From Macrostomum lignano (Eukaryota), in contig NIVC01001484.1 in the NCBI GenBank assembly GCA_002269645.1, forward strand, positions 279,134-343,133: a stretch of DNA of 64,000 nucleotides, written 5' to 3'. The notes beneath the pieces were generated by a model that worked only from the letters and a program-made list of their open reading frames with translations, was not told the DNA's origin and ran no database searches. This document shows positions 1 to 64,000 of the stretch, piece after piece. The translations under genes were made by a program, and so were the position numbers. How positions within the stretch are numbered: position 1 is the first letter of the stretch; the number at the start of each line of letters is the position of its first letter.

Positions 1-2
1 AC

Positions 3-86
3 GCCATCGGGAAGCTGGACTACATCAAGGACGACACCATGTACGTGAAGGTGACGGTTGATCTGGAGAATCTACTGCCGCTGTGA
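3..86 (+). CDS. 3' end of a TRAF-family protein (C-terminal MATH/TRAF-C strand); partial, upstream part lies outside the window
   Basis: Frame from nt 3 reads AIGKLDYIKDDTMYVKVTVDLENLLPL*, matching the TRAF C-terminal 'Y(I/V)KDDT(M/I)F(I/V)KVxVD' motif; stop TGA at 84-86. Confidence 0.8.
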   Translation, partial: AIGKLDYIKDDTMYVKVTVDLENLLPL

Positions 87-167
87 TTTGAGGTTTGAAT
101 TCTGAGGACATTGATTTTGAGTAGCCCTGTAGCTAAGACTAGAACTTGTACTCGAAAATATTATTCC

Positions 168-267
168 AAGGACCACTAGAAGTTACCGTTGTATCAGGAT
201 GTTCAAATAATTTTGCAATATTTACGAGTGTTTCGTCCTGATACAACGGTAACTTATAGTTGTCCTT
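168..267. repeat. Near-perfect inverted repeat (about 32-bp stem, 36-nt loop) in the TRAF 3' region
   Basis: 168-199 aaggaccactagaagttaccgttgtatcagga pairs with 236-267 tcctgatacaacggtaacttatagttgtcctt with 2 mismatches. Confidence 0.9.
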
Positions 268-1465
268 ATATTATTCTCGTACAAACTAAGAGGTGTATCT
301 TAAACGGCTTAATAGAAGTGCACTCTCTACCCTGATCCATGAGCACAGCTGCGATGCGTAAAGCCTTACACAGTTACAGCTTTGTGAGGTGTGAGGCCTC
401 ACACTGCGAGGTCGCACGTTTAACCACGTTTGCTGTTCCGTATCGTAGAGAAATGTATCCTCTGACGCGAATCGCATATTTTTCTGCATGTTTTACAACT
501 GTTTTCGATGTACATGGATCGTTACTGCAGTTTACTGCATGTACATGTACATGTAGCTTAATACTGACTCAATTTTTTTTTCTACAGCAAAAACCGGGAC
601 TATACCGGGACCGGGACCGGGAACCGGGACCGGGACTATATATGAGCATCATATATTTTTGTGATCCGCTATTTCTATCGATGTTAGCTTAACAAAAACT
701 GCGAGCCTGGCCATGAACTAAATGTGGAATATTTTTGTTACTCTTAGCTTATCAGAAAAAGCACTCAAATTAATCATTTTTAAGTGTATAATTATTGGAC
801 GATCTGATTTTAAAATATAAAAGTAAATACTCTATAGAGGATCCCAACTTTAACGATCAATTTTCTCATATCAACTAAATGATAAGCACGCTAGTAACAT
901 GTTTGTTATCGTCTTTTAAGATCATGATCATTTACAAGTACGTATATATATATTTCCTTTAATTGCGATCAAATATCTGTAGTAGTGGAGCTACATGTAC
1001 ATGTATACTGAACTACATGCATGTGCTGATCATGCAAACAAAGAATACAGTTACATGTAATTTTTAGCTTAGCGCACTGTTACATCTAAATGTACTTGGC
1101 GAAGATCAGAGTACATGTAGCTCAGCGATAAAGTCTGGCTTGCACTACGAACCCCTTAAGTTAGTTTGAAATTACTTCGACGACCATATCTATTAATTTG
1201 TGGCTTGTTGTGCACAAAACATAGGCCGCGGGTTGCAATGCGATTCATGCAGCCAGCTGCGGGAGGCCGCGGGCCATGCAGCCCCAAAGGCGCAGGGAGT
1301 TGTACATGCCTATAGCTGATTATTAGAATCGATCGAGAATCCTTAACATACATATCTATATATGCACATGTGGGATAAAAAGATGACGACCCTAGAAGAC
1401 ATTGACTTGTTGATTCAACAGATCTTATCTATCTTCTTGGGGCTGCGCAATGCAATGGTTTACCC

Positions 1466-1645
1466 CCGATTCGCCGAATCCTGATTTGCCGATTCCCAGC
1501 TCGCCGAATCCTGATTCGCCGATTCCTGGTTCGCCGAAATTCCCGAGTCGCCTATTCCCGATTTGCCGAAATTCCTGATTTGCCGAAATTCCTTATTTGC
1601 CGAAATTCCTCATTGCCGAATCCCAACTTGCCGATTTCCTGATTC
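1466..1645. repeat. Degenerate 15-17 bp tandem array (ttcgccgaatcctga-like)
   Basis: About 11 units containing tt(c/t)gccga(a/t) visible directly. Confidence 0.85.
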
Positions 1646-3443
1646 GCAAAAATAATATGAAACTCTAAAGTTTATTAAATTAAATTAAAAAAATTGCTAA
1701 AATAACAGGTTGCTGAAATAAAGCTTCCGGCTTTGTTATATTAACAAGAAAATTTAAAGTTTGTGACGTTCTATTTTTTGCAAATAGCTAATGCTTAGCT
1801 AATATAAAAACGCGAGCGTGTGTGCGCGGAATAACCACGGTCACAGAAGAGGAGTCTTGCTGCGGAACCACGGATTCTGTCTGGTGCTAGGGTCGTATAT
1901 ATATTAAGCTATGCAAATAGCAATTGCTAATTTCTAATTAATAATTGAGCTATCTATAACTTTCCTTATTCTTTTTATTGATTATTGTTAATGTATTGAG
2001 CCTTTGTAAATAAATTAAATACAATATTATAACATTACAAAAAGCCATTTTGATTTTATTTTGATACAAATCTTGAGAATGGTTATTAACATTAGGGCCT
2101 AATTGCAATAAAAGAGCAATATAAAAAATAGTAATGGATGGAAATTTGGTTTTGATTTAAATAATATTTCAAATTTTGAACCTTATTTTGTATTAAAATA
2201 ATTTCAATTTCAAAGTTTAACACTATTCATTGAAAATCATTTCTAAATTTGGTTATGTTTTAACAATTAAGCATTCGAGACCATGTTATATAAAAGAATC
2301 TATAGAAAGTGAAAAGAAGTGCAATTCACTGAAAGTAAAGAGGCAAGAATCACCTTTTTATATGGGCATATATACAAGAACCATTGTGCACACAAATTTT
2401 TCTAGGCCTTGTGGTATACCCACCTCAACCTCTATAAAAGAAAGCACACTGGCTAAACTTATTAGCATAGATTTGAATTGGCTAAAGACTAAAAATCTTA
2501 ATGAAATTGATATTTAAAGTCTCTTATAACATGAATTATAAAAGTCGTTCTATTCTAAGTACAATATATAATATTAGCTTTTTCTATTTCATAGTTTTTA
2601 AGTAAGTAATTCCATGTATTTTGGTACAAAAACCAAGATATTTTATAAAAAAACATGTCAGCTTATACATGTAAATGCAAGTTGTTAAACTTTTATTGTA
2701 AAATTTGCAAAAATTTGAAACTGTTTAACCCAAAAAGATTTTGATTCTGATTTAAATTTTTATTTTAATCTTAAATTCAGTTTTAATACAAAAAAAGTAA
2801 TTTCATTCTTTCACTATAAAAAGTTGGCCAATTGTAGATAAGTAGAATTAGAAAGCATGTTAAAAGTATAGAAGATCAAGACAAACAACATATTTTATTA
2901 TAGGATCTTAATTTAATAAGTTAGATAATAAACAAAGCCTTAATTGACTGTGATTTGATAGACATTAATTAAACTAATAGATTGCAGCTTGAAATAAAAT
3001 ATTGATTATATTATAAGACTAGTTTAATATAGTGAGTAGGTTTTGTCTTTGATAGATTTTGGTTTTATATGGAGAATGCTAATAGATTTTTTTATTACAG
3101 AGCTACTATTTCTATGAAATATCATAATATATATGATAAATGATTTTTATGTTTCTATTTGAAAAAACTATATATAGATATTGATATTAATATGGAAACA
3201 TGTTAAAGCTAAATTTTAATATTGGCATTTGTATGATATATGTATATTTTGAAATCATTTATAAAATATTTAATTTAAGAATATCTTTACCATGGATTCT
3301 GTTCCTTGCAGATGTCTGTCTTGGAATTATATAATATATTTTCAAAATTTTGTCAACAGTTACAACAAATTTCAGAGACCTTAAATTAATGTGCTATTGA
3401 TTTTGCATTAAAGATCAATATATAAACCTTTTCTGTCTGTAAG

Positions 3444-6400
3444 ATGTCAAGCCAGCTTGATAAAAGTTCAGTTGCATTGGTTGCCAAGTGCAAACCTGGA
3501 TTATGGAGCAGGTAAATAAATTATAAATTATTTTTTTCAAATTAGTTTTAATTGTCGTGTATTGCTCTTAGGTTAGAAGTAAGATGTCCTTTGATTCTCA
3601 GACTGGGCTATCATCATCCTCTTAAATCCTCAGCTGCTTTGCAAACCTCCCATATCCTCAGTTGCTATGCCAGCCTCCCAGATCCTCAGTTGCTGTGCCA
3701 GCCTCCCAAATCCTCAGTTGCTGGGCCAGCCTCCCAGAGTGTCAGTTGCTGGGCCAGCCTCCCAGATCCTCAGTTGCTGGGCCAGCCTCCCAGATTATCA
3801 GTTGCTGGGCCAGCCTCCCAGATCCTCAGTTGCTGGGCCAGCCTCCCAGAGTGTCAGTTGCTGGGCCAGCCTCCCAAATCCTCAGTTGCTGGGCCAGCCT
3901 CCCAGAGTGTCAGTTGCTGGGCCAGCCTCCCAGATCCTCAGTTGCTGGGCCAGCCTCCCAGATCCCCAGTTGCTGGGCCAGCCTCCCAGAGTGTCAGTTG
4001 CTGGGCCAGCCTCCCAGATCCTCAGTTGCTGGGCCAGCCTCCCAGATCCTCAGTTGCTGGGCCAGCCTCCCAGATCCTCAGTTGCTTGGCCAGCCTCCCA
4101 GATCATCAGTTGCTGGGCCAGCCTCCCAGATCCTCAGTTGCTGAGCCAACCTCCCAGATCTTCAGTTGCTGGGCCAGCCTCCCAGATCCTCAGTTGCTGA
4201 GCCAACCTCCCAGATCCTCAGTTGCTGGCCCAGCCTCCCAGATCCTCAGTTGCTGGGCCAGCCTCCCAGATCCTCAGTTGCTGGGCCAGCCTCCCAGAGT
4301 GTCAGTTGCTGGGCCAGCCTCCCAAATCCTCAGTTGCTGGGCCAGCCTCCCAGAGTGTCAGTTGCTGGGCCAGCCTCCCAGATCCTCAGTTGCTGGGCCA
4401 GCCTCCCAGATCCCCAGTTGCTGGGCCAGCCTCCCAGAGTGTCAGTTGCTGGGCCAGCCTCCCAGATCCTCAGTTGCTGGGCCAGCCTCCCAGATCCTCA
4501 GTTGCTGGGCCAGCCTCCCAGATCCTCAGTTGCTTGGCCAGCCTCCCAGATCATCAGTTGCTGGGCCAGCCTCCCAGATCCTCAGTTGCTGAGCCAACCT
4601 CCCAGATCTTCAGTTGCTGGGCCAGCCTCCCAGATCCTCAGTTGCTGAGCCAACCTCCCAGATCCTCAGTTGCTGGCCCAGCCTCCCAGATCCTCAGTTG
4701 CTGGGCCAGCCTCCCAGATCCTCAGTTGCTGGGCCATCGCCGATCTTCAAGTTTAGTTACTTATTTTTTCACATGTATTTTATAATTTTTACGAGGAAAC
4801 GGCAGGAGCAAGAGTAACTATACCTTAGTGTTGAGTGAAAAAATGCTTCGTCATCTGATTAGTAGTGCTTCCATAATTCCATACTTATTTTCACCCTCAG
4901 ACAGGAACGCAAGCAGTGGATGGGGTCCCTGCTGATTGGGTCGGCCTGCCTGTACCTGAGTCGCACCATCATGCCGCTGTGCAACGTGCCAATTAGCACC
5001 GAGCTCAACTGGAGCAAAAGTACATCCGGTATGGTTCTTGGTGCATTCTTCTGGGGCTACACCTGTACTCAGTTTCTAGGCGGCTATTTAGCTGATCGAG
5101 TCGGCGGCGAGTTCGTTGTTACCATGGCAGCATTTGGCTGGGCCGCTGTCACCATGGTACATCCACTGTTGCCATGGCTATCGGATGATCCAAGCGTTCT
5201 ACTGTCGGCTTTCCTATTGTGCCGCGTGCTCACTGGCGCCTGCCAGGGCTTTCACTATCCCGGCATGAGCAGCCTCATGGCTCATCGGGTGCAGCTCAAA
5301 GAGCGAGCCTACACCTGGAGCGTCGGCAGCTGTGGAGCGCATGTTGGGTGAGCTGCGTAAATATCAAGATATGTCACTTGTAATTAAAATTTTGAAAAAA
5401 GCAGAGCGTCTACTCTTTTTTCCAGTAGTTTGTCTGCGCAGTGTAACTAAAATTTACATCTGAAATTTTCTTTCCATTCTCCGGGTTTGCGGCCTCAGGA
5501 GTATACTCGTATTGGGGTTAAGAATGAACTACAAGCATTCAACTCGATGTGTTAAAAACTTTAACATGGTGTATGAGTATATCAGTCATTGTAGTGACAC
5601 CTCAGTCATTAGAGTCATTAAAGTGACACCTTAGTCATTAGAGTAGTGAAACCTCAGTCATTAGAGTAGTGACACCTCAGTCATTAGAGTAGTGACATCT
5701 CAGTCATTAGACTGACACCTTAGTCATTAGACTGACACATTAGTCATTAGAGTGACACCTCAGTCATTAGAGTGACACCTCAGTCATTAAAGTGACACCT
5801 CAGTCATTAGAGTGACACCTCAGTCGTTAGAGTAAAAGACTGACCCTTAGTCTTTAGAGTAGTGACACCTCAGTCATTAGAGTAGTGACACCTCAGTCAT
5901 TAGAGTAGTGACACCTCAGTCATTAGAGTAGTGACACCTCAGTCATTAGAGTAGTGACACCTCAGTCATTAGAGTAGTGACACCTCAGTCATTAGAGTAG
6001 TGACACCTCAGTCAGTAGAGTAGTGACACCTCAGTCATTAGAGTAGTGACACCTCAGTCATTAGAGTAGTGATATCTCAGTCATTAGAGTGACAACTCAG
6101 TCATTAGAGTGACACCTCAGTCATTAGAGTGACACCTCAGTCATTAAAGTGACACCTCAGTCATTAGAGTAAAAGACTGACCCCTTAGTCTTTAGAGTAG
6201 TGAAACCTCAGTCATTAGAGTAGTGACACCTCAGTCATTAGAGTAGTGACACCTCAGTCATTAGAGTAGTGACACCTCAGTCATTAGAGTAGTGACACCT
6301 CAGTCATTAGAGTAGTGGCACCTCAGTCAGTAGAGTAGTGACACCTCAGTCATTAGAGTAGTGACACCTCAGTCATTAGAGTAGTGATATCTCAGTCATT

Positions 6401-8396
6401 AGAGTAGTGACACCTCAGTCAGTAGAGTAGTGACACCTCAGTCATTAGAGTAGTGATATCTCAGTCATTAGAGTGACACCTCAGTCATTAGAGTAAAAGA
6501 CTGACCCCTAAGTCATTAGAGTAGTGACACCTCAGTCATTAGAGTAGTGACACCTCAGTCAGTAGAGTAGTGACACCTCAGTCATTAGAGTAGTGATATC
6601 TCAGTCATTAGAGTGACACCTCAGTCATTAGAGTAAAAGACTGACCCCTTAGTCTTTAGAGTAGTGACACCTCAGTCATTAGAGTAGTGACACCTCAGTC
6701 ATTAGAGTAGTGACACCTCAGTCATTAGAGTAGTGACACCTCAGTCATTAGAGTAGTGACACCTCAGTCATTAGAGTAGTGACACCTCAGTCATTAGAGT
6801 AGTGACACCTCAGTCATTAGAGTAGTGACACCTCAGTCATTAGAGTAGTGACACCTCAGTCATTAGAGTAGTGATATCTCAGTCATTAGACTGACCCCTT
6901 AGTCATTAGAGTGACACTTTAGTCATTAGAGTAACACCTCAGTCATTAGAGTGTCACCTCAGTAATTAGCATCAACCCTGCACCTGCCGCACTGCTCAGC
7001 ACGCTACTCTGCGGCAGCGTTGGCTCTCTCATAGTCGGCAGCTACGGATGGCGCGCCGCCTTCATAGTGATTGGTCTGTGCGGCCTCACCTGGGCGTTTG
7101 TTGTCAGATCTACTCTGCTCCGGCGTCGGCAGAGGGTGATCGACTACGCCGTCACCGCCGATCAGCCTGTCGGATCTTCGACCTCGGGCGGTCAGCAGGC
7201 TGCTGTCGCCTCCCCAATTGATCAGCACCAGCTGCTTCTAGAAGACACTATGCAGCAGAAAGAGAGAGAAGCTGACAAGTTAGCTAGAAAGTTGAGCACC
7301 GAGTCGAAAGCAGTTGCCGCTGCCGCCGCTGGCGAGCGCGAAGGTGTGCCCTGGGGCGCCGTGGTCAGGTCGCCAGCGTTCTGGTGAGTAAACTGAAAGC
7401 ATTTGTCAGTGTCAATCGAGGAGTTTCATGCCCTCAAAAGCAGTTTCATGACCTTCCAAGCAGTTCCATGACCTTCCAAGCAGTTTCATAACCCCAAAAG
7501 CAGTTTCATAACCCCACAAGCAGTTTCATAACCCCACAAGCAGTTTCATAACCCCACAAGCAGTTTCATAACCCCACAAGTAGTTTCATAACCCCACAAG
7601 CAGTTTCATAACCCCACAAGCAGTTTCATAACCTCACAAGTAAATTCAAGACCTCAAAAGCAGTTTAATGACCTCACAAGTGGTTTAATGACCTCACAAG
7701 TGGTTTCATGACCTCACAAGCAATTTTATGACCTCAGCAAGTTGTTTTTAAAGAATCTTAACAAATTTTTGCCTAATGTAAAACTTAATTGAATGCTCAC
7801 AAAATGCCACCCCACCCCCGCATCGCAGGGCTATGATCGTTGGTCACTTCGCCCACGCCAATTCGTTCTTTATCCTGCTCAGCTGGATTCCCACCTATTT
7901 TCACGACAACTTCCCCGACGCCCGAGCCTGGGTATTCAACGTCGTACCCTGGATGGTGACCATTCCCGCGTCGCTGGGGTCCGGACTGCTGGCGGATTGG
8001 TTGCTAAGGAAACGATTGAGCGTCACCACTGTTCGCAAGCTGCTGGAAGGCACCAGCCTGTTGCTAACCGCCCTGTTCCTCTACCTGCTGTGCCACACCC
8101 ACTCCTACGCCCAGTCTCTGGCCTGCATGGCGTTGGCAATTTGCGCCTGCGGCTTTCACAATTCCGGAATTCTGGTGAATCCGCACGACCTCCTGCCGGC
8201 GCACGGCGGCGCCCTGTTCGGCGTTATGAACATCTTCGGCGCCGTGCCAGGCTTTGTAGGCGTCTACATGGTCGGGCACATCCTGGAGACCACTAAGAGC
8301 TGGCCGGCTGTGTTTCTCAACACGGCCGCAATCTGCGTTGTTGGCGCCGTTGTTTATCTGGCGTTCGGCTCGGGCAAACGGATTCGGTTGCGGTAG
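3444..8396 (+). CDS. SLC17A9: Vesicular nucleotide transporter SLC17A9/VNUT (MFS anion:cation symporter), about 488 aa, 4 exons
   Basis: join(3444..3511,4901..5347,7000..7383,7829..8396) = 1467 nt, GT-AG introns, phases consistent. WSRQERKQWMGSLLIG, FFWGYTCTQFLGGYLADRVGGE, LLSWIPTYFHDNFP and FHNSGILVNPHDL match SLC17A9 motifs recalled from the human protein. Confidence 0.93.
3640..4735. repeat. 28-bp minisatellite (ctgggccagcctcccagatcctcagttg), SLC17A9 intron 1
   Basis: About 39 near-identical units with an internal 448-bp higher-order duplication. Confidence 0.97.
5590..6965. repeat. 20/23-bp minisatellite (agtagtgacacctcagtcattag), SLC17A9 intron 2
   Basis: Dozens of units, ending about 35 nt before the exon 3 acceptor. 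Confidence 0.97.
7430..7740. repeat. 20-bp minisatellite (aagcagtttcataaccccac), SLC17A9 intron 3
   Basis: About 15 units with degenerate edges. Confidence 0.95.
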
Positions 8397-9859
8397 CGAA
8401 GCTTGGACTCCGCGCGCGTGTATTTTCTCTTTCATGTTTTAGTATTATGGACTAGCAGTTTTGGCCCCCCACTGGGGCCTGACCCGGCTTTGTGGATGGA
8501 AGCAAGTAGGACGGGAAACTCCGATAGTTTTTTATTATGCTCGTCTTTCGTTAGTTTGCCTTCGTCAGTTAGTCATAGCCACACGCTGTCCTCCCCCACC
8601 ACCCTTACCGACCGTTTCTTTTATGGCGACATTTTTAAAGCTTATGTGAAATTTTACGATTCAAATCTTTATTCGTCTACTTTCTTCAGTAGTCTAAAAT
8701 GAAATTCTCACAATTTTTTACAGCTGTCCTAAGACAGAATTTCCTAAAGACAAAAAGCCTTTACTCATTTAACGTTCTAATTTATCAGTAGATAAAGACA
8801 CGGCAAATGGAGGAACCTTTGTTGTCAATTCAAGAATTTTATTGGCTTCGGACATTGTGCACGAAGTCTACAAAATTTATTTGAGCAATTGAGGATTTTG
8901 GGTTCCCCAGCCCTCTAGTATTTTCTAAGAAACTATGTTTCCCGTCCTACTCAGAAGATGCATGATCTTGTATAAAGGGATTTCTAACTGTAATCCAAAT
9001 AGATTAATTATAATATTTAAGCCAGCCCAGTTTTTATGTTTGCACTTATTTTATTCGCTATTTAGCTGATAGATTGCTAAATGATTCATTTCACTCCGGG
9101 TAGATAATGTAATCGTGTTTTATCATCTCTTATCTCTCTCCGTTCGGTACTTTCTTTGATTTACGGTGATTGGAACTGTCTATTTTGAAGTGCAATGCAG
9201 TCTACCCTGTGGTTTATTCCACAATAAATAATGCTTTGTAATTCTATGCTGCAAAGCGAACGACAGAAAGAATTGCTTAATTTCAAATGTCGAATATTTT
9301 CGTGATTTTGTTATTATTGTTCCTCACCAGTTTTGAATGCTGAATTTTTCTTAAAATTTATTTATGTGAGTTCAACCCGAATCAGGAAATATTCTGAATC
9401 TGAATCCAGCGCCATTCAGACTAAAATATAAATGTTACTCATACCATCCGAGCTACTGACAGTAGCCACACGAGATCAAGTTCTTAACTAAAGCAGTTAA
9501 GGCATTAAACTTAAAAGTTTTAAAACTCTTTGCTGTTTCAAGCAATGTCAAAGATACAGGCATTTCATGTTTGTTAAATTTGTTTTAACTGCTCAATACT
9601 CATTCAGTGGTGAATATTAATTTCAGTATATTTTGTTTACTAGCATCGGCATGAGCTCACAATGAAATAACACGCACGGAAATAGGTAAACGGTACCAAA
9701 ATAGTAAAAGCACAATCGGATACTTGCAATAACAAAACTCGATGGTATTCAGAACTTGAGATGTTTGACTGAATTGTTTACGCCCAAGTAAGCGAGAGTT
9801 TTAGACAACCTTCTCAAACTGCCCTGGACTGTTCTTAATCCACGTCCGAGATACTCTTA

Positions 9860-10400
9860 CTCTTTTCAACTGGCCGAACCAGCCTTACAACCCTTAAACC
9901 GAAATACCTTTTAACTGTCCGAAACACCTTTTAACTGTCCGAGACAACCCTTAAACTGTCAGAGACAGCCCTTTAACTGTCCGAAACACCTTTAAACTGC
10001 CTGAAACACCCTTAAACTGTCAGAGACAACCCTTTAACTGTCCGAAACACCTTTTAACTGCCCGAAACACCCTAAACTGTCAGAGACAACCCTTTAACTG
10101 TCCAAAACACCTTCAAACTGTCCGAAACACCTTTTAACTGCCCGAAACACCCTTAAACTGTCAGAGACAACCCTTAAACTGTCAGAGACAACCCTTTAAC
10201 TGTCCGAGACAACCCTTTAACTGTCCAAAACACTTTTAAACTGTCAGAGACAACCCTTTAACTGTCCGAGAAAACCCTTTAAACTGTCCGAAACACATTT
10301 AAACTGCCCGAAACACCTTTAAACTGTCAGAGACAAGCCTCAAAGCTGTTGGAAACACCCTTAAACTGTCCGAGATCTGAGACACAAACTGCCTGAACCA
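9860..10400. repeat. About 20-bp minisatellite (ttaaactgtccgaaacacc / cagagacaaccc variants) just downstream of the DAP3 stop
   Basis: About 25 units visible. Confidence 0.93.
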
Positions 10401-10458
10401 ACTCGTTCAAATGTCCGAGATCCCCAACCAGTCCCAGAACCCTTTAGCCGTCAGCAGG

Positions 10459-13173
10459 TCACCACTCGCCAGCAATGCGCAAAAGTTCGCCAGCATTGCC
10501 ATCGGACAGGAATGCCAGTTCAGCCCGCCCAGCATCCGTGGCAGCTGCTTCGCTGGTTAGCCAGCCGGACTCCGTGTACCAGTTGAGCATATTGCTCATC
10601 TCGGCCGGTCCGTACGGCTCCACGTACACGGGCACGAATGGGTCCAGATAGGCGAAGCCTTCATCTCCCAGCAGCTTGCGCGGCATCCATTCGCGCAGTC
10701 TGTCAAACAGGGCGCCCTGCGGCGACACGGACATCACGGCGGCTCCGTTGTTCCAGTCCGAGTCCAGCAGCTGCTTGAATGCGTCCAGCAGGGTGAGCTG
10801 CTTGGCTGTGATGTCCGCCCGCCATGGCGGCTCCTCGCCTTGTCTGCAGGTGCGGGACGGTGGGAAATACATGCAGTTGCTACCTTTACCGCTCACGGCT
10901 CACCCGTAATACCCTCTCTGTTCACCCATAATACCCTCCGCTCACCCATTAATACCCTCTCCACTCACCCATAATACCCTCTCCATCTCCACTCAGCCAT
11001 AATACCCTCTCCATCTACACTCACCCATATTACCCTCTCCGCTCACACCCTCTATTCACCCATAATACCCCTGCTCACCCATAATACCCTCTTCACTCAC
11101 CCATAATCCCCTCCGCTCATCTATAACCTTCTCCGCTCACCCATAATCCTCTCTGCTCATCCATAATACCCTCCGCTCATCCATAATCCCCTCCGCTCAC
11201 CCATAATCCCCTCCGCTCATCCATAATTCCCTCCACTCACCCATAATCCCCTCCGCTCATCCATAATTCCCTCCGCTCACCCATAATCCCCTCCGCTCAT
11301 CCATAATTCCCTCCGCTCACCCATAATCCCCTCCGCTCATCCATAATCCCCTCCGCTCACCCATAATCCCCTCCGCTCATCTATAATCCCCTCCGCTCAT
11401 ACATAATCCCCTCCGCTCATACATAATCCTCTCCGCTCACCCATAATACCCTCCGCTTATCCATAATACCCTCCGCTCACCCATAATCTACTCTGCTCAC
11501 CCACAAGACAGGGACTGCCAGGGCAGCTGTACACTCTACATGAGCGTGTGCATGCCTGCTCAGGGGTCAGGTTGACAACGCCCTCCAGAGAGCTAACTAA
11601 CAGAATCTAGTTCAACCCAGGCAAACTTATAAGCAGCTCAACTCACAGCGGAGTCCGTCGAATAGCGTCATTCTTAATACCGGACCGGTGCCACCAGAGG
11701 CAGTTGGCCACCTCGAAGCACACCAGAGTAGGCATAGGCAAGCTGCCCAGCTTGATCTCGTCAATCAGAAACTGCACAGCCGCGCAGCTGTACCTTGGCC
11801 TGGCCAGAGCGTAGTCGATAACCTCCTTCCAGCTGGAGCCGGCAGGCGTGGACTCCTTAGCGTTCCAGCTCAGCTCTTTGGTGACTCGAAGGCCGGGCAA
11901 TATTTCCTGATTCATTGCGTAGAAATGACGCAACCAAATGCAGCCGTAGCCAGCCGTGTCGAACATGCCAGGCCTGTGGGCGCTCTCGTGCAGTTCGCGA
12001 CTGTGGCGCATCCACAGGTGCGCATTGTGCACGGTGACTAGCAGCCAGCCCCGCCTGCGGCAAGCAGAGGCCACGTGACCCATCTTGAGTAGGGGGCAAT
12101 TTTTTGAAAGCGGTGTTTAGTTTCCATGGTGATATTACTGAAGCGTCACACGTGCACTTTTGAGTGAGGGTTTCAGAGGACATTTTGTACTTTTATGTGG
12201 GACTTGAAAATCTGAATCGTCGTCCAAGGAATTGATTATGAACAGCGATTGAAATGACAATTAACTATCAAGGACTACCATTAGAGACTCATAGGAGATT
12301 GGCAAGGACAACCATGAGGGACTCGTATGTGATTGTCAAGGACTACCATGAGATCCTCATTGGAGATTGTCAAGGACAGGACTACCATGAGATACTCATT
12401 GGAGATTGTCAAGGACTACCATGAGATCCTCATTGGAGATTGCCAAGGACTACCATGAGATCCTCATTGGAGATTGCCAAGGACTACCATGAGATCCTCA
12501 TTGGAGATTGCCAAGGACTACCATGAGATCCTCATTGGAGATTGCCAAGGACTACCATGAGATCCTCATTGGAGATTGCCAAGGACTACCATGAGATCCT
12601 CATTGGAGATTGTCAAGGACTACCATGAGGGACTCGTATGTGATTGTCAAGGACTACCATGAGGGACTCGTATGTGATTGTCAAGGACTACCATGAGATC
12701 CTCATTGGAGATTGTCAAGGACAATTTAAGATAGCCAATGCGCTGAGTTTCCAGCTGCCCACCTGCAACGACTTGCCGCTGCCCCGTCGGCCGTAGAGCA
12801 CAAACCGAAGGCAGGGCCGCCCGTCGCCAGCGTGTTCGGCCAGCCGCTCGCCAATCTCCAACGCCGGGCGTCGAACCATCAGCGCTCGCTGGCCGAGCGT
12901 GTCGAACAGGCGCACCAGCTCGGGCCGGCAGAAATGCCTGGTGACGGCCTGCCAGTCGGCCTCCTCCGGTCTGTACAGCAGGCCAACGTGTCGATCTAGC
13001 GAGTGCCGGTCAGGCGCAGATTCGTCTGTCAGTAGCGCGGCGCTGGCGCCTCCGCGCCGATTGACGCACGCGCCAAAAGGCGAAAGCTGGCGCCGCCGAA
13101 GCAGCCAGTTAGCAATGGAGCGGGACAGCAGCAGAAAGGGGAAATGGGATTGATCATGTGATTCTGAACCGGT
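10459..13173 (-). CDS. DAP3: Mitochondrial ribosomal protein S29 / DAP3 (P-loop), 3 exons; start codon not present in the first exon
   Basis: complement(join(10459..10843,11647..12083,12763..13173)). RFVLYGRRGSGKS (P-loop), WLLVTVHNAHLW, ANCLW, LLGDEGFAYLDPFVPVYV and ELAFLSDGN match DAP3. The first exon is open from its acceptor (ttttccccag|ACC GGT...) with no in-frame ATG. Confidence 0.9.
10900..11500. repeat. 20-bp minisatellite (ctccgctcacccataatccc), DAP3 intron 2
   Basis: About 28 units. Confidence 0.96.
12280..12722. repeat. 34-bp minisatellite (caaggactaccatgagatcctcattggagattgc), DAP3 intron 1
   Basis: About 12 units. Confidence 0.96.
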
Positions 13174-13289
13174 CTGGGGAAAATAGACTCGTCTTATTAG
13201 TACATTGCTTGTCCACCAATTAGACTCGGGCGATGCTGATCTACCAAGATTAGACCTTAAGGGGATGCAGACCTACCTGATTTAATCCC

Positions 13290-13935
13290 AAAGCTACCCA
13301 ATCAGAATCCCTTAACCTACCCAATTAGAATCCCTTAACCTACCCAATTAGAATCCCTTAACCTACCCAATTAGAATCCCTTAACCTACCCAATTAGAAT
13401 CCCCAACCTACCCAATTAGAATCCCTTAACCTACCTATTTAGAATCCTTCAATCTACCCAATTAGAATCCGCAACCCACCCAATTAGAATCCCCAACCTA
13501 CCCAAATTAAAATCCCCAACCTACCCAATTAGAATCCCAAAGCTACCCAATTAGAATCCCCAACCTACCCAATTAGAATCCCCAACCTACCCTATTAGAA
13601 TCCCCAACCTACCCAAATTAAAATCCCCAACCTACCCAATTAGAATCCCAAAGCTACCCAATTAGAATCCCCAACCTACCCAATTAGAATCCCCAACCTA
13701 CCCTATTAGAATCCCCAACCTACCCAATTAGAATGCCCAACCTACCCGATCAGAATCCCCAAGCTACCCGATTAGAATCCTCCAACCTACCCAATAAGAA
13801 TCCCAAAGCTACCCAATCAGAATCTCCAACCTAACCAATTAGAATCCCCAACCTACCCAACTAGAATCCCCAACCTACCCTATTAGAATCCCCAACCTAC
13901 CCGATCAGAATCCCCAAGCTACCCGATTAGAATCT
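13290..13935. repeat. 22-23 bp minisatellite (acctacccaattagaatcccca) upstream of the first DAP3 exon
   Basis: About 28 units. Confidence 0.95.
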
Positions 13936-14659
13936 GCAAGCATAAAAGAGGCATAGAAAAGAATTATAATATGAACAATAAATAAACGCCAACTAAAATC
14001 CACGTTTATATAAAATTCCAAACTGCAGTTACAAACTCGAAATTTCTGTTGCGCCAAGTTAAAGCCAACAAAACAATTTAAACAAGTTTTTTTTGCAGAC
14101 CAGGGTATCAAGTTGAATTTAAACACAGCAAACTTCAGTCTGCTTGCACCAATTATTTACCTGCAGAACCCCACATTGGAACTCTAAGGTCGGAAATTTA
14201 TATTATTTTTACAAACGCAAATATTTTTATTAATCTCAGCAACTGTTTAACAATTCCCCCTTATCCCAATAAAAAGTTACAAACAATAAAAATTGAACAC
14301 AATCGGAACAATTATATATAATATTGTTAGGATGGACAGTAATGAAACAAAGTATAAATAAGCTTCTCAGCGAATGGCAAATGAAGGAGCTAGCATTGGC
14401 TAGAATGTCTCAATAGTAGCATGCGAGTAGCATTTAGCACAAAAAACGCTACAATACTTTGTACAACTTTTAATCAAATTCTCACTGACTTAACTTGTGC
14501 GCGGAGAACAGGCAAGGTTGTATAATGCAAAATTATTCTTGCAGCGATATACAACAGTTGAACACTTAATGGACGCCAGAAAGTAATTTAAACTATGCTT
14601 ATTGAGCTACTCATCCCATAGCGATCCCATAGCGATATATATATATTAGGATTACTACA

Positions 14660-15270
14660 ATAATAGTTGATGCTATGGGATCAGGATTGATGCTTTGGGA
14701 TCAGGATTGATGCTTTGGGATCAGGATTGATGCTTTGGGATCAGGATTGATGCTTTGGGATCAGGATCGATGCTATGGGATCAGGATTGATGCTTTGGGA
14801 TCAGGATCGATGCTATGGGATCAGGATTGATGCTTTGGGATCAGGATTGATGCTATGGGATCAGGATTGATGCTATGGGATTAGGATTGATGCTATGGGA
14901 TCAGGATCGATGCTATGGGATTAGGATTGATGCTATGGGATCAGATCGATGCCATGGGATCAGGATTGATGCTATGGGATCAGGATTAATGCTATGGGAT
15001 CAGGATTGATGCTATGGGATCAGGATCGATGCCATGGGATTAGGATTGATGCTATGGGATCAGGATCGATGCTATGGGATCAGGATTGATGCTATGGGAT
15101 CAGAATTTATTCTTCTTTGGGATCAGCATTGATGCTTTGGGATCAGCATTGATTCTGTGGGAACAGCATTGATTCTGTGAGATCAGTATTGATTCTGTGG
15201 GATCAGTATTGATTCTGTGGGATCAGTATTGATTCTGTGGGATCAAGATTGATGGTATGGGATCAAAATT
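14660..15270. repeat. 20-bp minisatellite (gggatcaggattgatgctat) downstream of the stop at 15384
   Basis: About 30 units; two short inverted copies of the unit core at 14612-14636. Confidence 0.96.
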
Positions 15271-15383
15271 GAGCGAGTCTATTGGATCCAGATTTAATTA
15301 CTTAAACAGTATGTACCCTAAATGAATCCTATATAATTAAAAGTACGTGTTGCACCAGCATTCGAAAACTTGGGAAAACTGTT

Positions 15384-18300
15384 TCAGGATCTTCTAGTTT
15401 TCGAGTTTGTTGTCGTCGAAGAGGGCGGCGGATTCGTTGCCGGGGCACCGTAGCCCGCAACGCCGAGAAAGCTGCCATCGTCGGCTGCAGCAGACGATTC
15501 AGTTGCTGCTTTGGCCTGATTTTGCTGCTGCTGCTGTTTCTGTTGCTGTTGCAGCTGTTGCAGACTCTGCTGTTGCATCATCTGGCGTTGCAGATTTCGT
15601 TGCACATCGCCCAGACTGTTGGCTACAAGGCGAACAATGCCGCCTAATAGGGAGCTGACCTGCGGCTTTACAACAGCAACCTGCGCAGTGGATGGTCAAT
15701 GCGTTGCAATTTTAACTACCGATATGTTTTGAAACTCATGTGATCAAGGGCGATTCCTAATGATCAATAGCGATTCCTAATGATCAAGAGCGATTCCTAA
15801 TGATCAAGGGCGATTCCTAATGAGCAAGGGCGATTCCTAATGATCAAGGGCGATTCCTAATGAGCAAGGGCGATTCCTAATGATCAAGGGCGATTCCTAA
15901 TGATCAATGGCGATTCCTAATGATCAAGAGCGATTCCTAATGATCAAGGGCGATTCCTAATGATCAAGGGCGATTACTAATTATTAAGGACGAGTTATAA
16001 TGATCAATGGCGATTTCTAATTATTTAATGGGTGTTTGTACTTAATGATGAAACTGTCTGATATTTTTTCACCTGACGCTGCTGACCAGTCGATTGCGTA
16101 GCAGTCGTTGACGTGCGACCTCCAACTCCGTCTCCGCCGCTGCTGCTACTGGCGACCACGCGGTCGATGAAGGAACTGCTGACTGGCACAATTGGCTGGG
16201 CGATGCGCTGCTCGACGGCGCCCTGCTCATCGGCGTAGAGGAAACTCTCGGCCCGTTGCACCTGCGACACGTGGTTTTTAACTATAGCAATGTTCTTGCA
16301 GACCAACATAATCAATTCAGTATGAGAGTTCAGGCTAGAAATCTACCAGAATCTCATCTGATCTACCAGAATCTCATCTAATCTACCAGAATCTCATCTG
16401 ATCTACCAGAATCTCTTCTGCTCTACCAGATTGAGACTAGAAATACACCAGAATCTCATGTAATCTACCAGAATCTCGTCTGATCGATCAGAATCTCATC
16501 TGATCTATGAGATTTCAGACTAGAAATCTACCAGAATCTCATCTGATCTATGGGATTTCAGGCTAGAAATCTACCAGAATCTCATCTGATCTATGAGATT
16601 TCAGGCTAGAAATCTACCAGAATCCCATCTGATCTACCAGAATCTCATCTAATCTACCAGAATCTCATCTGATCTACCAGAATCTCTTCTGCTCTACCAG
16701 ATTGAGACTAGAAATCTACCAGAATCTCGTCAGTCGTCTGATCGACCAGAATCTCATCTGATCTATCAGAATCTCATCTGATCTACCAGAATCTCATCTA
16801 ATCTACCAGAATCTCATCTGATCTACCAGAATCTCTTCTGCTCTACCAGATTGAGACTAGAAATCTACCAGAATCTCGTCAGTCGTCTGATCGACCAGAA
16901 TCTCATCTGATCTATCAGAATCTCATCTAATCTACCAGAATCTCAACTAATCTATCAGAATCTCATCTAATCTACCAAAATCTTATCTGATCTACCAGAA
17001 TCTCTTGCTCTACCAAATTCATACTAGAAATCTATTAGAATCTCATCTGATCTACCAGATTCAGACTAGAAATCTACCAGAACCTCATTTAATCTACCAA
17101 AATCTCATCTAATCTGCCAGAACCTCATCTAATCTACCAAAATCTCATCTAATCTGCCAGAACCTCATCTAATCTACCAAAATCTCATCTAATCTACCAG
17201 AATCTCATCTAATCTACCAAAATCTCATCTGCTCTACCAGATTTCAGACTAGAAATCTACCAAAACCTCATCTAATCTACCAGAATCTCATCTAATCTAC
17301 CAGAACCTCATCTAATCTACCAAAATCGCATCTGCTCTACCAGATTTCAGACTAGAAATCTACCAAAACCTCATCTAATCTACCAGAATCTCATCTAATC
17401 TACCAGAACCTCATCTAATCTACCAAAATCGCATCTGCTCTACCAGATTTCAGACTAGAAATCTACCAGAACCTCATCTAATCTACCAGAATCTCATCTA
17501 ATCTACCAGAACCTCATCTAATCTACCAAAATCTCATCTGCTCTACCAGATTTCAGACTAGAAATCTAATCCAGAAGCAGAACAGCGGTGCCTTCAGCTG
17601 TACCTTCTCTCCTTCGCGCAGCTCAAGTTGCCTTCGCAGAACTTCGCCAGTCTTCGAGTTGGACCCAGCCGAGCTCAAACGATCAGCAGCTGCGGCCGCC
17701 TCCTTGGCCGCCTGTCGCTGACGCATGCGACTCATCTGACGTTCAACGAAAGCGTCGAAAGAATGAGCAGCTCGTCGACTATCGGAGTTGCTGCCAGCGC
17801 CAGCACCGCCGACGCCGCCACTCTCTTGACGATGCCGACTGTGATGGCCGTGATGATTACCGCGACGCTCGTGTCGATGTCTGCGATGACTGCTTGACGA
17901 GTCTTTATGAGCATTCCGGTCGTGGTGACGATGGCGTTTGCGGTGCTTGTGCTCTGAGCTTTTATGCTCCTGAGCACTTCGGTGCCGTCTAACCTTGTCC
18001 TCGTGTCGACCTTTGGACTCGGATTTTCTATGCTGCTTCTGTTGCTGCTGCTGAAGAACGAACTCTCTGGCGTCCGTGGCTTCGCCTAGCTCGTCAAACT
18101 GTGGCAGACAGTCAGCAGCGGCTGTTAGAGTCCTACTCGACTGCAAAACTTCCTCGCCTGCCAAGCCTCCTCTGTCTTCATCAAAGCCGGCAGTCTCCGA
18201 TTCGAGATTATTAGGCGGAGTCGAAGGCAGCAGCATAGCGCTGTCATAGTACGCGCCAGCAAAGCTATTGCGATCAGTTTCGTCTGGCCCGTAGCCAGAG

Positions 18301-18635
18301 TTGGTTTCTAAATCCATGGAAACATTGCCCGGGTCGTCCGCTTCCACTGCGGGATCTAAATCTGGGTCCGGATCCTCGGAAGCAGTAGTTGCAGAAGACT
18401 CCGCGGCATTATTAATCGAGTTAGAATTGTTGCTAGTCTTCTTTTGATAATATTCGCTCAATGAGACGCGCTTCTTCTGCGACTCCTTGTGCTTTAGCTG
18501 CATCATCAGGCGCTTCTTCGGCGGCATGGCGCCATCTGGCTCGGCTGGTGGCTGCGGCTGAGGCGCCGTTGTTGCCGCGTCGGAGACCAGATCCTCTTCG
18601 CCAACCATGGAGAGCCAGCGCTTCTTTGCCGCCAT
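15384..18635 (-). CDS. Uncharacterised low-complexity nuclear protein (basic/His-rich and poly-Q tracts; KKRWL and KKRVSLSEY motifs reminiscent of SETD5/KMT2E/UpSET C-terminal regions), about 516 aa or longer
   Basis: complement(join(15384..15680,16073..16294,17604..18635)); all junctions phase 0 if the AAG acceptor at 16295 is used. The ORF extends upstream to an acceptor at 18677, so further 5' exons are possible. The family assignment is from motif memory only. Confidence 0.7.
15740..16020. repeat. 20-bp minisatellite (tgatcaagggcgattcctaa), intron of the 15.4-18.6 kb gene
   Basis: About 14 units filling most of a 392-bp intron. Confidence 0.96.
16330..17565. repeat. 20-bp-based minisatellite (ctaccagaatctcatctaat) with longer variant units, intron of the 15.4-18.6 kb gene
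   Basis: Fills almost the whole 1.3-kb intron. Confidence 0.96.
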
Positions 18636-18962
18636 TGAATCAATAAATAGGGGCTTTAGTGAAACTATATTCAGATCTGATGCAACAATTAGTCAGATGA
18701 CTGCTGAAATCAATAAATTTACAACCATCAACAATACTAGATGGAATCGAATAAAATGGCAAAAATAGTTGCGATTGCTTGCAACACTTTGCCTTTGCCC
18801 CAATGTCCAATGGCATTTTGTTAATCAATGACATGTACTGTGTATAGAGTACAGTGTATAGACCTCTATACATAGAACATTTGTACATGCATCAAATTTA
18901 ACAATCTTGAGTTTTAAACCTGGACCTTTTTAGCTAGATGCCATTAAATTAAGTTTCACCAC

Positions 18963-19983
18963 GAACTTCTGCGATATAAACTTGCCATAGAAAGAAGGGG
19001 CTGGAAACTTGGGTTTAGTGAGTAAGAAGAAATGTGGGGGCTGGCTGACTTCAATGTATATGTGCATTTGTTAGCTGAAAGGGCTTAGGTAGCGAGACCA
19101 TCTTAGGCCATGGTGAGAAAGGGCACGGTTTTCGGATGCTCAGCACACTATGATTTCAATATCCAGAAAGCAATGCTATGCCAATTTATCACCATCCTAT
19201 GGAAAAAGTGGAGTGTCGGTGCTGGTTGATTGCATTGCTCAATATCATTAATGGCAATGTCAAAATCTGGGGATCTGCATTGGCATCCGGGAGCCAAAAT
19301 GGTAAAAAAGAATGGGCAAAAGTATCCAGCTGATCAACCAACCAAGTTTGCTCATTTGCCACCATCAATGTTTAGTTAAGTAAACCTCCCACTGTAGAAA
19401 AATTGAACATAGGCTTGTTTCAGCTGAATTGCACACAACTGCTGATGATAATCAAGAGCTTGAACTGTTTGGGAAGATGGATTCCATTTCTGCTGAGTTT
19501 TCAGTTTTCTGTCAAGAGGCAATTGAGAAGTTCAGTGGCAGCAAGGATTTATTCAATAAAAGAAACTAGGTCAAGTTGAGTTCAGCGTCAAGATCCACAT
19601 CTGACTTTTATGTATCTGCTAGCAGGCATGGGGTCATTGTAGATGTACCACGTCCAAAGACTCTTCAGAAACAGTTGGGTTGCTTTATGACTGTTGCATC
19701 TCAGAGTGAAGCAAATCTTTGCACCACTTCCTCCCATTAGTAGGAATTGTCTTCTAGCATTTGATAAAATGCACATTAAGCCATCTATTCTTAAGTGGTA
19801 TTTCCTTGTCCATTAATGCATCTAACATTAGATTTATTGATATACTTTTGGATTTTTTACTTGCTTTTAAGCTGATAAATATATGTGTTTGTCTAACCTT
19901 ATCAGCCAGCCCCTATATTATTTACTCACTAAAGCCAAGTTTCCAGTCCTTCTTTCTAAGGTAAATTTATATTGTAGAAGTCC
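18963..19983. mobile_element. Decayed DNA-transposon-like element with about 100-120 bp imperfect terminal inverted repeats
   Basis: 18963-19085 (tagaaagaaggggctggaaacttgggtttagtgagtaa...ggggctggctga) is the reverse complement of about 19862-19983; the interior looks like degraded coding sequence. Confidence 0.7.
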
Positions 19984-22769
19984 CTAGTCTCATATTTCTA
20001 TTGTCATTTTATAAGTTTTAAGTACCAAAGATTTTATAAATCATTTATGGATTTGACAAAAAAGAATTATCAAGTTTTATTTTTAAAAATAATTTTTACA
20101 GTTTTAGTCTGCTTTATAAAATAGTCTTTAAAAATAAATAAGGGGCCTATATTACTAGAAAGTTAAGCTGTTCTCTCTAAACAAACATGACAAATCACAT
20201 ATAGACTAACAGTCTCTAAAGGCATTTGGCAAAGTTCTAAGCAAAAATATAAATTACAGATAGATACTGCTTATTGCTGCAGTTTGTAAGCCCAGTTATA
20301 AAGTTTGATAAGAAATACTCCTTTTAACTATTAATTACTAATACATATAGGCTTATAGGCCTAATAAGGTTTAAGCTTTAAATTTATGCAAAATGCAAAA
20401 TAAATATATCACAATAAGGGTTTATGTCCATATGAACAATTGAGTAGAATAAATTGATCAATTAGTTTGAATGTCTAAGGATTTTACTTATCATATTTAT
20501 GACAAAAAGCCATATAAACTTAATTTGCTATTGATGATTATATTTATATTTTGGAATGCAAAAGCTAAACAATAAAGGACCAATTGAACATTCCAAATTA
20601 TTGACTATCTTAATTCTAAATACAAACTTAGCATTCTAGAAATGTATATTAAGGATCAAAACCTTAGCCTTTATATTTAAATACTATAAGATAGTATATC
20701 ATCTTTGTAAGGCATTCTAAGGTTGACTGGGCCTATTTATTTTTTAAACATTTAAACATTTTTTCTTGCTTTCTATTTTTTATTATTTCTTGCTTATAAT
20801 ATTCTTTTATTATTCTTACCTTATTGATTTGATATCAGACTATACAATTATTGATAATATTTCTAGTTTTACATTCATTTGATCAATTAAACCTTGATAA
20901 CAGACCTTTCCTTTTGTAGGTTAAATTGCACTAGTTTTTTGAATTCAATATAGATTTCAGCTTTATAATAAATTTTATATATGTTACATTATTATATCAT
21001 TGACCTTGTTGGCTTCTTGACTAAAAAATAGGGCCTAAAATAGTAATAAAAAAATAATTTATATATCCTAAACTTAGCAAAAAAGTAGATTCAAAAAGAA
21101 AACTTTAAATGTCAAGTAAAAATAGGAAAAGCATCATATAATCATGTTAGATATAAAAGAAATGTCATATTTATTCTAAAAGATTCATTTAAGAATTGCT
21201 ATAATGTTATAGCTAAAGCTTAGTTGGAATTATTATAATGTGATTGTTGGGGAGAATTACTAAAATGTCAAGGCTTAGACCTACCAGGGAAGAATTATTG
21301 AATAAAATATCAAGACTTTAGGGTTAAGGTTAAAGTTTAGATTAGGCCAGGGTTAGGGGGCCTAATTTTAAGTTTAAGGTTATATATATTAGGGTTAGGG
21401 CCTAGAATGAATTGCTAATATTTAAGACTAACAAGGTATTTGTAGATATTTCAAGGGTTATAGAGAGCATTGCTAATGCTAAGATATTAAGGCTCAAAGG
21501 AAAGATTATTAATGTTAAGCCTATGATTTCAAGGCTTAGGAAGATTGCTAATAATATATTAAGGCTTTTGGGGAGGATTGCTCAAATGTTAAAGCTCATA
21601 ATAAGGGCCTAGCTGAGATTATTATAAGGTAGAATTGCTGAATTGAAATCATTACAAAGAGAAGCTAAATATAGATTATAGTTAATTTAAAAAATTATAT
21701 TTTATTTAGACTACACCTATTCTTTGTTGTTGGCTCCCTTTCTACCATTTGGAACTTGAAACCTTGGAGCACTGGCTCTGTGCATGCCTAGCCCTATACA
21801 GTTTGCGCACCCACCAGTTTGGCACCCTATGCCCCCTTTCCCTGCAGTCCTTAGCTATGATCTTGCTAAAGTGATTGCCCACTAGCAGCCGACCCTTGTT
21901 TATTATGGTGTGAGAGTCTAAAAAAGAAAGAAAGAAGTAGCAATAGCCAATCAAGAGACATCACTAAGAAGCAAAAGCTGCCTACTTAAGATCAGACCCA
22001 GATTTTCAGTCTAGTCAATTCAGCTGACATTGTTGACAAGCCTAAAGCTGCCAAAAAGAAGTTGAAAGCTAGTGCAACAGCTAGTGGTGGCCAGCTCTCA
22101 TTTTTTATGACGCTCTAACAAGCAAGTCTATTTGTGTCAAATGTGGTCGGCAATATATTCATGCTTAGGCATAACCTAGGGATTTGCCTAGCCATTTCTA
22201 TTGGTAACACACACATGCAAATTGCTATTAGACAGAATAGTGTCACGTGACTGCTCTTAGCCAATAGCAACTTACATGTATATGTTACCAATAGAAATGG
22301 CCAAGTGATTCCCAAGGTTACGCATGTATGAATATGTTCATATTCAATTTTTTGAAAAAAACCCATGACTAGAGAGTGACTACCAATCTATTGTATTAAG
22401 CAGTTTGCAACAGATTGTGCTAATGATGCTGGGTGTCATTCAGCGGCACTACAAGATGCAATCAAAGATGCATTTGATTGTCTAAAACATACCAACTTAG
22501 AGCAGCTTCAGCAATGCATTCTATAATATTTTTTGTTAAGACTTTGCCTAATTGCAATAGAGTCATTGCAAGTTATTTTGGCTTTAATTATAATTTTTGG
22601 TTAAAAATTTTTTAGGTTATTATAATAAACTTATCTTCGATAGAAAGAAAGCTTTTCTGCTGAGCCATTTGAGTCCTTATATTGCTTCTGCAAGTGACAT
22701 CATTTCAGCAGTCACTAAGTCCTAATTAAGTGGCATAAAAGTGACAAATTGAGCAAGTCTACAAAAATG

Positions 22770-23370
22770 ACAGTTGCTAGCAACACCAAAATGATGCAGG
22801 GACTTGAGTGGCTCTGCAAAAGTGATGGTTTGCTTGTGGTAGCAAAAATGATGGCAGGGACTTAAGTGGCTTTGCAAAAATGACAGTTGCTTATGGAGCA
22901 AAAATGATGGCAGAGACTTGAGTGGCTTTGCAAAAATGATGGTTGTTTATGGTAGCAAAAATGATGGCAGGGACTTAAGTGGCTCTGCAAAAATGACAGT
23001 TGCTTGTGGTAGCAAAAATGTCGGAAGGGACTTGAATGGCTCTACAAAAATGATGGTTGCTTGTGGTAGCAAAAATGATGGAAGGGACTTGAATGGCTCT
23101 GCAAAAATGATGGTTTGCTTGTGGTAGCAAAAATGATGACAGGGACTTGAGTGGCTCTGCAAAAATGATGATTGCTTATAGTAGCAAAAATGATGGCAGA
23201 GACTTGAGTGGCTTTGCAAAAATGATGGTTGCTTATAGTAGCAAAAATGATGGAAAGGACTTGAGTGGCTCTGCAAAAATGATGATTGCTTATAGTAGCA
23301 AAAATGATGGCAAGGACTTGAGTGGCTCTGCAAAAATGATGGTTGCTTGTGGTAGCAAAATTGATGGCGT
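22770..23370. repeat. About 56-bp tandem repeat (gcaaaaatgatggcagggacttgagtggctctgcaaaaatgatggttgcttgtggta)
   Basis: About 10 diverged units; a remnant copy near 25080. Confidence 0.9.
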
Positions 23371-23744
23371 GTTTCTACGCTTGTAGAAAAAAAGCTTTCT
23401 TTTTATTGATCAATAAGATTCAGAACTACCATCTGCAAAAATGGGCTTGCAAAGAGAATGTGCAAGTAGAGTAGAGAAGATTATATTGATTGATCTGTCC
23501 CTATTAGCTTTGGCATTTTGGCAGTTTTTAGGACCATTTGCATGCTTTATAGCATTTGTTCTACCTAATTTTCAAATTATGTCATTACTTCTCATAGCTA
23601 TTTTCTACCTATTTATAAAGCATGTCATTTCAACTTCATATAGCTATTTTCTACTTATCTAAAAAGTGTATCATTTAAACTTCACATAGCTATTTTTATA
23701 CATTATTATATTTATACATATATATTTATACATTAAGCAATTTA

Positions 23745-24795
23745 TGTTGTGGCCTACACCACAATGACCTTCTCCTCAACCTTTTTTTGGTGCATGCAAA
23801 CCGCCCAGTCTGCCACCCTAGCCAGTTTTATCTGGTTTGAGCTGGTTCAGCCCGGTGTTAGTTTTGGGCAGCTGGCATGTGTGCGGATTGGCTGGCTGGG
23901 CCGGCAGACCCTCTCTTTTCTACCCCCCCTTGTGGAGCCTTACCCAGTGCATGTTTTGATTAGCTGGGCTAGGGTGGGGTGCTTGCAGGGTTCTGTTTTG
24001 TGTGTATTTGCGCTTAGGCTGGTTTGGCCCACTCCCCCATTTTTTCTGCATACTATTTATTAGCTGGCTTGGAGCCAGCCGGTGGCACGCGCTTGGTTTT
24101 CGGTTAGGGCTACACCAGCTACTAAGTAGTGAAACTACTGTAAAAGTACAAAAAACTGCACAAGCCCAGTGAATTCTTGAACAGTGCATCATCAGCCAAT
24201 CCGTGCCACCCGCCGTCTTTGAGCTGCCAGTCCAGTTATCACGGCTAAATAAACTGCGCTATACGAGTTGGTTCAACCCCGCCCAGTGAGCTAAAATTAT
24301 GTTGTTCAGGTTGCGTTTACATTTTTTTGGAGACTCTACACATGACTCCCCTCCATCTTTGATGCCTTATCGCTTCACTTACTTACCTCCTTGCTCACCT
24401 GTACTCTTCAATTGGCTCGGAGTGTCTATATGCCCCAGCTAATCTATCACATCATCTCTTGATTGGTCTAAAGTGTCTGTATGCCCCGGCCAATCCTTCA
24501 CATTCACCTCACTTTTTTATTCACCTCGGTGACTCCCAGGCTAGCTCTGAGTGGCTATCTGCTCCGCTGACTGCAGTAGTACCCCGAGCCTTCCGTGACT
24601 GAGGAGTGTCTGTGCACCCCCCCGAGTTGCATCTCTCCCTCTTTCTCTCGGAGTGGCCATCTGCCTCAAAGAGCGCCAGTCATTTGCCTTCTGTCCATCC
24701 CTCTGCCGCACACCCAGGGCAGTCCCACACCGAACCCGCTACCTGGGGAAAACAAACAACTGGGCTAGACGAGATTACAGCCCGCAAGTACAACA
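23745..24795. mobile_element. Solo LTR (1051 bp), probably Gypsy-type
   Basis: Begins TGTTGT, ends ACAACA, flanked by a 4-bp direct repeat TTTA. GC- and CpG-rich relative to its flanks; internal AATAAA near 24249; interrupts an AT-rich degenerate repeat that continues on both sides. Confidence 0.8.
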
Positions 24796-25344
24796 TTTAT
24801 ACATATTTTTATACATTTATATAGTGCATCACTTCAACTTACTATAGCTATCTTCTATCTATTTATAAAGTGCATCATTTTACCTTTATATATCTATTTC
24901 TTCTAACAATTTTTAAATATGTCAATTCAACTTTTTATGACTAGGCCCCTATCATTTTTGACTTTTAGTTCTATTTAAATATAATTTCATATCATTTGCA
25001 TTTTACAATTCTGATTAATTTTTTTTAACTACTTGATTTCACTTCTATCACTTTCTAGTTGCTTGCGATAGGGCCTAGCCAAAATGATGGCAAGGGCTAA
25101 AGTGATTCTAAAAAACGATGGTTGCAGTTGGAATATATGTGACAATGGCAATTTGAATAGGTTAAAAATATAATAGTCATTTTTTATGAAATGTCATGGG
25201 TCAATTTTTTTTAATCTCATTGAAATGCATATCTGTCATATTTTGCTAAATGTGCAACATTTTTTATATCTATCAATCTATCATAAAAGCCCCAATAAGG
25301 CTATAAATTGCTACAAAAAAGTAAATGACTAATAATAATAATAA

Positions 25345-25788
25345 GGCAGTTGTTATTTGTCCAGTGACCGGACGAATAGCCTTTTTGCTATTTGTCCGGT
25401 TAAATTGCTAACACAAGTATCTTATTTGTTTCGTGATGAATATTCTAGATTTTTAAGACCTATTCTCATATACTGATTAATATTTTCTTGTATACTAGAG
25501 TGTTAAGCAAAGCAGTATATTATTCAATTCGGCATAATTTGGTATATAAGACACACACTAGTATAACAATATAATAATCAAGATACGAGTAAGAAGTCTT
25601 TGAATATATTTACCCTTATGGTTTTTATGAACTAGATATTTTAGCATTATCAATTTAACCGGACAAATAACAAAATGTCTATTTGTCCGGTATTAACCAG
25701 ATGAATAGGAAAGCATGGTCAGGATCCAGTAACCGGACAAATAACCACATCGCTATTCGTCCGGTCACCGGACAAATAACAATCTGCC
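25345..25788. mobile_element. PIF/Harbinger (Tourist-like) MITE, 444 bp
   Basis: TIRs ggcag(a)ttgttatttgtcc(a/g)gtgaccggacgaatagc at both ends; TAA on both flanks (25342-44 and 25789-91); subterminal ccggacaaata repeats. Confidence 0.8.
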
Positions 25789-26736
25789 TAATAATAAAGA
25801 AAAGAATATGCTAAACATCTAGGATTTTAAGGCCTAGGCTAAGGCCGTACAATTAGGCATAGAACTACAAAATATAAACAAACATTTTTAGGCCTATTAG
25901 CTTTTTATTATTATATTATAGGCCTATACTATATATTATATTGTCTAAATTTGCAAATCTGCAACAAATTTATATGCAAACAAAACCACTTGGCCTAGGC
26001 CTAGGCATTTATATGCTAATAACATATTAACAATGTAAGTGCCATAAATCAATTTTTTATACCCACCAACTAGGCCCACAGGGGGATGCAGCCCCATATC
26101 CCTCCTTGTCTATGCCACTAGGCCTAGTTATTAAAGTGTATAGCATTGAGTTGGCCTATTTTAGGTTGCAAAGACTTGAACACAAGAAGAAATTACCAAT
26201 ATCATATTAACATGATGAATTCTGGTCTGATTCTGAATGACAATAGGCCTTATACATATGTATATAAAGTTATCTAAGGCAATCATTTAAAGTTCTGAGA
26301 CCAAACCCATTTACTATCTGTAGGCCTAGCTGTTTTATTAATTAACTTACTTTAACTCTACTGAATGAAAACAAATATGATACTACAAGGGAGGTCGAAC
26401 ATTACATTTAATTTTAAGGTGTGAAGGTGTAAACAATAAAAAGAAAAAAGGCTCAAAAATAAATGTACAGCACCACAATCTTTACATTTTAAGTTATTAT
26501 AGCTACAGCTAAAAATGGGCCTTTTCAATATTGCTTGTTCTGGTTCCATAACCAGAACCAATTTGTAAAGTATAACTTTTTGTCTCCATAACTAGAGGGA
26601 GATACGTGCTATAAAATTTTTATTATTGAATGACAATCGCCAAGAAAAAGTGAAAAATTGTGCTAAGTGAAGTTGTTAAGGCAGTCAAACATTCAACAGA
26701 ATTAAATAGTTATACTGCTGTTTTTCTTGGAAGATC

Positions 26737-27305
26737 CGAACGCAAAAGGATTAGGTAAGTCGCAAAAGGGTTAGGTAAGTCGCAAAAAGGATCAGGTAAG
26801 TCGCAAAAAGGAAATTAGGTAAGTCGCAAAAGGGTTAGGTAAGTCGCAAAAGGATCAGCTAAGTCGCAAAAAGATTAGGTAAGTCGCAAAAGGGTTAGGT
26901 AAGTCGCAAAAGGATTAGGTAAGTCGCAAAAGGGTTAGGTAAGTCGCAAAAAGGATTAGGTAAGTCGCAAAAGGATTAGGTAAGTCGCAAAAGGGTTAGG
27001 TAAGTCGCAAAAGGATTAGGTAAGTCGCAAAAAGGATTAAGTAGGTCGCAAAAAGGATTAAGTAAGTCGCAAAAAGGATTAGGTAAGTCGCAAAAGGATT
27101 AGGTAAGTCGCAAAAGGATTAGGTAAGTCGCAAAAAGGATTAAGTAGGTCGCAAAAAGGATTAAGTAAGTTGCAAAAAGGATTAGGTAAGTCGCAAAAAG
27201 GATTAAGTAAGTCGCAAAAGGGTTAGGTAAGTCGCAAAAAGGATTAGGTAAGTTGCAAAAAGGATTAAGTAAGTCGCAAAAAGGATTAGGTAAGTCGCAA
27301 AAAGA
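26737..27305. repeat. 20-21 bp minisatellite (aaaaggattaggtaagtcgca)
   Basis: About 27 units; single copies of the ggtaagtcgca core also occur at about 28741 and 31793. Confidence 0.95.
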
Positions 27306-27479
27306 AGCAACTAAGTCGCAATAAGAGGGAAGTAAGTCACAATCAGAGGCAATCAGGGGGTAGTAGGTGCAAGTGTGGCAGGAGAGCAAAAACAGAATAG
27401 AAGCCTTCAACCACAGACAAAATCTTTGAAATCAGAAGCCCGCGTCAACAGTTTCCCATTGATTTCTTAAACTCTGGAG

Positions 27480-28230
27480 CAGGGGTTGGCAAACTCCGGC
27501 TCGCGAAGCCCCTCTATCTGGCCCTCGCCCCTCGGGTTCTTTGAAACTTCCTAACCAGCAAGGTTGGTGTCTCTTCAACTCTCATCTCTCTCTTCTTCTC
27601 TACCTTGCCTCCCCTCTTCTCTCTCTCCCCCTTTTCCCTCTTCTCTCTCCTCTCATTTTTACTCTCCTCTCTTCTCCCCCTTTCTCTCTACCCTTTCTCC
27701 TCAATGCCCTCTTCTCTTCTCTTATCTTCAGCAAAAATATGTGCATATTTTCTTACTTCAAAGTAGAGGGAATAGAAGATTAGAGATAAGCAAACAGAGG
27801 GGAGGCGAGCGATGCGATGGGAGAAAAGATAGAAGAGGAGAGAAAAGCTGAGGGAGGAAAAAGAGATGAGAGAGAAGAGGAGATTAGAGGAAAGAGGAAA
27901 GAAAAGATGATGGATGAGATCAGAAGAGAGGAAAGAGGAGAGAGTAGATGAGAGAAGAGAGGATAAAGAGGAGATGAGAGGAGAGTGAAGAGAGGAGAGA
28001 TGAGAGAGTAGAAAAGTGAGATAAGATGAGAGAGTAGAGTGGAGAGAGACGAGAGGGAAGATAAGATGAGAGAGTAGAGTGGAATGGAGAGACGAGAGGA
28101 GAGATAAGAATGTAGAGAGGAGACAGAAGAGATAGGAGAGGAGAGGAAAGAGAGGAGAGGAAAGAGAGAAGGGATAAGGGATGAGAGAGAAAAGGAAGAG
28201 GATGAGAAGATTGAGGAATGGAGAGAATTT
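27480..28230. mobile_element. hAT-like non-autonomous element (5' end CAGGGGTTGGCAAACT) carrying a CT-rich tract followed by a GA-rich tract; right end not resolved
   Basis: 5' terminus and subterminal segment (gccctcgggttctttgaaactt) shared with the copies at 56336 and 59897. Confidence 0.65.
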
Positions 28231-30388
28231 GCAAAGGCCTCAAAACTTAGTTTAACATGCATTACTCCCATCTTTGCCTTTTTCCTAACTGTTAACAAGT
28301 TTTTGTTTGAGCATGACTTCAAATTTAGAATCTATGCAAAAATAGTTCCGGGAATTAGAATTCAGTGGTTTAAAAATCTGTGGGTTTTCAAAGCTTGTAT
28401 CTCTACTGGATTCGTATTCTGCATCTGATGAGCCATCTGAATCAGGGCTCTCATCTTCCATGCCAAATCGTCTAGCAAATCGTTCTTGAGCTATAGGTCA
28501 CACTGTATTCACTTCACTTACTTCTGGACATTCATGAATCATGACTTTTGTAGTATACTCACTACACTGTACTGACAATTTACTAAATGCTTCATGCCGC
28601 CACTAGATGACACTGATTAGCTGTTATAAAAACGCGGAATCTGCACGCAGCACTAATTTGCTGGCGAGGCATTTAGCTTTAAAAATATGGTCATAGTTAC
28701 TCCTGCCGTTTACCTAAAGTTTTTGCTTGGCTCTTTCATAGGTAAGTCGCATTTTTTTATCGAAAACTAAGTCGCACGGCCAGCATAATTTCAGAAGTTG
28801 CGCATGTATAATAGTATAATAATTGAATTAATTGAATAATTGTGCTATTTTTAGGAATTTTGCATTTACTGCAATGCAAATATGCTATAGTCACTAGTTA
28901 TAGACCCAAAAAGATATAGCTTAGACAGTAGCACAATTAGGGCAATCTTTCCCTTTGGGTAAAAACAAAAAATCAAAGGGAAAACCAAGTCTTTTCTGCC
29001 AAAATATAGAGCTACCCTTTCTACCTTTCTCTTAGGTTCTTATCTTTTAGAATCTATTCCCCCCTTAGCAAATTTATAGTTAGGCCTACACTACTAAGTC
29101 TGAGTTTACTTAGGTGGTAACATTAAATATAGGCTCTAATTTATTTTTTATCATTGCCCAATATCAATGGCATATTGATGCAGTTTTGAAGCTTTTTGCT
29201 AGAATTTGTTATTAAAGGTGGCTCTCAAAGCATTGATTTCATGCTTTTTTATATAAGCCAATTGTTGAAATGCTAACTTTGAAAATATTATTATCATTAT
29301 CAAGAGTAAAGACCTAGACCTAGCAAACATTATTTAAAGTTAGACAAAACTTATATAATTTATTGTAACAATTGTGGCTAGCTTTAAAAACTAAATATTC
29401 TAAATACTAAAACCTTTTGAGTTAAGTTTAAGTTGACTATACAATATGAAATTGTATTAGTACAAAGCATTTAAGCATCTGTTGTACAGCTTTGGTTGTT
29501 GCTAAGATTTAGCCTTAAGGTTGCCTTTAAGTTTAGAAATGTTTGTTTTTATTAGAATAAAGCTTATTGCTATATTGAATAATTTAGATATCAAATTCAA
29601 TTAAGATAGTTATCAAATATGCATGTAGTAATAGATAATATTAGATAGGCCTAGCTAATGGCTAAATAGCTAATAGTGATCAAATTTAAATACATTGCCA
29701 ACTTGGCTATCTTTTTATCAATATAATTGTTATGAGCAATTTAGCATTTCCTTTGTCCTTAGGATAACTATTTATTTAATGTTAGTCATTGCTATAAAGT
29801 TTTATTTATATAGTTTGCCATGTTCAATTTGGGAATGATATGGTAAAATGAACAACAAAGCAGTGCCTTGCAACTAATTATATTTTATAGTTGACTAAAT
29901 GGAGCATAAGTAGGACTTGTTATATAATAATATAGTTATTATATAGTTTAATGCCTTAGTTTAATGCCTTTGTGATACTTATTATTAGTCATTTGTATAG
30001 TTGGCAATTGCAATCCAGTTTCCTTTTGGATACCAAAGGTAAATGCTGGTATTTATTTTCTTATAATCTAATTATAGTGGCAATGCAAAATTTGTCCATT
30101 TTCATGATATTAAAATGCATTCATAGTTCTTGCAAACTCTTATTAAATAATAAAGGCCATATTGTCCTATAGATAGTCCTAGATCAAGTCTAGTATAGAT
30201 TTAAAATTAGAACAAGAAAAATAGAAGCTCATCCTACATAAAATAAGTAGGACTTATTATAAACTTTGTCTATTATTATCATATATGTGCAACACCAGGC
30301 CAATATAGCCAATCTGGCTAGCTGGCAAAGGGCCTAGCCAAGTCAATAAGATGGTAGTATGAGAGGACCTACCCAAAATATAGATGTA

Positions 30389-31698
30389 CAAGGGTTGTTC
30401 AGAAAGTCTGCAATCAAATGTATCTAATAGATTAATGGATTGAACAAATGTAATGCTACTCTTCTTGCTTTTCAACATAGGTACCCTTGAGACTTACGCA
30501 CTTGTGCCACCTCTTGAGCAACTTATTGATGCCAGTAGCAAGAAATTGGCAGGTGACCCCCTGACCCACTGGCTGATAGCCAATGCCAAGGTCTATAGAG
30601 AGCTATACTAGCAACCTTGGATGTGTTTTTACGTCTCCCTGAACAGCCAGAAGTTATTAGGTACAAGGTCCAGCGAGTAAAGTGGGTGTGGCTATGGCAG
30701 CACTTTAAAGCCTAGGTCCAAAATGGCAGCCATTGTTGCTTAGCTAGTGTGTAGCCTAGCATTGTCATACTGAAGCAGGATGCCATGGCTCAGCTTGCTA
30801 TGTTGCTGGGCTTTGATAGCTTCACGCAACTGCAGGACTTAAATATAGACTCATTATTGATTGTGGCACCACAGCAAAGCCATTTGATAAGCAAAATACT
30901 CTCCTTGTCCCAGAAGATAGTGGCCATTTTCTTGCCAGCTAAAGGTGCAATCTGGGCCTTGATGTTTTTTTAAAAGGTGTGGGCTCATGGCTGGCCTACA
31001 CACTGCTCTGCATCTTAGACTCTGGCTCACTATAATGGAACCAGGATTCATCCCCAGCCCAGTCACAATCTAGTCCAAAAAGTTGGGATCATTGCAATAT
31101 GACTGGAGGAGCTGCTGACACACCTAGACCCACTCTTGCTGTTGTTGGTTAGTCAGAAGTTTTGGGACCCAACAAGCAACAATATTTGACACACCAAGCT
31201 CAACTGTCAGGAGTGAGTAAATGGCTATTGATAAGATGCCAGTAATAGTTGACAACTCTTGCACTATGGCTTGGTAGTCAACATCTAGAGCACAATGCAC
31301 AAGCTCAATGTTTGACATAGCAGGCTGGCTGCTCCATGGAAGGTCATCGTCTATCTCATAGCCATCTTCAAAGCACTAGACCCACTTGTTAACCATGGTT
31401 TTTGATGGTGCACATTCACTATACATTGCTTGCACCTCACAAAGAATTCCTACTTGTTGTTTCCCTTGCTTCCACAAAAACCAAATGATGCCCCACTTTG
31501 GTTCTTTGTCATTTAGCATAGTGAAAAAAGTAGTATGAGGCTAAAAACTTCACAAGAAAGAAATGCCTGGCTTAAACAAGACCATTCTTCCTTTAAAACA
31601 TTTAGGATATGATATTTGTCTATGGTATAAAGTTTTAAGACAGTAGTGACTCAAAGAAGATATGCATGTTTGATTGCAGACTTTTCAAACAACCCTCA
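30389..31698 (-). mobile_element. Full-length decayed mariner (Tc1/mariner) element, 1310 bp, transposase pseudogene on the minus strand
   Basis: About 30-bp TIRs (caagggttgttcagaaagtctgcaatcaaa / reverse complement tgagggttgtttgaaaagtctgcaatcaaa) with TA on both flanks. Fragments read CWVPKLLT, HPLYSLDLVPNNFWLF (YSPDL motif) and GINKLLKRWHKCVSLKGTYVE, with stops and frameshifts. Confidence 0.93.
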
Positions 31699-31936
31699 TA
31701 GTACTAATTTGATAATGAGGCATTTTGCCTTAATATGATAGTCAGTTACTCTTGCTATTTACCCAAAACTGGCCTTAAGGTTTCTTTCACAGGTAAGTCA
31801 CATTTTTAGTCAAAAAGTAAGTTGAATGACCAGTGTAAATCAGGGGCCATTGTGCATATATGATCATCATTATAAGTATTTTGTTATTGCTATTGTAGAC
31901 AAGCAATGCAAATATTTCATTGAGTTCAGACACCTA

Positions 31937-32644
31937 CAAAGGGGTGTCTGGAAAATAGTGTTACTTTTACTTGTAGCAGACATTTGGTAAGTTGCATTGA
32001 CACAAGTTTGGTGTCGTTTGAAAGTGGCAAGTTTCTTCTTTAAAATGACTTAACCTGCAGTAGATTTGGATTGATATTTTAAGAGATATGTGCACTTAAG
32101 TAGTGGGAGATGGTCATAGACTTACAGAATCTAGACACAAGCCTTCTGTACAGACAATCCAGCTTCATGTCCTCAGTGAGCCATCAAGAAACCTAACGGG
32201 CACTCAGCTTGACATGAATCATCTTCTGCAGACACTTGTAAACTGTGGACTTCAAGCAATCTAGTCTATTGGCTATTTCGCAGATGCTTTGATAGCAGTC
32301 TTCACCAATCAAGTCGAGAATGGATCCAAGACTGGCATGGATCTCCGGTGTCCTGACCTTCAGTCTGTTCAGTTCCAGTTAATGTCAGTTCTTCCACCAC
32401 CATTGCCATTGAGCAGAATGCTAATTTTAGCAGATACGCTCGTATTTGAGCTTCTGTAAGTCTATGACCGATCTCCCTCTACTTAAGTGCACATATCTCT
32501 TAAAATATAAATCCAAATTGATCACAGCTTAAGTCATTTTAAAGAAGAAACTTGCCACTTTCAAACAACACCAAACTTGTGTCAATGCAACTTACCAAAT
32601 GTCTGCTACAAGTAAAAGTAACACTATTTTCCGGATACCCCTCA
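31937..32644 (-). mobile_element. Mariner-derived MITE, 708 bp, with 193-bp TIRs enclosing a transposase HTH fragment
   Basis: 31937-32129 is the reverse complement of 32452-32644; TA on both flanks. The interior minus strand reads ILDLIGEDCYQSICEIANRLDCLKSTVYKCLQKMIHVKLSAR*VS*WLTEDMK. Confidence 0.9.
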
Positions 32645-33582
32645 TATTTTAGATTAGATAAAACTATGCCTAGATTATACCTTCTTAAGTATCTTAAATA
32701 TGCAAGCATACTAGTAGCAATATATGATAACCAATGAAATAGTTAGTGGACCTAGTTGCAATATTGCAATTAGCAATTACTAATACAATACTACTATGTT
32801 ATTATCATTGGTAAATTTCACTTATAGCTATAGTTCAAGGGCATAGGCTATCTGAAATGTAGCATTTTATTGCTCAAGCCAATATAGACAATAATTACTC
32901 CTAAAGACCTAAGAGCAAGCGATTTTTGTTATTGATTGTAATAGGCCTACTTAGAAAGATCCATTTTTTATAGATAAGGCCTAGTAGTGCAAAAAGCCTT
33001 GTGTATAATATACACAAGGCTATGGCATATCATAAAATTCATATTAAATGACACAATGATACAAATTTGCTAATTCTTTAGACAATATAAAAATAGAGCA
33101 TCAAAATATATAACAAGAAAACCTTGTATTTTTTCTTGAATTCAATTGTTATGCAATATATTTGTTTTTGGTCATGATACATGGTAAGTAATGATTGCCA
33201 ATTACAAAGCAACATTTCTGTATGACTTTTTTATTTGTTTAAAAAAACTGGCACATATGTCCAATGGATAATAAAAGAAATTGATGGAAAAGACTGTTGC
33301 CAATGACATTAGTATTAATATTTACTTCATTTAAAATAAAATAATAACTGTAAGGATGAAAACGTTGAAAACTAAATAATACTAGAATTGATTGTGCCTT
33401 TTTAGCACAATGCCAACAAAGCCAATTATATTTTCAACTTCAGAATGTCATAACAAGACTAGGACACAAATAATAAACATCCATAATTATTTTTTCTAGC
33501 CTCTAGATGGAATTTAGTATATTTAGAAGATTGTGAAATTACAACTGTGTTTCAGACAGAAGTAAAAACCCACACTTGTCAA

Positions 33583-36500
33583 ATGCAGCTTGGCAATTTG
33601 ACTTTTCAGGAGTGCCTGCTTTTGCAGTCTTGTCGACTGCATTCCAAAAGGCTGCCATTGTCACGTCTACCTGTGATTTATGGCCATCGTCTAGCAAGCA
33701 CTGATAGTGGAAGCAGTGGCGGCAATGCTGCCCCAAATAGATTGAATAATGCCTCAGCTAAGTCTTTATTCTTGTGTGGTCAGGAGTTCGAATCTGATGA
33801 CTATACAAATCTAACTGATCGAATTATTGAACAGGTTAACTGTGGACTGCACAGGCAACGGGGCCATCCGCTGTGGCTGCTGACTAACAGAATTGTGGGC
33901 CACTTCAATGCCAACTATACTAGGTTTGTCCTTGGCAGATAATATATTAATTTATGGTCGCCAAAACTCCATTCAAGATATCAATCCCATGTCACCACAA
34001 TAGTACACTGAAGTTGTTAATCCCCTGTCACAACAAAAGTACACTCAAGCTATCAACCCCCTGTAACCAGAAAAGTACACTCAAGTTAATAATCCCCTGT
34101 CATCACAAAAGTACACGCAAGCTATAAATCCCGTCACCACAAAAGTATATTCAATGTATAAATCCCGTCACCACAAAAGTACACTCAATGTATAAATCCC
34201 ATCACCACAAAAGTATATTCAATGTATATATCCCGTCACCACAAAAGTACATTCAATGTATAAATTCTGTCACCACAAAAGTACACTCAATGTATAAATT
34301 CTGTCCCGCAAAAGTACACTCAATGCATAAATCCCGTCTGAACCACAAAAGTACTGAACTTATAAATCCCCAGGCGCCACAAAAGTACACTCAAGTTATA
34401 AATCCTGTCACCAAAAAAGTACACGCAAGTTATAAATCCCGTCACCACAAAAGTACACTTGAGTTAATAATCATCTGTCATCACAAAAGTACACTCAATT
34501 CATTAATCCCGTCACCACAAATGTACACTCAATTTATCATTGCCTGTCACTCACTGTCAGTATAAAAGTACTGGTACACTCGAGATATATATCCCCTGTC
34601 ACTACAAAAGTACACTCACGATATCAGCCATCTAATTGTGTGTACATACACAATTCTTAGTACCCTACATATCCCGAATGTACGCGGAAATACCAGAACC
34701 AATGCAGCTTAAAACTAAAGTACAACTTTTTTATAACCATCTAAAAATTGGTAACCCTAAACCCTCCAATCGAATCCGCAGGTCCCGCTCCCGACCGCTA
34801 TTCACAGTGGTGGACAATCTGTCGCCAATAGTGACTCCCGAGCAGAACTTTGACAGCCTGCTAATCCCGGCCGACCATCCCAGCCGGCGGCCGTCGGACG
34901 TGTACTATCTGAACCGGGGCCGCCTGCTACGCGGCCATACCAGCGCCCACCAATGCGACCTGCTCCGTCAGGGCCTCGACGCTTTCCTAGTCGTTGGCGA
35001 CGTATATCGTCGCGACGAAATCGATCGCAGTCATTTCCCGGTGTTCCATCAGGTGGAGGGAGTTCGAATCTATTCGCAGGAGCAGCTGTTTGCCGGGGCA
35101 AAGGATTCGGCTGACAGTTTGAGAATGTTCGATCGGAGCAGAAATCGGACAGACGAGCAACAGGTGTGTCTTCACTGTCGTTCATTTGATACAGAAGTAT
35201 CTTAGATTAAGTGCTCTTAAAATCAGAATGTTGTATAGATCTGAAAAAGTTTCGTCTGAGTAACAATCTTCCTGAAAACCAGATACTCCGTCTTTTCTAG
35301 AAACCAGATACAAGTCTCCTAGAAGTAGAAACCAGGTATTCCCAGTATTTTGTAGAAATCAAGTATACCTATCCTTTTCTAAGAAACCATGTATACACAG
35401 TCTTTCCTAGAAACTTAAACCATGTATACCAAGTCTTTCCTAGAAACCAAGTACCCAGTCTTTTCTAGAAACCAAGTATACCCGTTCTTTCCTAGAAACC
35501 AAGTATACCCCGTCTTTCCTAGAAACCAAATATACCCAGTCTTTCCTAGAAACGAAGTATACCCAGTCTTTCCTAGAAACCAAATATACCCAGTCTTTCC
35601 TAGAAACCAAGTATACCCGTTCTTTCCTAGAAACCAAGTATACTCAGTCCTTGCTAGAACTCAAGTATACCCGTTCTTTCTTGGAAACCAAGTATACCCA
35701 GTCTTTCCTAGAAACCAAGTATACCCGTTCTTTCCAAGAAACCAAGTATACTCAGTCCTTGCTAGAACTCAAGTATACCCTTTCTTTCTTCGAAACCAAG
35801 TATACCCAGTCTTTCCTAGAAACCAAGTATACCCGTTCTTTCCTAGAAACCAAGTATACTCAGTCCTTGCTAGAACTCAAGTATACCCGTTCTTTCTTAG
35901 AAACCAAGTATACCCAGTCTTTCCTAGAAACCAAGTATACCCAGTCTTTCCTAGAAACCAAGTATATCCAGTCTTTTTTAGAAACCAAATATACCCAGTC
36001 TTTCCTAGAAACCAAGTGTACCTAGTCTTTCCTAGAAACAAACTTTCGAATTCACACCAAACCAACTCGCACCGCTCGCAGGCTGGCCACAGCGTGGAGA
36101 CCAGCAAGCTGCTTGAGCACGAGCTCAAATCGTGCCTAGAAGGCCTGGCCCGCAGGCTGTTTGGCTCCTCTATCGCGTACCGCTGGGTACCGGCGTATTT
36201 TCCTTTCACTCATCCGTCCTGGGAATTGGAGGTCCGGCACAGCCAATCAGACGGCGGGGAAGCCGATTGGATGGAGATGCTGGGCTGCGGCATCGTCGAG
36301 CAGCGTCTGCTAGACGGCTGCGGCTTGCCCAATAGGACTGGCTGGGCCTTCGGTCTCGGCCTGGAGCGCTGGGCTATGCAGCTGTTCAGCGTGCCAGATA
36401 TTCGCCTGTTCTGGTCCAAGGATCCGGCATTTCTGGCCCAGTTCGCCCAGCCCTGCCAGCCGGGCGCTGACCTGTGGCAGCCGGTCCAGTACAAGCCTAT

Positions 36501-36789
36501 CAGCGTCTATCCGCCCTGTCCAATGGATTTAAGCTTCTGGTTACCAGCGGCAGATGCCAGTTTCCATAGCAACGATTTCTACGATTTAGTCAGATCGATT
36601 GCCGGCGACCTGGTGGAGCAGGTGTCGCTAATTGATGAATTCCGGCATCCGAAGGACGGCCGAATGAGCCTGTGCTATCGGATTGTTTACAGATCGCACG
36701 AGCGGACCCTGACTAGCGAGGAGGCTCGAACAGTTCACGACCAGATTGCCAAGTCTGCTGTGACTCGTTTGGCCGTGCAAATTCGGTGA
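33583..36789 (+). CDS. FARS2: Mitochondrial phenylalanyl-tRNA synthetase, about 476 aa, 3 exons
   Basis: join(33583..33923,34782..35163,36082..36789) = 1431 nt. [61 protein letters not shown] and a C-terminal FDX-ACB domain ([15 protein letters not shown]). Confidence 0.95.
33990..34620. repeat. About 35-37 bp minisatellite (aaatcccgtcaccacaaaagtacactcaatgtat), FARS2 intron 1
   Basis: About 17 diverged units. Confidence 0.93.
35280..36040. repeat. 27-bp minisatellite (tttcctagaaaccaagtatacccagtc), FARS2 intron 2
   Basis: About 25 units. Confidence 0.96.
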
Positions 36790-36849
36790 TAGCTCTCGGA
36801 GTGAAAGCTGTTTAGGGTCCTGGTTTTATAGTCTTTATTTAGCTCTCCC

Positions 36850-37130
36850 AATCCTTCATCTTCCAGTCTCCCAATCCTTCATCTCCCAGTCTCCCAATCC
36901 TTCATCTCCCAGTCTCCCAATCCTTCATCTCCCAGTCCCCCAATCCTTCATCTCCCAGTCTCTCAACCCTTCATCTTTCAGTCTCCCAATCCTTCATCTC
37001 CCAGTCTCCCAATCCTTCATCTTCCAGTCTCCCAATCCCTCATCTCCCAGTCTCCCAATCCTTCATCCCCCAGTCTCCCAATCCTTTATCTCCCAGTCTC
37101 CCAACCCTTAGTCTCCCGGATCTCCCAGTT
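36850..37130. repeat. 23-bp minisatellite (cccagtctcccaatccttcatct) just after the FARS2 stop
   Basis: About 11 units. Confidence 0.95.
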
Positions 37131-37539
37131 TTCCAATTCCAGTTTTTCATCGTAATAAGTCCTATAAAATTAATTGCTAGATAATAATACTCATTTAGTC
37201 TGGATTTCGCAATTCATAACATATTTTAGGCCAATTTCAACTGTTAGCTTGTGTCAGTTTTCTAGCATCAGATTTTTGTCACGGCGATTTCAATTAAAAT
37301 TGTACTAACTGCTACTCTGTACTTTATACGAGTATTTAATAAAGGATATCAAATTCGTTCGTAAAAAAGTTTTTCTACGTTTTATCATTTTCTGTTAAAT
37401 TGCTTAGCTCGCTACTATGAGTACAATGAAGGAAGAGGGTTTGTTTCTATTTAATTGCATTCTTGGCGTTTCTTCTCGACGGCATTCCATATGACCTGCC
37501 TATAATAGAACTGTCCATCGGTTTTAAATCGGCTACAGC

Positions 37540-37790
37540 TACTGGACCCTGCTTAGGAAACTGCCCCTGCGGCTACTGAGCCCTGCTTAGGAAACTGCCC
37601 CTGCAGCTACTGAGCCCTGCTTAGGAAACTGCCCCTGCAGCTACTGAGCCCTGCTTAGGAAACTGCCCCTGCAGCTACTGAGCCCTGCTTAGGAAACTGC
37701 CCCTGCAGCTACTGAGTCCTGCTTAGGAAACTGCCCCTGCAGCTACTGAGCCCTGCTTAGGAAACTGCCACACAGCTACTGAGTCCTTTA
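37540..37790. repeat. 34-bp minisatellite (actgagccctgcttaggaaactgcccctgcagct)
   Basis: About 7 near-perfect units. Confidence 0.95.
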
Positions 37791-38902
37791 TAAACCACTT
37801 CTTTGCCTTTGTGCCTGAAGCACAGGTACAAGTATCCTATAGCTCTGTAAAATCGTAGTAGCTCATTGTACACTAAGTTGGTATATTTTCGCAACAAGCT
37901 ATACTGTCACACTTTCACAAATATGCATATGTATCATTTTCAATCGTTAATGCGTTCCATACAAGCCCATATAATTTATTACCGTCAGCAATGGCTCAGT
38001 CTCACATAGCAGAGTTTTCATGCTGTAGCAACATCAGGAAACTAGCTAGCTAGCTACTCATTGCTCCCTCGGGTTTTAGTAACAATTTTGTCGATAAGCG
38101 AGCGTGAGAACTAATAGCGAGAAAGCAGATAGCAGATAGAGAGAGGAACATGAGTAGAGAGTAGAGACGAAACTTTTTGTCTGCCTTATGCTCAGATCGA
38201 CAAGACGTTTTGCCTCGCCGAGCGCATATCCGTTCTGGCGGAAGCAAACTGGTTTTTTAGAGTAACATCAGCAGAGGCAGCGGTGTAAAGCAACGGCACA
38301 GGGGTTAGCCCTTTCTTATCTTGTTTGCCTGTTGCAAAACGAATAGCTTATATTGCTGCTACTAGAAGGAAGCAAATCCCTCAGGCATATTCTAGCATAT
38401 AGAAAATCAATGCCCCTAGGTAGGGAAGCGCATTATACCTGTTTTTATAACGAAGCTAATCAAGTGTACCCCGACGCGAAGAATCCTAAATTAGACGAAA
38501 GATCCTCAGCCCTCTAAGTCTGCGCTCTTTTTGAGTAGCATTAGCTAGCATTTTCTCTGCTGATTTTTCTACACCTTAATTTCTGCTTCAGCGCTTTTTG
38601 AGCTGCTTTTCCCAGTGCCTACCTGTTCTTAGTCGCCTCTGTCAAATTATAATCCCTTTCTTCTTTAAAGAATACTGTCATTGCAGGCTGTGTTAGTCTT
38701 TTCCTATGCTATTCTCTCCCCCCCATGTCTCACAAAGCGCGGAGCCACGGACATCTGGAATAGGGAATCTGGAAAGAGATTTAGAAATCGTTAAAGGGTA
38801 CAAGTAGAGCAGCTCAGCGTTAGAATCGCTGAATTGCTGAAAATGTGTGCACCACATTTATTTTGGGGCTTGTGCGATTCTCGCTTATATGGGCCTAGAG
38901 AT

Positions 38903-39778
38903 GGGAGTACGACGTTTGCTTTCGAGAAGTTTGCTTGCAGGAATTTTGCTTGCCGAACTTTGCTTGCCGAGCTTTGCTTGCGGAATTTTGCTAGCCGAAC
39001 TTTGCTTGCCGAACTTTGCTTGCGGAATTTTGCCTGCCAAACTTTGCTTGCCGAACTTTGCTTGCCGAAGTTTGCTTGCAGGAAATTTGCTTGCAGGAAT
39101 TTTGCTTGCCGAAGTTTGCTTGCAGGAACTTTGCTTGCCGAACTTTGCTTGCGGAATTTTGATGTCTGCTTCCTAGAAATTCGCAATCACAATTGCAAGG
39201 TTTTAACTTGCCGAATTAGAATATTTTCTTGTCTGCTTGCTTGTTTTGATTGCTTGTGAAGTTGGTCCGTCAATTATTACTTACTACAGATGCTTTGCAA
39301 GTGGATTCTTATCAGCGTCGACGTAAACTGACTTGACACTGAGCTTTCAAACTAGGCTTATAGAGTTTCATTCTAAGAATTTAGGGGTCGCAATATAAAG
39401 CTGTCGCAGCGTAAGTTCAATCGTACGTCGGAACTTTTACACTACGGAGATGGGAGCTAAGAACGATCTTATCTTACGATGTTCTGCATTAGGGCTTTTC
39501 AAATCCGCCATATCCTCATACAAAATCATAACACTATAGGCGACTTCCACGAATCTTAGAATACAAAAATTAGAAATACAAGAGCTCAATAATAGGTTCT
39601 TTAAGGTTCCGCAAGAAAACTGTGGCTGGCAAATCTCGGCAAGCAAAGTTCCTGCAAGCAAACTTCGGCAAGCTTATGTGCAGCAAGCAAATTTCCTGCA
39701 AGCAAAATTCGGCAAGCAAAGCTCGGCAAGCAGACTTCGGCAAGCAAACTTCTCGCGAGCAAATTTCATAGACCCCCC
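38903..39778. mobile_element. Foldback-like element: inverted arms made of short tandem repeats (tttgcttgccgaac / gttcggcaagcaaa) around a unique spacer
   Basis: The left arm at about 38915-39170 and the right arm at about 39630-39775 are reverse complements, including the outer motif tttgctt(t/c)(c/g)cgagaag. Confidence 0.75.
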
Positions 39779-40109
39779 AGAGAGTGTACATGCTTGATGA
39801 TGATTAGAAAGTCAGGATCGGTGTACACCCTGTGTGAGCGTACATGCCTGCAGTACAGTATTCGCGCGCATTTCCATGCCCACTTCTTGACTTACTTAAA
39901 TGAGCTTCCCCTATTATTCTTTTAGTTTATTTATTCAAATTAAGTTTGTTAGTTTATTATGCTTCGTAAATTGGAACAAGTTAATAACAGTTAGGCTTCC
40001 ATTCCAGAATTTGCGCTAGTGTAGAAGTCCTTGACTCGGCCATTTTTTGTAGCGTCCCACAGCTACAGCTAGTTATTAATCGGATTGGATGCTGCAGCTA
40101 GCGGAGAGT

Positions 40110-41066
40110 ATGGGCGGACATGGGCGGCTGGGTGTTTTTTGCTTATTTCCTAACCTCTAGTCTATCCTCTCTGCCCCTCTCGATTCAACTGAATATTAAC
40201 TAACCTCGCTTTTAGCGCTCTGCTAAACCCCGTGACAGTTTCGCATTGCCTGATATTCCTTAATTCCTACAGGTGTCGCTTCGTTTTTTTTAGCATCTTC
40301 TGTAGCAATTCTACTAGAGGCTATGCCTGATCCCGCAGTTAGAGCAGCTAATAGAGTAAGATTAATTTTTGCATGACTTCATGTTACATCTCAGCGTCGC
40401 TTTTATGTTATAGTTATATATATATTTATTGCATTTGCGTTTCTATTCCAGGCGCAATACAACAGTCAAGCTTCTCTAGAATCAGCAGCGGCAGTAACGA
40501 CAGATAGAGAAGTTTCCGAATATTTAGTTTCAACACTAACGCCCCCAGTGGCTGGTAATGCAAGCACAGTAGTATCTACTGCAGCCGCTCCTACCGCAGA
40601 GTTCTTACCAGGTCTAACCATTCTGCTTGGCATTGCCGTCATAGTATTGTCACTAATCCTATTAGTAATCTGCTGTCGCCACTATTGTCCTTGTTGTCGT
40701 TGGTATCGACGAGATCATCGATTTAACTATAATAATAATAACAATATTGAACAGTTTTACGATCACAGCGATGCCTCGGTTGGTGGTGCGTTTCTACATG
40801 ACGCCTTAGTTGGCAAGAAGCATGTGCCGGTGATCTTTGCCGAAGAGCTGGAAGCTGCCGCCGAAGTTGAAGCGATGTCATTGGGCACGTCCCGTCCGAT
40901 GGTGCTACCTGTGGAAAGGCCGCCTGTTGAAATGCCGGCCATTTTCGATGACGAAGAAGAGAATGGCGAACACATGGACGCAGACGAAGCCGTTCGCATG
41001 GTGGGTGGAGTTGGCAGCTTTGAGCGCCTTCGCTATGGTAACAAGCCACCGCCGCCTCCGCCTTGA
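40110..41066 (+). CDS. Orphan type I single-pass membrane protein, about 239 aa (signal peptide, Ser/Thr/Ala-rich ectodomain, TM helix, Cys-rich juxtamembrane segment, C-terminal poly-Pro)
   Basis: Tentative join(40110..40131,40273..40355,40452..41066) is phase-consistent. TM segment LTILLGIAVIVLSLILLVICC followed by RHYCPCCRW; ends KPPPPPP*. Exon 3 is well supported, exons 1-2 less so. Confidence 0.7.
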
Positions 41067-41539
41067 CGAGACCAGCTGGCTGACCAGCCTTCAAGCTGAC
41101 TTGGATTAGATTTCTGACTTGGGATCAATGCAACTCGGCCTGAAATAATAATCAGAAATATTTTTTTTCTAAGAAACACTGTCGACGATTGGGAATTATT
41201 TTAACAAGAACAACAGCTGCCATCGTCTTAAACAATTTCGGAGAATCCTCCTTACGTATTTGTAAAAAGTTGCGTTTAAAAACAGCGTTGAAAAAAATCT
41301 TCCTAAGCGATATGAAAGAATAACCTTTACTGTAAAGTCACATAATCTTAATATCCTTTAAAAGTCTTGAACGAGTCTCACTTCGTTCTCTCGAGTCTTA
41401 AACAAATGGCCTTGATGGGTCCTTACTAATCGCCGATAAACTGTCCTAAAGAATCTCCCTTTAGTAGGATAGGGAGAATAGGCTTGAACAGACTTGGACT
41501 ATCTTCTTAAAACAGTCGTAAAGCATTGCCCTTGAACTG

Positions 41540-41870
41540 TGTTGAAAAATTACCGTGAAACAGACTTGAAGAATCGCCCTTAAAACAGTCCTGAAGGATT
41601 GCCCTTGAATTGTCTTGAAAGATTACCGTGAAAGGCTTGAAGAATCGCCCTTAAAACAGTCCTGAAGGATTGCCCTTGAATTGTCTTGAAAGATTACCGT
41701 GAAAGGCTTGAAGAATCGCCCTTAAAACAGTCCTGAAGGATTGCCCTTGAATTGTCTTGAAAGATTACCGTGAAAGAGACTTGAAGAATCGCCCTTAAAA
41801 CAGTCCTGAAGGATTGCCCTTGAATTGTCTTGAAAGATTACCGTGAAAGGCTTGAAGAATCGCCCTTAAA
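41540..41870. repeat. About 71-bp tandem repeat downstream of the membrane-protein gene
   Basis: About 4.5 near-identical units (cagtcctgaaggattgcccttgaattgtcttgaaagattaccgtg...). Confidence 0.93.
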
Positions 41871-43649
41871 CAGTCTAACTTGGATTGTGTTGAAAACATA
41901 CCAAGAAACAGTCCTAAAGAGTCGCTGGGCAAAAGTATTTCCTCATTACCGCTAAAGTATTCCGCACAGACCAGTTGCACGCGTTCGTACATTCAATATT
42001 TTTCTTTCTGCGAAGAATTGGTTTTTTGTATCGAAACATTTTTTGCTCAATTTGACTCTAAGTGGAACGGATATTGCTTTAAAAAAATGCACATTTTTAG
42101 TAGCGCCCTAACTACGAGTGTACTCGCGTTTTCGTTTTAGATCTTTTGCACCAATGCAGCTTTGGTTTCAGCATGTATAAGAGCGTACCATAATCTAGTA
42201 GTCATACCAATTTTGCACTGCCTGTACATGTAATATCCGTGTATTTAAAACTCGGCATCATGCATCTAGTCATGCATCTAACTAGACAACTCAATACGGA
42301 ACAGCAGAACAGAACAAAGAGCCATCGTACTGATTAATCAGTTCCTAAAAGTTACCAAAACTCCAAGAAGATGAAGCAGCGCGTGTACGTATTTGTTCAT
42401 CGTGCAGTTTCTTGTGACGTCTGACGCCTTTTTGGTGAACGATCTCGGCGTCCAGTTGTCTCGTATCGTCTTCTGATTGAGTAGAGAGTTCGGATCTTTA
42501 CATTCAGCCACGGATCGCAATTGCCAATGTTGCTTCTCCACGTTCCATACTCTCTGATTACTCCTAAATTGACTGGAACGACAGCTTTGGCCATAGAACA
42601 CCCCTATAGCTATGTGAATTCATGTAGACGTTTTTTTCCTTTACGACTCTAATTGACTGCTCACAGGACCAAATTAAGTGGGAAATGCTATGTCTATGGT
42701 AAATAATGTAAGTAAATACTACACTTAGCCATAGACAATGAAGCCAGTCAAACTGATACATACAATCTATCGGACAGCTCGCTATTCAAAGCTGCACTCT
42801 CCCACAGACTGACAGCAAAGCCAGTTGTTTCAGGCTCTGCTCTCTAGTTAAATGGCAAGCAAGTTAAGAATTTCTAAGTTCTGCTTACATAACTTTCTAC
42901 ATTTGGTTCTGATTGTAATCATTTAGCAACTAACAAAAGCAGTTGTTATTAAAGAAATGAGAGATTATTTATAGCACAGGTGAATTCCCACTAAATTGTT
43001 TTAAAGACAGGGACAGACACATTGAAAGCAATTCTTAATTCCAGCAACAAAGGACATGTCAACACTTGAGCTCATAAAGTGAAGCCTGGGTAACCTATGT
43101 ATAAAGATGGTGCATTATTTTGCTCACAGTATCACTAAGAAGCTGGGTTTGGCAGATAAGCGAAGAAAATTGGAATTTGGATGAGGGAGAACAAGCAAAG
43201 GGATAATCGGGGACTCCTTTTTATGTGCTTAAGTTGAAATTATAGTCCATAATCACAATCCCCAATCCCAAGATTGTGATATTGTGATTGAAAATACTCT
43301 ATTATTACTACTTATTTGCTAGTTGGCTGTGAACATGTTTTTTCTATTTAAAATGATTGTATTGCTATTTTTGCGAAAATATTTTTGCTTATTTATAGCT
43401 AGTCAATTGTTATCCGCAATTTTTTCTAATTGATTGCATGCCTTTTGCAAAGGTAAACTTTTCCAAACAATGTCAATTATTAAGTTTACTAATTCTGCTT
43501 CCGTTACAACTAAAACTTTACTACTGTACTAGTTTACATGTATTATAAGTATTATAGATTTTACTAGCTAAATAATAATGCAATAAAAATGGTGCAATGT
43601 TTTTAAAAGCTATCAGCAAAGTTTTTGTAATTTATTTACACAAATCTTG

Positions 43650-44160
43650 GCCAACCCTATAAACCCTACCATTAACACAGCTCCTGCCCAACCCCTTCCC
43701 CCATGTCGCACAGCTCTTTCCCGCTATCCGTTACCCTTATGTACACAGCTCCTGCCCAACCTCTTCCCCCCATGTCGCACAGCTCTTTCCTGCTATCCGT
43801 TACCATTATGTACACAGCTCCTGCCCAAACCCTTCCCCCCATGTCGCACAGCTCTTTCCTGCTATCCGTTACCATTATGTACACAGCTCCTGCCCCACCC
43901 CTTACCCCCATGTCGCACAGCTCTTTCCTGCTATCCGTTACCATTATGTACACAGCTCCTGCCCTACCCCTTCCCCCCATGTCGCACAGCTCTTTCCTGC
44001 TATCCGTTACCATTATGTACACAGCTCCTGCCCTACCCCTTCCCCTTATGTACACAGCTCCTGCCCTACCCCTTCCCCTTATGTACACAGCTCCTGCCCT
44101 ACCCCTTCCCCTTATGTACACAGATCCTGCCCTACCCCTTCCCTCTACGTACACAGATCA
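43650..44160. repeat. About 69-bp tandem repeat with shorter terminal subunits
   Basis: gtacacagctcctgccc...cgcacagctctttcctgctatccgttaccattat repeated about 5 times, then a shorter subunit. Confidence 0.93.
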
Positions 44161-44280
44161 CTTCTACAACCTATTTCTTTATCCTTAATCTTCATCGTAA
44201 AATAATTCTTGTGCATACAAACTGTTTCAGCTTGAAAATTGTGGCCGCTCAAAGTGGCACCATCTGCAGCGTACTTCTAG

Positions 44281-51953
<7,673 letters not shown>

Positions 51954-52074
51954 CTTTGAATTCCTGCTTGGTAAACATTGCATATTGGCTGTACACAGAA
52001 TAGGGATTAGCTGTGTACAGATTAGGGATCGGCTATGTAAAGTTGAATGATTGGTTGTGTAAAGCTGTTTAATT

Positions 52075-52605
52075 GATTTAGCTGCGTACAAATGTTGAGT
52101 TAGCTGTGTACAGATGTTTAGTTAGCTGTGTACAGATGTTGAGTTAGCTGTGTACAGATGTTGAGTTAGCTGTGTACAGATGTTGAGTTAGCTGTGTACA
52201 GATGTTGATTTAGCTGCGTACAGATGTTGAGTTAGCTGTGTACAGATGTTGAGTTAGCTGTGTACAAATGTTGAGTTAGCTGTGTACAGATGTTGAGTTA
52301 GCTGTGTACAGATGTTGAGTTAGCTGTGTACAGATGTTGAGTTAGCTGTGTACAGATGTTGAGTTAGCTGTGTACAAATGTTGAGTTAGCTGTGTACAGA
52401 TGTTGAGTTAGCTGTGTACAAATGTTGAGTTAGCTGTGTACAAATGTTGAGTTAGCTGTGTACAAATGTTGAGTTAGCTGTGTACAAATGTTGAGTTAAC
52501 TGTGTACAGATATTGAATTAGCTGTGTACAGATGTTGAATTAGCTGTGTACAGATGTTAAATTAGCTGTGTACAGATGTTAAATTAGCTGTGTACAAATG
52601 TTTAA
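52075..52605. repeat. 22-bp minisatellite (gttagctgtgtacagatgttga)
   Basis: About 24 units. Confidence 0.96.
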
Positions 52606-52690
52606 TTGTCCCTGCACAGGTACATAGTAGAAAATGCTGAGGTAAATTGTTTGATATCTAATTCCGTCTGGCCTAATGATTGCTTTTCAG

Positions 52691-53067
52691 TGTCTGAGCA
52701 GCAACCGCAGAAGCAGTCATTTACTCGCAGCCTCTGTATGGAGTGCGGTGACAGATTTACCTGTGTGGAACTGTTGATGATGCACCACCTTCAACAGCAC
52801 AGCAGGCGAGTGCCATCAAGCGCCTGCATCTGTCCGCACTGCTATCTGGTGCTGCCAACTCCGGATAGAATCCTGAAGCACATTGCCGCTCTGCATTTGA
52901 GATTTACCGACTCGGTGGGAAATTCTCCCATCGCTAATGGTGCTAACCGGCTGGCTGATAAGGGAGCTGACAGCGGAGCTGAATATTTCTGCGGAATCTG
53001 CAGGAAATTCTTCCGTCACAAGACCTCTTTGACGCGGCATAACCGCAATTTTCATAGCGGAGCTTAA
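52691..53067 (+). CDS. Exon encoding three C2H2 zinc fingers (terminal exon of the JmjC gene or of a separate gene)
   Basis: CMECGDRFTCVELLMMHHLQQH, CPHCYLVLPTPDRILKHIAALH and CGICRKFFRHKTSLTRHNRNFH each fit C-x2-C-x12-H-x4-H; acceptor ttgcttttcag at 52690; stop TAA at 53065-67. Confidence 0.8.
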
Positions 53068-53194
53068 CGCTTGCCAGGTCGTCTACGGAAGAAGTCTCTC
53101 TTGTGTTTTTCTGCTTCAACTCACTGGTTTTTGTAGCCTCTTGAGAAAGTAAAAATTTTGTGAAAAAATGAACTTAATCTGGGAGTAGGTTACC

Positions 53195-53810
53195 AAGTTT
53201 GGGCTTGGTGAATTTTGGGATTTGTGAAGTCTGGGATTTGAGAAGTTTGGGCTTGGTGAAGTTTGGGCTTTGTGAAGTTTGAGCTTGGTGAAGTTTGGGC
53301 TTAATGAAGTTTGGAATTTGTGAAGTTTGGGCTTTGTGAAGTTTGGGCTTTGTGAAGTTTGGGCTTTGTGAAGTTTGAGCTTTGTGAAGTTTGGGATTTG
53401 TGAAGTTTGGGCTTTGTGAAGTTTGAGCTTTGTGAAGTTTGGGCTTTGTGAAGTTTGGGCTTTGTGAAGTTTGAGCTTTGTGAAGTTTGGGCTTTGTGAA
53501 GTTTGGGATTTGTGAAGTTTGGGCTTTGTGAAGTTTAAACTTTGTGAAGTTTGGGCTTTGTGAAGTTTGGGCTTTGTGAAGTTTGGGCTTTGTGAAGTTT
53601 GAGCTTTGTGAAGTCTGGGCTTTGTAATTTTAAGCTTTGTGAAGTTTGAGCTTTGTGAAGTTTGAACTTTGTGAAGTTTGGGCTTTGTGAAGTTTGGGCT
53701 TTGTGAAGTTTGGGCTTTGTGAAGTCTGGGCTTTGTAATTTTAAGCTTGGTGAATTTTGGGCTTTGTGAAGTTTGAGCTTTAATATTTCAGCTTTGTGAA
53801 GTTTGGGGCA
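53195..53810. repeat. 16-bp minisatellite (gggctttgtgaagttt) after the zinc-finger stop
   Basis: About 35 units. Confidence 0.96.
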
Positions 53811-54189
53811 TCCTGGGCATGCTAAGCTGGTGAGCTAGATATCCAAAAAAGCGTTTCTTCTGATTTTTTAGAGATTTAGCCCAGCTTTATTTACGTTGGA
53901 CTGAAGTATAGTTATTTCGCGTTTTTTAGTGTTGTTTTTTGTTTGCCTATAAAAATCTTGCTGCTCCTTTCATTCAAACTGCTATGACAGCTATTGCCAT
54001 CCTTTTGTTTGTGTCATCTTTCGGTTTCTTAGTCTGTTTTTACAGCATGTTTTGGCATGTGATTGATGATTTTGCGTTTATTGCCATTGCGTCCGCTCAA
54101 TATCGTAGTCTGGTAATCAGACTGCACTTTCATACTTTTGTTGATGCAGTGTTAATCAAATCAATTCTGTTCAAACTCATCTATACCAC

Positions 54190-54580
54190 AAGAGTGTTGG
54201 TAGATCTAATCTAATCAATTTCATTTATACCTGGGTGTTGATAGATCTAATTGAATTCATTTATACCTGAGAGTTGATAGATCTAAGCAAACCCATCTAT
54301 ACTGAGAATTGATAGATCTAATCAAACCCATCTATACCTGAGAGTTGATAGATCTAATCAAACCCATCTATACTGAGAGTTGATAGATCTAATCAAACCC
54401 ATCTATACTGAGAATTGATAGATCTAATCAAACCCATCTATACCTGAGAGTTGATAGATCTAATCAAACCCATCTATACTGAGAGTTGATAGATCTAATC
54501 AAACCCATCTATACCTGAGAGTTGATAGATCTAATCAAACCCATCTATACCTGAGAGTTGATAGATCTAATCAAACCCAT
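54190..54580. repeat. 35-36 bp minisatellite (gttgatagatctaatcaaacccatctatacctgaga)
   Basis: About 11 units. Confidence 0.95.
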
Positions 54581-55852
54581 CGAAAGTTTTTCTACACCCG
54601 TATTTATTTCGAATTAATTATGCTAACAGCTTTGAATCTGCATGGCTAATGCAAATTGTCTGGGTGCCAACAATTGCAATTACCTGCATTACCAATACTT
54701 AAAATTGTTTTGCTCTGAACAGCTTATTCATTAATCAAGTTTCATTATACTACTATCATTTCTCTTAGTAACAATCAAAGCGTTTTGTTTTTTAATCTGT
54801 CTCATGTATTTATTACAATTTATTTGTTTAGAACGAATGTGCATTTGAGTGTTTCGTTTGAAACAGCTATTTAGCTTTACTTGTAAAGTACTTGACAAAG
54901 CTGCTAATTTAGCTGATAGAATTATTATAAAGCAGTTTTGTTAGTGTTTTTCCTCAGTTTTTAACATCATTTTTCTAGCTAATAATTTCTGCTAATAAAT
55001 AAATCAGAATAAAAATGCATTTTATTTAGCCAAATTAATTTGACTGCCAACTCTTTGTATCTGTTTCCGTTGTCTTTCAGGCTTTTGTTACCTATTATTT
55101 TATTATAAACTTGCCTGTTTTTCAGTTTGCTAGCTAGTAGTATGTTAAGATTGTAAAGCTACAAATTTAGTTAATCTTCTGGAGGATGAAAGAATAAATA
55201 ATCTGGCTGGCAGACAATCAGATAAGATAATAGGCGAGTCTGTAACTTAGTCATAAATTTTTAATTAGTCCAATAAAATCATTAGCACAGTATGCCTGCT
55301 TTTATTATCTGAAATAATCTGCCTCTGGATTCGCTGAATTAAATAGATCGGCCTCCAAATTTTGTAGTTTCCTGTCCCTAGTTATTGAGTAGTCCTTGGC
55401 ATGGCCATAGACTATTCATTTTTACTATTATCTGAGCGAGTAGATTAACAGTTAGGTTCTGTGGTTAAGTTTAAATGTAGATCATGAATGAAAAATTAAA
55501 TAACAAATATTCGCCAGAGGGTTGTGAGCACCCTGGCTCATCCCTATCCCTATCTTCAATTGTGACTTGAGAATGTCGCAAGCAGCCTATTCAGCTATAT
55601 ATACGTACTAGATATACTAACCACGGTCAACTCTGCTTAACTTGTACTGGTGGTAGAAATTTTACAGTCCAATACAAGTTCAACACAAAAGTTAAGCATT
55701 GGTATTTACAAAAAATGAAAAGTAAATAAAACGAATACAATTACACAGTGTATTTGGTTTTCTTTAGCTAGATGATGCACTGCACTCTTATTTGTGCATC
55801 ATGCTGCGGTGCACAACAAGTCAGCCACATTGAGTCTAAGTCCGCGCTGCTG

Positions 55853-56152
55853 CTATTGGTTGATAATAGACCGGACAAAGTCCTCGTACCGGATCTGGCC
55901 CTCCCCGTCGCAGTCGGCCTCTTTAATCAACGCGTCGACCTCTTCGTCTGTGAGTCGCTCTCCGAGTTGAGTTAGCTGGTTGCGCAGCTCGGAGGCCGAC
56001 ACCATGCCGCTGTTCTGCTTGTCGAACACGCGGAACGCCTCGATGATGGCCTCTTCAGTGTCGCGGGGCTTCATCTTCTCGGCCATGAGCGTCATGAATG
56101 TGTTGAGCTCGAGTACACCAGTCAGCTCGGAGTCGATCTCTTCAATGTACTC
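55853..56152 (-). CDS. Divergent calmodulin-like exon (EF2-EF4, 99 aa) with no exon 1 of its own; candidate alternative terminal exon of the upstream calmodulin gene
   Basis: [12 protein letters not shown]...[10 protein letters not shown]...[22 protein letters not shown] aligns without gaps (about 52/99 identical) to exon 56936-57235. AAG acceptor at the homologous position; an in-frame stop lies 4 codons upstream of the exon start. Confidence 0.85.
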
Positions 56153-56335
56153 CTTTTGTTTGGTTTATTGAATGGCAAAGTAGTGTGTTATTGGCATGAA
56201 TTTTATTGTCGATACACCTAATACTGTAGGCTTAATTGTGCACACCCCTTCTCTTCCATGCTACTTATAGTAATGCAACCAGTACAGGAGCGTACATCAA
56301 AGCTGCATGTATTGAAATACTGGTAGCATTGTACC

Positions 56336-56585
56336 CAGGATCGGCAAACTATAGGTCATTTCATCTATTGGGCCCTCGGGTCCTTTTGACACAATGGATA
56401 TGAAGATCTATTCTCTCCCCTCTTCTCTATTCCCTCATCCCTATCTTCTCATCTCCTCTCTCTCTCATTCCATCCACACCTCATCTCATCTTCTCTCCTC
56501 TCCCAGTATTCCTTCTCGTTTCGCTCTTATCTGCCCCCCCCCAGCCACGAGCTACGAGCATAGATTCTTAATCTGCCGACCCCTG
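56336..56585 (+). mobile_element. Short hAT-like MITE with a CT-rich interior
   Basis: Ends caggatcggcaaact / atctgccgacccctg; no 8-bp TSD recognisable. Confidence 0.7.
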
Positions 56586-56935
56586 TATCATTAGAAACTA
56601 CGTTGTATAAATTAATATACATTTAATACATCAGGAATGTGTATATGAAATCAGCGTTGAACTTAATATGCCTGAATTTAGATAAAACGCAATTCAGTCA
56701 ATTTTGGCTATTTTATGTTTATTGGAACAATCGATATATTATAATTATTAAAGATATTAGTAGATAAAAATTAGAAGCGGGTCAAGGCTGCCAAAACGCA
56801 ATTTATTGATTAGGAAAACAGGATTATCTGGTACAGCAAACAGAATTTAAAGATTTTATATATAGCACAAAAATGTCAAGTCTTTTAGTTCATTTTCGGG
56901 CGCGATGATATGGCGGACGACACGATAGATCGAGT

Positions 56936-57622
<687 letters not shown>

Positions 57623-57703
57623 TTACTGGGGGCGTAAGGCTGTGTGTTTGCAGTTTTGTTTGCGAGAGGCGGTGGTCACACAGACTGCATCGGGTCGAGC
57701 AGC

Positions 57704-57710
57704 TTTTATA
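57704..57710 (-). promoter_or_regulatory. Probable TATA box of the calmodulin gene
   Basis: TATAAAA on the minus strand about 95 nt upstream of the ATG, in a GC-rich context with GC-box and CCAAT-like motifs further upstream. Confidence 0.6.
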
Positions 57711-58705
57711 AAAAGCCTGCGCTTATAGTCTGTCTGCTCCGCTGTCTGCAAGAGCTCGTCTCTCGGCAAAAGCAGCACCGAGGCCCGCAACCCCCTCCCT
57801 CCTCCGCCCACAGTCTTGACACCGAGTGAGTCCGAGAGGCGATTCAACAGTTTGCAATAAAACAGACACAAAACCTGCAGCTGCCATCCAAGCCCCCTTT
57901 GCTTGCCTTGGCACCTCCCCCCCCCGAGCAAATGCGGGGTGGGCCAATTACCGTCTCCAAGGCTCCAACTGACAGGGCAGTAAGGGCAAGATGCTAAACA
58001 TTAGTCTGAGTGAGTAAGCTCACCTCACCCAACCTCACGTTCGAAAAGTTGGTGGCCAAGGTAACAAACTTTTCAAGCCGCTGATTGGCCATGGAGCGCC
58101 TCGCAATAAAACCAGCAAAATGTTCATTAATCAGTCCAACCCCAGGCCAGGGAGGGGCAAGACACAATTGCTTGTCAGTAGGTGCGGCTGCTTCATCTTA
58201 TATAATAAACAACATTAATGACTCAACGAGACAGAAAACCAGTGCTGTTGTTTCATTTTCAAAATATTTGTCAACAGTTGCAGACTCGCAACTGCAAGAA
58301 TGGCAATTATAAAAATTATATTGGATATATTATGGACTGGGAATGTACGGAATGTGGCAAAGCCTAATTTATATCTGTCTTATTATTGATGACTTGACTT
58401 TCAATTTTAAACATACGGCGATAATTTTACCAGCAAAGCAGAGAGTGGAGTCAAGAGGAAAGGCCTCACAGAAGCGACAGAGGAAATGAATAACAAAATC
58501 TACAGATAGCATTGGAAATAAATATTAATAACTCATAATTAAGGCAATTATTATCAAGTTGAGGCAAGTTTCACATTGAGCAAAAAAACAAAACAATTCG
58601 AAATTTTAACAGTCTGAGATTCAAGGCGTTCCTCCAACTTTAAGGCAGAAAACACAACTTATTGGCTAAATAAAACTGAGGAAAAACAAGCCCGGTTTTT
58701 TACAG

Positions 58706-59300
58706 CAGGGGGCGGAAAACTTTTTTTTTAAATCATAAGCCAGATATAGATTCTAGCGCATGACTGCGGCTCAGAGAGAAGAGAAGACAGAAGAGAGATG
58801 AGGGGAGAGGGGAGAGGAAAGGAGATGAGAAGAGATGAGATGAGAGAGGAGAGAATGGAGATGAGAGATGAGGGGAGAGGGGAGAGATAAGAAGAAATGA
58901 GGGGAGAGAGGGGAGATAAGAGGAGCGGAGAGAGAGGGGAGACGAAAGGAGATGAGGGAAGAGATGGGAGATGAGAAGAGAGGGGAGAGAGGGGAGATGA
59001 GAGGAGAGAGGGGAGATGAGAGGAGCGGAGAGAGAGGGAGACGGGAAGAGATGAGAGAAGAGATGGGAGATGAGAAGAGAGGGAGAGAGGGAGATGAGGG
59101 AGAGAGGGGAGATGAGAGGAGCGGAGAGAGGGGAGACGGGAAGAGATGAGGGGAGAGATGGGAGATGAGAGGAGCGGAGAGAGAGGGGAGACAAGAAGAG
59201 ATGAGGGGAGAGAGGGGAGATGAGAGGAGAAGGGAGACGAGAGGAAATGAGGGAGAGATGGGAGATGGGAGGAGATGGGAGAGGCGAGAGGGAGAGAGGA
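58706..59300 (-). mobile_element. Partial, reverse-oriented copy of the hAT-like CT/GA-tract MITE
   Basis: cagggggcggaaaact...ctagcgcatgactgcggc is the reverse complement of the 3' end of the 59897-60702 copy; followed by about 530 bp of GA-rich sequence. Confidence 0.7.
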
Positions 59301-59896
59301 GATGAATATAACAGAATAATTGAACGTTGGAGTGAACCAGAGGATGCAAGCAGAGGGCGGCATTATTATACAGCTGAGCAACTTAGACAAAAGTGTAAAT
59401 ACGAAACAGTGGAGAAATTCGATTTAAACAGGACTGGCTGGATGGCAAACGAAGGCATTTCTTTCTGTTAGAAATATTGAAGAAAAAGCAACAAAAATCT
59501 AATTTATTAATAATATCGAAAATCTTTAGTCCAAGCTATTATAAAACATCGTTGCGGAAATGAAAAAAGATGACTACATGTAATAAATAAGTAAAAATTC
59601 ATCAGGTCGATGAAAGTAGCAAGATGCAGATATTATGAAAAATTTAATGCTTATCAGTTTGCGCTGTTAAACTGGACTGACAAACTATAAGGCGTAGATG
59701 GTTGGCTAATTTGTTAATTTGTTAGATCCTAACTATTGCAGTAGTATAATATATATTGGTGCAAAGCCAAACAACAAAATACTGATAAGAAAGCCATGAT
59801 AGTACAGGCAAGGTAGCAGCTAATTTACTAACCTACTAATATTAAAGTTTCTATTTTGATGCGTATAAATATTTTAACTTTTCTGAACTCTGCTAG

Positions 59897-60702
59897 CAGG
59901 GGTCGGCAAACTCCGGCCCTTGGATCTTTCTGAAACTTTACAATAGCAATTCGGTCTGCTGAAGGCCGGGTCTCTTCTCAGCTGTCTACTCTCTACTCTC
60001 CTTTTCTCTCCCCTCTCTCTCTCCTATCCTCTCGTCTCTTCCCTCTCCTATCCTCTCGTCTCTTCTCTCTCCTATCCTCTCGTCTCTTCTCTCTCCTATC
60101 CTCTCGTCTCTTCTCTCTCCTATCCTCTCGTCTCTTCTCTCTCCTATCCTCTCGACTCTTCCCTCTCCTATCCTCTCGTCTCTTCTCTCTCCTATCCTCT
60201 TGTCTCTTCTCTCTCCTATCCTCTCGTCTCTTCTCTCTCCTATCCTCTCGTCTTCTCTCTCCTATCCTCTCGTCTCTTCTCTCTCCTATCCTCTCGTCTC
60301 TTCCCTCTCCTATCCTCTCGTCTCTTCTCTCTCCTATCTTCTCGTCTCTTCTCTCTCCTATCCTCTCGTCTCTTCTCTCTCCTATCCTCTCGTCTCTTCC
60401 CTCTCCTATCCTCTCGTCTCTTCTCTCTCCCTTCCCCCTCCTATCCTCTCGACTCTTCCCTCTCCTATCCTCTCTCTCTCTTCTTCTCTCTCGTCTATCT
60501 CCTCTCTTCTCTAGTCTCTTCTCTCCTCTCCTCTCTCGACTCTCCGCTCTCCTCTTCTCACCTCTCTTTCTCTGTCTTCCCTCCTCTCTCATCCAATATC
60601 CTCTCCTTTATTACTTCGCCTCTCCTCTCCCCCTTTGGCCCGCAGTCATGCGCTAGTTTCTCCATCTAGCCCTTGAGGTAAAAAAAGTTTGCCGACCCGC
60701 TG
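59897..60702 (+). mobile_element. hAT-like MITE with both TIRs and a long CT-rich (ctctcctatcctctcgtctctt)n interior
   Basis: caggggtcggcaaact ... agtttgccgacccgctg; TSD not evident. Confidence 0.8.
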
Positions 60703-61604
60703 GGTTAGAAAGCACACCAAATTCCCCATATAAAGCTATAGCCAATGCTCAGTCAGTTAGGCTAATAAATGATGATAGCGCGACCGAAACTATAAACTTT
60801 ACAAACTAGAACTTAGAAGGCTCCGCTCTCAGTCAGCCGGTGTGTCGGGGTGGGGGTGGGCGGTGCAGTCTCTGTGCATGACAGTTTGGCCGCTTGCAGA
60901 CTTAAACTTCGAGCTCAAACTTGTTCTAAAAATTTATGCATCAAACCAACTCTAAAGAAAAGCTTTCTATCACTACCTCGGGGGGGGGGGGTCTTTTATG
61001 CTTTCAGTTACCTGCTGCTTTTGCAACAACCTAACCTACTCAATGTGGAGGGAGGGGGATAGGAAACTACTGAGACTGGCCTAGCTAGTTTCCATTTTAT
61101 GTCTCTACTAGGCAATAAGTTCGCTAACAATATTTCGAGTTAGGAATTTTCCACACCAGCGGCTAAAGTTGAAGATAAATGTTAGCTAGAAAGCCAAGCC
61201 AGCTTCATACTTCAAAAGACAAAACAATGAAAAAAACTTACAAAAACTGATAAGAAAAGGACAAGTCAAGGCAAGGACGTATTGATTCAAAATAATGGAC
61301 ACCAACAGTGTAAATCTATGTACAATAAACCGACGCACGACGATTCTGTCATGGCGTTAACGCTCAACTGTTAAAAAACAAGAATAGCACTCGAGGAAAA
61401 ACCAAAAAAATAATAAAACAGACAAAAACAAAACACGAAATTAAGGCAGCTGTCGTTACAAGCACAAAAAACTATGTTAGCAAATAAAAATCTTAGTAAA
61501 AACTGTCTTTTACTGACGGACGGAGCAAAGTGAATAAAGCAAACAAACAAATAAAGGAAACAAGCTACTAAAAGGAAAACAAAGGAGAAAGGAAAATTCC
61601 TATC

Positions 61605-62658
61605 TCAGATCAGGGTCAGCGGCACAGTCTGCCGGTGCTCGTCGCTCCCGGCGCTGGCCGCCGCCGCCGCCGCCCCGCCGTTCGCCACCACATCGTAATC
61701 GCCTGAGTAGGCGCTAGACGAGTGATTGGATGGCACAGGGATCTGCTCGGCCATGCCAGCAGATTGCTGCTGCTGCTGCAGAGACTGCAGGTAAATGGAC
61801 GGGTCAGCAGCATAAGCAGCGGTCAATCCGCTGTACATTTGATGCTGCGGCTGCTGCTGCATGTCCAGAGTTGCCGAGGAGTCCAAGTTAGAAAAAGCAG
61901 ACTGCTGGTCATAATGCTGCTGGTGATAGTGCTGTTGCTGCTGCTGTTGCTGCAACAGAAGAGCCGACTGCATGTGATGCGGATCAACATAAGGAGAGTA
62001 CAGATTCTGAGTCTGCTGCTGCCTGCTGCTCAGGCGCTAGGAGCATTTGGTAGCCGCTAATCTGGTGATGCTGATGAGCGCTAGATAGCAGATTCAACTG
62101 TTGTTGCAGACTCTGCTGATGGTGCTGGCCTAGCAACTGCTGGTTGGCTGGGTACCCCGAGACGGCTGCATTGTTATTGTCTGGATAGGCGTGGTACAAC
62201 TGCTGCTGCTGTGCTGCACGCTCAGGTGATCTTCTGGCGTCATCGACTGCTGCTTTTGCTTCTGTTGCGTTTTGGATTTTTGCTGTGGTTTCTGCTGTTG
62301 GCCAGCGGGCGCTGCGGCTCCAGTAGAAGCTGCGCCTGCGGCGCGTTTCTTCGACTTCGGCTTGTACTTATAGCCGGGATTCGCTCTCTTGTGCTCATCC
62401 TTGAGTCTGTTTGCCTCGTCAATGTAGCCTTTCTTCTCGTCATCGCGCATTGTTTTCCATTCTTCGCCCAGCTTCCTACTGATCTCAGAATTGTGCATCT
62501 TGGGATTCTCTTTAGCGATGGCTTTCCGTCGCAGTTTGGCCCAAACCATAAACGGGTTCATTGGCCGCTTCACGTGGCCGGCTGGGCTGGCGGTGGGTCG
62601 GCTGAGTCCGCTGGCAACAACTGGCCGGCTGAGTGGTCGGGAAGGCCTGTCATGCGGG
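61605..62658 (-). CDS. SoxB-like HMG-box transcription factor; reading frame interrupted by two compensating 1-nt indels (about 62210 and 62022); 5' end uncertain
   Basis: HVKRPMNPFMVWAKLRRKAIAKENPKMHNSEISRKLGEEW...YKYKP is a Sox HMG box. The Q-rich tail continues in a second frame (62210-62023) and then returns to the first frame, ending at TGA 61605-07. Acceptor cttgcag at 62659. Confidence 0.8.
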
Positions 62659-64000
62659 CTGCAAGATAATTTCAGTTATTTCTCTATGGTAAACATTGGC
62701 CTGTTTTCTGTCAAAAACCCAGTTTACCTCGGCTGATAAATTCAAAATCAGATAAAACACCAGCATCTCTACCTTAACATTTACATTTTGGAGCCTCTCT
62801 GACCCACAGACTGCCAAAACAGTTAAATAAGCTGACACAAAAGTATCTGATTCTAAGGGTTGCTATTTAAAATACTCAAATTTATTAATTTCAGTTGCTT
62901 CAATAGATGCAACTGCTGATTGGAAAAAAAGCCGCATAGATGATTATTGTTACTTATATCTATGGCCAAATCTACAACAATCATTATGCTTGTAGAAGCC
63001 AGCAAACAATTTATTCTGATTTAGTTCAAAGTGACATTTATAAGTTGATCAATAATCTACAATCATCTAGGAGATGTCTAATTGGCACCAATTTCAAAGC
63101 AGGGTTTAATAAATTAATATTTTTCTATATTTTACATTCTATTCAAAAATATTAATGATTTTAAAACTAATTGGGATACTTAGAAATTAAAGACTATTCT
63201 ATCTATTGTCAAAGATGAGTAATCTATCAACATCAATCTGCAGACTTCTAAAACTTCTTTGGGTTGCAGAGGCTCTTAGGTTTTTTAGTTAGAACCAAAG
63301 GATGTATGTACTCTAGCAAACTTCAAGTGACATTCTTACATAACTTGCCTATTCTACTAGTTCTCTTGGCCCTGAGCAGGCGCACATTCTGGTAAGTATA
63401 TAATAGCCCCAACTTTATTTATTGTTAGGCATATACACTTTACTATGCATTGGAGGTTGGTTTCAAAGATTTTGATTACATAAACAGAGCTAAGATAAGA
63501 TTCCAATTTAGCCTTAAACTATGACTACAATAGGAATATAGCCAATGGCATTAGCACATTTGAGTGATATAATAGACAAATAAGCTAGAGGCTTAGCAAT
63601 GAAAAAACAGTATATAAAGATAAGATATTATATTTGATTTTTTAAAATGTTGACCATTGCTAGCTAGCATCCTAGTTTATAGTTTGGTGGCCATCTTAAA
63701 TTTGAATCTAGAATGTCAAATGGCATTATGATTCTGATGCTTAAAATCCAAGGTTTTATAATTTTACAAAATAATAAGTTAATATTTTCTAATGAAAAAA
63801 GTTATTTTATATCAATCCTTTACAATACTTTACTATTTTTGATAATAAAAACATTATTTCTATTATCTAAATCTTTAAATCTAAAAGTTAAGTCACTATT
63901 GATGATACATAAAAGGATTATGCTACTACAATTTTCTTTAAAAAAACATATAAAAGAACCTTAAAACTCATCTAGCTTTTTCAATGAAATATTATTAATT

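What the first reader, a model, noticed from the sequence alone, without database searches (positions are those of the whole stretch)
12763..13190. DAP3 has no start codon: first exon opens at a phase-0 acceptor, as expected for a spliced-leader-donated AUG
Seen: the 411-nt exon is open in the DAP3 frame from its acceptor (ttttccccag|ACC GGT TCA...) and encodes an Arg/Leu/Ser-rich presequence-like stretch (LLLSRSIANWLLRRRQLSPF). Its only nearby ATG (about 13154-56) is out of frame and ends in a stop. Upstream I see only a minisatellite and the 3' end of another gene. Established: flatworm spliced leaders end in AUG, which can act as the initiator Met. Inference: the conserved mitoribosomal protein depends on trans-splicing for its start codon. 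The organism assignment is itself inferred.
Basis: partly seen in the sequence, partly recalled or inferred. Interest (0 to 1): 0.7.

Follow-up and report, generated by a model that had tools for sequence, protein, structure and literature searches.

The report
One-base frameshift hides DAP3's start codon
This flatworm (Macrostomum lignano) mitoribosomal gene seems to lack a start codon only because this copy is missing one A that sister copies keep, and with that A its own ATG opens a normal protein, so a start codon donated by trans-splicing is possible here but neither needed nor shown.

Summary
Exon 1 (13173..12763, minus strand) of Macrostomum lignano mS29/DAP3 is open from a good acceptor (ttttccccag|ACC). 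It has no in-frame ATG before Met99. The nearby ATG (13157-13155) is out of frame and stops after 42 codons.

The window is the end of contig NIVC01001484.1 of the Mlig_3_7 assembly (PacBio plus Pilon). Two sister loci in that assembly carry one extra A, between window 13138 and 13137. With it, that same ATG is in frame. In L002 it opens a complete 405-aa mS29 (MINPVSPFLLLSRSIANWLLRRRQ...) with a typical mitochondrial presequence, and a spliced-leader AUG at the acceptor would be out of frame there.

So "no start codon" describes this one assembled copy, not the gene. The missing A is either an uncorrected assembly deletion or a copy-specific frameshift; no independent reads could be reached to decide.

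The M. lignano spliced leader does end in ATG, and it would be in frame in this copy. I put that rescue at about 0.2. No evidence shows this gene is trans-spliced. Initiation from the leader AUG in flatworms has been known since 2006. Interest is low.

The parts
12763..13173 (-). Exon 1 of mS29/DAP3 (411 nt). It holds the presequence region, the conserved N-terminal block and the P-loop GRRGSGKS (12792-12769).
   Evidence: Donor is TTGCAG|gtgggc.
13174..13183 (-). Acceptor-like site ttttccccag, immediately upstream of exon 1. It could be a spliced-leader or a cis acceptor; its use is unverified.
   Evidence: Kept as ttttcgccag in L002 and L003. Only a partial match to the M. lignano trans-acceptor motif [T/C]TNCAG.
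13155..13157 (-). The gene's own ATG. It is out of frame (+1) in this copy and in frame in sister locus L002.
13029..13157 (-). The 42-codon out-of-frame ORF opened by that ATG in this copy (MINPISPFCCCPAP...RY, then TGA).
13137..13138 (-). Site of the one-base difference. The window reads CCCC|TTTC; L002 and L003 read CCCCATTTC. It is the only indel in 1233 nt of exons between the window and L002.
12877..12879 (-). First in-frame ATG (Met99). It lies inside the conserved LMVRRPALE motif and is an internal residue in orthologues.
11647..12083 (-). Exon 2 (437 nt), between ctactcaag|ATGGGT and CCGCT|gtgagt.
   Evidence: The spliced product is 100% identical to P0001.
10459..10843 (-). Exon 3, with the TGA stop at 10461-10459.
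13284..13934 (.). Minisatellite of 22-nt units, about 29 copies, upstream of exon 1.
15384..18635 (-). Upstream same-strand gene: a 505-aa low-complexity His/Arg-rich protein (MAAKKRW...). Its stop lies 2.2 kb from the acceptor, or about 960 nt once the two minisatellites are subtracted.

Best explanation
The initiator of this gene is its own ATG at 13157-13155, 16 nt downstream of the acceptor-like site. In sister locus L002 that ATG opens a complete 405-aa mS29. Its N-terminus, MINPVSPFLLLSRSIANWLLRRRQLSPF..., looks like an ordinary mitochondrial presequence.

The window copy lacks one A between 13138 and 13137 (CCCC|TTTC instead of CCCCATTTC). That shifts the ATG out of frame and, as a side effect, brings the frame that starts at the acceptor into register with DAP3. 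So the missing start codon is a one-base frameshift in this assembled copy. It is not a design in which the spliced leader supplies the AUG.

I think the missing A is most likely an uncorrected deletion in the PacBio/Pilon assembly (about 0.45). Otherwise it is a recent deletion specific to this homeologue in a neopolyploid genome, and the L002-type copy supplies normal protein.

Shown here: the indel, the in-frame ATG and the full ORF in L002. Inferred: which allele state is true for this locus, and which copy is translated.
For: 1. L002 and L003 both carry the extra A; from the same ATG, L002 gives a 151-aa genomic ORF and a complete 405-aa spliced ORF ending at the same TGA.
2; a leader AUG joined at the acceptor stops after 22 codons in L002, so at least that copy must use its own ATG.
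3; across all three exons (1233 nt) the window and L002 differ by 11 substitutions and exactly one indel, this A.
4; the cis-ATG N-terminus has no acidic residue before position 45, like the frog, beetle and third orthologue N-termini (first acidic residue at 22-33). The leader-AUG N-terminus, MTGSESHDQSH..., has Glu5 and Asp8.
5; pN/pS between the copies is 0.26 (4 nonsynonymous, 5 synonymous changes); coding divergence is 0.76% against 2.4% in unique non-coding sequence. The window copy has therefore not been drifting as a long-dead gene, which fits an artefact or a very recent change.
6. The assembly is prone to this kind of error. L003 has 16 private 1-nt indels against 3 private substitutions, all but one of those indels within about 2.8 kb upstream of exon 1 and one inside it. 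The assembly's authors report that 18.4% of de novo transcripts have a shorter ORF on Mlig_3_7 than in the transcript (PMC5730564 Suppl. Fig. 4c).
7; the window is the same record as L001, so no second assembly vouches for the missing A.
Against: - In the 6.7 kb compared, the window contig looks clean. It has 7 private 1-nt indels against 230 private substitutions. L002 has only 2 private 1-nt indels, both in repeats. A real homeologue difference is therefore at least as likely as an error.
- The site is a lone A between a C-run and a T-run, not a classic homopolymer-length error.
- The polarity of the indel is unknown because no outgroup was available. L002/L003 could have gained the A.
- As assembled, two of the three loci (window and L003) have the acceptor frame in register and the cis ATG out of register.
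- Neither public annotation extends to the ATG, even in L002, so no transcript evidence was seen for the cis ATG either.
Confidence: 0.62

Rival explanations
1. The deletion is real or ancestral, the pre-mRNA is trans-spliced at 13174|13173, and the 3'-terminal AUG of the M. lignano leader (CGGTCTCTTACTGCGAAGACTCAATTTATTGCATG) starts translation. The product would be MTGSESHDQSHFPFLLLSRS.... The leader AUG thus rescues, or originally served, an ORF with no usable cis AUG.
For: - The leader ends in ATG.
- The acceptor has a strong pyrimidine tract plus CAG and is kept in the sister loci.
- The leader AUG is in frame and open through the whole 411-codon product in this copy.
- No cis ATG exon lies upstream.
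- 45.3% of conserved M. lignano genes are trans-spliced.
- The same-strand upstream gene lies about 960 nt away after repeat adjustment, just under the 1-kb operon threshold.
- The copy's coding sequence is under purifying selection.
- The window contig shows few signs of indel error.
- The mechanism is established in Schistosoma mansoni (Cheng et al. 2006, as cited in PMC9851317).
Against: - No read, EST or annotation shows trans-splicing of this gene. The NCBI models, built by a pipeline that cuts at spliced-leader read peaks, start at 13122, not 13173.
- L002 has its own in-frame ATG and an out-of-frame leader AUG, so the gene as such does not depend on the leader.
- The resulting N-terminus carries Glu5 and Asp8, unlike the orthologues compared.
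- Both substitutions in the 13173-13138 stretch are nonsynonymous in this frame: E to V and H to R.
- The frame coincidence has about a 1-in-4 chance after any 1-nt indel (my estimate).
Confidence: 0.2
2. The deletion is real and recent and nothing rescues it. This homeologue has just lost its start and is on its way to being lost in a redundant neopolyploid genome. The L002-type loci make the protein.
For: - M. lignano is a recent polyploid with duplicated loci.
- At least two further loci encode a near-identical protein.
- The 1-nt indel rate between homeologues in unique non-coding DNA is about 1.5 per kb. That is higher than the apparent error rate of good contigs.
Against: - The rest of the coding sequence shows constraint (pN/pS 0.26, 4 nonsynonymous changes), so the loss would have to be very recent.
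- This cannot be told apart from an assembly error without reads.
Confidence: 0.2
3. The leader is used, but at another acceptor and in other copies. L003 has A instead of T at the position equivalent to 13133. That turns TTTCTG|CTGCTG into TTTCAG|CTGCTG, a perfect match to the M. lignano trans-acceptor motif. A leader AUG joined there would give MLLSRSIANWLLRRR....
For: - The variant is seen. It is the only private L003 substitution outside a repeat in 6.7 kb.
- The two UniRef models from the older ML2 assembly both begin LLSRSIANW, at exactly the first codon after that AG (P0001, P0007).
- Orthologues begin MLLRR....
Against: - The window and L002 have T there, so no AG.
- L003 is an error-laden contig end, and as assembled it carries a 1-nt deletion 9 nt further on that breaks this frame.
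- The reason for the UniRef model start is unknown.
- The NCBI models start 9 nt further downstream.
Confidence: 0.08
4. Translation starts in some other way. Options are a cis-spliced upstream exon carrying an ATG, a near-cognate CUG (three in-frame CTG codons at 13134-13126), or Met99.
For: - One consensus donor (aagtca|GTGAGA) lies at 14485 in the conserved unique block.
- In-frame CTG codons are present.
Against: - No ATG is open in phase 0 to any consensus donor between 15384 and 13174.
- One GT[AG]AG site against about 4 expected by chance (my calculation).
- Met99 would remove the presequence and the conserved N-terminal block.
- The upstream out-of-frame AUG would intercept scanning ribosomes before the CUGs (inference).
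Confidence: 0.04

Closest known systems
[quoted passage not shown]
   Same: The M. lignano leader ends in AUG. In this assembled copy an acceptor sits in phase with an ORF that has no usable cis AUG.
   Different: Trans-splicing of this gene is not shown. Sister locus L002 has its own in-frame AUG and would put the leader AUG out of frame. In S. mansoni the leader AUG is in frame in 28% of trans-spliced transcripts, about chance level, so being in frame is weak evidence by itself.
Mitochondrial small-subunit ribosomal protein mS29 / DAP3 (Pfam PF10236)
   Same: Full-length domain match, P-loop GRRGSGKS, about 400 aa, and 30-37% identity to animal mS29.
   Different: Nothing unusual apart from the unresolved first 15-50 nt of the coding region in this copy.
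[quoted passage not shown] 2017, PMC5730564)
   Same: A single-base gap in a Canu/Pilon assembly of a repeat-rich polyploid genome, next to a minisatellite. The resulting gene model is 5'-partial in GenBank.
   Different: For this locus an error is not proven. The local error signal is strong in L003 and weak in the window contig.
Homeologue divergence and gene loss in the neopolyploid M. lignano (PMC10733133, abstract only)
   Same: There are two locus types, differing by 2.4% in unique non-coding and 0.76% in coding sequence. One of them is frame-shifted at its start.
   Different: The rest of the coding sequence is still under constraint (pN/pS 0.26).

Membership tests
mS29/DAP3 (PF10236) | Pfam DAP3 domain above the gathering score over its full length | tested here: met
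   154.1 bits against a cut-off of 23.1, residues 98-405 matching profile positions 1-310 of 311.
mS29/DAP3 (PF10236) | P-loop NTP-binding motif GxxGxGK[ST] | tested here: met
   GRRGSGKS at residues 128-135 of the exon 1 translation.
mS29/DAP3 (PF10236) | Best relatives are animal mS29 proteins | tested here: met
   100% identity to M. lignano mS29; the next hits are frog and insect mS29 at 30-37%.
mS29/DAP3 (PF10236) | N-terminal mitochondrial presequence | tested here: inconclusive
   The sequence is presequence-like from LLLSRSIANWLLRRR onward. The true first residues depend on which start is used. Only simple composition measures were available, not a trained predictor.
Leader-AUG-initiated flatworm mRNA (Cheng et al. 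2006 class) | The species' spliced leader ends in AUG | tested here: met
   Taken from the literature, not from the window: CGGTCTCTTACTGCGAAGACTCAATTTATTGCATG (PMC8629364). No SL RNA gene lies in the window.
Leader-AUG-initiated flatworm mRNA (Cheng et al. 2006 class) | The mRNA is trans-spliced at the acceptor in question | not testable with these tools
   No reads or transcripts could be reached (supplements). Public models start at 13131 or 13122, not 13173.
Leader-AUG-initiated flatworm mRNA (Cheng et al. 2006 class) | The leader AUG is in frame with the conserved ORF, with no intervening stop | tested here: inconclusive
   Met in the window/L001 copy and in L003 as assembled. Not met in L002, where a stop follows after 22 codons.
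Leader-AUG-initiated flatworm mRNA (Cheng et al. 2006 class) | No cis AUG can open the ORF, and this holds across copies of the gene | tested here: not met
   True for the window copy. In L002 the cis ATG opens the complete 405-aa ORF.
M. lignano operon downstream gene (criteria of Ustyantsev & Berezikov 2021) | Same-strand upstream neighbour with a repeat-adjusted intergenic distance under 1 kb | tested here: met
   2211 nt minus 651 and 599 nt of tandem repeat leaves about 961 nt, which is borderline.
M. lignano operon downstream gene (criteria of Ustyantsev & Berezikov 2021) | The downstream gene is SL trans-spliced | not testable with these tools
   No read-level data were available.

The most novel reading that the evidence does not exclude
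In a recently polyploid flatworm, the two homeologues of an essential mitoribosomal gene would use different start codons. One copy (L002 type) uses its own AUG. The window copy lost that frame through a 1-nt deletion, and translation moved to the AUG donated by the spliced leader at an acceptor 16 nt upstream. This swaps the first 8 residues of the presequence for 14 others. It would be a natural example of the leader AUG buffering a frameshift at a start codon.
Probability: 0.2. Interest if true: 0.5.

Novelty: already known. Interest (0 to 1): 0.2.

Why it matters
If the leader-AUG reading were true for this copy, it would add one more gene to a class described in flatworms in 2006. Its modest twist would be a start-codon handover between homeologues.

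The practical value of the check is a caution. In the Mlig_3_7 assembly, an ATG-less first exon that sits in phase with an acceptor cannot be read as dependence on the leader AUG without comparing the sister loci or the reads. One-base frame breaks are common in this assembly, and any 1-nt deletion downstream of this ATG would produce the same appearance.

Tried and rejected
- **Homology searches with exon 1 alone, and with the 151-aa L002 exon-1 ORF.** Neither gave a significant hit. Neither recovered P0001, although it shares more than 120 nearly identical residues, so a miss from the word-indexed search on short queries means little.
- **Exhaustive representative search.** P0001 represents its own cluster. 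No longer Macrostomum mS29 with an N-terminal Met exists in the collection, and the next relatives are at most 37% identical. No outgroup was available for polarity.
- **Exact-product look-ups for independent (Logan, ENA) contigs.** I tried the 42-aa out-of-frame ORF, the 66-aa exon-1 ORF and the 146-aa exon-2 ORF. None is on record.
- **Supplement and full-text searches for DAP3, Mlig014544 and Mlig006505.** I searched four M. lignano papers and the whole library and found nothing. Wasik et al. 2015 is not held under the id I tried, which I gave from memory.
- **SL RNA gene or leader sequence in the window.** None, allowing up to 3 mismatches. Rfam and tRNA scans of the window were empty.
- **Upstream cis exon with an ATG.** Rejected. 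Only four ATG..GT phase-0 paths exist, and all have non-consensus donors.
- **Window copy as a long-dead pseudogene.** Rejected. There are 4 nonsynonymous changes against roughly 10 expected (my estimate; Poisson p about 0.03).
Full report
**What is there.** All coordinates are on the minus strand. An exon of 411 nt runs from 13173 to 12763. It is bounded by ttttccccag|ACCGGT and TTGCAG|gtgggc. Two further exons follow: 12083-11647 and 10843-10459, with the TGA stop at 10461-10459. All have canonical splice sites. Together they give a 410-codon product that matches Pfam DAP3 end to end, at 154 bits against a 23.1 cut-off. It carries the P-loop GRRGSGKS.

**Which organism and record.** The product is 100% identical to Macrostomum lignano mS29 (UniRef A0A1I8FZM8; NCBI PAA67428.1, locus Mlig014544.g1, flagged 'partial'). 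The window is base-for-base identical over 14,664 nt to contig NIVC01001484.1 of assembly GCA_002269645.1, Mlig_3_7. From those coordinates it is the last 64 kb of that contig.

**Check of the observation.** Frame 0 is open from the acceptor. It contains no ATG until 12879-12877 (Met99). That Met sits inside the conserved LMVRRPALE motif and is an internal residue in orthologues. Frame 0 also has no GTG or TTG before 12915.
It is in frame +1 and ends after 42 codons.
- A second ATG at 13205-13203 lies upstream of the acceptor and reads ATG TAC TAA.
- Upstream of the exon are a 22-nt minisatellite (13284-13934), about 730 nt of unique sequence, a 20-nt minisatellite (14667-15265), and the stop of a same-strand 505-aa gene near 15384.
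- I found no ATG that stays open in phase 0 to a consensus donor anywhere between 15384 and 13174.

The description is therefore confirmed. As a pattern it is not rare. A phase-0 acceptor followed by about 15 stop-free codons is expected about one time in six (my estimate).

**The decisive comparison.** The same assembly holds two further DAP3 loci: L002 (NIVC01000650.1) and L003 (NIVC01003820.1). Both encode a protein that differs from the window's at four residues. Aligning the 5' ends shows that both carry one extra A, CCCCATTTC, where the window has CCCCTTTC, between 13138 and 13137.

- In L002 it opens a 151-aa genomic ORF and a complete spliced ORF of 405 aa. It starts MINPVSPFLLLSRSIANWLLRRRQLSPF... 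and ends at the same stop.
- This A is the only indel in 1233 nt of exon sequence between the window and L002.
- In L002 a leader AUG joined at the upstream acceptor would be out of frame and stop after 22 codons.
- So at least one copy of the gene has a conventional start and cannot use the leader AUG for this ORF.

The difference is that it is seen in sister loci, not in reads from this locus.

**Is the missing A real?** I could not settle this.

Evidence for an artefact:
- Mlig_3_7 is a Canu PacBio assembly polished with Pilon.
- Its authors report that 18.4% of de novo transcripts have a shorter ORF on the genome than in the transcript.
- L003, a contig end, carries 16 private 1-nt indels against 3 private substitutions. 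All but one of those indels lie within about 2.8 kb upstream of exon 1. The remaining one is a C missing from TCCCGC at the position equivalent to 13124, inside exon 1.

Evidence for a real difference:
- The window contig and L002 look clean here. L002 has 2 private 1-nt indels, both in repeats.
- The window has 7 private 1-nt indels against 230 private substitutions, a ratio typical of true divergence.
- In unique non-coding DNA the homeologues differ by 2.4%, with about 1.5 one-base indels per kb.

The rest of the coding sequence is under purifying selection: pN/pS is 0.26, and coding divergence is 0.76% against 2.4% non-coding. So this copy has not been a long-dead gene.

My rough odds for the window copy are as follows. 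They are an order-of-magnitude judgement, not a measurement.
- Assembly deletion: about 0.45.
- Recent real deletion without rescue: about 0.2-0.25.
- Real deletion, or ancestral state, with the leader AUG in use: about 0.2-0.25.

**The spliced-leader reading.** The M. lignano leader is CGGTCTCTTACTGCGAAGACTCAATTTATTGCATG, so it ends in ATG. About 30-39% of genes, and 45.3% of conserved genes, are trans-spliced.

Points in its favour:
- The site at 13183-13174 is a good acceptor and is kept in the sister loci as ttttcgccag.
- The repeat-adjusted distance to the upstream same-strand gene is about 960 nt, just inside the published operon criterion.
- Trans-splicing here is therefore plausible, and in this copy the leader AUG would be in frame.

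Points against:
- No evidence of any kind shows the gene is trans-spliced.
- The GenBank models come from a pipeline that cuts transcripts at spliced-leader read peaks. They begin at 13122 in all three loci.
- The predicted N-terminus MTGSESHDQSH... has acidic residues at positions 5 and 8. The cis-ATG N-terminus has none before position 45, like the three orthologues compared.
- Both substitutions between the copies in this stretch are nonsynonymous in the acceptor frame.
- Any 1-nt deletion downstream of the ATG produces the same picture of "ATG out, acceptor frame in". L003 shows this with a different and probably erroneous deletion.

**A lead I could not close.** L003 has A for T at the position equivalent to 13133. 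That creates TTTCAG|CTGCTG, a perfect match to the published trans-acceptor motif [T/C]TNCAG. The two UniRef models from the older ML2 assembly begin exactly at the following codon, LLSRSIANW. A leader AUG joined there would give MLLSRS..., which resembles orthologue N-termini (MLLRR...). The window and L002 have no AG at this site, and L003 is error-laden. I rate this at about 0.08.

**Comparison with what is known.** Use of the flatworm leader AUG as initiator was shown in Schistosoma mansoni in 2006. There the AUG is in frame in 28% of trans-spliced transcripts, and more than 40 cDNAs need it (cited in PMC9851317). Its conservation across flatworm leaders is noted in PMC12582326. Tools exist to find such ORFs genome-wide. 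Even if true for this copy, the finding would be another member of a known class.

The membership test fails on one defining point. The absence of a usable cis AUG does not hold across copies of the gene.

**Verdict.** The best explanation is a one-base frame break, either artefact or copy-specific, that hides a conventional start codon. Interest is low (0.2). The leader-AUG handover between homeologues remains the most novel reading not excluded, at a probability of about 0.2.

Noticed in passing
L003:3644 (equivalent to window 13133): A T-to-A difference makes TTTCAG|CTGCTG, a perfect trans-acceptor motif. The UniRef (ML2 assembly) mS29 models P0001 and P0007 begin exactly at the next codon (LLSRSIANW). 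A leader AUG joined there would read MLLSRS....
   Followed up: partly
window 13122 (L001:6001, L002:6001, L003:3654): The GenBank 'partial' CDS starts at RSIANW in all three loci. That position is not preceded by AG. It lies immediately after L003's private 1-nt deletion. Why all three models start there is unexplained.
   Followed up: partly
L003:1-3652 (terminal 3.6 kb of contig NIVC01003820.1): There are 16 private single-base indels against 3 private substitutions relative to the near-identical L002. This is the signature of unpolished PacBio sequence at a contig end.
   Followed up: yes
P0007 (UniRef A0A1I8G659), C-terminus: It ends GEWVTC instead of GEW-stop. An extra G in the ML2 assembly (GAGTGG-G-TGACCTGCTGA) would explain this. 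That would be another frame error in a DAP3 copy, but it is inferred and not checked against ML2 DNA.
   Followed up: no
window 13935-14666: This unique intergenic block between two minisatellites is 98.2% identical between homeologues, as conserved as the exons. It holds the only consensus donor (aagtca|GTGAGA, 14485) in the 2.2-kb spacer. It could hold the promoter or a non-coding 5' exon.
   Followed up: partly
window 10003-10373, 10899-11503, 12268-12722, 13284-13934, 14667-15265, 15741-16021, 16340-17568: Minisatellites with 20-34-nt units fill both DAP3 introns, the 3' flank and the intergenic spacers. Copy numbers differ between homeologues by whole units.
   Followed up: partly
window 15384-18635 (minus strand): The upstream same-strand gene encodes a 505-aa low-complexity protein rich in His, Arg and Ser (MAAKKRWLSMVGEEDL...HRRHRHERRGNHHGHHSRHRQ...) with no Pfam hit on record. 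With DAP3 it meets the distance criterion for an operon only after repeats are subtracted.
   Followed up: no
window about 4459-8396 (L001:10727-14664, plus strand of the window): A convergent neighbour downstream of DAP3 encodes an MFS_1 transporter of 488 aa. It is present in all three loci.
   Followed up: no
(tool behaviour): The word-indexed protein search did not return P0001 for two exon-1 queries (137 and 151 aa) that share more than 120 nearly identical residues with it. Negative results from that tool on short queries are therefore unreliable.
   Followed up: no
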